A DNA stretch of 58,761 nt, the filler included, from Ionaspis alba (lineage: Eukaryota), in NCBI GenBank assembly GCA_964255285.1. It is 4 parts of 4 records of this genome, joined end to end, with 100 filler letters (N's around TTAATTAATTAA, not from the genome) between each part and the next. Parts side by side here need not be neighbours in the genome. Positions count along the whole stretch, not along the records: positions 44,156 to 58,761 come from CAXUUL010000412.1; 3 more parts are not named here. One strand, 5' to 3'. Made by a program: the position numbers and the translations under genes. The notes below the pieces were generated by a model. That model was not told the origin of the DNA and searched no databases. It saw only the letters and a list, made by a program, of their open reading frames with translations. Shown piece by piece: positions 1 through 58,761 of the stretch. Positions within the stretch are counted from its first letter, which is position 1. The number at the start of each line of letters is the position of its first letter.

Positions 1-374
1 GGGGTGGGGTGTCGGTGTGAGAAGAGGGGGACAACAGGACAACAGGAAGGGGGAGCAAGGGGATGGAGCTGATAGGCGAGCATGGGCAAAGGCCTAGGTC
101 GGGGAGCTTAGGAGTTTCTTCGGTCAAAGATATGATGGATAGATCTGAGCAGAAGTGTTTCCACAAGGTATGGCGTTGGTCAGCACTACCATTCGCTAGA
201 ACTGTCCTGGGAGTAAGGAGCTCTTTTAGCTGGGCATTTGAAGGGGGTTAGGAATTGAGAATGTTGGGTATTGTTCGTCTAAACATTCGCTCATGATGTA
301 CTGCAGGTCGAAGATAGGAATGAAGGAAGAAACGAAGCCGCTCGATGCAAACCAAACTATGCACCCAGGGATAT

Positions 375-2018
375 CTATAAAGTAGCCTCGGATTCCTTGT
401 CCGAGCCCTTATGATGTGAATGAAATCCATGTCGATGGGGTAACGAAGTATCCTCTTTCTTAGTCTCAGCTGGCTTCGTCTTCTTGGTGTCTTTCTTTTC
501 CTCTTTGCCCTTCTTGACTGCTGCATCGGCCATGAGCTGCTCAAAAGCCATATAGTCGCCTTCTTCGTCGGGGTCCCTCTTTGCCTGTCTAAAGGTCAGC
601 TTTGCTAACGGAAAGGTGGGATGAAAAATATGAGACGATAGCAGCATAAGCACAGGACAAGAAGGGATGAAAGCGCTACCTACATTCTGGTAGATTGTGC
701 CTGAGATGACCAAGGCATGAGCTCTTTCTACCCTCTTCTCCATCTTGACGTTTTTGTCGTTCAGTACCTTGTCGCAGACATCTCGAAGAACACCTTGAAT
801 CTCATATCTACTTCCTTTCCAGGCGGCAGCCAATATCTTGCCTGTCACCCGTTTCTCGTACTCTGCCTTCTTCTCATCTGTCCAATCATCACCGCCTTTC
901 TCCTCAGCCTTGGCCATCTCCTCCATCGTGACCTGGGCGTCGATGGCAGTCGATATGGTATTCCACGTCTCTTTCGCTAGAGTGCCTTTCTCCTTTATCC
1001 GCGAAAAGAATCCAGATATTCCCAGAAACTTTTGAGATTTGAGCAATGAGGTCGCTTTCTGCAAATAAGTGTTTCCGATCGCGTGGAGGATCTCGAGACC
1101 GAACGACTCAATCTTGAGATTTTCCACCTCCAACCGGGTTTTCTCCTGAAACGCTTTGGTGACATCGGCACCCTTGTCGGTTTCCGTCCATATACTGATC
1201 CGGTCGAGCAGTTTCTTGGCTAGGGTCTCCACTCTCTCGTCTCGTATCCTCTTTCTCTCGGCCTCGTATGCCGCAAGCTCTTCCCGCTGCTCCTTTGTAA
1301 GACCTCTCTTCTTCTCCTTTTTTCGTAGCTCCTTCTCTTCTGATGTCAGGCCTGCTGCATCCATGCGCGCATCCTCTTCTGATTTGTCCATGATCGCCTG
1401 CTGACCAAATTGCCGCCGTGGTGTTGAGGCCCCTGACGTAGACGAAGCAGTGTCAGCAAATGGTGGCTTCAGATCAGCGGCAGTAGTGGCAGTCAGTGGA
1501 GAGGTGGTCTTGGGTATATGTGTGGCAGTTCCGTCGGCAACAGAAGGTGTATGGGGGACTGCGCCAGATTCTGGTGCGGTGCCCACTGGCGTTGTTGTGC
1601 CCTTTTCGTGAGCATCCAATTTCGCCTTCGCAGATTCGTTGGCTTCATCCTCCTCCATCTGTTTCATGGTAATATCCATGGTCTTGGTTAGGTCCTTCAT
1701 GAGTGAAATCTCTCCTATCAGATCCACAAACGCATCTCCTCCAAATATCATAGTAAAGAACTCTGCTGGATCCTCGAAGCCTCCGCCGGGCATAGCCTGC
1801 TCTTTTCCGAATTTGTCATATTGTTTCCGTAAAGCGTCATTACTGAGGACCTGATAGGCCTCACCGATGGCCTGAAACCGAGCATGAGCACTCTCGTCAT
1901 TGGGGTTCTTGTCTGGATGTGTCGTTATGGCCAGTTTGCGGTAGGCTTTCTTGATCTCGAGCTCCGAAGCCGTTGGTTTCACCCCCAAGGCATCATAATA
2001 GGTCGTATCGACAACCAT
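375..2018 (-). CDS. DnaJ/Hsp40 protein with DnaJ-X domain (Djp1/Caj1-like)
   Basis: N-terminal J domain (YYDALGV...[18 protein letters not shown] motif) and X-domain-like [15 protein letters not shown]. One probable in-frame 99-nt intron at 585-683 (GTAGGT...CTGAC...CAG). Confidence 0.9.
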
Positions 2019-2576
2019 CTTGGTATGGTGGGACTGTTACGGAAACGGAACGTAGTCACGGAATATGTGCAAAATTGTTGCGGTTTATAGAAGTAGCAGG
2101 GTCTGAGTCGCAGTTGATCAGTGGGAATCCGGCTGAGTTAGCTGTTATTCCATTCGTTTCAAACGGTCATCATGTCAAAGCTTGTGATTATTCCGCCCAG
2201 AATCCCATCAGGCTTCCCACACTAGGGCTCTATATTTCTCCGATCCCCGCTGCAGGCCAGAATCTTGAAATAAGAGTTGCAGGGATTGCCAATCGTCCGG
2301 TTTTTCGGAGCACGGCAAAACAATGAGCTTGAGCACTCCATATGCGGAGGAACAAGATATTTACGCGGCCCAATTGGTTCAATTTCAAACCATTTTCACT
2401 CCTTTACGACGCAGGTTTCTCGAGGCTGTACATAATTTCGTTCTTTAGATGCATCTAATGTGTTAAGATATTTCGCAGAAGACCGGCAAATAGGCTCTCG
2501 TCCTCAGTGCGCAAAACCCTTTCATTGTACCTAAACTGTTTAGAGAGCAAAGGACGCAACTCCGACACAGATCATC

Positions 2577-4282
2577 ATGGGATTTACTGCAGGACAGATC
2601 TTGTACTATGCAATGCATATGCAGGAGCTGAGAGCCATAATACAATGGTATGCATTCCTTGAAGCTGCTCGAAGAAGATCGTCTCATAGAACATCTAGGA
2701 AAACATGGCATGAGCCTGTTCACACACGAGAGCCTGAGAAGGAGCCCAAGTCACTACAAATATGTTTCGACTTCCTAGACAAGACGAGTCGAAGCTTCAA
2801 CGCTGTCATCCAAGAGCTTCATCCCGAACTACTCGTTCCCGTCGCTTTGTTCTACTTGGTTCTGAGGGGCTTGGACACAATCGAAGATGACATGTCGATT
2901 CCCATCCACATGAAAGAACCACTGCTGAGGGACTTCCATACCATACTCGAGAAAGAAGGTTGGAATTTCGAGGGCAACGGTCCTGACGAGAAAGATCGTG
3001 ATCTACTGGTGCAGTTCAACTATGTTACCGAGGAGTTCAGGAAGATCAAGCCGGCATATCGCACAATCATTAAGGACATCACAAAAGAAATGGGCAATGG
3101 TATGGCAGACTATGCCAATAATGCGGAGCACAACGTCAACGGTGTCAACACTGTTAAAGACTACGATCTGTACTGTCATTACGTCGCTGGACTGGTCGGG
3201 CACGGGCTCACTCGATTGTTTGTGGAGAGCAAGCTTGCAAACCCTGCCCTCCTCGACCGCCCACACCTCTCGGAGTCCATGGGACTCTTCCTACAGAAGA
3301 CGAACATCATTCGGGACATCCGTGAGGACTTCGAGGACAAGCGGAGATTCTGGCCAAAAGAGATCTGGTCCAAGCATGTTGACAAGTTCGAGGAGCTCTT
3401 CGAACCAAAGAACCTCGACAAGGCTCTCAACTGTAGCTCGGAGATGGTTCTAGATGCTCTGCGACACGCGGACGAATGTCTCTTCTACCTTGCAGGTCTG
3501 AAAGAGCAGAGCGTCTTCAACTTCGCTGCGATACCTCAATCTATGGCGATCGCCACACTTGAACTGGTCTTCCGGAATCCGAAGATCTTCAAGCAGAACG
3601 TGAAGATTACGAAAGGTCAGGCCTGTCAGGCTATGCTCAAGTCGACTCAGAACCTTGAGTCGGTGTGCGAAGTATTCAAGCAGTTCACGCAGAAGATTCT
3701 CAAGAAAAACACCCCTCGCGATCCCAACTTCCTTAAGATCAGCATCGCCTGTACAAAGGTACGATAAACTCATTTCCCCCTCCAATGAATGGGATGCTAA
3801 CCAGAGACCAGGTCGAGAGGTTCATTGAATCCATCTACCCATCAGAAAAGTCCAAGGAGTTGGCACTCCGAAATCAACAGCAGCAGCAGCAGGCGCCTGT
3901 ACCTGCGCCTGTGAACGAAAAGACAGCCAAGCAGCTACAAGACGCGAAGGAGGCTAAACAGGATCTTAGTGCGTATATCATTCTCTCCGTTCACATGACG
4001 AAACTTCTAACCATTTCTCCTAGTCTACATGCTCCTGGCCGTGATGGGAGTTCTTTTCTTGTTATCGGCCTTGATGGTAAGTGCGTCGACTCTACATGGT
4101 AGCGAGGCTAATGCTTTTGCACATAGATTGGTATTGCGCATCTAATGGGTGCTCGAATCGACGTCGCCGTCAGCGAACTTGCAAAAGGGCATCTAGGACG
4201 ACCAAATCCCATCCAGGCGAAGGAGATCATCAAAAGCTTCGACCAAGCAAAGAAACACACTTCCGTACGCGGAGAGCTCTAA
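2577..4282 (+). CDS. ERG9: Squalene synthase (farnesyl-diphosphate farnesyltransferase)
   Basis: Motifs [38 protein letters not shown] and [13 protein letters not shown]. Introns at about 2648-2698, 3759-3811 and two more near 3970-4023 and 4077-4126. The C-terminal exons encode a hydrophobic anchor and end ...SVRGEL* (TAA 4280-4282). Confidence 0.95.
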
Positions 4283-5042
4283 TATCTTGTACATATGGCC
4301 TGCATCTTTCTTGCTCTTCTTCGTGGATGTATTTGTACATGAAGCGCTTGCGCATTTACCATTCATCTGTGTCTGAGCGTGCTTGCTGGTCTAGCAAAGA
4401 GTACAATAATGTGAACATTAGAAGCTTTCTGCATCTTGCCTTTCCGTTCCTAGCAAGTGAGTCTTGTCGTTGGATTAGCGAGGTGGTATCGACAAGAAAG
4501 TGGCGCTGTGGCTGCCCGAGCTTAAGCTTATTTGCTAAACTCCTCTGCGAGACCCTCTTTTCGAAGTCATGGTGTCGAATCATTCCGAATTCGATTGACA
4601 TCGAGCATGACAAGAGCCGACGTTGTCGTGCGCGGGAAATTCCGTGCATTGATTCAAATCGTCTTGGCGTAAGTTGTGACTTATCATATGGTTGTCAACA
4701 AATAATTTGGGTTGTGTTTCTCGGTTAGCTCAGCCCTGATACACTTGGGTCTGAACTAAGAGGACGCCGTGCCTCAGCTGTACCATGACCTAACAGTGGC
4801 CATTGCAATTCAGCTGCACACGCGATCTCCACCTCTATCTTTATGGCTTATGGAGGCGTTGTCTGGGATCCTCCGCTTATGGCTGTTCACATCTTACATA
4901 TAAGAGGGAGATCTCTTGTGGAGGAATCATGTAGTTTCATTCTTCTCTCTTTGCAAATTGACCTACTACTTTCTCATCATAGCAGCGTTTTTGACCTCGA
5001 AGAGCATAATTTGCACATTTCAGTTCCAATCCTGTTCACAGG

Positions 5043-6527
5043 ATGGCACTCTCTGTTGATACAATCAATGAATTGAAAGCTTCTCTGAAAGCGTCCACGG
5101 TGCTGACCCCCGAAGATCATTTGTATACCGATAGCCTTAAGCGGTGGAGCAACGCGGCCGTCCAGCCAGCTGTAAGTAGAAGTTGGCATTTGCCTTTGCT
5201 CCACTACCTATCTTCCATGTTTATCACTCTGACACATCCGTAGAGTCTGATCGTCTTTCCCACCACAGCCGAAGACATCTCCACCACCATTCTCTTCGTC
5301 CGGCGCCACTCTCTCGACTTTGTCGTCTGCGGCGGTGGCCACGCCAGCAGCGGTGCCTCCTCCACCACCGGTCTAGTTATCGACCTCTCGAAGATGCGTA
5401 ACGTCTCCGTCTCTACCTCCGACATGACCATCACAGCTCAAGGCGGCTGCATATGGAAAGACATTGACGAAGCCGCTGGCGCTCACGGCCTCGCCACGGT
5501 GGGTGGCACTGTCAATCACACCGGAATTGGCGGTCTTACCCTCGGTGGCGGCTACGGCTGGCTTTCGGGCACCTACGGGATGGTGATTGATAATCTGCTA
5601 TCGGTAGACATGGTCCTTGCAGACGGCAGCCAGGTCACCGCTTCGGAGAAGGAGAACCAAGATCTCTTCTGGGCACTCCGTGGTGCGGGGACTGCTTTCG
5701 GGGTCGCTACTAGCTTTACTTATCGAGCCCATCCTCAGGAGCACCATGTTTGGGCAGGGACCATGATGTGGCCTGTCGCTGCCGCAGAGGCTATTGTAAA
5801 TTTTGGAAACCTGCACGCCGAGTCATCCAAGGGGAATACGGGATTCGCCATTGGCATCACGGCACCTCCCCACTTTGGTGGCGAAGCGGTGATTTTGACT
5901 GCGATCTTCTTCAACGGTAGCCAAGCAGAGGGGGAAAAGGTCTTTGCGCCTCTGTTGGAAATGGAGATCAAACCGCTTCATAATGCTATGTCTGAAAGGC
6001 CATACTTCGAGGTTAATAGCATGTTGAACGCCGCGGCTGGGCATGGATTCCGGAGAGTGACCAAGGGCACGACTTTCAGCACACCCTTCTCACCGAGTCA
6101 CTTCATGACTTTGCTGAACGAGTTCAAGACCCTAGCGGAGCGCTTTCCGGAAGCAGGCTCTTCGCTTATTATACTTGAGTACTATCACACGGACAAAATC
6201 TGTGCGGTCGAGCAGACAGCGACCGCGTTTGCCAATAGGGGCAGGTATCAAAATGCGGTGATTGTGCCGACTTGGAACAACGAGGAGCTGGACGGCCAGA
6301 TGAGACTCTGGGCCAGGATGATGGCTGAGAGGGTTAGAGAAGGGAGTAGGAAGGAGAAAGGAGACGGTGTTGGTGAGTATGCCAATTATGATGCGTTGGG
6401 GGAGAAGGCGGAAAAAGTTTATGGTCAGAATTATGAGAGGCTGGTCGAGCTGAAGAGGAGGTATGATTCCGAGAATGTGTTTGCGAAGTCTGTCGGGCTA
6501 TTCCCTACTGTCAAGGTTATGAATTAG
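5043..6527 (+). CDS. FAD-linked oxidoreductase, BBE-like / 6-hydroxy-D-nicotine-oxidase-like
   Basis: After intron 5172-5243 the frame gives VCGGGH (His for covalent FAD), GTVNHTGIGGLTLGGGYG, DLFWALRGAG and a C-terminal BBE-type YGQNYERLVELKRRYD. Confidence 0.88.
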
Positions 6528-8074
6528 TTGGAGGGGTGTAGCACGGAACGGGATATTAAGCAAATCGTCTCTTATGATTGACTGTTCGTGCTAAATCTGA
6601 TGTTCTTCGCTTTGCATTCCACTCTTCTCCGTATCTAGTGCGTAGTATATTGTATTCGATCGAAGCATGTGTGCACAACCACAAGTCAAGCCAGCCAGAC
6701 AGACCGAAGTAGGGAAATATTCTTGCGTCGTCAGTATAGACAAAGGGCACCAGAGTGATATAAGCACAGCTTCGGCACAACAGAGCCATCGTATAAAAGG
6801 GGCTAAGCTGCAATTTGACATGTGTGCTGGACGCCTGACTGCGGGGTTCAGTCGACGCTTTAACGTGAGGAAGCAGGCTCGTCGGTTGCTGTAGAGGCAG
6901 CGTGGCTGAGCATGCCAACTCTCCAATAGAGAAGGGACTATGAAAAGCAGTCGAGATTCCGAGGCGCTGAGATGAACAGTATACGGTCTTGTTATGTTTC
7001 CAAGGATTGCTAGAACTCTCGTGCATAGCAAATACGAAGGGCTCCAGACCAAAGACAGCAGACCGACAGCTCACTGAAGAGCCTGCCGACAGTGCGGGGA
7101 GTTGTTCATCTAACAAATCTGGTTCGAATCTGTGGGGGTCAAACTGTTTTCCAAGGATCCTCTCCCCCAAAGCTTTTTTATAGCCATAAGCACTATTGCT
7201 TCATGGGAACTCTATGACTGTCCTACCAGGCATGAGAAGAAAAGCAGAATTAGAGCCACACTGGGTGGTCCAACAATCAAGGGTGGAAGAGCAATCGGAG
7301 CCATGGGTGGTGGAATGGAACTCTCTTGCGTGCTGAGCAAGAGGAACCACTCTCGCCCACAGAACAAGTAGATTACAGGGTATGTGAGAAATGATACCCA
7401 TGGACACCCGCAGTAACAGCTGCAATGGGCACAATCTTTTAAAAGATTAGGAGCCTGAGCAAACAAATGGTTGATAATGCACAGATCAAAAGATACGCAG
7501 AGCCTTTGTGCAATCCCGCAATAAAAAGCTGGCTAAAGACCGGCAACGAGATTCTGAGCCCATCGGACAGAGCAAGATACAATAGAAGATCGGATACTCT
7601 ATCTATCAACTCTTCGACAGCACAACAGATGGTAATTATGTGTTGAAAGAGTCAAATCCATCTTCGTGCACGGCAAGAGCAGATGAGTTCAGAAAAAAAG
7701 GAATTGAGCAGGGGCGCGAGCGCTAAAGTCAGTCCCCCGAACATTCCACGGTTGTATGTCATCGCCGACTCTCATCCACGAATCTTCTGTCATTCATTCC
7801 ATTACTCGCAATCTGTCCAAACGCCGCAAGATCATCCCATGTATCGAGTCCTTTTGTTGAGAGAGAATTTATCACACCAATCTGCAAGGCAAAGACCTCC
7901 CGAGATTCTTATCAAGTCAATCGCGGAAAGCCTGAATTGAGGGTACACGTGTGTGGGAACGCCGGGGATGATGCACTGCCTTCACCTGTGAACATTCAGC
8001 CTGAGCCACTTATATATAGCATTCACCTCATCTGCGACAACACTTCACAGGCGATCACGTCTTCGGTGTTTGTC

Positions 8075-9793
8075 ATGATGCTCACCGATTTACCCACGTC
8101 TCTCCCGACCGCAATCACGGCATGCTCTTCGCGTCTCTCCAAATCCCCTAAAGATTCTACATGGCTGTCTCGCCCTCTTCCATACCATTCTCCTAAGCCG
8201 GGAAGACCTCACACAATTCATTCTGAGTACGACAAACCAGAAGAAATGTCTGCTACCTCAGGCTCATCGGAACCTCCATCCCAGCCCCAGGCCGTTCAGA
8301 ACCACGAGCCTGGAGCCGGCTTACAAGATCTGCCCGAGGAGATTCAGCAGAGCATTCTAGATATTCTGATGGGTACTCTGGGTTCGATCTCTTCGTCTGC
8401 CGTGGACAAGACGCATGCCATGCGAAACTGGAGCAGCGCCATGCGCCATCCTCGTTGCAGGCAACTGTCAGATCTCACGTTGGTCTCAGGAACCTGGCGA
8501 CGCATGATACAGGAGAGGCTCTACAGGCATATCAAGATTAAGGGCACACAAGCAGGATTGGAAGAATGTGCAGACTGGTTTCTGACAAACATTCACCTAC
8601 AGCAATATGTCCGGCACATTGAGATATGGGTCCCGGTATGGGAGCGTCGTGCGGGACAGTTTCCACAGTTCACTGAACTATCGGGCAACATGACATACGA
8701 ACAACATGAAATATCGCATAACGTCCTGGCTGTCACAACCATCGCAACTCCCAATCGTCGGAACTCTCAGGAGGTGGAAAATATCAATCAAGCATACAAG
8801 TTGGCATCGTCCAATGCTACCTTGGACGAGATATTTGCTTGCACAAGCTGTCTCTTCCCTGAGGTGTGCATTTTGACTATTGAGGGCGGTCACTGCAAGA
8901 AACCACCCATGATCAGGCAATTCCGAGAGAACAAAAAGTCGCCATTACCACAAAGGCTCTCAAGACTCCCAAGTATCAGAACCCTTGTTCTAAAAGGTGC
9001 TTGGAACCTGCTGCGCGAGCAGTCAGACTTCGACATAATTGCCTCGGCTTTGCCCAACATCCGAGAATGGCATTGCACGTACTCCAAGCCGAAAACAAAA
9101 GCTTACCATACTATCTGCAGCGTCATCCGCCACTTCCCGCAAAGCATCACCCATCTCAATATCTGCTTGGAAGGATTCTACAGCAAGGAAATCACGCCCG
9201 CAGCCAAGATGCGTGTCTTGCAGCTCGAGCATCACCTCTGCAGAGACCTCGGTCGAATCATTCCACAGCTTGAGGCTCTTACCTTTACAGGACGCGTGTG
9301 TCACACTCTATTCACCTCTGCCATCGAAGCTGCTGTGGACGTTCGCAAACCGAGGCTCAAATCGCTCGATTTGGTGGTCAAGAATTGCTGTCGTGACATT
9401 GATGCCTTCAATGATGGTACAGGCATTCACAATGGCACCTTCATCCATGCTTTCGAAACCCTCGTCATCAGCGGTGTGCGATCACTTCTCTCCTATCCTG
9501 AGCTGAACTTTCTGCGCATCCGTTTCATTGATCTGGACGCCCCTTGTCCTTTGCTGAATCCTTACTTTCAGCTTCAACATAGGAGATGTACCGGTTTGTG
9601 GAACGAAGAGATCTTAGATATCATTGGCAGGGCTCGACCGCTCGCAGCCTATGCTGAACTGGCTGAGGGTCTTGGGATGCAGGGATTGGACAAGGAGGGT
9701 AGAGTTGTTCTTGGATGGCCACTTCAGCGGCCTCGGAGCATCAAGATTGGGAGCTATGCTGCCTTTGAGGAAGGAGGAACGCAACCCCAGTGA
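8075..9793 (+). CDS. Conserved fungal protein with F-box-like motif and LRR-like C-terminal region
   Basis: Long intronless ORF. LQDLPEEIQQSILD...LVSGTWRRMIQERLYRHI resembles an F-box, followed by repeated LxxL segments. Start ambiguous (ATG 8075 or 8246). Confidence 0.65.
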   Translation: MMLTDLPTSLPTAITACSSRLSKSPKDSTWLSRPLPYHSPKPGRPHTIHSEYDKPEEMSATSGSSEPPSQPQAVQNHEPGAGLQDLPEEIQQSILDILMGTLGSISSSAVDKTHAMRNWSSAMRHPRCRQLSDLTLVSGTWRRMIQERLYRHIKIKGTQAGLEECADWFLTNIHLQQYVRHIEIWVPVWERRAGQFPQFTELSGNMTYEQHEISHNVLAVTTIATPNRRNSQEVENINQAYKLASSNATLDEIFACTSCLFPEVCILTIEGGHCKKPPMIRQFRENKKSPLPQRLSRLPSIRTLVLKGAWNLLREQSDFDIIASALPNIREWHCTYSKPKTKAYHTICSVIRHFPQSITHLNICLEGFYSKEITPAAKMRVLQLEHHLCRDLGRIIPQLEALTFTGRVCHTLFTSAIEAAVDVRKPRLKSLDLVVKNCCRDIDAFNDGTGIHNGTFIHAFETLVISGVRSLLSYPELNFLRIRFIDLDAPCPLLNPYFQLQHRRCTGLWNEEILDIIGRARPLAAYAELAEGLGMQGLDKEGRVVLGWPLQRPRSIKIGSYAAFEEGGTQPQ

Positions 9794-10184
9794 CGACTTT
9801 GATGAACCATTTATTCGTGTTCTCTCCAGGGCAGGGCAATGAGGGGAACGTTTCGCAAAGACAACATCGGCGCATATTTCATGTGGTTTCCGGGCATTCG
9901 ACGGAGGGTGGATTTATGGTCTTCGGTCATGTTGGTGTATCGGAGGGAGTAATGTTGCATCACGCTGGCGTATTTAAGAGGATATACCCCCTTTGCTCTC
10001 TCACTGGCTTAGTATAGGCGTTCTTTCCTTTCACTTGCTTTCCTCTCAATTTCAGATAGAGAAAAGTCGTCAATCAATCATGGCATTGAAATTTTATTGT
10101 CCTTTTAATCTGACCTTCCGATGCTCTCGACAAGAGGTTCGAATAATTCATCAGGAACTACCACCCATTATCATTGTCGCTGAC

Positions 10185-11582
10185 TCATCGATTTGATTCG
10201 AGCTTCTCCCCTGTCTCTATCACCTGCTTATCTCCAGTCCTCCTTGCTCCGACGTCCCCGACAATCACTCCCAATATCCACATATTGACGGCGTAGAATA
10301 GCAGCGCACTTCCCCACAGTCCAGGTAAAAACGTGCTTTCTCCTAGAAACTCCAACCGGTACCCTTGTTGCAGCCACAACGCCTGCGCTCCTACCCACAA
10401 CCCCAGAGCCGTAAGACCGAGGCGAGGCGAGGCAATAAAGGACGAATAAGGGAGATAGAGTGGGAGAAGCACTAAATACCAGAGAAAATACTGTGAGGCG
10501 GTCAGTCTACCCGTACAATCTCATTAGAGATGAGCAAAGCAACATCGACACACCTGACTTGTGCACACTTTGTTCAGAGCCACAAACGCCCACGTCTGCG
10601 CTAGCATTGCTCCAGGTAGATCTTTCTTCGCCAGCGCGAGGGGAATGAGAACCGCGGAGAGTAAGAGCTGAGGAATGAAGGCTAAGGATTCAAAGGAGAG
10701 GCGAGAACGGCTATCGACATTGATAGCACTGTTCGCCGAAGAAAGATAGAGTAGCGTGTTGTAGGAGGAAAAGTTGTGCCGGTGGTCGATCCGTGTCAAA
10801 TGGTGTAGGAAGGTGTGCTGCAGAAAGTCATGGCCATACAGAGTGTACATGAGGGCGTTGAGAGCTGTGAAGGTAGCCAGAGATGTAAGAGAAAGAACGA
10901 TACGCCGCCTGTTCAGGAAGTACCTGATCTGAAAGGCAAAACTGGTGTTTTGATATTGTGACGACGATTGTATAATGGGTGCTTCGAGGTACAATAGCAA
11001 TGAAGGCGCGTAGATAAAAGGATAGATCTTGAAATGCACTGCTAGCCCTAGCAGAATACCAGCCAGCGTAGTTCGCTGCCTCGTTACTGCCCATAACAAC
11101 GCCATGACCATAACGCCCAACAGACCTTCCGAACTTCCCCTAGTGCTAATAGTAGCAACCATGGGATTCAGCAACCAGATACTGGCAAATTTCAGACTCC
11201 TCTTCAAGCTCATTTTCCCACCAATAGGCGAATGGAGAACAAGCACAATCAGCCATCCGGCAACGATGTCGGCAACGCTGAAAACAATCTTGCCAAAGGA
11301 GAACCAGAAAGTTCCGGGCCATGCTGTGGGCAAGAGCAGCCAGGCGAGTAGAGGCGTGTAGCGGTAGGTCTCCCGGTCGTATGGGGAGTGGCCTCGTGAG
11401 ACATAGCGAGCGGCGTCAGTGAATACGAGGTAGTCTATGTCGGTATATTTCAGAGGCGAGTAAGCGTCTTGAAGGAGGCCGTAGATGAGGAGCACGAGGC
11501 GGAGGAGTATAGCTGAGACAAAGACCGTTGTTGTTGTAAAGCAAATAGCGTTCTTGCTCGTACTCTGGGAGGCTTTTGCCAT
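10185..11582 (-). CDS. GPI14: GPI alpha-1,4-mannosyltransferase I (PIG-M)
   Basis: Motifs KYTDIDY (DXD), RETYRYTPLLAW, ISTRGSSE, HFKIYP, DHRHNFS and NKVCTSQ|YFLWY across intron 10491-10553; polytopic membrane protein. Confidence 0.95.
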
Positions 11583-11950
11583 GTTCTATTTGCAGAGCGA
11601 AGTACACTTCACAGACCACCACTTGAAAGATTTTTTATGGCACTATTTTGAATGACATTGAGACGGACAGAAACATGACGCTTGAATCAACAACTCAACT
11701 AAACGACGCATGGAACATCAGCAAGAAAAGAGACGTCTAAGAATCTTATTTCAGACAGCAGGCTCTGCGATATCTTCAGCGCACTCTTTGCAAACATGGA
11801 GTTTACCGGTCACATCGACAATTATTATTGCTAGGCTAGCTAGGGAAGTTCTGGCGAGACGCTACGACGAAGCCTTTTGTCTAAGGAAAGCTATTCGTCA
11901 TAGCCCGCTCGGCATCCCTCCTAAACACAAACAATCGGCATCACCAATCG

Positions 11951-12941
11951 ATGGCAGGATCCAAACGCACCTTCTCTGGCAACCCCAAAACAATGCCGCC
12001 GCCACAGTCCTCTAGCTCCCCCTACATGCCAATGTTCGAGACCTTTCGCAGCGAACTAGATGAACACCATGACCGTCGTGAGCGTATCATCAAAGCATCC
12101 AGGGACACCACAGCCTTGAGTAAGAAGATGTGAGCCCGATCTCGCTGACCTTTCCGGGCTATCCGTTATGGATATGCTTATAGAAGCTTAGGATCTTCTC
12201 CCTCCAGCGGTATGCCTACAATGCTATCCCAAACCCAGCCAAGACACTCATGCCTCCTGCCCCATTAGAGCTCCCAACCTCGCCCAACCCCTTCCTGCCT
12301 CCATTTCCACCGAAAACACTCCCCGCCTCGCCACAATAACATCTCTCCTGACCTCCCTTGTTCCCGATCTGCAAAACCTCAATGCCTGGCGCTATCGGTG
12401 GCAAATTTCTCCCGGCCTTCAAGAGCTCGTCGAAGCGCTCTCCTTTCAGCATTACCTCACCACACAACAGCTCCTCACATGGCAGGAAGCCCAAGCTGCG
12501 GTGCCAGAAGGCGTGCTCGTGACGGAGGAAGACTATGTACTCGGCTTGTTCGATCTGGTGGGAGAGGTGATGCGGTTCGCGATCACGAACATGGCTACCA
12601 ACGGCAAGGTACCTGGAAGGGGCAGTTCTAACACGACGACTACGTTGGAAATACAGATAGATTCGCCAGAAACGTCGTCTAAGGAAGAGGCACAGGACTC
12701 AGGGGGAGGGGATATCGTGACTGATCTCCGAACTCTTCGTGCCTGCTTCGAAGCCCTGGACACGAAAGGCGGAATACTGGAATGGGGTGTAGCAAAGAAG
12801 ATGGATGTTATGAAGACTTGTGTGGAGAAAGTCGAGAATGCCGTTTATGGGATGATTGTGAGGGGTAGGGAGAGGCCGAAGGGGTGGGTGATGGATTCCA
12901 GAGGCGAGGATAGGCCGCCGGAGCCTGTGGAGAGCTATTGA
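11951..12941 (+). CDS. Translin-associated factor X (TRAX), translin family
   Basis: FRSELDEHHDRRERIIKASRD.TALSKK, an 18-nt exon giving IFSLQR between two introns, EDYVLGLFDLVGEVMRFAI and KVENAVYGMIVRGRERP. Confidence 0.85.
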
Positions 12942-13391
12942 TGAAGGTGGCGTTGGGAGGAGATCTCCAGTAAGGGAGAGCTTCCTCAATAGAGAGGGCT
13001 TTTGGTTGGATGTGAAGGTCTTGCTTCCTACTTTGGCTTGGTGGGCTAACTACGAGTTGTTCTAGCACTTGATGGAGCGGGACTTGGTGCTCACGAATAG
13101 ATGATATCCTTAGCTAGTTGGTGTAGGAAAAAGCTCTTGTGGTATCCATTCATAGTCCATTTGCTCTAACTGCTTCCTGTGGCGAGGACCCCTGGCCCCT
13201 TTCGCAGCAATCAACTGTTGAGTCGTTCCAGACCATTTCCACCCATAAAATACCCATCCCTCATGCCTTTTCGTCGGGACTCAATCCACTAGGTTACCTT
13301 CATCCTTTGCAGCCTATCCCCATTGCTCCCATGATTCCTTTTGTAACCCCTCCTTACCCAACCCACAACCCTTCCACCTATAACAAGATCT

Positions 13392-14037
13392 TCACTTCGT
13401 CGGATCTTCATCCTCTCCCAAAATCCCCTCCTTGATCAGTTCCTCCGGCTTCGGTCGACTCTGCAACTTATGCTCCAGGCTATCAGCCCGCATGTGTTTC
13501 TGCAGTTCCCGCTGATGACCTTGTAGAGCGGGAGCGGCGGTGGAGTCGGGGAGAATGTTTCCTGTAATATCCGAGATTCAATATTCAGCATGATCTCTGT
13601 GGAAGGATCTGTCGTTGGGTGTGGAAACGAGGCCGTGCGTACGTTCAATCAATTGTTCCCTCTCCGGCCGCTTCTCGAGTCCTTTCTTCAAGCTGTCGGT
13701 TGCGCGTTGGCGCTCAAGCTCTTGGGCGGCTGATTGGAGAGCCCTAAGATTGTTGTCAGAACCCTCTCAATTAAGCATTCTCATCCCGACTCTTGTCAGA
13801 CGGTGGCTCGGCAAGGCTCGGAGTGTCAATCATGCAGCCAGCCCGTAGTGAGAACATTGGGGGTGTGGTTTGAGGATTAGATCAGAGGATAGCTCACGGT
13901 GCGGCATTGGTATCCAACAAGATGTGCCTGTCCTTTAGATCCTTAGGGTCCGGGCGGGTTTGGAGGTGCTTCTCCAACGAGTTGCGGCGTTCGATTGGGG
14001 AGATGGGGGAGGTGTCAACTGGTGATTCTTCTGCCAT
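13392..14037 (-). CDS. Small RPEL-repeat protein (not resolved in the ORF track)
   Basis: Spliced translation (introns 13744-13897 and 13562-13642) gives three repeats: LEKHLQTRPDPKDLKDRHIL, LKKGLEKRPEREQLIERNIL and LEHKLQSRPKPEELIKEGIL, matching LxxxLxxRPxxxELxxxxIL. Confidence 0.88.
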
Positions 14038-14627
14038 GATTGCGTTGTTGTTGCCTTGCTCTTAGTTTTTGGGACTCCGGAGTGAGTTGAGAAATGAGTG
14101 TGATGGAAACCACTGTTTCGTGCAAACGAGATAGGTTTGGCTGTTTGATCGTCGATGCCTGGCGGCGGGGCAACGACAACAAGGACGATAGGGCTGGGGT
14201 GGGGACAAGGATGTGTGGTGGGCTGAACAACGCCGCAGTGCTACTCCATTCTTTATGATAGACTTTGATAATTACTGAGTGCTACTAATGTAATTTGAGC
14301 ATCTCTGATACATTATGAAGAGCCCTATGGCATCTATGGTTCAATTAATACAATCTCAATAACAAAAGTAAACGTCTCAAGAGATTTAGCTGAGGAGTTG
14401 GTCAACCTGTGAGACTATGGCAATCTCACGGAGCGATCACTAATGGTTCGGTCCATACTCTCCAGGGGAGGTTGCGGAATTCACTCGGCAATGGAGGCGG
14501 AATTCGAGCTATTCGGATCAAAAGGGGTTAAGATTAGCATTCTCACCACCAAAGGAAACCCCTGGAAGACTAGCATGCTGAACATTTTGCCCGAGCTTAA
14601 TCGTGTAGCTAGCTAACCACCGCCTCC

Positions 14628-14727
14628 NNNNNNNNNNNNNNNNNNNNNNNNNNNNNNNNNNNNNNNNNNNNTTAATTAATTAANNNNNNNNNNNNNNNNN
14701 NNNNNNNNNNNNNNNNNNNNNNNNNNN
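14628..14727. other. Assembly spacer: 44 N + TTAATTAATTAA + 44 N
   Basis: The 12-mer puts stop codons in all six frames, and the identical layout recurs at 29347-29446 and 44056-44155. Confidence 0.95.
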
Positions 14728-14966
14728 AGATTTTTGCAAGATGGCTGCATTGCTTGAGCTGCAATCGAGCCACAGCAAAAGTAATTAAAAAGCAAATCTC
14801 TAGCTATCTACATAATGCTTTGACGTGTTTGTTTCCCTTGGTCATATCACAGTAGCACTAATGCAACCGCACAGCCCAAAGCGTCAACGCCATAAGCTAC
14901 CACTCTACACATTGCATTCCCGTTCAGAATCGGTGGTGATAAGCGCAGCTCTCTACATTCGATCGG

Positions 14967-16905
<1,939 letters not shown>

Positions 16906-17979
16906 GTTTGGTTCAAAGCATCAATTGAGCTCTGTCCTAGCAATTCCGAGTGCAGTGTTATGAGCTCTGCAAGGTCTGTGGTGTTACAACAGATGACGTG
17001 CCAGGTCCGCTTGGGGATTTTTATGGCCCCAGGGTCCCTGACCAGCCCTACGCAGCACATCATTGCGCTTGTCAAGCACCTCAGGAGTACTTGCCAAAAG
17101 AAAGTGGTTTTTAGGGCAGTCGTCGAACAAAGTTCGACTTGGGAAGGAGAGCTTCTGGCATTTCCCTCTGCTTCGGGGAGAGGTTCGGGGAAGACGCCAA
17201 GTCCAGAACAAGCGAGCTTTGGCTCAGTGCCGTGATTGGAAGAGCGAATGTCACTATGTAGTGCAAGGAAAAGTACTCATCGTGTACTACTAACTTGCAT
17301 ACATCTCTGCTTCTTCAAAGATCTATTCAATTGATAATAACAGCACAAGCCAAACAGGAAATCACAGAAGTCTCAACATGTGTTACTTCAAAATTTGATA
17401 AAGTGAATTGGGACATTTGTGCTCGTTGGGTATAAGTCCCCACGGCAAAAGTGATATATCGAAAATTGGTGTTCCTATAATTACGCAGCGGGTCCAATGT
17501 GTATGACGGGCATGCTCCCCCAATCCATGCGCCTAAAATCGCTAGTCTCCGAGGGATTTAGAGGACGAGCCCGGAGGGCTGATGACAAAGCATTATCACA
17601 TGTCAGAACCTCGAACTGGTGGGACCAACCAATAATGTAAAATCAGTCCTTTGAAATCCAAACAATGAACAATCCAGCACGAAATAATCGACTTATGCAT
17701 CTCAGCCAATGAGATACCACGGGAGCTCTGGATTGTAGGCGTGAGAGATTTAAAGCAAGGAAATGACGCGGTCGTAGGACTAAGGTTGGTAAGCTCGCAA
17801 GAAGACCTGGAGATCGAATGGCTCCAACGTGAGGCGCGCGGGGCCGTCAATCTATTTTCTGCTCCAACGCCACAGACGTCTTTTTCTCTTGGTTGACTTC
17901 GAAGGTGTTGGACTTTCGCCTCCGCTTTGAAGTGAGGCAGTATCGCAAAGTTTGATCTATCCAATATACCTAGCTCACT

Positions 17980-19985
17980 ATGGGTCGCCCACCTGCAGTC
18001 GTTATCATCGCACGGTATGTTCGGATGTGATGGACCAGGGACTGAAGCATGCTAATCACCATCCCAGACATGGCGCAAGACTCGACGCTGCGAACTCTCA
18101 GTGGCATTTGACTTCACCAACACCCTACGACCCTCCTTTGACCTACGGAGGATGGACGCAATCTCGAGCGCTGGGAGCGAGGATAGCGAGCTTACTTAAA
18201 GCTCGAGAGTTGTCGCACCACCACCACCCACATCTTGAAGAGGAACCAGACTCGAGTGCAACAGGGAATGAGAACGCAGGTGGATCGCACGGTGGCCACA
18301 AGTCGCATCGAACGCGACGGAGGAAACATCGGATCGTCATTCACTCTTCGCCCTTCCTCCGTTGCGTTCAGACCTCCATAGCCATCAGCGCTGGTGTGGG
18401 GCAATATGAGGGACTTACTACCTCGAGCCATCTTCAGTCCACCCCGAAGCCCCATGTCCTACATTCCGGTCCGCCCCATCTACATCCCGAGTTTGCGAGT
18501 AGTCCCATGCTCTCTGCCATACCAGAGCCAGACGACGAAGAGGATGCGACCCATCCCGATCCCAGGAGAAAGGGCAAGGGCATAACCAAGGCGAGATTGA
18601 GAATCGATGCCTTCCTTGGGGAATGGCTTTCACCAGATTACTTCGAAGCCATTACGCCTCCACCTAGCTCGGTATTGATGGTCGCTGGTGCCAAAGCAGA
18701 TCTCCTGAGAAGAGGTGACCTCGTGGATGGTGCGGAAGATTCCTCGAATTTGTCTTCGAGTCAGGGCAACTTTCCTGGCGGATGGAGCAGCCATAAACAA
18801 GACCCCGACAGTGGTGCAACAAGCGATGAGGACGGACCTGTGACAGGAATGTCGGGTCTCACTATCTCGGCGGCGTCCAAGCGAGACCGAGCCAGTAGCC
18901 ATAATGCTGCTGGGAATACTGCGTGTAAGTCGGGCCTCCGAGCTGTCCGTCAGGCTCGAGCAGCTTGCACCTTTGACTCTGGCTATGTCCCACCGCAGCC
19001 AAGATATGCGATCTCGCCATCTGATCCGATACCTCCCGGCTACGTCGCGCATGCAAGAGACGCTTGTGTCAATATTGACTATCAGTGGGATAGCATGCGG
19101 CCTCCACAAGAGTGGGGAAATGGAGGCGAGTACGGTGAGGAGTGGAGCTCGATGCATAAACGATTCCGAAAAGGACTCCAGCAAATGATTCTCTGGTATC
19201 GGACGAACGAACCTTCGTCTCGGCGACCTTTCGAGGTATCAGATTCGAATGCGGCGGGCGATGACGACGATGACGATACCGACACTGTGCTGATCCTCGT
19301 CACGCACGGCGCAGGATGTAATGCTTTAATCGGTGCTTTGACAAACCAGCCAGTCTTGCTTGACGTTGGTATGGCATCTCTGACAATGGCAGTGCGCAAG
19401 CATGGCGCTGGATCCGAACATGCTCCTGTTGTTCAAAGCATGAGAAGGCGTTCCTCGATCGACCTTGGCATATCACAGGACTACGAGGTCCCACTCATCG
19501 CTTCGACCGAGCATCTCAGGGCAGGGTCAAATCCTCTCACCGTGCCTCAACTGCAAACACAAGCCAGAAACTACTCACCGCACGACGGGAACTATCGCCA
19601 ACGGTTCGGATCTCCGACCGCACACGGGCCGTCCTATAGTCCCATTGATAATGGTTTCCACCTACCGGACTCTGCTCTTCATGGTGGACTTCGTCGGAGC
19701 GCTACCAGTGCCAGTCCGGGAGGATCGAGAGCCAATACGGGATTGTGGACTAAGCCTGTAGCAGAACCGAACGGCGATGTGCAGAAGAAGTCCGAAGGGA
19801 TGAATGGGACATCGGAGAATGCGAAGCTACCTTGGAGTATTGAAGGGAAGCTAGGATCAGCCTTGGACAACAATCCAGTACGAAAGAATAGCCAACCAGG
19901 CTTGTGGGGTGCAGCGGCTCCCACCGAGACTCGCGGACGAGATCCGGGTCCAAAAAGAAGATGGACCTTTAACGAGCATCGATGA
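17980..19985 (+). CDS. Histidine phosphatase (phosphoglycerate mutase) superfamily protein with low-complexity inserts
   Basis: MGRPPAVVIIAR|HGARLD across intron 18015-18067 (RHG motif), DPPLT, SSPFLRCVQT and LVTHGAG. Confidence 0.85.
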
Positions 19986-20280
19986 TGATGATATGGCATT
20001 TAATGAATCTCCACCAAGTGTTTACTGATCTTAAAAGCATTGCATCTTGTTTTGGCTTTTGCATGTCCACATTAGCTTTTCATTCTTTAGCGACGGGCGC
20101 TTGAAGGATGGAAATGCAGTGCTTGGAGTATTGATTGCCTCTCAATTGTTGCTTGCATTTGGAAGACACGATCTGGCGAGGTCAATGCTTCTCATATTGA
20201 AATCCAATAAAGAAAGGTCACGTGGAAATTCCTAAGGATTTCATTTCATCAATTGTTGATATTGAAAGATCATGCATGCT

Positions 20281-21477
20281 TCATTTCGAAGACTCCAACC
20301 ATGAAGCTCCTCCCCAAATCAAAGCACACCCGATCAGAGCGCCAGCCCCCATGAATCTTTGTCCCCAGCTTGAGCCAGCTTCCACTTTAGCAGGACCCTC
20401 AATCTTTCTCCGTACAACTTCCGGCCTCCCTTCCTCTGTCTTCTGCCCACTCGTCGCATTCACCGATTGCTCCTTCCCCAATGCTATCGCCCTCTTTTTT
20501 CCGGTCCTCCAAACCTCTTCCAATCGTCTCATCCCCTCCCGCCACTCACTCTCGTTCCCACCATACCCCGCGCCTTCAACTTCCACACCTTGCACATTCC
20601 CAAAGAAATCTACCACCAACCTCTCCCTCCCAGCCGCTTCACCTCCAGGGAACAGATCCCATCTAACCCCTGCGTCACTATGAATTTTTTCCTTATCATA
20701 ACTCCCAAACAAATCGCCCAACGTCCGACCACCACCCCTCTCTTCCTTTTCCAAAAATTCCAAATTATAATAGGTGTACCGATCAATGACCGCAACCCCA
20801 ACGTCATTATCCGCATGATGACTATAACTACTTTGGTCCACCGCCGAACTCCCCGTCGCGATGATATTCGGCGAGTAGAATCGCTCATACATCGTATTCG
20901 CCTGGCACGTATCAATCATGAACAGCATCTCCTTGTATCTCCGCTTCTCCCACATCTGCTCAAAAGCGTCTGCCAGATCCCAGCTCCCTATCTCCTCCGC
21001 GTCCTGGAACTTTAGAAACTCCTTCCCGCCGTGCCCCGTCATGTATACCAGCACGTTGCTCCCAGCATCGCTGCCCAGCCGTTTCCCACGCGGCACACCC
21101 TCGTCCCAGCGGTCGGTCAGTAACCGGATGAAGTTCTCGACTGTGACTTCGTAGCCCCGGTAGTCGACCTCGATGTTGGAGCCGTAGAGATCCAATGCCC
21201 GTAAGGCATTGTTGTAGACCGTGCCTGGAAAGGCGTTGCGTGGGTTGCAGGCCATATCGTCCGGGAGCAAGAGAAGGATTTGTGAGTCGGGGATGCCGAG
21301 GCGCTTGACGGTACGGTAGAGGGAGAGGACATTGGCGAGATGTCGGTAATTGAACCAGAAACGCGAGGTCGAGACTAGCACGGCCCAATTGGAGGTGTGG
21401 GTGCTTGGATTTGATGGGGGAGTGGTGAGAGTCAGGAGGGGAAGGAGAGTCAGCGGGAGGAGGGAGACGAGACGCAT
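20281..21477 (-). CDS. GPI8: GPI transamidase catalytic subunit (PIG-K, peptidase C13)
   Basis: Signal peptide, NWAVLVSTSRFWFNYRH, catalytic His (TGHGG) and Cys (IDTCQA), C-terminal hydrophobic segment; intronless. Confidence 0.95.
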   Translation of the reverse strand: MRLVSLLPLTLLPLLTLTTPPSNPSTHTSNWAVLVSTSRFWFNYRHLANVLSLYRTVKRLGIPDSQILLLLPDDMACNPRNAFPGTVYNNALRALDLYGSNIEVDYRGYEVTVENFIRLLTDRWDEGVPRGKRLGSDAGSNVLVYMTGHGGKEFLKFQDAEEIGSWDLADAFEQMWEKRRYKEMLFMIDTCQANTMYERFYSPNIIATGSSAVDQSSYSHHADNDVGVAVIDRYTYYNLEFLEKEERGGGRTLGDLFGSYDKEKIHSDAGVRWDLFPGGEAAGRERLVVDFFGNVQGVEVEGAGYGGNESEWREGMRRLEEVWRTGKKRAIALGKEQSVNATSGQKTEEGRPEVVRRKIEGPAKVEAGSSWGQRFMGAGALIGCALIWGGASWLESSK

Positions 21478-21874
21478 GGTTGAATGTGCTGGCAGAGAAG
21501 ACGAAGGTGGCGGCGGGAGGAGAGCTCCTTTTCACCAAAGAGATTCGGTGGGTTGATGCTTGGTTTCAATGTTCCTCGAGCTGCGATTTCGCTACAAGCA
21601 GAAGGCTTGGCATCCAGCCCTGTGGCGATCGGTTCTGGCAGGGAAGTCAAGTCTAGAATAGTGGCATAGTATGCTCGCAGTCACGAAATCTAGAAAAGCT
21701 TCGCTCATGCTCTATGTTGATCAAACCAAGTAGGACCTCATCCCCCAAACTCCGAACCAATGCGTCCGCCTTCGCAATGCCTGGGCATAATAATACCACC
21801 CACCGTGACTTTCATTCCTCATCGCTTCGTAACAACCTTCTCAAAGTCTAGCTCGTAAACCATCCACATCCCTC

Positions 21875-22786
21875 TCACGAACCGCCCAATCTCCTCTCAA
21901 TCTTCTCCCGCTCACCAGCCCTTAATTCCCTCAGCTCTTCTTTGGTAGTATCATAACCCGCCGTGACCTGATTGAACGGATTCTCCTCACTCTTCTCAAA
22001 CTCCTTTCTGATCAGCTCGATGCGCTGCTGCCTTCTGAGACCCTTATGCTCCTCCTCTAGCTCCGGCAACCGTCGAGCCTCAAATGCAGCATAAGCCGCC
22101 TTGAATCTCCGCTCCGGATGCTTGTCGACCTTCTCGTTATTCGCGCCCGAGGTCAGGGATAGGGCGTCGAGCGCGTTTTCGATGCCAGAGGCATTGAGAG
22201 CCGCAGGTTTTGCGGAAGGAGTGTCGTCGTCAAGCGCGGAGAGGTCGAGACCTCGAGAGGGTTTCTTAGGAGCTTTCGGGTTTGCCTTTGCTTTGGAGGG
22301 CAGGGATGCCTCTTCGGCAGCAAGTAGTGCGTCCTTTTCGGCTTTCTTCCGAGCCGCTTCAGCTTTGCGTGCTTCGGCGTCCTCTCTGCAAGTGGCTTGA
22401 TTAGCTGGACGCCCTAGGTGTCCTATGTAGATATATGCAGTAGGAGTTTCATAGCTCGCGGGTTCTTATGTCCAAATGAAGGCGATATGTTCAACGTCGC
22501 TGTAGAGTGGGAGTGCACATTTGGCAGAAGACATGAGAGTTGGGGTAGGGACACCCACTTCTTAGCATTCGATTTGGCACCTTTGCTCCAATCGTTGTCC
22601 TCGGCGGCGGCTTTCTTCAATGCTTCGGCTTCCGACTTCTGTCGAGCTGATTCGGCTTTCTGAAAGGGGGAAACTGAAGTCAGTAGTAACGCTACAAGGT
22701 CAGAGGACAGCGAAAAAGGCGGAAGGGCGTACTTTCGCATTGCCAGCAGCTTTCTTGCTATTCTCTCCAGCTTGCTTTTTAGGCAT
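21875..22786 (-). CDS. CCDC124/Oxs1/Lso2-like (DUF1014) coiled-coil protein
   Basis: MPKKQAGENSKKAAGNARK, W.KGAKSNAKK, ASGIENALDAL, DKHPERRFKAAY and FEKSEENPFNQ. Two introns; the second is 22386-22558. Confidence 0.85.
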
Positions 22787-22965
22787 GGTGACCTTTCTGC
22801 AGATTGCAAAGGAACAATACGAGCGCGGATCGTATTACAACGAGACTGATGCTCTTGATGGCAATGTTTAGGAGGTTTCCAAGCGCGTTTTACGATGCTT
22901 GAGTATTCTTACTCTAATTCAAAGCTAACGAATGACGATGCATGTGCGGGCACCTCGGCCACAAA

Positions 22966-23065
22966 NNNNNNNNNNNNNNNNNNNNNNNNNNNNNNNNNNN
23001 NNNNNNNNNNNNNNNNNNNNNNNNNNNNNNNNNNNNNNNNNNNNNNNNNNNNNNNNNNNNNNNNN
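22966..23065. other. Assembly gap (100 N)
   Basis: Run of N that probably hides the NMT1 promoter and upstream 5' splice site. Confidence 0.95.
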
Positions 23066-23114
23066 CGCAATGGATCCTTCTATGTATCGAGGTAATGTTA
23101 CGGAGAAAAATAAT

Positions 23115-23261
23115 GCATGACGGGTGTTCATCCGCTGCTCGACTCGATTATGCTCTCGTGTCTTGATTGACAAGAGACATAATGGGGTTGATGTATGCTG
23201 GCTGTTCTGAGATTATACCGTACATGAACTTGATCTAGATAATTCTAGCGAAAGGACATGC
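23115..23261 (+). ncRNA. TPP (thiamine pyrophosphate) riboswitch aptamer in the NMT1 5'-UTR intron
   Basis: P1 GCATG 23115-23119 / CATGC 23257-23261; P2 ACGG 23120-23123 / CCGT 23218-23221; conserved CTGAGA 23207-23212; ACTTGAT; P5 CTAGA-TAAT-TCTAG 23235-23248; GCGAAAGG. Lies directly upstream of a THI5-family CDS. Confidence 0.95.
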
Positions 23262-23343
23262 TTCTCTTCTCCTCTCCTTTCCCCTCTGATTCTAAGAATG
23301 GCCAACTCACTGCTCGCAGTACTTGGACGCTCGAATTCCCATC

Positions 23344-24529
23344 ATGACTACGGATAAGATTACCTTCCTCACCAACTGGTAGGGTCAATTGAGAACACAA
23401 GGGCGAGTATCAGCTAAAACAAACTCAAAGGCATGCAACGCCATACCATGCGCCTCTTTACGTGGCCCAAGCCAAAGGGTACTTCAAAGAGCAGGGCATC
23501 AAGGTCGCTATTCTGGAACCCAATGACCCCTCTGATGTTACGGAGATCATTGGCAGCGGGAAGGTTGATATGGGCTTCAAGGCTATGATCCATACTCTTG
23601 CCGTTGGTAGTGGTCTTCCTTCTTGCCATTCTTTAGGCTGAGAACAAGTTTAGGCCAAAGCTCGCAACTTCCCCATCCTTTCGATTGGATCACTCCTCGA
23701 TGAACCGTTCACAGGGGTCGTCTACCTCAAGGACAGCGGTATTACGACCGATTTCCGCTCATTGAAGGGCAAGAGAATTGGCTATGTTGGCGAATTTGGA
23801 AAGGTACGTGCCTCAACAGCCATTCTGTCTGTTTCCTCGCTGATCTTTGCATAGATTCAACTCGATGAGCTCACCAAACACTACGGCATGACCACTGATG
23901 ACTACACTGCCGTTCGCTGCGGCATGAATGTCTCCAAGGCAATTATCAATCTTGAGATCGATGCTGGGATCGGCTTGGAGAACGTTCAGATGGTCGAGCT
24001 CGAAGAATGGCTTACAAGCCAATCTCGCCCCAAGTCGGATGTCCAAATGCTGCGCATCGATGAACTGGCCGAGCTTGGATGCTGTTGCTTCTGCTCTATC
24101 CTCTACATTGGCAACGAGAGTTTCATCTTCGAGAATCCTGAGAAGGTGGCCAAATTCATGAAGGCCGTGAAGAAAGCCACCGACTACGTCCTGGCCAACC
24201 CTGTTGAGGCCTACAAGGAGTACATCGACGTCAAGCCCATCATGGCGACACCAGTCAACCAGAAGATCTATGAGCGCTCCTATGCCTACTTCAGCAAGGA
24301 TTTGAAGAACGTTCAGCGCGACTGGACCAAAGTCACCAATTACGGCAAGCGTCTTGGCGTCTTAGATGCCATGTTCACCCCAAATTACACCAACGAGTTC
24401 CTCGACTGGGAGCTTGAAGGTGATTCCGCTGATCCTACTTTGGACCAGAAGAGAATGATTGAGCTTCAGAAGGAAGTCGCCGAGAAGGGAGGCTTCCAGC
24501 GACTTAGGATTGCTTCCGTGAATGCCTAG
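23344..24529 (+). CDS. NMT1: HMP-P synthase (thiamine pyrimidine synthase, NMT1/THI5)
   Basis: [28 protein letters not shown] (PLP Lys and substrate His) and GCCCFCS. Introns 23379-23430, 23603-23653 and 23804-23854. Confidence 0.96.
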
Positions 24530-25035
24530 ATCACTGCTATGGCCACAGCTCGAGCGAGCCTTCTAAGTGTCACTTGATGGAGGATGGCACATACATGTTG
24601 CTTGACAGTCGCGAAGAACGTCTAGCTATATTGCTATAGTATATATGGTATTTCTGGAGACAATCCTCAACTGCTGCCTACGCCAAGTCCAATGCAGTTA
24701 GCTCAGCCCTTCAAGACTAAGTGGTTGCCAAAATAAATAGTATACTAAACGAAATATATAGCTGGCATGCGGGTAACGAGGGAGATTTTAGGAGGGTGAA
24801 TTGGGGAGCCCGCCCGTCGTAAATGTACACCCGACTGCATAATTGTGGGAACACCACTTTTTGGCGTGTCATCTATTTTGGCACCCGCGTGCTTGCATCC
24901 TCTCTGCTCCTTCGCGTACAAACCAGTGGTTCACTTTGTAGATGATCTAGATATGAGGCTGAGAACTGTTCCTCGTGCACATCGATAGGGCATCCTTTGG
25001 CCTTAAGACATGTTGGGTTCGGTAACCGTTCCAAC

Positions 25036-26733
25036 ATGTCTTCACCTACTTTGGATCAATTCCTGCGCGAGATAGCTACCATTCTACGTCAAAGGAATGG
25101 CCAGAAGCTGCAAGACTATCTACTTCTCGAGCCTCCACTTCCTCCTCTGTACACTACCATTGTCTCGGAATTACGCCTGTATTTTCCATCCAATCGGCAA
25201 GGCAGCCTTGAAGAAAAGTGTAAAATGCTGCTCCCTGAAGATGATGGTGAATCCGCAGGCGGCTCATGGACGGCATTTATTTCTTTCATGCTACAGTACT
25301 TTACTTTCCTAAGGGATGTCAATGTGGAACACTTAGTCGAGACACATGACATGCTAAAGTCGTTGCTGAAGTTCGTGCTCCTGCGTTGATGTTGTGATAG
25401 ATATCTTGTCTAATTACTCGGTAGCCAGTCCATTCTAGCATTGAGCGATGCCTCAATGGGAATCGTTGTATTACCCACCGTGATATCTTTCTCTCGTACC
25501 CTGGCTCGACTCGCCATTGGTCTGGACAGAAGACCAGATCTCATCGCCAATCTTTCCCGGAGAGAATCCTCTGCGGTTGGAGAAGATGCTGCGGAAAGAG
25601 TGACTCTGGTCCAGAGTTCAGCCAACGTCATCCGAGAAGCCTTCAAGAAGTGCCTCAGCGAGCGTAGCGGCAGTTCTACCGGCCTTACCTCAGCAGGTCA
25701 ACCCGAGGGTCGACGTGTAGGGATCTATCTCTGTGCGAACATCTGCCTGAAGCTCTTCTTCCATTGCCGCAAGTTGCGGAGCGCGGAACAGATCTTTGGG
25801 AACATTTACCAGCAGTCTCCACCCCTGGCTCGCTTTCCAGCTTCGCAGCGGGTCACCTTCCTATACTATCTGGGTCGATATCACTTTGCCAACAACCATT
25901 TCTTCCGAGCTCAACTGGCTCTGCAAGCAGCTTATGATCAATGCCATGCTCAATGCCTGAAACAAAGCCGGAGCATCCTCGTGTATCTTATCACAGCAAA
26001 CATCATCCTCGGACGCTTTCCATCTTCTAAACTCTGCCAACGACCAGAAGCCGTTGGCCTAGCTGACAAATTCTTGCCCATCTGTCAAGTTATTAGGAAG
26101 GGCGATCTAGCCACCTTTGAGACTTTTCTAGGTATTGAAAGCGAGAATGCATCGTGGTTTCTCCAGCGACGTATCCTCCTCCATTTACGCAATCGCTGCG
26201 AAGTCCTAATCTGGCGGTCCCTGGCTAGGAAAACGTTCCTGATCTCTGGCTTCCGGGGCGACGCGACCAGGAGAGCCCCAAGTCTTAGCCTCGAAGATCT
26301 CTTGATCCTAGCGACTTACCTGAAGCAGCGGTCTCTGGATGGGCAACACGTGCAGCACGGATTTCCAGATAATTATGCTACAAACGGCTACGTCGATGCT
26401 GACTTTGTGGACGAAGTCGAGACTACTGGGCCTGATCTCCCCACTATGGAGGAAGTCGAGTCGGTAGCAGCTTCACTGATCTCGCAAGGCTTCTTACATG
26501 GATACTTGAGCCACAGACATGCTCGGTTTGCAATCACTGGGGCGAAGAATAACTCTGCCGTGGAAGTGGGGTTCCCAAACGTTTGGGAAACTATCAGAGG
26601 TAAATCTGGTGATGAGGTGCCAGGCTGGGTCAAAGAAGACAAGGGAGGGATCTTGGGAGGTGCAAGGAGAGCTGGACCCGGGATGGTGGTCAATCTAAGT
26701 GGAGCCAGGCCAGCCGGTGCTGCTCCCGCTTGA
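25036..26733 (+). CDS. PCI-domain protein, CSN12/PCID2/Thp1-like
   Basis: GIYLCANICLKLFF, QRVTFLYYLGRY and ESVAASLISQGFLHGY. Intron 25371-25424. Confidence 0.8.
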
Positions 26734-27085
26734 GACGTCAGATATCAGTATGTACTTTCCACGTGGACATCATGTTCATATTTCTCTCCTGTTCCAAGAT
26801 ATCTTGGCCGATTGTCATACCTAGCGACGTCTGCTGTCTTCTCGGATTCTGCCGACCTTGACAAAATCGCCATAGATCTTGGCTAAGCCCATCTGTATGT
26901 GAATCGTGGTAGAGAGTTAAGAGGAACATCAAAATCTTCGATACAGATATCCTGTTCGGTGTGGCACGGGATGCCTCATAATCTCCTACACGACGCAAGA
27001 GCCTTCTTGGCACACTCCCTACCAAGTCAGACTTCTCCGAAATCGTAGTCGGAAACCGACCCGGGACTTTGCGTTCCAGTCGCGC

Positions 27086-27923
27086 TCAATATTCGAGTTC
27101 ACCCTCGGAGATCACCTCTTCACGATCCCCAGTTTTCACATAGAATTGCTCCTTTGGCATCGCAACTTCAAAGTACTGTCTCTTCAATAATTCACTATAT
27201 TGAGAGGATACATCTGCGCCAAACATGGCATCACAGAGACACATATTCCAGAGCACCTCCTTACTATTGGAGGGTCGCCGCATGAGCACGATAGTCTGAC
27301 GGGCCAGATACTGCCTCAACAGCTTGTGCCCTTTGATTGACTGATATGAACCTGCGAGGAAGGTCTGGATGGCCGTCAGATTGTTCTGCGAATAGTTTTG
27401 AAACCACTCCGCAAGCTTGTCGATAATCGTGTTCTGCAGGGATGGTAGTCCCCACTTGTCGGCGAGGATGTACAACCTCGTATGGTTGTCGATTTCCTTC
27501 TCTGGCTCCGGTACGGCATCGGCACCACGATAGAGCCACAACATAAACAGATCGAATTCGCCGGGGTTCTCGTCCGTCAAGAACATCTCTTCGACATGCT
27601 CTACCTTTGCCCACGATCTCGCGAAGAAGGGTACAAGGTGACACAGCAACTCCTTGTGTGGATTGTATTTCTTGCGCTTTGGACCGACATATAGTGCCAC
27701 TGTAGGCCCAGAAATCAGGCTGTAAGGTATCAGCTGATTGTCCATCATAGAACGGTATCTAAAATTACCTCGCGAACTTCTCGACGGAGACGTCTGTGAC
27801 CACGAGGGCTGTGCATATCGGGGGCTCTTCCTGTTCAGAGTCTGCTATTTCATTTTTTATTTCCATCGCAGATTGTCTAGAAGCCGTTGCAACAGGGGGG
27901 GCATGAGGCTCGCGGGACGGCAT
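27086..27923 (-). CDS. BTB/POZ domain protein
   Basis: VALYVGP...HKELLCHLVPFF, FDLFMLWLY and LYILADKWGLPSLQNTIID. Intron at about 27720-27768; start at 27923 or 27968. Confidence 0.75.
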
Positions 27924-28392
27924 GATCGATTGGAATTGAGATAGTGGGAAGTGTCTATGTGGTGGCATTTACGAGTTAGATCCACGGAAAGAACAACCGA
28001 GAGTGATATTACTCACGATTGGTGAAGTTGAATGAGTGAGACGCACAAGATGATTGCTCAGAGGACAAGAATGAGTTTACAGCTGAGTTTGGAGTTAGTG
28101 ACAAAGGTCGTGAAGAGAGAGTTTGATTTCAACCGACCAACTCTGAGTCCCGAAAGTATCACGATGATGAAGTGATGAGAAGGCGAGAGTGAGATATGGG
28201 CTATCGAGATTGTCCGTGTGGAAGTCGACAAATTGAAGAACGCGGGGTGTAAATGCTAGGCAGACGCGTCAAGTGCAAGTGACAAGTAACTTCATATAGC
28301 AGTATGTATGCATGTATTCATGCAGACTGCTCAGTGATGAATGATGTGCGATATTGTCCAGGATTCTGCATCGAGGCAAACACGCCTCTGCT

Positions 28393-29346
28393 CTACCTCT
28401 TCCGCCCCTTCCTCTCCTGCTTTCTTCTCTTTTCCCACCTCTCTCCGATCGCGTCGCTACCCCCACCGTCACCCCTACCTCTCTTCCGACTTTTCTCCAA
28501 TGCGCTCTCCCTTCGCCCCCCAACCAACTTCTCCACCCTACTTGCACCTTCTCCCAGGCCCCTCCAGTCCTCCCCACCCCATCCACCTGTTCTCTCCCTC
28601 TTCCCCTTCTTCTTTCCCTCCGTCGGTAATCTTGTATAGTTACCCTCCTCGTAATCCCTTTTCTCTCGCTCACCCTCCCTCTCCTTTGCACTCTTATTCC
28701 TGCGCCCAGATGCCGCAATCGTGGTCCCGATACTGGGTTCGGGAACGGGTGCTGTGGAGTGCTCGGTTGCGAGGTACTCGGTCAAGGTTGCTGATGGAAG
28801 GGGCTTCCGATGGGGTTTTGTGCTTGTTGGGGGAGCGGTGGGGGTGATGCGAGGAGGTTGGTAAAGGGTCGGTGGTTTGCTTGTAGAAGTGGAGATAGTG
28901 TGAGAACGCGAGGAAGAGAGAAGAGACAACGGGTTGGGTCGATGAGAGAGATCAGAAATTGCTGGGACTGGGATCTCATCTTCGGAGCCAGAGTCAGAAG
29001 TTTGCGATCCGGTACTCTCATTTATCTTGGATATACGAGCGGTCTTAGAGGATGGAGGAGCTGGAGTAGAGGCGTCTGTCGCAGCTTGAACAACTTTGTC
29101 GATTTGATATTTCAGTCGGTTTTCCAAGGGCTTGACACCCTTTTCTAGGTAGACCCGGAGTTCGACAAGTTTAGAGACAACTGCGTGCTGAATTTTGGTG
29201 TTACCACGGTCATCCTCCTGAGTGGCGTCACTCGATAACGTAGAGGATGTAGATGATGCTGCGGTCGAATCTTTGAGTTTAAGCAGGATCAGAAAGACAA
29301 GATTGTGGAGGTAGGAAAGAAGGAGCTCGTTTTTGGTGTCGAGAAG
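28393..29346 (-). CDS. U3 snoRNP / SSU processome protein, Lcp5/neuroguidin-like (Sas10/Utp3/C1D family); 5' end lost in gap
   Basis: LLDTKNELLLSYLHNL, LVELRVYLEKGVKPLENRLKYQIDK, RPNP, YQPPRI and DYEEGNYTRLP. Confidence 0.8.
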   Translation of the reverse strand, partial: LLDTKNELLLSYLHNLVFLILLKLKDSTAASSTSSTLSSDATQEDDRGNTKIQHAVVSKLVELRVYLEKGVKPLENRLKYQIDKVVQAATDASTPAPPSSKTARISKINESTGSQTSDSGSEDEIPVPAISDLSHRPNPLSLLSSSRSHTISTSTSKPPTLYQPPRITPTAPPTSTKPHRKPLPSATLTEYLATEHSTAPVPEPSIGTTIAASGRRNKSAKEREGEREKRDYEEGNYTRLPTEGKKKGKRERTGGWGGEDWRGLGEGASRVEKLVGGRRESALEKSRKRGRGDGGGSDAIGERWEKRRKQERKGRKR

Positions 29347-29446
29347 NNNNNNNNNNNNNNNNNNNNNNNNNNNNNNNNNNNNNNNNNNNNTTAATTAATT
29401 AANNNNNNNNNNNNNNNNNNNNNNNNNNNNNNNNNNNNNNNNNNNN
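29347..29446. other. Assembly spacer: 44 N + TTAATTAATTAA + 44 N
   Basis: Same layout as 14628-14727; genes on both sides are truncated. Confidence 0.95.
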
Positions 29447-29911
29447 GATCATACAAATCTGGTGGGATGGCTGTATCATCCAGTCAGATCGTATATCGGA
29501 CTTGCTTAGAAACATCTTTGAGCACCATTGACAGCCACATGGCAACCTGTTGACTGCGCACGAAGTCGGGCATCAGCTAGTCAATGTCTATCCGGCATTG
29601 AAGAATGTTGTGCTGAAAGCAACAGAAGCTGATGCGGTGTTACCAAGTATAAGTGCATCGTTGGAATATTTCAGATATTCGGGTTCAACAGATCTGCCGA
29701 CGCAGTTCACGGAGGCCCAATGGGATTATTCCGGCTGGCATATGCTCGATTTGAAGTGCTCAAGACCGGGCAAGCCTATAACCGGTATATAAAGATCCCT
29801 CGAAACTCGTACCTGCAAAAGCCTGGACTATGGTCTCTAACCTTTTGGGGACAGGAAACACCATTTCGAGTGAAACCAGCACGTGGAAGAATGAATAATG
29901 AGACAATGTAG
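29447..29911 (+). pseudogene. Decayed 3' part of a 6-phosphogluconate dehydrogenase-like gene
   Basis: IWWDGCIIQS (cf. IWRGGCIIRS) and LPTQFTEAQWDYSGWH (cf. QAQRDYFGAH) lie in one frame separated by an in-frame TGA at 29529-29531; the frame is also disrupted near 29855-29875. Confidence 0.7.
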
Positions 29912-30300
29912 GCATGGCTCAAATAAGTAGGATTATCACGTCCGTTGCGATAATCATAGATTGTAGCAAGTCTGGAGGGGCTTTCGAAATTAAAACTTGG
30001 ATCCTATCCAGTGACAGGTATATGCACGAAGAATTCATTAAATGATACGAAGAGTACGAAGATCAAATAATGCCAAGATCGCGGCGGAATTAGTGGCCGG
30101 CTTCCGGCAAACACGAGGCAAAGAGCAGCGATCCACGAGCAACTTCGCCGTCATTGTTCCACGATTCAAGTCAACTCAACCCAACGTCACGTCACAGAGA
30201 CAAGGAGTCCGAAACAGCTTGGATCACATACTACCAATATCCGATCAAATCTCCTTTATCCATCATTTCCTTCTCTGCGCCCCCCACATCTGCCTCAGAA

Positions 30301-31199
30301 ATGTCAGCACGAGTGCAAACAGGCTCCCGGCCTGGAGCACGATTCGCTCAATTTAAGCTCGTCTTGCTAGGTATATAGCTAGACCCACTCCAGAGCCCTG
30401 TGCTTTTGTATGTCCCATAGTCGTGCTGATGTATGTATGCAGGTGAATCCGCTGTGGGAAAGGTGTGCTGCATCTGGGGAGCGTGACAACAAAGTTGGGT
30501 TGGCTAACGGTGTCTTGCAGAGTTCTTTAGTACTACGATTTGTCAAAGTAAGCTCCGTCATCGATTCTTCGGATATCAGCAGTTACAAACTAACGCGGCA
30601 CTGCCAGGATCAATTCGATGACTACCGGGAATCAACAATCGGAGCTGCCTTCCTCACCCAAACCATCGCCCTTGACGACAGCACAACGGTCAAGTTTGAG
30701 ATATGGGACACCGCAGGACAAGAGCGATATAAATCTTTGGCGCCAATGTATTATCGTAATGCCAACTGCGCCGTGGTTGTCTATGATATAACACAAGCCG
30801 TATGCTTTTTCTTGATGCTCTGTGACTTTAAGCTTGCTGACGAAGTCATAGTCATCACTTGACAAGGCCAAAGCTTGGGTAAAGGAACTTCAGCGACAGG
30901 CCAACGAGAACATTATCATAGCGTTGGCTGGTAATAAGCTGGATCTAGTGACGGACAACCCCGACAAGCGGGCCATCACCACCGCCGATGCAGAGGCATA
31001 TGCCAAAGAGGCGGGCTTGTTGTTTTTTGAAACATCTGCAAAGACGTCGGAGAATGTACGGGATCTCTTCACAGCCATCGCACGCAAACTACCCCTTGAG
31101 CAGGCCGGAGCTCGAAATTTGAGATCGAACCCTCGACCGGGAGTTGATTTGAGACCTGAAGCACCAGGCACTCAAGGCGCTGGCGCCTGTAACTGTTGA
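30301..31199 (+). CDS. Rab5-family GTPase (Ypt52/RabB-like)
   Basis: [48 protein letters not shown] and C-terminal CNC. Exons 30301-30370, 30443-30462, 30521-30547, 30608-30799 and 30852-31199. Confidence 0.95.
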
Positions 31200-31782
31200 G
31201 GTGCGCGGGACTTTGTTGTTGAAAAGACAGGCAGAGCCGATGGGCTGTTAGAAGAGGCGGCTTTGGTTTTCCAGCTGAGGTTTGCTTGAGGCAAGTTTCC
31301 CTTTCCTCGATATGTGGGACTGGATAGTGTATGGAGCAGACGGCGTTGTCGAAGGGCCTCTCGTTCTAGCTGAATCTTTTGTGAACACCCATAGCGTCTT
31401 AATAGGAGGAGTCATCGAGCAAGCTGCAGCTCATGGGTTTACCAGGGTGGTAGAGGTTTTCAGGGGATAAGCACGCGAGATTCTTTCAATATTAGTAAAA
31501 TTCATAAGCTGTCAGCTCAAGACAATGTGATAATTCACCCACGTGAGAATACTTCGAGACTGATAGAGCTAATGCGGCGTGCATGACCTGAATTGAAACG
31601 AAAACGTAGATTGTTTTTAGAACCCATTACTTTTGGCGCTTGTGCTTCATTAACTATCGTCGCCATGGTTCAACCATTAGTGCGGGTGGGAGGATTTTGG
31701 GCTCCTGGAAGCTATACTACGGACGGTATCATGCCGGGAGAGCATATCATAATCAATGCGTCGGATCTTGTCGGCTTCAGCT

Positions 31783-33478
31783 ATGGGACGTACGTACAGC
31801 GTAAGTATAAACTATCAATCTCAAGGCATGAGTTGACAATCAGGTCAGGAGGCAATATCCGCCTTAAATACGCTGCAATCCAACTCCGCCGTTGTCAATG
31901 CCATCCGCCAGTCCGGCGGTGGCATGAACAAGCAAGCCATTCCTGAGATGATCGAATGGTGCCGTAAGATAGGGTACGAGGTGTGCGCCTCCCTCAAGTT
32001 CCACGATGCACCTACTCACCGTCACTGTTCGACCTTTCCTCCCATTGACAGACTTCTAGCCCTCGGACTTTACACCCCTCAACGCGATCCATATAGCCGG
32101 GACCAAAGGCAAAGGCTCCACGAGTGCCTTCGTTTCCTCTATCCTATCACAGTATCTTCCCCCGAATATTCCACGCCAACACGATGTTCGGAAAATAGGT
32201 CTTTTCACCTCCCCGCACCTGCGGTTTGTCCGCGAGCGCATTCAAATAAATAACGTGCCACTCTCCGAGTCTTCCTTTGCACGCTACTTCTTCGAAGTCT
32301 GGGATCGCTTTGAAGCGTCAGCACGCGGGGCAGGGCTGCCAACCAACGCATCGGCCAAACCCGCCTACTTCCGTTTCCTGACACTCATGGCCTTACACAC
32401 TTATCTCTGCGAAGGAGTCAACTCGGCGGTCGTAGAGTGTGGGATTGGTGGCGAGTACGACAGCACAAACATCCTATTACGGCCGACGGTGACGGGCATT
32501 ACGAGTCTTGGAATCGACCATACAGCTATGCTTGGCAACACGATCGGGCAGATCGCATGGCACAAGGCCGGTATCATGAAGAGTGGGGTGACGACTTTCA
32601 CAGTCCCACAGCCAGAAGAAGCAATGGTAGTGCTCCAGCACAGGGCGGTCGAGAAGGACGTGGAATTGGTGGTCGTGGAGAGACATCCGCAGCTTGAGAG
32701 CATCAAGCTCGGTCTCGCGGCTGACTTCCAGAAAACCAACGCAAGCTTGGCAATAGCGGTCGCTGCAGCTCATCTACGGGCTCTCGGGCACAAAGACATC
32801 AGTACCAAACCTCTTTCGCCGGAATTTGTGCGTGGACTTGAGCAGGTACGGTTGGGAGGACGGTGCGAAACGAGGAGGGAGAAGGAGTTGGTGTGGTACC
32901 TAGATGGAGGGCATACGCTTGAGAGTATCGAAGTCGCTGGGCAGTGGTTTGCATCTTGTGTGAAAGAGTTGGCCTTGACCACTATGTCAACACCGCCACG
33001 CATACTCATCTTCAATCAGCAAACACGTGATCCACTGCCGCTCCTCCGCGCTCTGCACGACCTCCTCGCTTCGTCGCTAGAATCACAACATCCTTTTTCA
33101 CACGTTCTGTTCTGCTCGAACGTTACGTTTATGAAGTCAGGCTACGGCCCGGATTTAATGAACATGAACACGACTTCGACAGATGTGGCCGAACTGAAAG
33201 TGCAGCACGCATTAGCAACAGGATGGAAGGATATTGTAGCTGAGGCCACCGCAAAGGGTGGACAAGAGACGCAAGTCAGTGTCGTCAGGACCATTGAAGA
33301 GGCTATTGTATATGCGAGGGACGTGGCAAGGTTCTGGACCAGGAAGCATGTTGATAACGAGAAGCCAGGGAGTGGCAGAGGCGTTAGAGGAAGGGTGGGG
33401 GAGGTCATGGTTCTAGTGACTGGCAGCGTTCATCTTGTGGGAGGAGTACTGGAAGTCTTGGAAACAGCTGGAGAGTGA
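31783..33478 (+). CDS. MET7: Folylpolyglutamate synthase
   Basis: MGRTYS|EAISALNTLQSN, IHIAGTKGKGST, FTSPHL, VVECGIGGEYDSTN, LDGGHT and VTGSVHLVGG. Introns 31801-31848 and about 31981-32059; possible upstream in-frame ATG at 31756. Confidence 0.9.
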
Positions 33479-33701
33479 ATCATGACTGTTGATCAGAAAA
33501 GGGCAAGGAGGAGCTTGTGAAGCAAGCCCATAATCATATACACGATGACACATTTATCGCATCTCCATAATAAAAATCCCGTCATTGTTTTTATCATCGG
33601 ATATATCAGCTGCTTCTCTTATAAGCTTCAGAAGATTTGTGCAAGTCAACCGATTTATAGTCCCCACCGTCTAACATGATACAGGTCTATTTTGCAGCTC
33701 G

Positions 33702-35966
33702 TCAGGGCCCCGTGCCTTTCTCAATCCTCCTCCTTTTGGCCCTCAAGCCCTCGGCGACTCCGTCAGTCTTCTTTTTTGAGTACAACATTCTCTCAACGCC
33801 CTTCCTCTTCTTTCTGCCCAGCATCCCCAATCGCCTTTCCAACTCCTCTTCCTTCTCTCTCCTCTTCCTAGCTGCTTTCCTCCTCAGTTCATCGCCTTTT
33901 GGCGTGGGCTTTAGAATACTCTTCAGGGGCTTGCCATTCGTGATCCTAGTGGCCGGAGCTGCTGCGGAAGCTTGAGTAAAGGTGAGCCCAGCAGCTTCAG
34001 CTTCGAGCTCAGCTTGGTGGATACCACGGGAATCTTCTGCTTCATCAACCTCCGAGATTGCCTGGTCAGAGAAGCCCCCGAAGTCGTCTTCGGGTTCGGG
34101 CGCCACGAGCTCCTCGTCGTCAAATCTGGCGATTTGCATGCCATTGTCGTCGGAATCAGAGTTTTCTCCGTTGTCGAGGTTTGCAGACTTGGATGCTGTG
34201 GCTTCAGTGAGACTTCGCGTGGTCTCGGTATTGGGGATGTTCTCTTCGACGTCAGAATCGAGTTCACCTGGTTCTGCAGCTGCGGTCAGTTCCTCCAGTG
34301 CGGCCTCCTCAGCTTCTTCAGCTTCACCTTCGTGCTCTTGTGCTTCCAGAGGGGCATTTGGGTCGTAGGCGTCTTTACTTGGTCTCATCCAAGGCGAAAG
34401 ATGGGGAGGAAGCGTTGCGCCGGGCCCGTAGAGGTCAGGACGGAGAAGTTTCCCTCCATTGATACAGTCCCAAACCCACTGAGGCTGGATATATATCCTG
34501 CCAGGAACTCTTTGGCCCGCTTTTCCGATCTGAGACGCCGGTCCCACGGAATTTGGCTCATTGGGAGCAGATTTGAATCCAGGGGTGTTTGAGACGGCCG
34601 GAATAGGCCGGTCCACAACTTGATGCGTTATTGCAACATCTTTCTCATTGTGAGTGAAGGCGCCATCGCCCAGTACAGCGTCCCAACCGACACGCTTACA
34701 GCCAAACGCCCGCAGGATGAATTCAAGAGGTTGGCGGGGCGTTTCGCGAGAGAGGAAGAAGGTGAATGGTGCAAAGAGAGTGGACGCCTCAGCATCACTG
34801 AGTTGCGGCTGGGGCAGAATGTCAGCACCGATTCCAGTGGTTTCAAAGCAGTCAATTGCGTCGTCAACTTTGTCATCGGCCACGAATTCCGGGTCCAAGC
34901 CCGGTACTAAGTTCTTAGGAGCTTCGTCCTGCCTGACAACGGCGTCGGCCCGATCTTGAATAATCTTGCTTGACTCTTTATTGTCGGCTTGTACGTTGCT
35001 GGAATCTCCATTTAAGTGAACCTCTGAATTTTCAATCCTGGGAGTATTCCCTATACCTTTTCCCTCCAAGGTAAATGCGCCTAGCTCTCCACCTTTCTCG
35101 TCACTCTGTGGATCAAATCTGGGTGGATATATGAGACCGATCGAAGTGTAAAGCCGGAAATTGACAAAACCTAGGAGCGTGGTGTAGAACTCAACGAAGG
35201 TTCCCATTATTCTAAAATCCACGTCTCCTGTAATCCTTTGGACGAACTTGTACGGAACAAGCCATAGTATATCTTGTCCTTGTATGGTCGCCTGGTAGTA
35301 AATACCTTTGATCGACAGGAAGGATTTGCGCAGAGAATGGCTGGTTATGAGGTAGTGCTCGAACTCGAGGCACAGCCTTTGACAGAGGGAGATGGACTTG
35401 GGAGGGACTGTAGACGTAGCAGGAAGATTGGCAAAGAGAAACAGGAGGGACAAAGCATCATCAAGGTCTCTCAAAGCGTCGACGAAGGTCGGATATCGCT
35501 CTTTTATGATGTGGTCAAGAGATATTTTTGTTGCGCCGTTCCTCTCCAGTCTAGCGGCATCACCAACTTCCCCCCGCGCTAAAGATTTGGCGATCTTTTT
35601 CGAGAGCGCTTTGTGGTCTCGAAACTTGTTCAAAAGAGGTTCATGGAGGAGGTATTGAATGTCTTTGGTGTAGTAGAAGGTGGTTGATTGCGTTGAGGAT
35701 TTGGAGGCTTTCTTCTTATTGCGTGGTTCTCGGGGGTAGATGCCTAAGAATGTTTAATTTTAGCTTTTTCATTGGAGTGAGGCTTCAGTAGTTCGTAACC
35801 TTTGAAAATGCATAGTCTTCGAAAGTCAGGTAGGGATATCTGGAGTTTTCGCACAGCTTGAGTTCTCGTAATGAAATTTTTGGCCTGGCCCGAACTGCCT
35901 ATTGCGGTCAGATGGATTCCCAGAGTATTGGGGAAAGTGCTCACCCTTCTTCTTTAATTTGGTCAT
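33702..35966 (-). CDS. NOP7: Pescadillo homolog (60S biogenesis, BRCT domain)
   Basis: [58 protein letters not shown] and LPPHLSPW. Two short 5' introns. Confidence 0.95.
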
Positions 35967-36332
35967 ACTGGAGACATCAATGATCAAAGCTTGTGAGTAT
36001 TATTTGCAGAGCTCACATTCTCTATGCATTGTTGTGGTTCGTCAATCTTTTTTCCCATTATCGATAAAGCATAGTGTGATGCCAAGACTTTCAGGCCAGG
36101 GTCAACCATCCACGCTATGTACCATTGCTGAAGCATTGGTTCGAGAACGTGAGTATTGTTACTTGGATATTAATCGAACCATCTATCGAGTTTCTATACT
36201 GGCTGTGTTGTCTCAATGAAATAGATGCCAACTGTACAGGCAATTCCTCTCTCCCACGTAATGCTCGCTGAAAGGCTCAACAGGGTAACAAAAACTATGC
36301 TGCAATAATGTTTCTCTCATCACGACGAGTTC

Positions 36333-39300
36333 TCATAACCACAAGAACCACTTGATACCGGCAAACAAGCCGGAAACAGTCCCCCTTATCAGGCGGATGA
36401 TCACAACAATCAGCCATACCCACCACATGAGCCCTAGAAGGGTCCACTCTAGAAGCAAATATCCACCTCTTCGCATCCACCGAAATCTTCGTCTCCTCCG
36501 CCTAACGATGAGGTCAAGGCTATCGTTGAGCTGCTTTATACTTAACCGATGTGTAGTCGAAAGTTCATTACTTAGCAGATCTGCGTCGTCTGCAGAGGCT
36601 CGGACCATGGGTGTCAGAGTTGATGTGATTCGCGCATCCAAGGTAGTGATCCGCTTGTGCAGTTCATTGATCGTAGTGTCTGACATGTGGTCAGCAGCCT
36701 CGCGAAGTCGCCGGTTTGTATCGTCGATGCTCTGGACGAGTAGACGGGAAGCCAGAGCATGCTCCCGAGATCTTGGCACTCTTGGTAACGGGGCTGTGGA
36801 GGACCGTTGTATCTCTTGTAATATCTCCGACGGTAGATCTGGGATTTCTACTGCTCGACGGGAGATCTCATTTGCCTTGACTCCAGACGACAGAAGTAGC
36901 GCACGAACTCGCGTAATATCATGTATCGTGATGATTCCACGGACTGAAGGAACTCCTCTGTCGGATATACTCCAGTGCCGCTTACCTTGTAGATTAGGCC
37001 TTGATATACGTCTTTGAATGTCCAATCTTGTCAGACCAGTCACTGGAAGCTTCAAATTCGGGCCAAAGGTGCTGCTCATTTGGCGGAGATTTGGACGTCC
37101 AACAGACTGCCTACCGCTAGATTGAGTGAGCTCGTCTCTGGTCATGTCGGAATCGGTTGTCTCTATCCTCGTCAAAGTAGCTGAAGGGGATGGAGAGATC
37201 GACCTCAGATCAAGACCGGGTGGAGCCAGACGACTGAACCTGCTGGAGCGACTTCGTTCTCGCGATGCTATTTGTTGTCGTGCTATATGATCATTACCAT
37301 TAGCCGTGACTGGTTTGTTATCGTTGCTGTCTTTGAGAAAAGTAGATCTAAAGGTTGGCAGATTGTTAAGGTGGTATTTTGGTGAATCTTCGTTCGTGAT
37401 GTTCTTAGGATATTCCTCCTCGTCATATTTCTTCGGCGCTCTGTGGCGTTTGCTCTTTGTCAACGACGTATCTCCATCTGTATCAGACGCTTCCGACGCA
37501 TTTGACGATGCCGGAGATGCGATATTCGAGATTCGGCTGCTGACGTCTCTCCGCCAGAGCAAATCTCCAACCTTTGAGACTGGACTTCCAACCATCTCAG
37601 CGAGCCGGCTTGGTCCCCTGAGCATGCCTCGCAATCTCGATTCCATGTCTCCTTGTTCCTTCTGGCCTCTTAAGGATTTGCTATTCGATCGCTTACGTCT
37701 CAAGGATCTAAAGCCTTCGGCCGACTTTGGAGACAGCAAGCCATCAGCGGGAGTTGAACTTGTGTCAGGCCGCGGTATGTACTCAATCCCGTCGAGTCTT
37801 GAGTTGGCCTCCGAGGTGAAAATGATTGGACCAGACCCAGTCATACCTGCATTCGAGTTCGGGCGGCTTGATTCGTTCTCTTGATCTGCTTGCGCCATCC
37901 TCTGCAGCGTTGGGATTTGCTTTCTAGGAGCTCCGATACCATCCTCTTCGCGGGAAAATTTCATAGCCATGTTTGGCACGGTGCCCTTTTCGGTAGGAGA
38001 TCTGGGCTGGAGGTTGTGAACCTTTTCATGCGAGTAGGGAGACTTTTCAGTTGCTTCTCCAGCCGTAGCGCTATGGTTCGTGTCTGATTGGTGTAACCGA
38101 TTCCCATTCTCCCCTAGCTGGGAAGAGAATTCGATAGGCTTTTCTCGTTGCCGGATAGTTCCAGGAGCACTGTCGACTGCCTCTTTCGCCAATAAACGCA
38201 ACATTTGGCGATCGAGTATAGCACTGTCTTGACGTTCACGGCTATCACGAAGATCATCTTGTTGTGACAGTCGATTCAAGTTGCCAGAGGGAGACTCGTC
38301 AGAACTCGAAGAGCTTTGAGCACGGACGACTTTGCGGTGCCACCGACTCTTTCGGTCTTGAGAGCTACTATATTCATGTAGACTTGTGATGGAATCACGG
38401 AATTGATGTCGGCGGCGGCCGCGCTCTTGTTGTGGCCAGTCCTGGGGCTTTATGGTGCTGATATCTTTCGTTTTAGATACTTGTCCGGATCTCGGAATGC
38501 TCGAAGATCGTCTTGCAGAAGGACGTATGACATCGAGACTCGTCCTTGACGCTGATTCGATTTGGGACGTAGCGGTAGGGAACAATTTGTGCCCATCACG
38601 ATCCTCAATTAACTTCCTATGCTCATCTTGATCTAGCCAATAAGCATCCGCAAGAAAGTCCCAAGGCGTTGTGATCCACTCCGTCTTGGGACGAGAGACC
38701 TTGACTGCGGTAGGTGCATCGAAACGTTGCAGACTTGAAGTAGGTGATGGCTCTTCGCGGAGTAGGTTTTGTTCAGGCAAGAATGGCGGTAGACTCAACT
38801 CGGACGTAGCATTTAACACACGGTCTTGCCTCAGGCTGGAGACAGAGTTGACCCACGACCTAACCCTCTCGAGATTTTTCCAGCCGTCTGCCTCAGCATC
38901 AAAGGTTTTCCGTTCCCGGTTGCGAATCTTGCGGTTTCGTATGTATTGCAGAGGATTGTAAAGCCTACCAGGTGCTTGGGAGGGATCTGATTTCGACTTC
39001 TTGGCCGATCGAGATGTGCCAGGCCGGCTGTCGTGAGGAGTCGGTAATGGTTCGAGATGCGGTAGCAGCCTCCGGTATTCGTAGCAAAGCTCCAGCGATA
39101 TCCTAGCTTTCTCTGCCCTCAACAATGTAGCATCTGAGGGACTAAACATGTAGTCATCCACGAATCCGGCACCGAAGCCAGGCAAAGCTGGTGGTTCTGG
39201 CTCCCGATTAATACTTTGAGAACTCATCGGTCGAATTTGCGGTCCACCATCTAAGTCCATTTTGATAGACTTTGGCGACATATTCCTGGAGGTTCTTCGC

Positions 39301-40112
39301 TGCTGCTGAATATGATGCCTTAAGCTGGCCCCTAGATTGTCCTTGGTAGGCGCGGTACTGCGTCCAGGCACCACTTGACTTGCTGACACAATGCGCCTGT
39401 TCCCTAACGGGTCAATCGGCGAGAGCCGACCACCACTGACATGCCTTCGCCGGCTTTCACTCAAGTTGAGAGCAAGATTCACAATCTGTGCTGGGTTCAT
39501 GTCAAGATCTGTTTGTTGAGACACAGGTCGAGGCTCGCCAATTTCCTTTGTCATCTTGTCTGAGAGTCCTCCGTTTGCTGGGGTTGACGATACTTTGGAT
39601 GGTTCATGAGACAGCGAAGATGCTCCATCTAGGTCGTGATGTTCATTTTGGGCAGCATTTGTAACCTTTGTCGAAAGGGGCGAGCTTCCAATGGAAGGCT
39701 TGTGTCGATGGGCAGATGGCCTCACCGTATATTTTCGAGAGACAAAACCCACGTCATCCTCCCTGCCTTTCCCTTTGCCCGTTGGCAGTCCATGTATAGT
39801 GTGTCTCTTCGACTCGCTGCGGGTAAAGGCCGATGTAGCCGACTCCAGAAGGAAACCCCCCGAGTGTCTTGACTTGTGTTTTCTGACAGTGGCCTCATGT
39901 TGCGCCTCTCCAAGGCCAGCTGGCCGTACTGCAGCAGGATCTCCCTCTTGTAAACAAAATCTACCACTACTGCTCAGATGAGAACTTGCTGAGGTCGCCA
40001 AAGGAGAGCCTTTGCTTGCTTTTCCATTCATATGGGCAGCAGAGGAGGAGGAGGGTATTGACGATGAAGATGACGTGTTCTGGTGTTGTTGGCCATAAGA
40101 CAGATCGGACAT
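36333..40112 (-). CDS. Large Ser/Arg-rich protein with C-terminal membrane anchor, Mtc4-like
   Basis: Intronless ORF of about 1259 aa with a GRLYNPLQYIRNRKIR motif and an RRRRRRFRW stretch followed by a hydrophobic C-terminus. Family assignment rests on recalling the YNPLQ.IRNR motif. Confidence 0.65.
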   Translation of the reverse strand: MSDLSYGQQHQNTSSSSSIPSSSSAAHMNGKASKGSPLATSASSHLSSSGRFCLQEGDPAAVRPAGLGEAQHEATVRKHKSRHSGGFLLESATSAFTRSESKRHTIHGLPTGKGKGREDDVGFVSRKYTVRPSAHRHKPSIGSSPLSTKVTNAAQNEHHDLDGASSLSHEPSKVSSTPANGGLSDKMTKEIGEPRPVSQQTDLDMNPAQIVNLALNLSESRRRHVSGGRLSPIDPLGNRRIVSASQVVPGRSTAPTKDNLGASLRHHIQQQRRTSRNMSPKSIKMDLDGGPQIRPMSSQSINREPEPPALPGFGAGFVDDYMFSPSDATLLRAEKARISLELCYEYRRLLPHLEPLPTPHDSRPGTSRSAKKSKSDPSQAPGRLYNPLQYIRNRKIRNRERKTFDAEADGWKNLERVRSWVNSVSSLRQDRVLNATSELSLPPFLPEQNLLREEPSPTSSLQRFDAPTAVKVSRPKTEWITTPWDFLADAYWLDQDEHRKLIEDRDGHKLFPTATSQIESASRTSLDVIRPSARRSSSIPRSGQVSKTKDISTIKPQDWPQQERGRRRHQFRDSITSLHEYSSSQDRKSRWHRKVVRAQSSSSSDESPSGNLNRLSQQDDLRDSRERQDSAILDRQMLRLLAKEAVDSAPGTIRQREKPIEFSSQLGENGNRLHQSDTNHSATAGEATEKSPYSHEKVHNLQPRSPTEKGTVPNMAMKFSREEDGIGAPRKQIPTLQRMAQADQENESSRPNSNAGMTGSGPIIFTSEANSRLDGIEYIPRPDTSSTPADGLLSPKSAEGFRSLRRKRSNSKSLRGQKEQGDMESRLRGMLRGPSRLAEMVGSPVSKVGDLLWRRDVSSRISNIASPASSNASEASDTDGDTSLTKSKRHRAPKKYDEEEYPKNITNEDSPKYHLNNLPTFRSTFLKDSNDNKPVTANGNDHIARQQIASRERSRSSRFSRLAPPGLDLRSISPSPSATLTRIETTDSDMTRDELTQSSGRQSVGRPNLRQMSSTFGPNLKLPVTGLTRLDIQRRISRPNLQGKRHWSISDRGVPSVRGIITIHDITRVRALLLSSGVKANEISRRAVEIPDLPSEILQEIQRSSTAPLPRVPRSREHALASRLLVQSIDDTNRRLREAADHMSDTTINELHKRITTLDARITSTLTPMVRASADDADLLSNELSTTHRLSIKQLNDSLDLIVRRRRRRFRWMRRGGYLLLEWTLLGLMWWVWLIVVIIRLIRGTVSGLFAGIKWFLWL

Positions 40113-40928
40113 GACCAACGCATTGGAGCGACAGTCAGAAGGGAATTACCGGGTTTTCTTTGGCGATATTTGTAGAGTGTTTGTGCATGTTGTGAGCATT
40201 TGGCAAACTGCCATAGTCAACAGCTGAGCTTCTCTGTAGAGGGTACGGAATAGGCTGAGTGGTAGCGAAACTTGCTCTGCGCAGCGTAGGAAATGAATGT
40301 AGTCAACAGGTTGTTGAGGATCAGGAGAGCTTTTAGAAGTGTCTATTCGTAGACTTAGCCATGTGATGCAGAATGAAGCACGCCTTCATTCAATTCCACA
40401 GCCTTATCCCTGCAAACACTAGCGGCTCAGGGAAGAACGATACGGACCGGACCTTCTTTGAGCCTGTCCCTCAAGGCATCAGATTTATCGCCTATCAACG
40501 ACAACATACAAACCCTGGGCTCCTTCCCTCCAAACATGGAGTATACATCAATACCCCAACTATACAGCTAGCATGCACATCAGCATATCGACCTCAACCA
40601 GACTTTCCTTGCGGTCCATTGACTCTAGCTTGCGTTCGGTATTCCCTGTGGTGTTCCTACATGGCCAAAATATTCAGTTTATCAACTACTACGAAAGAGC
40701 CTGATAGTCGACTTCTATTATTCAATGCTCCGAGATCTCTTCTACACGATTCTTCTGAAGCACATAAGCAAGCGTCGTAAGCCTTCCTAGTATATGAGCC
40801 TCCCCTAGCATTGTCTACTGGAAGTAGGTAATACTGCCTGAGATGCACTATTGAAGCCATGCTAGTGTACAGATTGGCTATGGCTCGAACAAATATCTTC
40901 ACATATGACAAAATGACCGCTTCTGGAT

Positions 40929-40961
40929 CTGATATCTCGATACTGATATCTCGATACTGAT
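40929..40961. repeat. 14-bp tandem duplication (CTGATATCTCGATA x2 plus CTGAT)
   Basis: Exact copies at 40929-40942 and 40943-40956. Confidence 0.85.
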
Positions 40962-41165
40962 CTTACCAGCCCTGGCTTTGACGATTTCCTTCTCCCTTCT
41001 CACCCGCAGTGTTTCCATGCGCCCAATCATACAACACTCCATGAATGCAGTTCCAGCCTGGATTTCACTTCCCTCGGCGACCAACATTATGACCTTCGTT
41101 TTCGAAGTAATCATCCCGACCTTGACGGAGAACTAATGTCCAGCCCTTGCCTTGTTGTCCGCGGC

Positions 41166-41265
41166 NNNNNNNNNNNNNNNNNNNNNNNNNNNNNNNNNNN
41201 NNNNNNNNNNNNNNNNNNNNNNNNNNNNNNNNNNNNNNNNNNNNNNNNNNNNNNNNNNNNNNNNN
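41166..41265. other. Assembly gap (100 N)
   Basis: Run of N; the SSADH N-terminus is missing. Confidence 0.95.
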
Positions 41266-42748
41266 GACTGGAAACACAATTGGATCTTGTCCCGAGTTCT
41301 CGAAAGAAGATACGGACATCGCCATCAAAATCGCCGCCGACGCTTGGCCGGCGTTTCGAAAAACTACAGCTAGAGAAAAAGCTCGGATGCTTCGGAAGTG
41401 GTATCAGTTGATGATAGACAATGTCGATGATTTAGCTACGCTCATCACATGGGAAAATGGCAAGCCTTTCAACGATGCGAAGGGGGAAGTAAATTATGCC
41501 GCTAGCTTCTTTGAATGGTTTAGTGAGGAGGCTCCCCGGAATTATGGTGATACAATCGAACCCTCGTTGCCTGGAATTCGAGTATTCACCATCAAAGAGC
41601 CTGTGGGTGTCTGCGGTCTCATCACGCCGTAAGTTTCTCCGACGACCTGCGCTTGCTGAACACAATTGACTTCCGACCGTAGTTGGAACTTCCCAGCTGC
41701 CATGATTACCCGTAAAATCGGACCTGCTCTTGCTGCGGGCTGTACCGTTGTCGCCAAGTCTCCCGGAGAGACTCCCTTCACATCACTTGCGCTGGCCGAG
41801 CTAGCCCATCGTGCTGGCATACCCAATGGGGTCGTCAACGTCATTACCGCTCTGAAAAATACAGCCGAGGTCGGAGAAGCCCTTACCTCGAGTCCCACGG
41901 TTCGGAAAGTATCCTTCACTGGATCTACAGGTGTAGGGAAGCTACTCATGAAACAGTCGTCCCACACGCTTAAGAAGCTATCATTCGAACTAGGTGGTAA
42001 CGCACCATTTATCATCTTTGACGACGCCGACCTGGACCTAGCCGTGACAGGAGCCATCACAAGCAAGTTCCGCAGTTCGGGCCAAACCTGCGTCTGCGCC
42101 AATCGCATATTTGTTCAAAAAGGAATTTACGATAGCTTTGCCGCCAAATTCGCTGAAAAGGTCAAGGCTTTTAAGGTCGGAGGAGGATTCGGTGACGGTG
42201 TTACCCACGGCCCTCTGATCCACGACCGCGCAATTAGCAAAGTTGACGAGCATGTACGAGACGCGGAGAAGAAGGGGGCCAAGGTTACTGTAGGCGGCCA
42301 TAAAATGGAGAAGCTAGGAGCAAACTTCTTCGAGCCAACTGTCATTACTGGCATGAAGCCTGAGATGCGAATGGCATCTGAAGAGACCTTTGGGCCTGTT
42401 GCTGGACTCTACCCGTTTGAGACAGAGAAGGAGGTTGTGGATCTCGCAAACAGTGCTGATGTTGGTCTTGCCGGCTATTTCTTCAGCAAGGATCTGCAGA
42501 GGGTGTATAGGGTAGCAGAGGCGTTGGAGGTGGGTATGGTTGGCGTCAATACAGGCCTCATCAGCGATCCAGCTACACCGTAAGACCATCTCTCTTCCCT
42601 TCAAGGATCATAGCTGACAATACGTAGATTTGGTGGCGTCAAATACAGTGGTTTTGGTAGAGAGGGAAGCAAGTATGGTATCGCAGAATATCAAATCACG
42701 AAGACTGTGACACTTGGTGGTATGGGGCAGCCTTTGGGTGGTTCATAA
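41266..42748 (+). CDS. UGA2: Succinate-semialdehyde dehydrogenase (ALDH family), 5'-truncated by gap
   Basis: [35 protein letters not shown] (catalytic Cys), EETFGP and [18 protein letters not shown]. Confidence 0.9.
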
Positions 42749-43147
42749 GCACGAGTATATTCTATGAACGCCCAGCAGAATGAAGGTTTGGACGTTGTAT
42801 ATAAAAAGCAAAAGCGATAAAGTTTGAATGCCATGATTCATTGCCTCCTCCATGACCTTAACATCTATGCGACCAATGAGCTGCAAAGGCTCAATGTCCC
42901 CCTTCGCCGATTCTATGGTTGAGCCTTTTACCTTTAGTCTTTGAGAATAATCAGATTCTTCAATTCTGCGACTTCGTTTAATCTGGGATTAAAAGAACTC
43001 ATCCGAGCTGCTCCCTCAGTCAACAGCCTCCAAGCCCCGAAAGACTAGCTAGGAGACTCGCAGTACGAGAGGCTACAGCCTACGAATTCGCCAAAAATAT
43101 GTGAACATGAATGCCCAATTTATTTGCCTCGTCAATCCAGCCGCTCG

Positions 43148-43804
43148 TCACCGTCCCACCAGCTCTTTCACACCATCCAGAATTCCCCCTTTCCACCTCC
43201 GCTCCGCCAGCTCTATGACCGATTTCGCAACTCCCACTCCTACATCCGCTTCTCTCTCTTCCATCCTCCTCTTCATCTCCTTTCTGACCTCTCCTTTCCT
43301 TCTCTCCTCTTCTCGATCCTCTCGGTCCCTGGCCTCCAATTCCCTGATCCAAGCCTCATTCTTTTCCCGCGCCTTTCTCTCGGCTTTGACGCCCTCAAAC
43401 TGTTTCCGCTTATCGCGGTCTTCCGCGTAATAATAAGAACCGGCAACTAGACAGAGAAGCGTGAAGCCTTGGGCATAGATACGAGCGCGAAACATACGAT
43501 TTGTGGTTGCGTGATCCCCGGCGCGGATGGAGCGGGTTGCCCCGAGGAGGGCCCAGCATGTCAAGGCGCAACCTAGTATGGGGAGTATAGTCAGCGAAAG
43601 ATGTACTAAAAGGTAGAGAGCTGGTGAAGAATTGATATATAAGTACCAAGAGGAATGAGGGGTTCTTCTTTCAGTCGACGAGCGAATTTCTGTAGGCGGT
43701 TCTCATCGTAGAAATCGCTGCCGAATATTAGAGTTGATGAGAACTTATGGTAGATTGGCGTACGTGTTGTCGTCAAAAGACGAGGGAAGGCGAGCTCCTG
43801 ACAT
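43148..43804 (-). CDS. RCF1: Respiratory supercomplex factor 1 (HIG1 domain)
   Basis: LPSSFD, RRLKEEPLIPLG|CALT, NRMFRARIYAQGFT and AWIRELEARD. Two introns. Confidence 0.9.
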
Positions 43805-44055
43805 TTTGACAGCCGCGGTGGTCGATCGAAGGCCTTATATTCGAACCATTACGACCTTCAAGTGATGAGGTCATGCAGTGTAAGAAAGTCCCACGGCAGG
43901 GTTGATGAGAAGCAATTGAAATGGAGAAGGACGAGAAATAAAGCGTGCCGGTCTCCAAAGCCGCACGAGTGTTTTCTTCAAGTCCTCGGCGATATCAAAC
44001 GGTTGGGTAATACGTCTGGTCGAGCGGATACGAATCATAAGATACTCAACAAGCT

Positions 44056-44155
44056 NNNNNNNNNNNNNNNNNNNNNNNNNNNNNNNNNNNNNNNNNNNNT
44101 TAATTAATTAANNNNNNNNNNNNNNNNNNNNNNNNNNNNNNNNNNNNNNNNNNNN
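44056..44155. other. Assembly spacer: 44 N + TTAATTAATTAA + 44 N
   Basis: Same layout as the other two spacers. Confidence 0.95.
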
Positions 44156-45010
44156 GTCATCACCTGCCCCACCATCCCCATGGTTGTCGCCGCCACCTGC
44201 TCCCCCGCCAATGTCTCCATCCCCATCTTCGCCGTCTCCACCATCCTTATTGCCTTCATCACCCGAGTCTGCCCACTTCGCCTTGTCCGCATTCTTTTGA
44301 GCTTGTTTCTTCTTCTTTGCCGCACCGTGGGAAAGAAAATTGGAAGTGTCACCAAAGTCAACCGTAGGCAACGGCATAGACCAGAGAGGATTGCTGTAAT
44401 TCGACGATTTCTGGCTCTCCGTACTTGAAATTGGTGGAAGGTCAGTTTGGAGGGGTAATCGGACTTGCGCTAAACTCTCGGATGAGGTGTAGTCTGGAGG
44501 GGCATCGAAAACGGCGTCAAGATATGATGGTGGAAGAGATCCGTAGGGCAGAGGTGTGCATTCTGCTATGGCTTCACAGGTCACTGTACTCGACCAAGAC
44601 TTCGCTGGGATTTGTTCAGACTGTGGCAATAGCTGCAAAGCATTAGACGAATCCTTGTATTGGAAGCGAAAGTGGCGGGATCAATTGGCTTCGCTCTAGC
44701 CCCGAACCACGCCCTCGAAAATGGTTCGACTTATCTTTCGACTCGAGATGACTGAAGCAGTAGGTAGAAGGAAAAGTCGGGATCCTACCCATCGGTCTGT
44801 TGACATGAACGGCGCAAGCCCAGTAGCTTCCTGCCCCATGCGCTGCCATTTCCCACACCGCCTCGTCAACGCTACGAGCATAAATTTAGCCTCCTGCCCG
44901 CAATTTGCATCATCATTATCGTCATCCAAACCAATCTTCGGTCGCAGGATCTTTCGGGCGGTGGTGTCGACGGGGGCCTCGTAGTGTGACTCGACAGACA
45001 CTGCTGCCAT
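44156..45010 (-). CDS. Hypothetical protein, 5' part only (runs into spacer)
   Basis: Exon-like ORFs MAAVSVESHYEAP... and ...LPPSYLDAVFDAPPDY...GAAKKKKQAQKNADKAKW followed by G/D-rich sequence; exon boundaries uncertain. Confidence 0.55.
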
Positions 45011-46229
45011 TGTGGACGTTCCTGTGGCTGACTCGAGAAATCCAAGACCGGCTCATCGAAGCAACTTTGCGGCACCAGGGGATGGATGCGGATGATTGCG
45101 ATGGAGGAAAAACAATTGCTGGAGGGAAGTGCAAACGACCACCCAGCGAACACGAGGATTAGGGCGATGAATGTGTAGAGGAGATTAGATAGCTGATGAT
45201 GTAGAAGAACTTTTGGGCTCTTGTTCGAGGGTGAAGCAAGGAGCACGGGGAGTCTCTACTCGTAGGGGTCACGAGTACGGCCAATCCTTGTTTCGTGTGC
45301 GCGTGTGTGTGCGATCTTCCCTTCCGTGCCCCAATGGAAGTCCCAATCGATAAGGGTCGGCGCAAACCCCCCTGGGTCTTTAGTACATCACACACTCCTT
45401 CATCCTGCGTAACAAAACGTGTGGAAGAGTCTCCTCGTGCGAGAGAAACTGAGCAACAACGGTCAGAATGATCGACGGAGGCAAAATCAGACTTCCCGCG
45501 GCTCGAAGCCCTCCATCTCTTGATGCTGAATGGCAATGCGCGCTGATGCATTACGCCGCAGCCAATCGTTCCCCGTCCCAATGGTGATTTGCTGTTCGGG
45601 AAGACAAGGAGGGCGTACCGATTGAACACGACGTTTAGTTGCATGTGCTTGTAGCTCTGGAGAGGCTGTCATTGGCGAGGAGAATACTCATGAATAATAC
45701 CGGAGGATCTAGAGGCATACAGAGGTTTATATCGATTTGTTTGTGCAAGATCAATCATACATTAGTGAAGTGGTGGGATTTTGTTGGCGACGCATGTCTA
45801 CCTCAACCACGCACTGTTGACGAGTCCACGTCGAACATGTTCCTGCAACCATTGCATATGATGGATCTGATGGTGAAAAAATTGAAAATTTTTGTAGGGC
45901 AAGCTTGCTCGTTGTATGCAAGATCGGTGGTGGTATGCATAACTATGTTACATGAAAAATTCAAATTCCGCCTGAAATTGAGAGGCATGCATGCACCTGT
46001 CCCAGAGCTCCTTTTCGCAACCACCCTCTATCCTAATTGCCCTGGTATGTGGCATTGTAGTCGATCATTCGTTCATCGTCACCTGAACGCCTCGCAAATA
46101 TGGCATTTTTCTTCCAAAGGTCCACGCGTCCGCGTTGGCATGCACCGTAGTCTTGATTAATCCGTAGACCTCCAACTCCTTTCCGCAAAATGCAATGACA
46201 AGGTATCATGAATCTCCAAAAACTCCCAT

Positions 46230-49200
46230 CTATGAATGTTGTGTAGCAACTCCGTTCGTTTGTCCATTGGTCCCAGCCGTCCCAGCATCGACAGGCCCAC
46301 CATTGGTTGCAGACGTATCGGCAGCTGCAATTCGATCATACATATTCCGGACTTTGCTGCCAGGTGTATCCGGATTCGGCCAGTAGGTTGATACAAAATC
46401 CCTGTATGTAGAGTCAGTGATTCTCGCTTTTGCCTCGTCCAGTAGTGGTTGGCATACCAAAGATCAGCCTCCAAGTTCCCTCCAATTGCACCAACAGTAT
46501 CGGTAGCAATTACATTCTTGATAAACTCTCCAATTCTGATCAACTCATTCCTCAAAATGTTCGCTCGTTGCGCTTTGTCCCGAACATTCTCCTTCGTGGC
46601 TCCTCGTACGGAGTGCAGACTATCCTGGACGGGCTTAAAAGCCAGACGCATGAGGGTCTGGCTTTTAGCTTCACTGCCACTGCCACCCATGGAATGATCG
46701 TTGCTTCGACGACGATGATGATGATGATGATGCTGAGAAGGTCGATGTCGATGTTCCTCGCTTTTAGTATGATCGTGACTAGTTCTGTGGCGGAAATCTG
46801 GGTTTGGCGATGCTCCATTGCGCTCGCCATTAGAGAATCGCCGCTCGGTGCTGTTTCTCTTCCGATACTTGTCTGATTCCCGCTGACCCTTGCGTGCAGT
46901 GGATGGTGCAGGGGAAGCAGAAACACTAGCACGACCATCAGGATTTCTGGGAAACATGCCATTCTTCTTGTTGTTGCGATGGTGATTTTCGACGGCTCGC
47001 TTGGCTGCAAGATTTGTACCATTGCTGGTCTTTTCCTTGAGGACAGACAGGAGATAATCTGCACGGCGGACTAGGTGGACTGCTCCGGGTGATTTGACAC
47101 CTTTCTCTTCACCTTTGCTTCGTTCCTCTTTCTTCTCAACTCGGTGTTCCTCGAGGAAGAATTTGTCGGCCAGTCCAAGGTCAGGATCATCACGGATCTG
47201 TACCCATGCACCATAACCATGACGGACGATTCCCACACAAAGCATACCATCTTCGCGAGCACCCCATGGAGTTGAGTATGTGGCACCCTTTGATGCTTCA
47301 GGGATGCGGAAGCTCTTAGGATCTGAAACTTGGCCTGCGACCTCCTTTAACATTCGCATCTCACTAGGACGCTCTATGAGAGTCTCAGCGTTGAGTCGTT
47401 TGACGCCTTGGTAGTCGAAAAGAACGGCTTTTCGGTCCTTCTTCGTAACGACCTTATTGTGTGCTTTCTCCAGCGCCTCAACCCTCTCTTGTTCCTCTTT
47501 GAGCAGTTTCGCGGCCATAGCGACGATGGTGTCTAGGGTACTCTTGAGAAGTTCTCTGTCACGTGTCACAAGCCGTGCTTCTGCGACAAGTTCGTCGCCA
47601 CGATCTTCCATCGCACCGTATCGTAAGTAACCGCGAATGAGATTGCGAATCTCCCTCTCACTCATTGGTCTCTTTGGATCTTGACCAGGACGCTGATCGG
47701 AGTCTTCTGCAGCGGCTTCAATTGCTGCTTGGTCTCTTGCCCGTTTCTTTGCGGCACGTTCTTCTCGATCCTCGTCAGCCTGTTTTCTCTTCCTGGGGGC
47801 ATTCTGCTCTATGACTTCAGCAAGATATTTTTCGTCGGCCTTGCGCTTTTCCTCTGCCTTGATCTCATCGAGCTGCTCTTTGGGAATGATCTGATCCCAT
47901 TCAAGATCAATCTTAACATCCATGTACTCAAAGCTTTTCAAGAACTCTTCTCCACCATCAGCTGCGATACCCTCAGGTTGATCGGTTTGATGTTCCTCAG
48001 CATTCTCAAGGACGGCGTCGATGTCAAGTTCCTCTAACTTCTTTTGGTTTCCAGATTGTTCAAACATCTTTTGCCCTCGTCGCTTTAAGATGCGGGAGAT
48101 ATCATCTGAAGATGTCGGCTCTGCAATACTCTTACCAACGCGTGCCATCTTGTCGGTAATCTCCTTTGCATCCTTGTCGGTAACGCCACGTTGAATAGTG
48201 ATGAACTCTAGCATAAGCTTGTTCCGAGCGCGTTCCAAGACTTCTTCTTCAACTGTCTCCTTTGAGACTAGTCGATATATGCTGACAGGTCTTGTTTGCC
48301 CAATCCGATGAGCACGAGCCATGGCTTGAAGATCAGCTTGAGGGTTCCAGTCAGAATCGAACAAGATAACCGTATCCGCGGTCATGAGGTTGATGCCAAG
48401 ACCTCCAGCTCTGGTAGACAGTAAGAAACAGAAGTCGTTACTATCAGGAGCATTGAAGTGGTCAATGGCCATGCGTCGAGGTCCCGCGGCAATTGTCCCA
48501 TCAAGGCGTTGAAATTGGTAACCTCGTAGACGCAAGTAGTCACTGAGTATATCGAGCATCTTCACCATCTGGCTGAAGATCAATACTCGATGATTATCCT
48601 TCCGTAGCTTCGTGAGAAGCTGGTCCAGTAACATCATCTTCCCACTGCTCGTGATTAGACCCTTGAGTATGTCTTCTCGCCGCTCGCTTCCTGCTAGTAT
48701 CCTATCCTCTGCATTCGGAAACATAAAGGGATGGTTGCTAGCTTTCTTTAATTCCATCATGATGTTTAGCAACGACTGCTTCTGTCCTTTGGCGCCTTGG
48801 TTGAGAGCAGCATAGTTGCGAGTGAGGATGTTCTTATAGTACTCCAATTGAATATCCGATAGCTCAACTCTAATGATCTTCTCTATCTTTGGTGGGAGAT
48901 CGTTCTCGACCTTGTTCTTCGTCCGACGAAGCATGTACGGTTCGATAGCCTTGGTCAGCTCGGCGATCTTACTTCCTGCTTCTTCGGACTGTAAATCCAT
49001 GTTCTCTTCAATGTCAATGACACCGGGCATCAAGAAGTCCATGAGGGCGGAGAGTTCTCCCAGCGTATTCTGCATCGGTGTCCCAGTGATCAAGAGTCGA
49101 CTAGGAGCTTTGAAGTCGAGTAACTTGGCATAGAGTTGAGATTCGCGATTCTTCAGTCGATGGGCTTCGTCAATGGCCATAAATTGCCACTTGATCTGAG

Positions 49201-51246
49201 CAAGAAAGGATGCATCTGCAAGGATGTACTCATAGGTAGTAAGAAGAACGTGGAATTTGGCCTTCTGGACGTTCCCGTTGACCAAGAGCTCGTTCTCCTT
49301 GATGATGTTCCGAGAAGACTCGTTTCCATTGTAAACGACGTAGTTAATGTCCGGTGTCCAGTTGTCAAAAGTCTCTGCCCAGGAAGGCATAGTAGAAAGA
49401 GGAACCACAACAATGAACGGACCTTGTTGTTGTCTGTCATGTCTTAACCAATTCATAAACGAAACAGTCTGCACTGTTTTACCCAAACCCATTTCGTCAG
49501 CGAGAATAACGTTCTTGCTCTTGCACCAGTTGTATGCAAGGAAATTGAGTCCACGCATCTGAAACTCTCGCAAAGTCCCATGTTTGATGTAGGAAGGCTG
49601 TTCAAGGATGCGATCAAATCGCCGCCGAGTATTGGGATTTGACTCGTGTTTGTCTGAAACAGGAAGCTTTGAGGTTCGGTCGAGGTAACGGTCGATTTCA
49701 GTTTGGGCGATATTGCTGATCAAAGCTGCGTCTTCCCAAGTGCAAGAGTCATAGTAAAGTCCTTTCCCTGGACGGAATTAGTCACCAATTACCATGGAGG
49801 GGGAATGATATTACATTTGATGTAATACTCTGTATTCCCATCGTCGCCTTTTCGTGTATTAATAACTCGCTCGACTTTCATGTAGTCTGTTAATGCATCT
49901 GCATCCCGCTCACGGTCCAAGCTCCATTTTTCCTTCTCTTCCGGTGGAACATCGTCGTCGAGTCTCATGTGTATCTCCTCCGACACGACCTTCCGGAAGT
50001 AATTCTCTAGACGACGAACGCCGCGACAAGATGCAAGGGTCGAATTGCGTTCCCAGGTGGCGTGATAGTGTGCTTTCCCCTGCCATTTGACCTATGACGA
50101 CGACTGTCAGTGAGTGAAAACCTAGGAACATTAAATAGCTGGAGGAAACAACATACATAGTATTCAAAGTCGTCACGTCCTGGGTTGGGTATGTCATTGC
50201 CTGCGAAGCATCAGATCGTATTCATTTGAGACCTCATAGACCCTTACTGGATCGAGAACGATGGTTGAGGATTGCATCGATAGCTGGAGTGTTGTCTTCA
50301 GCCGCAGTAACCCAGTAATTAGGTGTCAGCATATCTGCATCCTCCTCCTCAAAGTTGTCCTCCTCGTCTTCGTTGTAGTTAGACACTTTTGCAGATTTGC
50401 GAGTAGAGAATCGCACTTCGCCATGTGCAGGTCCAGAGTCACTAGCCTCCTGAGTCTGGTGACGACGTTGCTTTCTGCCAGCGGTCCTTCTACGTGCCGC
50501 TCCGTAGACGTCGGAGTCGGAGTCTGACTCGGAGAGCATTGCCACAGTAGGACTCGGCTGTTTCGACACTGCCAATAATCATATATGTTAGATATCGTCC
50601 AGGTGTTGAAGCTTTGACGAGAATTCAGGGGTAAAAAGTACCTTGACGAGAGGACTGTTTTCTTCGCTTGCGGGGGTTGGTCTGAATATCTGAATCTGAT
50701 CCATCATCTTCAGAATCACTCTCAATCTACAGAAATAATTGTGAGTAAGCTTGGACCACGGTATTGACTTCGGCAAACATACTATCCGATGTGATGGACG
50801 AGCACGAGCCTATCAAGGTCAGAAGGGCATGGTAACATAGATAGCAGAAGAGCACCCACGCTACGGCGTATCCCGTACAGCTCCGGGTTGTTCATGATGT
50901 ATTCATCCTCTTCAATTCCCGCTTTCCGCTTCGAAGGTCTCGGGGAGTCGTGAGAGGATGAACGATCATCGCGGGTCATGTGGACCTGAGGTGGAGGTGG
51001 AGATTCCATTTCATAGTCTGCATCATCGGATCCTATGGCATCTTCATCCTGTGAAGAGATCGAATTCTGCATACTGTTGAAGCCGTTCTCGGATATTTCT
51101 CGTCCTCCGCGATGAGGAGATGGAATGGTAGGCATTGGAGGATCGATCGCATCCGAGAGGTCGCTTTCGCTGCTCGGGGCTATGGCAACATTGGCAAAGT
51201 CTGCCGCAGGTGGCGATAGACGTCCATTTGTGTAAAGATGGTTCAT
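46230..51246 (-). CDS. CHD1: Chromodomain-helicase-DNA-binding remodeler (Chd1/Hrp3)
   Basis: Tandem chromodomains ([18 protein letters not shown]), SNF2 motifs [31 protein letters not shown] and [11 protein letters not shown], and a SLIDE-like WGAREDGML. Several 5' introns and one 3' intron; an extra upstream exon is possible. Confidence 0.95.
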
Positions 51247-52111
51247 GGACGTATCGGAGGTAGAGGTGTATGCTAGGCTACTCGCTGGATGGGGACGAAT
51301 GTCAGCATTGGTTTAACTGGAAATGGTTGCAGAGGGTTCAGATCGAATATGCGAATAGTGCAAGTGTTGGCGACCCAGAAAAGGCACACATGTGGCTATA
51401 GACCTCAACAATGATGCAGTATGTTGAACTGGAGATGGAATGAAGGATGTTGATGATGATTTTGATGGAGACGATATAGCACGGCGAAGGGTCCGCGGTG
51501 AGGCCACAGCCACTCGGTGAGGTATAGATACATCCGTACAGTACAGCTGAGGTGTTTGAAGACCTGTGAGAGCTATTGGAAGGGATATGCCAGTGGCATG
51601 CACCGAGAAGGAGCCCTATAAATGAGGCTCCAACAGTGGAGATATGGGCACTGTCCAGAATCGGGAGTACTGGATAGCGAATTCAGAATAAGAATAGAGA
51701 CATTTACTTACAAGCCATAGCTAGGAGTGCCTATCTCTTTGATTCTGACAATGTTTCGCCCTGCTGTGGTGGATATGGTGGTATGTCGAAGGAGGTGTCT
51801 GATGAGGGAACGGAGGGTCAAAGATGTCCGGCTAGATCGATATGTCGCTAAAGTTGCCAAGACCAGCCCAGTCGGGTTCACAATGCACAATTCACAAGGC
51901 AGCGGACCCCACATAGTTTGCGCAAATCTATATCGCCAGTGTATACCAAGGGCTATTCTTCACTCGATTCCTAGCACACCTCTTCTAAGCTTGGTTCCAC
52001 GTTTCTATCCCTTTACAGCCACACTACGCTCGTCTCCTTATTGAACAAAGTCAAACAGCCCCAAGCAGAGCGCTTCTACCCAGCTTAGTATTGTTCAACA
52101 ACAAAACAATC

Positions 52112-54311
52112 ATGTCTGACAAGTTGACTCGGCACGTTATCTCACAGGGTCATCTATGTAGTATTAGTGCTAATCTTCTGCCTTGCATAGTATTGCGATT
52201 GTCAATAATGACAAGGTGCCACCTCCCTACTCGCCCCTCCAAGAGGCCCCTCCAAGAAGTACATATGCTAAGCATCGATGAAATCCGTCCAGTGCAAACC
52301 AAAGGTCTGCCAACTACCAACTCCACCTACATGCACGGTCGACTTATGAAGTTTAGAAATGCCGGCAAGAATGCAAGAAGTCCTGTCCTGTGGTCCGAAC
52401 TGGCAAGCTGTGCATCGAGGTCACACCAGAATCAAAAATTGCCTTTATCTCAGAGCGTCTATGCATTGGTTGTGGTATCTGCGTAAAAAAGTGCCCATTC
52501 AGTGCCATTAACATCATCAATTTGCCCACCAATCTCGAGTCCCAAGTTACCCATAGATACTCGGCCAACAGCTTCAAGCTCCATCGACTGCCGATGCCCC
52601 GTCCTGGACAGGTATTGGGGCTTGTGGGTACAAACGGAATTGGCAAGAGTACAGCGTTGAAGATTCTCAGTGGCAAGCTCAAGCCAAATTTGGGGAGATA
52701 TGACAACCCGCCGGATTGGGAGGAAATATTGAAGTACTTCCGGGGCTCCGAGCTCCAAAGTAAGTTCTCTCAAGTGGCGATATGTGGGACCTCTAACGGA
52801 TTTCAGATTATTTCACCAAGGTTCTGGAGGATGATCTGAAGGCTGTTGTGAAGCCCCAATATGTTGATCAGATTCCCAAGGCTTTGAAGGGGTCCGATCG
52901 TTCTGTTGAGGGTCTCCTGAAAGCACGTTCCCAGATGAACAATCTCGACAAGATCTTGGATGTGCTAGGTATAGATTATGTTTCCTTCCTCTGACCTTAG
53001 CTAACATCTCTACAGAACTCGAGCAAGTTCTTGACCGAGACATCGATAAGCTTTCGGGCGGGGAATTGCAAAGATTCGCTATCGGTATCGTCTGTGTACA
53101 ACAAGCGGATGTGTAAGGAGATTCACAAGCCAATTTTGGCCTACTTTGACCAGACTTATAGGTACATGTTCGACGAGCCGTCGTCCTACCTCGATGTAAA
53201 GCAACGCCTCAATGCTGCCAGGACCATACGTGATCTGCTTCGTCCTGATGACTACGTGATTGTTGTCGAGCACGATCTGTCAGTGCTGGACTACCTTTCC
53301 GATTTCATATGCGTTCTCTACGGAAAGCCAGCTGTTTACGGTGTTGTGACGTTGCCGGCTTCAGTCCGCGAAGGTATCAATATTTTCCTGGACGGCAACA
53401 TTCCAACGGAGAATCTTCGCTTTCGGGAGGAATCCTTGACTTTCCGCATTGCCGAGGCTGGAGATGACTTTCTAGTCGATAAGGATCGCGCCTTCAGCTA
53501 TCCAGCTATGGAGAAGACTCTGGGCGGGTTCCATCTGAAGATCGAACCTGGACAGTTTACGGACTCGGAAATCATTGTCATGATGGGCGAAAATGGAACT
53601 GGGAAGACTACGTTCTGCAGAATGCTAGCAGGCGCGGAGAAGCCGGACGGAACCAAATCGGTGCCTCAAATGAACATCTCCATGAAGCCGCAGAAGATCA
53701 CCCCCAAGTTCACTGGAACGGTACGGCAGCTGTTTTTCAAGAAGATCAAGGCATCGTTCTTGAATCCTCAGTTCCAGACAGACGTGTACAAACCCCTGAA
53801 ACTGGACGATTTCATAGATCAGGAAGTGCAGAATCTGTCGGGTGGTGAATTGCAGCGTGTCGCTATCGTCCTCGCCCTTGGAATGCCAGCGGACATCTAC
53901 CTGATCGACGAACCAAGCGCTTACCTTGATTCTGAGCAGCGTATTGTTGCTGCTCGTGTGATCAAGCGCTTCATCATGCACGCCAAGAAGACAGCGTTTG
54001 TGGTCGAGCACGATTTCATAATGGCTACTTACCTGGCAGATCGTGTCATTGTCTTTGATGGACAGCCATCGGTGGATGCAAGAGCCAATACTCCCGAGAG
54101 TCTATTGACGGGCTGTAACAAGTTCTTGAAGAATCTCGATGTTACCTTCAGACGTGACCCTAACAGCTTCCGACCTCGGATCAACAAGAACAACAGTCAA
54201 CTGGATCAGGAACAGAAGTTGAACGGAAACTACGTGAGTCCAATACATTCCGAAACGACCCATACGTGCATACTGACCTTCTCATAGTTCTTCCTCGAAG
54301 ATGATAGTTGA
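52112..54311 (+). CDS. RLI1: ABCE1/Rli1 Fe-S ABC ATPase, ribosome recycling factor
   Basis: [43 protein letters not shown], two Walker A motifs ([16 protein letters not shown]) and two LSGGELQ. Introns 52132-52190, 52216-52292, 52305-52356, 52760-52806, 52969-53015, 53113-53161 and 54234-54287; last exon FFLEDDS*. Confidence 0.96.
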
Positions 54312-54531
54312 GAAGGGCGGCCCAAACGACAAGCATTCTAACGGGGATCATGCATTAGACAGAGGCGTTCCCGCGTTTTCCGGCATTGGTAAAGGCGCTG
54401 GCCAGCGCAGAGCAGGTCTCATTGACGATGAAGAATGTTCTGATGAAGACAATGATGACGACATACCGGGGCGACGGCAGTCGACCTCCTGCCACCTAAG
54501 TGCTGCTTCCTATGACAGCATACGCGACTAA
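54301..54531 (+). CDS. Candidate 76-aa ORF overlapping the RLI1 stop (alternative C-terminal exon or downstream ORF)
   Basis: ATG at 54301 lies 8 nt upstream of the RLI1 TGA (54309-54311) in another frame. The peptide has a G/R-rich core followed by an acidic tract. Confidence 0.4.
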   Translation: MIVEKGGPNDKHSNGDHALDRGVPAFSGIGKGAGQRRAGLIDDEECSDEDNDDDIPGRRQSTSCHLSAASYDSIRD

Positions 54532-55008
54532 CAGCACGACTCATGACTGGCGCCTTCGAAATGAAGTAGAGGATGGTGGGTCAAGTTAGGTGATTGCCGT
54601 CTGGTTCAAGCATGACTTCAGCGGTGGAAGCATTATAGTGGGTGTGGTGATATGAAGAGCGCAGTCATTGAGCTAAGAAGTCATCTACAAGTAGGAGATA
54701 TTACGTACGAGAATCAAGGATTATGTTGTCTGATGTTGACCAACCGATCGGACTCTTTGAAGCTGGTAGTGACGGTGACAATGACAGCAGGACAGGAAAG
54801 TCCAGGCTGCAACTTGACGTACCTAGATTAACACGGTCCCATGGCCCCACATCCAGCATACTTCCTAAACGAACCTCCTCGCCTAGCAATTGCCCCTGCT
54901 GTAGATGAAGTAGCACACATTCGACAATATCGAGTGTACTAACCTTCATCCCTTTCTCAATTCCGTATCAATCGCTCCACGCAACTCCCCACTCTAGCCG
55001 CTTCCCGC

Positions 55009-57401
55009 CTACTCCTCCTCCACCATCTCCCCCTCCTCACTTCCCGAATGCACCGCCACCTCCTCCTTAGCCGGCACAGGCGGACTTCGACTCTTCCTCT
55101 TCACCAAACTCCTCTCCACACGAACTCTCTTCCGACTTCCCACACTCTCTCCATCACTATCACCTCTTCTTCTCCTTCCTCCACTCCCATAATCCAATTC
55201 ATCCCTCCCACCCCTCGGGTCACCCCTTGTTCGATACAGCCTCTCCCTTTCTTCCTCCCTGTCTCGTCTCCCATCACGATCGTAGCTTGCCAATCTCCCT
55301 TCCGCATGTCTGCTCGATATCCGCTCGTGCCGATCCCGCTCCACGCGATCACGAGGTGGTGGCGAAAGCCCAGTGGCGCTCGATTTCCTATACTGGCGTT
55401 CGCGTTCCGCAATAGCTTTCCGGCGATCCGCTTCGTAAGCATCTGGCTCCGGAGTACGACTCGCTCTGCCTTTCGGCTCCCGGCGACGATCTGAATGCCC
55501 ATTCCGCAGATCCCGGTCCCGATCGCGTTCCCGCTCACGGTCATGATGCTCTCGCTTGCTGGCCCTCTCTTTCTCGCGCTCTTTTTCTGCATCCTCTTCT
55601 TTTTCCCGGAGACGGCGGATCACCTTGTCGAATGCTTGGCGGCGCAAATCATCTGAGTCTAAAGCTTTGTATTCGTCCAAGTGGATGATTTGTGGGCGGA
55701 CTGATTCGAACTTGGACATGGAGTGTACGGGCGGGTTGTCGAGGTGTTTGATTTTGGAGCGCAGAGCGTCGATGAGGCGGCGTTGGTGGCGTTCGGAGGC
55801 GTGCTTGTCATCTTCAGTACGACGGATTACTTTTTCAAGGAGGCGGTTGAAGATTAGAGTGAGCGTTTCCTCGGGCACCGGTGCTGTACGTCGGTCCGTA
55901 GACATCAGATCTAGGAACTCAGGTAGACTAGTTTTCGGTGTGATTTCGTAGCGTTTGTCCTCCAGAACATCGTAGACGTCATTCCGGACGAGACGTAGAG
56001 CGCGCTCTTCTTCTTCGACCATGTCCCAGAAAAGATCGAGAGGTGTGGACCCGGCTTGACCGAGCATGGTTGTATAACGGGGCTCGGATTGGATTTCAGG
56101 GTAGATCTGCATCCATTTCGTACCAGCTTTGATCTTTCCTGCTGATTTCAATTCCTGGAGCAGAGTTAGGAATCGGTCTCTGTTCTGGCGCTCCCTCCTA
56201 GCTTTGGAATTCTTCTCGCGCTGGCGCTCGTCGTTGAAATTGCGTTCCAAGGACTTGATGTGATTCTCGAATGCAGTCAAAATGTCTGATTTGCTCAGTG
56301 TCTTGAACTTTTCGTCTTCAGTAAATCTATCGTTGGATAGGATGATTGTGTGAGCTTCAGCCCATCTCGTATACGGCTCGAGATCGAGAGCTTTAAGAAT
56401 TCCAACCAGCTCATCCATTGCAGATTTTCTAGTTATAGCTTCACGTTCCACATTGACCTTCTTCAGCTCAACAATATATTCTTCAAAAAGTTGACGACGT
56501 TCGGTGTCATCGTTGGTAGAGCGGAAAATCGTTTCCCGCTCGATGATGGGTCTTGCAGTTTTCCAGCGAGTGTAGTGCTTGATTTCGGGATGACTCCTCA
56601 ACATAATTCCGAAATCACTGCGAAGCTTTGCCAGTCTCTCCTTCGCTCGGTCCTTCTCCTGTGCCCGGACCTCTACTGCATATTTCTCGAAAGCCGCCTT
56701 TCGATCTTTAGGATCTTTCAAAGCTCGATATTGTGGATCTTTTATCGTAGCTCGCATCGTCTGCTCCCATGTCCAGTCCGGTTGTACATTCGATCGTCGA
56801 AGCAGCTTAATGAATGCTGCCTCGCCCTCCTCGAACGTAGAGTACTCTGGATCCGTGGATGCTGGCTGGAATGTTGGTCCGCGCGCGCCATTTGTATCGC
56901 TTTGACCATATCCAATCTGCCTCTCAGGCCCAACGCGTTCTCCGTAGTCGTCTCGGTCGCGCTGCTGCTGGGGATATGAAGGAAAAGAACTCGTGCCGCC
57001 GGCAACGAATTGTTGTGCACTAGATGTATTCAGCAAGAAAGATAGCAAGATCAAGACTAAGACTCACGGTGGAGGTATTTTGGCGGCAGGCTGAGACTGC
57101 GCCAGAGCGCTTTTGTAGACCTCTGGCATTTCCCACGAGCTTGCCTTCGTCTCTGTATTGTACCAATACTTGCGCCCTCCCTCCGACGTATATTCCTTCC
57201 ATGGTTGATTTGCGAGAGCACGCTGTATTACATCAGTGTCAGGAGTCCAGTGTAGGAGCCTCGATATCCTACCTCTGCCGGACTCATGAGCTCTGCTGGC
57301 TTGGTCCATTGTGTCGCCTTAGTCTGAGTGTTGTAGTAGTAGACACGACCTTCCGGCGTACTGGCCTGGCTCCACGAAGACTCCATGGGAACACTGTTCA
57401 T
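55009..57401 (-). CDS. PRP40: U1 snRNP-associated splicing factor with 2 WW and several FF domains
   Basis: WW1 WSQASTPEGRVYYYNTQTKATQWTKP, WW2 WKEYTSEGGRKYWYN...SSWEMP, FF repeats (AFIKLL...WEQ...DPQY), GSTPLDLFWD and terminal SEEGEM. Introns 57223-57272 and 57020-57067. Confidence 0.95.
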
Positions 57402-57688
57402 CTAACTGTTGCGTTCTACTGGTCGTGAGCAGAAATGTGCCGTTAAAGATAATTTGAAATTTAGCTTCGGCCCTCCTCTAGGCTAGAGCCACCCTTGCTC
57501 GACTCGGTACTGACCTAATGTACGAGGACAGGAAATGTGGACCAATAACAGTCGGTCAACCTAAACAATAAATTGTCTCGCGCTCACCCGTCTTAAATAC
57601 TCAGAGTGCGATACTAATGGTTTTGGGTGCCATGGCATACACGATATGTTCATTCAATCGAGCGCAATGCCTCTGAAGGTTCACAATC

Positions 57689-58761
57689 ATGTCTAGCAGC
57701 ATTCAGGAAATCACTGAAAGATCAGTGTTGGATATTGTTATACCTGAAGCATCTGAATTGGACATTGAAGATGCACTTAGGTCTTCAAGTACAACAAATG
57801 ACGATTCGAACACAGCCACAATAATCAGTTCGATAACTCAGCGACAATTGTTGTTCTTCGGTATGCTTTCACCGTTGGTCCTCTAAACACTATATCTTAC
57901 TCATTCTTAGGATAAATGCAGATGAGAAGATTTATATTTATGTTGTACTCCGTACACCTTATCAGGATGAAAGAACACTCAGACCTATTCTTTCGAAACT
58001 CTCGGTTGCTCTGGAAGCTCATGCAGTCAGTTCTGTAGCACCAAGAGACTCTAACGGGAATGCTCCATCCGGAGCACCTGGTAACCAGACCAGAGATGTG
58101 ATCTGGACGGGGAAGATCGATGTTTCAGAAGATCCTATTATAGTAGTTGAAGAGTCCGAGGAGAAAAACAGAGGTCCCGCCCTGCTGATCATCTGGAAGC
58201 TTACTGCATTCTTGAGTGAGCATATCCAATTGAGCTTCATGTGGAGAAAGATTCTTATTTCGGCACAGGTCGTCCAAGGATAAGGTTGCAAGCTCCAGCA
58301 ATTCTTTTCAAAGTTTCAGCATCGCTACAGGCAGCTTCGCAACTTAATGGAGAACAGGACTCCGCAGCCTATCTACCGAGTGGTGTGCCATTTCCTGTCA
58401 ATCTTCTTCAACCCTTACAGGATGATCCCGCGCTTAAGGGAAATGTTCCCTACCTATCCTCTCTACGGCTAGCTCGGTCGAACCCAGCATCCCGCTCCTT
58501 CCGTTCAGATACTGCCCCTATCAGAGTACTTTCTAGAAAGGCATTCCGGGCTTTGCCTGCAATCAGCACGCGCATGAGATATCATAAGGCAAATGTGCCA
58601 GGGAGTAAACCAGGCATTATTGCAACTCTGGAAGTCGAGGTTCCAGCCTTTGGACCTCATGCTGTAGAGCTCCGCTCTGTTCATCTAGAGCTTGCTCACG
58701 GGAGTGCTCAAGATATGGTCTCTAATACAGTGCTTAAGCTGCCAATGAAGTGCCGGCGCAG
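57689..58761 (+). CDS. Probable TRAPP II subunit Trs65-like protein, runs off the window end
   Basis: SVLDIVIP...SITQRQLLFF|DEKIYIYVVLRTP, IWKLTAFL|SRPRIRLQ.P and YLPSGVP..VNLLQPL. Introns at about 57861-57921 and 58216-58268; family from recall of the N-terminal motif. Confidence 0.6.

Follow-up and report, generated by a model that had tools for sequence, protein, structure and literature searches.

TPP Riboswitches of Fungal Thiamine Genes

The riboswitch of the Neurospora crassa NMT1 gene ('Type I') controls alternative splicing. In the absence of TPP the proximal 5′ splice site is masked, its flank being base-paired to nucleotides of P4-P5; when TPP is present splicing takes the proximal site, and upstream open reading frames (uORFs) stay in the product and preclude translation of the main ORF (PMC3597705, PMC5882874; these papers and PMC11683625 are cited throughout from excerpts). 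The mechanism is traced to an original 2007 study cited in both papers, and the alternative-splicing precedent that an earlier note on the present DNA had invoked agrees with the excerpts of the two (PMC3597705, PMC5882874). Partial deletion of P3 had little effect in Neurospora (PMC3597705). THI4-linked riboswitches use the same masking of a 5′ splice site (PMC3597705), while the aptamer of N. crassa NCU01977 ('Type II') occupies an internal intron of 650-900 nt in a transporter gene and works by long-distance base pairing (alpha/alpha′, some 500 nt away) in which P1 takes part (PMC3597705). Long and variable P3 stems are known in fungal TPP aptamers (PMC5882874, PMC11683625), and where P3 exceeds about 60 nt in fungi the general Rfam model RF00059 often misses the aptamer or returns an incomplete match ending inside P3, being outperformed by fungal-specific models (PMC11683625).

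The window, the whole stretch of 58,761 nt analysed here, very probably contains a further member of this group, a long-P3 TPP riboswitch in the 5′-leader intron of a fungal NMT1/THI5 gene, most likely working in the manner of Neurospora 'Type I'. Like the N. crassa NMT1 riboswitch it combines an NMT1/THI5 gene, an aptamer in the predicted 5′-leader intron and a long, sequence-variable P3 with a putative proximal donor whose flank is complementary to P4/P5 and a uORF that would be kept on proximal use; unlike it, the window shows no distal donor, which probably lies in an assembly gap, and its putative masking helix is short. With the THI element of RF00059 it shares the three-way junction, the CUGAGA pyrimidine-sensor junction and the P4-P5 pyrophosphate-sensor arm, but where the model has a short hairpin its P3 measures 82 nt. 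The P4/P5 core is common to the fungal THI4-linked riboswitches, which were found by the same search pattern and differ in their target gene and in P1/P2 (CAUGA-RCCG.../...CGGY-UCAUG, compensatory changes relative to the window). NCU01977 likewise has an intronic TPP aptamer steering the choice among 5′ splice sites, but is without P4/P5 masking of the proximal donor.

No new principle is involved, since many fungi are already known to carry long-P3 NMT1 TPP riboswitches and the mechanism was established in Neurospora, and no departure from the published NMT1 class was found here; the locus may already stand in the species or locus supplementary tables of PMC5882874 and PMC11683625. The value for annotation is that the riboswitch accounts for the leader intron, the uORF and a likely repression of this NMT1 gene by thiamine.

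The Aptamer and Its Predicted Fold

The aptamer comprises the following parts.

23115-23261, plus strand: TPP aptamer (RF00059 match, RNA folding, alignment of relatives, covariance model R1)
23115-23119 with 23257-23261, plus strand: P1 (GCATG at 23115, CATGC at 23257)
23120-23123 with 23218-23221, plus strand: P2 (ACGGG at 23120, ACCGT at 23217)
23126-23207, plus strand: P3, an extended hairpin of about 30 bp, 82 nt (folding)
23148-23182, plus strand: distal hairpin within P3 (folding)
23208-23212, plus strand: J3/2 UGAGA (CTGAGA begins at 23207)
23229-23231 with 23252-23254, plus strand: P4 (fold and model R1)
23235-23238 with 23245-23248, plus strand: P5 (CTAGA at 23235, TCTAG at 23244)
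23240-23243, plus strand: P5 loop UAAU (TAAT at 23240)
23248-23250, plus strand: GCG (GCGAAAGG begins at 23248)

By sequence and predicted fold the interval is confirmed as a complete TPP aptamer. Beside P1, P2, P3, CUGAGA, P4 and P5 the set is completed by GCGAAAGGA, and the parts form a three-way junction in which P1 closes the P2-P3 arm and the P4-P5 arm, all 17 of the 17 modelled pairs being standard. The CUGAGA at 23207 aligns to the CUGAGA of the RF00059 consensus (J3/2), and the P4-P5 arm at 23226-23256 (UGAUC, the UAAU loop and GCG.A.GGA) fits that consensus with high posterior probability. In the crystal-structure literature the CUGAGA of J3/2 is the pyrimidine-sensing junction. The same role is given to J3/2 in PMC5882874. 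The motifs on which the earlier note had based its reading (GTAATG at 23092, P1, P2, CTGAGA, P4/P5, TAAT, GCGAAAGG, ACTCAC and the CAG ending at 23319) all lie where it had placed them.

Folding of 23115-23261 without constraints recovered P2, P3, P4 and P5 in the minimum free energy (MFE) structure at -49.2 kcal/mol, as against -47.1 kcal/mol for the fold with canonical P1, the difference lying in CAUG 23223-23226 of J2/4, which takes 23257-23260 in place of P1. This CAUG is self-complementary with the 3′ strand of P1 (23257-23260) and could compete with the 5′ strand of P1 for it; the CAUG is also present in L093, the closest of the relatives described below, and is absent from most others.

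P3 (23127-23206) folds as a single long hairpin of -33.3 kcal/mol with a z score of -5.1, and none of 300 shuffled sequences was equally stable. The P3 expansion put forward in the earlier note is therefore a real hairpin, with its distal arms TTATG and CATAA paired (23148-23152 with 23178-23182), but the tip in the RNAfold structure runs one step off the proposed TCTTG/CAAGA register. A similar qualification applies to P5, which had been described as a fully paired CUAGA/UCUAG: the letters are there, but the fifth pair, A23239-U23244, is standard in only 13 of 50 distinct related aptamers and is a feature of the lineage, not of the core.

The Downstream Gene and Its Neighbourhood

The aptamer ends 83 nt upstream of the main ATG of the gene that follows, the borders of whose exons were read from the frames of the DNA and from GT..AG sites.

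23344-24529, plus strand: NMT1/THI5 (HMP-P synthase of thiamine synthesis), 343 codons, stop TAG
23344-23378, 23431-23602, 23654-23803 and 23855-24529, plus strand: exons 1 to 4 of NMT1/THI5 (frames, GT..AG sites)

Judged by its sequence matches the gene is NMT1/THI5, Pfam family PF09084 being found on exons 2, 3 and 4 (E 7.5e-21, 9.2e-12 and 1.2e-30) and exon 4 matching the yeast THI5 and THI13 structures (4h6d, E 6e-84).

Contigs from one sequencing run (X1) hold two versions of 23781-23909, at depths of 47.8 and 59.9, with six differences, four in intron 3 (23811, 23815, 23832 and 23836) and two in exon 4 (23861 and 23879), as would be expected of two alleles or nuclei, or of a sample containing two strains. 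A second run (X2), labelled as a different organism, covers parts of exon 4 only, with no differences listed. On the minus strand, a divergent gene at 21875-22787 starts near 22787 with MPKKQAGENSKK and is lysine- and glutamate-rich and coiled-coil-like; the intergenic region between it and NMT1, which includes the gap, would be common to both.

Family-Model Scores and the Long P3

At its default (gathering) threshold RF00059 returned no TPP match anywhere in the whole window. The check with this model that the earlier note had proposed is thus answered in two parts: permissive thresholds do give a match, but at 38.4 bits it stays below the gathering cut-off of 54.3 bits, an operational threshold and not a structural feature. 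The match is partial (23172-23273), with E values of 3.2e-6 on 335 nt and 5.5e-4 on the whole window, where it was the sole TPP match; its alignment stops inside P3 and improvises P1/P2 out of the hairpin's 3′ strand, with several non-standard pairs.

An Rfam scan of relatives covering 18 loci indicated that such a score is typical for the class, as none of nine NMT1-linked relatives passed the cut-off; seven scored 34.2-51.9 bits and two had no RF00059 match at E≤0.01. All seven short-P3 aptamers passed, at 55.5-76.4 bits. P3 was a single long hairpin of 64-115 nt in 15 of 15 NMT1 loci (z -3.2 to -7.6), without conservation of its sequence across these loci, and its distal part has diverged even in L093. 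The aptamer is accordingly missed by standard RNA-family scans solely because of its unusually long P3, a further case in which the default Rfam cut-off overlooks fungal TPP riboswitches, here with all nine orthologous aptamers below it.

Conservation Among Metagenomic Relatives

A search pattern derived from the 3′ half of the aptamer, with the inner P5 pairs left free, retrieved 104 loci in metagenome contigs, and a match to NMT1 exon 4 was found on the same strand 607-1059 nt downstream of 15 loci on 13 contigs. As NMT1-linked relatives 14 loci were used, 12 with the exon-4 match together with L093 and L006, whose contigs are too short for exon 4 and which were linked through an NMT1 start (ATGTC.AC.GA.AAGAT) downstream. 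L093 is the closest relative, its 3′ half being letter-identical to the window over 23207-23261 and its donor the same GTAATG. The pattern also retrieved a THI4-type class of aptamers, and all five loci tested lie upstream of a Thi4-family gene.

A first P1 finder, which demanded GGG after P1, failed on the THI4-type aptamers, gave some chance solutions and was replaced. With about 3x10^4 combinations tried at each locus, chance alone should yield isolated 9-bp solutions, and recurrent motifs were therefore relied on (GCATGACGGGTG, CATGA-RCCGGTG and AGCA-KCCGGGTG).

Covariance model R1, for which 22 metagenomic relatives but not the window were used, gave one match in the 58.7-kb window, exactly 23115-23261, at 104.9 bits (rough E 1.2e-33), a score that is in part high by construction because the relatives were fetched by the window's own 3′-half pattern, so that the 3′ half of R1, unlike its 5′ half, resembles the window from the outset. 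In the R1 alignment of the aptamer, outer P1 and P2 included, every modelled pair is standard.

Alignment A1 holds 52 aptamers (50 distinct), 15 from NMT1 loci and 37 others with a P1/P2-finder score of at least 9.6, the remaining P1/P2-finder contexts being left out, so that pairing of P1 and P2 was itself the criterion by which rows were selected. Over the 50 distinct rows 90.4% of the cells pair against 74.3% in shuffles, a figure that leans towards structure in P1 and P2 through this selection, and in P4 and the outer P5 pairs is fixed by the search pattern, which makes their conservation a matter of construction. The covariation score was 0.375 against 0.125, and 0 of 500 shuffles, which ignore relatedness, reached 0.375. 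Changes on both sides were seen at 11 of 18 pairs, and slid registers pair in only 26-52%. The two inner P5 pairs, which the pattern left unconstrained, were standard in 90 of 90 distinct contexts, in six combinations.

On two of the retrieved contigs (L001/L002 and L036/L037) two TPP aptamers stand on opposite strands about 1.3-1.5 kb apart, one of them upstream of NMT1. In L037 the second aptamer lies upstream of a Thi4-family gene, a divergent arrangement of two thiamine-branch genes that both have a riboswitch of their own. On L024 a 5S rRNA gene (4085-4204, minus strand, 85 bits) was found about 1.5 kb from the NMT1 riboswitch.

The 5′ Leader: Predicted Splice Sites, uORF and Putative Masking Helix

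Between the assembly gap and the main ATG the leader carries the features below.

22966-23065, no strand: assembly gap of 100 N, ending 26 nt upstream of the donor at 23092
23070-23091, plus strand: uORF start, ATG 23070 with an in-frame ATG at 23082 (frames)
23086-23097, plus strand: predicted proximal 5′ splice site S2, AUCGAG|GUAAUG (conserved motif, GTAATG at 23092)
23262-23319, plus strand: 3′ part of the intron, with a pyrimidine-rich tract, a branch-like ACUCAC at 23305-23310 (A 23309) and an acceptor CAG to 23319 (heuristic)

The NMT1 relatives have a common layout, in which S1, one or more upstream ATGs, S2, the aptamer, a pyrimidine tract, a branch-like CTNAY, AG and the main ATG follow one another. 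All 15 NMT1 loci carry the S2 motif [A/G/T]TC[A/G]AG|GTAA in the same position, the aptamer begins 15-24 nt beyond it in the relatives, and in each of the 15 a branch-like CTNAY is predicted heuristically at the corresponding position, 9-17 nt before AG. The window and seven of the eight class-A relatives have an upstream ATG 21-22 nt before S2; in L071 the distance is 30 nt. In L019, L025, L043 and L075 the conserved GATCAAG|GTAAC, and not a second GGTA, was taken as S2; the predicted 3′ splice site directly at the ATG of these four is probably wrong, and their uORF ends were not counted. The claim of a TPP riboswitch upstream of NMT1 is thus upheld by the PF09084 and 4h6d matches, by the TPP architecture and by a layout conserved in 14 relatives.

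All 13 relatives whose sequence reaches far enough have a distal donor S1 (GTATGT or GTACGN) 57-71 nt before S2, a count that excludes L047, which ends too early, and the window, which has the gap. In L093 S1 reads acg|GTACGC, 59 nt before an S2 whose GTAATG is that of the window. By the spacing in the relatives, the S1 of the window is probably hidden inside the gap at about 23021-23035, and part of the expression platform would thus be concealed there. The gap at 22966-23065 is a true assembly break, since a contig of run X1 (length 745, equal to the aligned length) stops precisely at 23066. The earlier note's choice of GTAATG at 23092 as the intron donor can accordingly be kept in part: the site is donor-like and conserved, but it would be the proximal, repressive S2, with the productive S1 elsewhere.

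Splicing from S2 to 23320 would give a uORF of 19 codons from ATG 23070, out of frame with and overlapping the main ATG and ending at TAA 23355-23357; six of the eight class-A relatives show the same overlap of the S2-spliced uORF with the main ATG. In the unspliced leader the same uORF stops at TGA 23118-23120.

The exon side of S2, AUCGAG 23086-23091, is complementary to CUUGAU 23229-23234 (P4 and the P4/P5 bulge), and the register of this complementarity between S2 and P4 is conserved in 15 of 15 loci. The putative mask of the window, with 6 bp, one of them a G-U, and -5.8 kcal/mol, is shorter than in most relatives (7-10 bp), and alone it is not above chance, as pairing with P4/P5 at least as good is reached by 24% of neighbouring 17-mers. 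A longer interrupted duplex (23071-23098 with 23222-23247) reaches -14.5 kcal/mol, a value that 121 shuffles in 1000 and 8% of natural 35-mers also attain. Variation between A and G at two places of S2 preserves pairing to U, a variation with which ordinary exon-end preferences agree equally well. The energy of the S2 mask was rejected as stand-alone evidence in the window, not being significant against local 17-mers, shuffles or natural 35-mers. With the energetics at chance level, support for masking rests on positional homology.

Proposed Switch and Alternative Explanations

The switch that we infer, with TPP binding, the actual use of the splice sites and the position of S1 all deduced by analogy with the Neurospora gene and the relatives, would work as follows. 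Without TPP, CUUGAU 23229-23234 in the 5′ strand of P4/P5 would pair with AUCGAG|GU 23086-23093 and hide S2, so that splicing would run from the distal S1, probably in the gap, to the acceptor at 23319, removing the uORF and giving a translatable NMT1 mRNA. With TPP bound, P4/P5 would be held in the aptamer and S2 left free; splicing from S2 to 23319 would then keep the uORF of ATG 23070, which runs across the main ATG out of frame, and translation of NMT1 would be blocked.

Taken literally, the alignment reported by cmscan describes a compact aptamer at 23172-23273, in which the 3′ strand of the hairpin (ACAUA AUGG) serves as P1/P2 and the upstream GCAUGACGGG lies outside, and relatives give similar partial matches ending inside P3. 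Such an arrangement is extremely unlikely, given the several non-standard pairs that it requires in P1, P2 and P3, the fully standard outer P1/P2 in the alignment to R1 and a distal P3 sequence that is not conserved even in L093. The outer GCAUGACGGGUG, moreover, is conserved and covaries with its partners across classes, the 5′ arm GCATGACGGGTGTTC being identical to that of L003, L020 and L033, short-P3 aptamers that pass the RF00059 cut-off at 59.5-61.1 bits, and incomplete matches of this sort are a known artefact of RF00059 on long P3 stems (PMC11683625). That the locus is a decayed, non-functional relic or a chance resemblance, as the sub-threshold Rfam score might suggest, is almost certainly wrong: the core motifs are all intact, P1, P2, P4 and P5 consist of standard pairs throughout, and the aptamer occupies an orthologous position upstream of an intact NMT1 gene. 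The identity of 23207-23261 with L093, while P3 has diverged, points to selection on the core.

The remaining alternatives accept the aptamer and concern what it does. A real TPP-binding aptamer might exert another kind of control, with S2 as the sole donor and the intron either removed or retained, or might act through the branch site or acceptor, translation or stability. In favour of this are the gap where S1 should be visible, the weak mask of the window, a retained intron that also carries a uORF (ATG 23070 to TGA 23118-23120) and the several fungal modes of splicing control that have been described (PMC5882874, PMC3597705). It is nonetheless unlikely in view of the conserved order and spacing of S1, upstream ATG and S2, with S1 in every one of the 13 relatives that could show it, including L093, whose aptamer core is letter-identical and whose S1 precedes a GTAATG S2; as sole donor, S2 would also put an overlapping uORF into every spliced mRNA. 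The unusually short mask of 6 bp and the J2/4 CAUG that replaces P1 in the MFE fold have suggested that the platform could be a variant within the NMT1 class, whose function may differ from the Neurospora type. This is very unlikely; if true, regulation would run through competition for P1 (J2/4 CAUG for CAUGC 23257-23261) more than through the short mask, or alternatively through the interrupted duplex of 23071-23098, which takes in most of the uORF start codon, with 23222-23247.

Other Features of the Window

Paired runs of 44 N with 12 bases between them occur at 14628-14671/14684-14727, 29347-29390/29403-29446 and 44056-44099/44112-44155, which is odd for ordinary scaffold gaps, and a second run of 100 N lies at 41166-41265. 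On the minus strand, 6715-6832 matches the H/ACA snoRNA snR85 (RF01240) at 40.1 bits against a cut-off of 37 (E 4.2e-4).

Follow-up and report, generated by a model that had tools for sequence, protein, structure and literature searches.

The mRNA of the ribosome-recycling factor RLI1/ABCE1 in the fungus Ionaspis alba and its relatives appears to carry a two-part 3′ module that may sense recycling and act in autoregulation, an explanation that we prefer while giving it a little less than an even chance. The first part would be a tail open reading frame (ORF) starting at the stop codon of RLI1; the small peptide that it encodes opens with a G-[IV]-P motif, followed by a core of Gly, Lys and Arg residues and an Asp/Glu tract. 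The second would be a long hairpin whose internal loop is conserved and whose base lies 4–7 nt past the tail stop in about half of the lineages.

We analysed a window of 58,761 nucleotides from I. alba (GenBank assembly GCA_964255285.1, filler included; positions count along the whole stretch). The 3′ end of RLI1 and the tail ORF are arranged in it as follows.

53162–54233, + strand: last large coding exon of RLI1/ABCE1 (open frame 53001–54287).
54234–54287, + strand: last RLI1 intron, 54 nt, phase 0, GT..AG (sequence; one spliced contig).
54288–54311, + strand: last RLI1 exon, consisting of FFLEDDS and the TGA stop (54309–54311).
54301–54531, + strand: tail ORF, 76 codons from the ATG at 54301 (P0001), in frame +1 relative to RLI1 and ending with TAA at 54529–54531.
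54306–54324, + strand: conserved stretch at and just past the stop, with the Ser codon, TGA and the tail-frame codons K-G-[GIV]-P (nucleotide alignment).
54379–54420, + strand: Gly/basic core of the tail peptide, SGIGKGAGQRRAGL (tblastn and profile alignments).
54424–54462, + strand: acidic tract of the tail peptide, DDEECSDEDNDDD (tblastn and profile alignments).

The portion of the tail ORF past the RLI1 stop starts at 54310, and the neighbouring gene downstream is convergent. The conserved stretch at 54306–54324 was defined from a 20-locus nucleotide alignment and the stop contexts of 73 loci. A sequence-only reading of this DNA had described the FFLEDDS exon, the 76-codon +1 ORF with its core and acidic tract, and AG dinucleotides ending at 54300, 54312 and 54315 that would link the phase-0 donor to the ORF frame. 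All of these are present, and a further AG ends at 54307.

If the window alone is considered, the tail ORF is within chance (p about 0.09–0.14). At least 73 codons were open past the stop in one of the three frames in 8.8% of mononucleotide shuffles of the region 54312–55008, and a dinucleotide shuffle gave p = 0.14. This unremarkable length (p = 0.088 and p = 0.14) is what favours the view that the frame is functionless and open in the 3′ UTR by chance, which the sequence-only reading had allowed for. Per-locus shuffle p values for frame openness ranged from 0.01 to 0.44, and frame openness by itself is a weak test. The tail ORF is nonetheless beyond chance because it is conserved in relatives, which is invisible from the window alone.

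Relatives were collected by tblastn with the RLI1 residues from 53163 as query; 543 loci were found and 80, all from metagenomes and 61–94% identical to the query, were kept. The taxonomic range of the module was gauged from RLI1 identity alone. Most related loci have an RLI1 C terminus of the type FFLE[DE][DE]S*. Reading by eye identified the tail architecture in 46 distinct loci: a frame open from the RLI1 stop, the G-[IV]-P start motif, the Gly/basic core and the acidic tract. With P0001 as tblastn query, about 30 of the 80 loci matched directly 3′ of RLI1 on the same strand (E values from 3e-17 to 1e-3), and a hidden Markov model (HMM) built from 18 tails matched 33 of 73 loci at E < 1e-3, with no reverse-frame match in any of the 73. 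In both searches the tail lay always on the RLI1 strand and immediately past the stop. Twelve loci with the tail in frame +2 are below the reach of the profile, and the case for their homology is their architecture, as judged by eye, together with the pN/pS of three pairs. The conserved tail ORF would comprise about 45–60 codons, and the Gly/basic core is its best conserved peptide block in the tblastn and profile alignments. Run X1 has three extra nucleotides in the acidic tract, inserted after 54456 and preserving the frame.

As judged from substitutions in frame-blind nucleotide alignments, the tail ORF is under purifying selection at the protein level. pN/pS was 0.53 in the ORF frame versus 1.01 and 1.05 in the other frames, and the ORF frame had the lowest ratio in 19 of 19 pairs. 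Differences at codon positions 1, 2 and 3 were 0.229, 0.212 and 0.356, which makes third positions 1.6 times more variable than first and second positions. When the acidic tract was excluded, 12 independent pairs gave 0.50 versus 1.09 and 1.06, with the ORF frame lowest in 11; in the exception, L002–L003, the lowest ratio lay outside the ORF frame. All seven internal gaps in the tail are multiples of three. In a control region, the 180 nt downstream of the ORF, pN/pS was 0.86 in every frame and 6 of 33 gaps were multiples of three. The same constraint was found in intron-less pairs (pN/pS 0.28–0.59), and the +2 and 0 frame groups gave pairwise values of 0.45–0.75. A search 3′ of RLI1 orthologues combined with a selection analysis was the check that the sequence-only reading had suggested; the frame turned out to be kept and under constraint. 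Since it is both conserved and under purifying selection, the tail ORF is not a chance 3′-UTR frame. The conservation, the frame-specific selection and the in-frame indels over many lineages leave that explanation with a negligible probability, and in our judgement it is already refuted by the pN/pS tests and the downstream control. Antisense coding was also rejected: the antisense frames contain stops in most loci, and the phase-matched one is open in 13 of 46 only.

The second element lies right behind the tail ORF. It spans 54473–54601, has a variable apical part and is made up of the following predicted pieces.

54473–54487, + strand: 5′ arm of the outer helix, with 10 bp, one bulged base and 4 bp (covariation; RNAalifold).
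54488–54587, + strand: interior of the hairpin (RNAalifold on 18 loci and alignment).
54489–54496 with 54572–54579, + strand: inner helix within the interior (RNAalifold).
54580–54587, + strand: conserved internal-loop strand, 8 nt (RNAalifold and alignment).
54588–54601, + strand: 3′ arm of the outer helix (pairing and RNAalifold).

Covariation in the alignment indicates that this hairpin is a conserved structured RNA. In the 14 pairs of the outer helix, 95.5% of 266 cells are paired and 8 pairs have changed on both sides, a score matched by none of 500 shuffles; RNAalifold on 18 loci recovers the same helix. A covariance model, R1, matches only 54465–54607 within the 58.7-kb window. Across loci it finds a single copy per locus, always on the + strand just past the tail, including in seven loci outside the training set (E up to 5e-4). 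The tail stop lies 4–7 nt ahead of the helix in 11 of 20 distinct loci; in the remaining lineages, the window included, the ORF extends into the hairpin, with the TAA of the window (54529–54531) inside the interior. The sequence-only reading contained no hairpin downstream of the tail ORF. Another hairpin, suspected by eye within the Gly/basic core, was dropped, as RNAalifold predicts none there.

A covarying hairpin directly behind the ORF could also mean that the 3′ UTR holds an RNA-level element only, with peptide conservation as a by-product of RNA conservation and no translation. Several features point in this direction: RRQSTSC of the ORF is the 5′ arm of the hairpin and in many loci remains conserved past in-frame stops, conservation of the Gly, Ile and Pro codons past the stop extends to their third positions, and the GAN codons of the acidic tract could also amount to a purine-rich element in the RNA. 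However, third positions across the tail are the more variable ones by the factor of 1.6 given above, excluding the acidic tract still leaves pN/pS at about half its value in the other frames, and multiple-of-three gaps number 7 of 7 in the tail, compared with 6 of 33 downstream. Within the tail ORF no consensus structure is predicted by RNAalifold, and no Rfam family was found, so that we regard a purely RNA-level element as highly improbable. The Rfam 15 search returned three chance-level matches (E 2.9–6.1), far below gathering scores, and a reading of the acidic-tract DNA as a box C/D snoRNA or hammerhead-like element was dropped, the matches being at chance level only.

The way in which the tail is attached to RLI1 differs between lineages. 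Relative to the RLI1 stop, the tail frame is +1 in 29, +2 in 12 and 0 in 5 of the 46 distinct loci, and the alignment places the changes in 2-nt and 4-nt indels immediately past the stop. Thirteen of the 46 loci have an in-frame exonic ATG no later than +6, and 22 have one anywhere upstream of the acidic tract, leaving 24 without. The last intron is present in 19 loci and absent from 27. The conserved peptide sets in 3–8 nt past the RLI1 stop in every lineage. The rarity of an early ATG, the patchy intron and the variable frame argue against a fixed frameshift, restart at an AUG and alternative splicing, and are in keeping with entry by ribosomes for which termination or recycling at the RLI1 stop went wrong.

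The release factor 2 gene prfB and antizyme are autoregulated by +1 frameshifting, with the translation- or termination-linked factor sensed at a stop in its own mRNA; in these systems neither the frame relation nor the shift site varies, and the functional protein is made by shifting. RLI1 is similar in that a second frame overlaps its stop and that most loci are +1, with a Ser-UGA context that may be conserved, but Rli1 is complete ahead of the stop and the tail frame varies (+1, +2 or 0), the +1 relation holding in 29 of 46 loci beside 12 in +2 and 5 in frame 0. Programmed +1 frameshifting at the RLI1 stop, in which slow Ser-UGA termination would lead to one skipped base and an Rli1–tail fusion, is in our view unlikely. 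It would suit the 29 loci in frame +1, the window among them, and the AGT-TGA-purine context in which most of these end, though synonymous sites elsewhere are saturated; a fused +1 product beyond the stop has been detected in ABCE1 knock-down human cells (PMC7544199). It would not explain the other 17 loci, in which the ORF is in frame +2 (12) or 0 (5) under equal constraint (pN/pS 0.45–0.75), and the 2-nt and 4-nt indels directly past the stop would destroy a dedicated +1 site. The RLI1 stop is TAA in three lineages (L003, L010 and L080), and RNAalifold predicts no stimulatory structure beside it. Stop contexts vary further: AGC, AAC, TCG, GCT and TCT also occur as last sense codons, one of the five in-frame tails follows a TAA stop, and in most of the +2 group the RLI1 stop is overlapped by CTG or TTG. 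A role of preferred codons in selecting the tail frame was not supported, the mean RSCU of the first six codons being 1.02, 0.98 and 0.87 in the three frames.

Alternative 3′ splicing to the acceptors at 54300, 54312 or 54315 would produce an ABCE1 isoform with the tail and without FFLE, and was one of two explanations put forward from the sequence alone. The window does have the in-phase AGs, its FFL codons form a pyrimidine run ahead of the AG at 54300, and intron-bearing +1 loci, inspected by eye, usually have an AG 13 or 16 nt beyond the canonical acceptor. Because the intron is absent from 27 of 46 loci, however, such splicing cannot be general: an intron does not accompany the tail wherever it is conserved, and the 27 intron-less loci keep the ORF under equal selection. 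The sole intron-spanning contig, 151 nt long and from run X1 (presumed RNA; depth 2), splices 54233 to the canonical acceptor at 54288. Intron retention as a route was rejected, being in frame in about 6 of the 19 intron-bearing loci, which is the chance rate. Searches of sequence databases found neither a longer protein with the tail nor an RLI1–tail fusion, which is weak evidence; the single match of 164 aa is an ORF call running through the intron. We accordingly give alternative splicing only a very small probability. A branch-point-like motif at the tail stop, with the following CAG as a 3′ splice site, was dropped because it needs the last-intron donor, missing in 27 of 46 loci.

Metagenome gene callers give the tail as a stand-alone ORF of 47–164 aa (28 proteins), as would be expected of an independent small gene that adjoins RLI1 by chance and has a transcript and a start codon to itself, and the 22 loci with an in-frame exonic ATG ahead of the acidic tract fit this too. 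The other 24 loci lack such an ATG. With the peptide starting 3–8 nt past the RLI1 stop in every lineage, any promoter or leader would, for lack of space, have to lie within the RLI1 coding sequence; the tail is always on the RLI1 strand right after the stop, and the following gene in the window is convergent. A separate gene is thus improbable. Pfam-A searches with seven tails found no family for five of them and one sub-threshold low-complexity match (E 0.06–0.13) for the other two, and the ESM Atlas yielded no useful match to the tail (best score 0.81).

A recycling reporter was the other explanation offered by the sequence-only reading, which tied it to the AUG-N5-UGA overlap. The generalized form of this idea is now our best explanation, but the overlap itself is not conserved, an early ATG being present in 13 of 46 loci. 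Termination–reinitiation at overlapping stop and start codons favours AUG in its efficient cases, according to the part of a review cited here (PMC10275272). The window resembles such cases in having an AUG 5 nt ahead of the RLI1 stop, as does the +2 group with its CTG or TTG across the stop; RLI1 loci differ in that only these 13 of 46 place an AUG within a few nucleotides of the stop.

Under the two-part module that we favour, the tail would be translated only by ribosomes that are at the RLI1 stop after faulty termination or recycling. These could be unrecycled 80S ribosomes that resume without an AUG in any frame, or stalled ribosomes that are shoved beyond the stop. Both kinds of event would be commoner when ABCE1 is limiting, and tail translation would therefore report ABCE1 activity on its own mRNA. 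An incoming ribosome would meet or open the hairpin, alter mRNA fate or translation and so close an autoregulatory loop. The tail product could stand alone as a peptide or extend Rli1 at its C terminus, and the feedback could have either direction.

Precedents for both options come from budding yeast and human cells rather than from these fungi. In budding yeast depleted of Rli1/ABCE1, 80S ribosomes reinitiate in 3′ UTRs (Young et al. 2015, as related in PMC5972666 and PMC10275272). As far as these accounts go, they do so near the main stop, with no AUG required and all three frames open to them, and more so when ABCE1 is limiting; the events are treated as a side effect of failed recycling throughout the genome, from which no selected product arises (PMC5972666, PMC10275272). 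The AUG-less, frame-variable, stop-adjacent tail ORF fits these properties: it starts beside the main stop, occurs in all three frames and has no conserved AUG. It differs in being one selected 3′ frame, on the RLI1 mRNA itself and paired with a hairpin. In human cells with limiting ABCE1, ribosomes stalled at the stop are reported to continue in or out of frame in a frameshift-prone readthrough, much as proposed for the tail; C-terminally extended proteins may result, and sequence context may set the frame (Annibaldis et al. 2020, PMC7544199). The experiments relied on reporters in knock-down cells, and the portion of the study cited here mentions neither a natural extension that is conserved nor any connection with the ABCE1 gene (PMC7544199).

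AMD1 has a conserved C-terminal tail in its 3′ UTR that is in frame and reached by readthrough, with the regulatory event occurring at the tail's own stop through an arrest peptide, according to the part of the report cited here (PMC13025110). The RLI1 tail is likewise a conserved coding extension in the 3′ UTR, past the main stop, with conservation at the protein level (pN/pS 0.50–0.53 versus about 1.0). Unlike the AMD1 tail, it lies outside the main frame in 41 of the 46 loci, so that in-frame readthrough would serve only 5, and the hairpin stands where AMD1 has its arrest peptide.

Taken further, the tail and hairpin might form a dedicated sensor of recycling capacity within the recycling factor's own mRNA, in which resumed ribosomes hit the hairpin and tune RLI1 expression. 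This reading we regard as possible rather than probable. With ABCE1 in short supply, ribosomes remaining at the RLI1 stop would restart in the tail frame without a start codon, and RLI1 expression would be adjusted by their encounter with the hairpin or by the peptide made. A conserved peptide is more than a pure ‘ribosome transit’ sensor would need, so the product may also act in its own right.

If correct, 80S reinitiation or stop-codon ‘pushing’ would here, for the first time, have been put to use by natural selection, and release-factor autoregulation would gain a counterpart at the recycling step. Recycling capacity would be measured at one stop codon and fed back on ABCE1, a new logic among the few translation-factor autoregulatory circuits. 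Under any mechanism, a core translation gene would gain two new conserved elements, one a small coding sequence and the other a structured RNA. What purpose, if any, peptides from 3′-UTR translation have is a question raised in PMC5972666; a selected 3′ frame with no conserved start or frame, running from the RLI1 stop to a covarying hairpin, makes it testable in fungal genetics. The literature searched contained no account of any conserved ORF or structure downstream of RLI1/ABCE1, and RLI1/ABCE1 goes unmentioned in the main text of two fungal structured-RNA screens.

The run X1 contigs (depth 2; presumed RNA) span 54160–54361 and 54382–54528, and differ from the window at five positions within 54382–54528. 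Alignments of the X3 contigs, which are about 80% identical in coding sequence, do not reach the tail and end at 54220/54235.

The 3′ end of RLI1 (ABCE1) and its surroundings in the window contain the following features:

54234–54287, plus strand: last RLI1/ABCE1 intron, GT..AG, from sequence
54288–54311, plus strand: last RLI1 exon, FFLEDDS then TGA, from sequence
54301–54531, plus strand: 76-codon open reading frame (ORF) P0001, ATG at 54301 to TAA at 54529–54531, +1 relative to RLI1, from sequence
54300, 54307, 54312 and 54315, plus strand: ends of AG dinucleotides, from sequence
55009–57063, minus strand: convergent 684-codon open frame, the next gene, by open-frame reading

The last exon, the ATG 54301 frame and the AGs described in the sequence-only reading are all present at these coordinates. 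Judged from the window sequence only, the ORF is unremarkable: some frame stays open for at least 73 codons past the stop in 8.8% of intergenic-stretch shuffles, and a dinucleotide-shuffle test gave p = 0.14. As the neighbouring gene is convergent, the ORF is not an upstream exon of a plus-strand neighbour. By eye, the 55009–57063 product looks like a pre-mRNA-processing protein: it has a series of helical, FF-like repeats and a tail rich in Arg, Asp and Glu.

We searched metagenome contigs with a 357-residue query from the last large RLI1 exon, confirming 543 relatives and retaining the best 80 (61–94% identity). The sequence-only reading had proposed comparing the core of the ORF peptide with the regions 3′ of RLI1; by tblastn with P0001, about 30 of these best 80 loci gave a hit right behind the RLI1 match and on its strand (E = 3e-17 to 1e-3). 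The RLI1 stop could be placed in 73 of the 80 loci and in the window, and the three downstream frames were translated. Reading these by eye revealed a common tail architecture in 46 distinct loci, with a frame open for 44–139 codons from the RLI1 stop: an (E/L)K-G-[IV]-P start, a Gly/Lys/Arg core and a terminal Asp/Glu tract. The other 27 loci comprise 9 duplicates, 1 truncated at a contig end, 5 fungal-like loci without the module and 12 distant, non-fungal-like loci. Two loci, L041 (3694–3770) and L043 (4207–4280), carry GTATGT... after FFLEG, most likely an intron placed unlike the last intron of the window; their automatic stop call is wrong owing to this unrecognised intron, and 'without the module' is poorly supported for at least two of the five. 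An HMM built from 18 tails matched 33 of the 73 loci at E < 1e-3, counting seeds and their duplicates, and none of the reverse frames of the 73 loci. A group of 12 loci lies beyond its reach (tails KG[VI]...KRRR.IKSGADE...acidic) and was counted in on architecture and the selection test. In protein collections, phmmer against 1.84 billion representatives returned 16 proteins including P0001, and a profile scan of 5.8 billion returned 28. Nearly all are nameless stand-alone ORF calls of 47–164 amino acids, two are labelled 'hypothetical protein', and none belongs to a known family in Pfam or the Atlas.

To measure coding selection, 19 pairs of moderately diverged loci were chosen by similarity and aligned as nucleotides, so that no frame was favoured, and Nei–Gojobori proportions were computed in all three frames; the 14 of the 46 loci that lacked a close partner did not enter the test. 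The tail frame had the lowest pN/pS in all 19 pairs (0.28–0.75; pooled, 0.53 versus 1.01 and 1.05), with 0.229, 0.212 and 0.356 differences per first, second and third codon position. Since GAN repeats might mimic a coding signal, the test was rerun without the acidic tract, using 12 non-overlapping pairs: pooled pN/pS was 0.50 versus 1.09 and 1.06, every pair except L002–L003 (11 of 12) had its lowest ratio in the tail frame, and all seven internal gaps were multiples of 3. In a control region of 180 nt starting 30 nt past the ORF, pN/pS was 0.86 in each frame and 6 of 33 gaps were multiples of 3. The RLI1 coding sequence itself gave ratios mostly of 0.005–0.2 at similar synonymous divergence, and the antisense frames of the tail contain stops in most loci. 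Together, the tail-frame ratios, the gaps and the control show moderate purifying selection on the tail as a protein. Of note, the close relative in sequencing run X1 has a 3-nt insertion at 54456–54457 that adds an Asp codon in frame within the acidic tract, as is expected of a coding tract or of triplet-repeat slippage alike.

The conserved peptide starts 3–8 nt past the RLI1 stop in all loci, yet its frame relative to that stop varies: +1 in 29 of the 46 loci, +2 in 12 and 0 in 5. Alignment traces these shifts to 2-nt and 4-nt indels directly after the stop, with the tail intact. A fixed +1 frameshift site therefore fails for a sizeable share of the family. Restart at an AUG does so too, as only 13 of the 46 loci carry an in-frame exonic ATG no later than +6, and 22 have any in-frame ATG ahead of the acidic tract. 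The AUG–stop overlap noted earlier exists in the window but is not conserved among relatives, ATG 54301 deriving from the RLI1 Asp-Asp codons. In 10 of the 12 +2 loci (L014, L026, L031, L037, L039, L042, L044, L047, L048 and L053), a tail-frame CTG or TTG overlaps the stop (N-TGA), a near-cognate overlap absent from the +1 group. The stop is TGA in 43 module loci and TAA in three (L003, L010 and L080). The last RLI1 residue is nearly always Ser, mostly AGT, despite saturated synonymous sites elsewhere (window 54306–54311, L001–L080); distant relatives without the module have other C termini, such as ...DD or ...DE.

Alternative splicing into the tail, the other proposal of the sequence-only reading, has the AGs in its favour, but as a general route it fails for much of the family: 19 loci have the last intron and 27 lack it, and pairs without it are as constrained as pairs with it. 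One 151-nt X1 contig (depth 2) joins 54233 to 54288, the canonical junction, and runs on to 54361; a second (depth 2) spans 54382–54528. That X1 is RNA is a guess. No alternative junction was seen in the single spliced contig, too few to exclude one. In L009, L031, L052, L053 and L072 the last intron, if retained, would read straight through into the tail frame, and prokaryote-style gene callers emit RLI1–intron–tail ORFs such as P0024 (164 amino acids); in-frame retention of this kind occurs at about the chance rate and is no evidence of an isoform.

Passages in PMC5972666 and PMC10275272 reporting Young et al. 2015 describe unrecycled 80S ribosomes that resume translation in each of the three frames with no start-codon preference, and a passage in PMC7544199 describes collision-driven passage beyond the stop, in and out of frame, with fused products possible. 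A stop-adjacent start, variable frame and no conserved AUG match the pattern under limiting ABCE1, from which we infer that tail translation may be tied to ribosomes failing to terminate or be recycled at the stop of RLI1 itself.

The RRQSTSC end of the window ORF stays conserved past in-frame stops in many loci, and its coding stretch forms the 5′ arm of a helix, which pairs with a 3′ arm 24–322 nt downstream. Across an alignment of 19 loci, this outer helix has 14 pairs (10 bp, one bulge, 4 bp), with 95.5% of 266 cells paired and two-sided changes in 8 pairs (23 cells); none of 500 shuffles matched its score, and slid controls paired at 19–60%. RNAalifold, run on 18 loci from the stop on, recovered the same helix, added an inner helix beyond an asymmetric internal loop bearing a conserved 8-nt strand, and predicted no consensus structure within the ORF. 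A covariance model found one copy per locus, always on the plus strand just past the tail, including 7 loci outside the training set (E up to 5e-4) and a single window copy at 54465–54607; no Rfam family matched. About 400 nt separate the hairpin from the stop of the convergent 55009–57063 frame. Of 20 distinct loci, 11 have the tail stop 4–7 nt ahead of the helix; in the rest, among them the window, the ORF runs on into the hairpin. In both arrangements a ribosome ending the tail would stand at or in the hairpin base. The hairpin is thus placed as a putative output side of the module.

We consider the ORF and hairpin very probably real, conserved features. That ribosomes enter the tail after termination or recycling has failed, with feedback from the tail on RLI1, is a tentative proposal, to which we give slightly less than an even chance; the observation behind the sequence-only reading holds, and its interpretation is supported in part. 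The closest working likeness is the 3′-UTR translation that follows ABCE1 depletion, although here the frame is selected, conserved in sequence and on RLI1 mRNA. The proposed logic of the module resembles release-factor and antizyme autoregulation, and the module also resembles the AMD1 tail, but it lacks the fixed frame and site that define those systems. No description of the module was found in the portions of the literature searched, including main text of fungal structured-RNA screens.

Another sequencing run, X3, yielded two distinct long contigs, one of 36 kb and one of 18 kb, whose RLI1 coding sequence shares about 80% identity with that of the window (52355–54235), as well as short contigs identical to the window, indicating several related organisms in one run.
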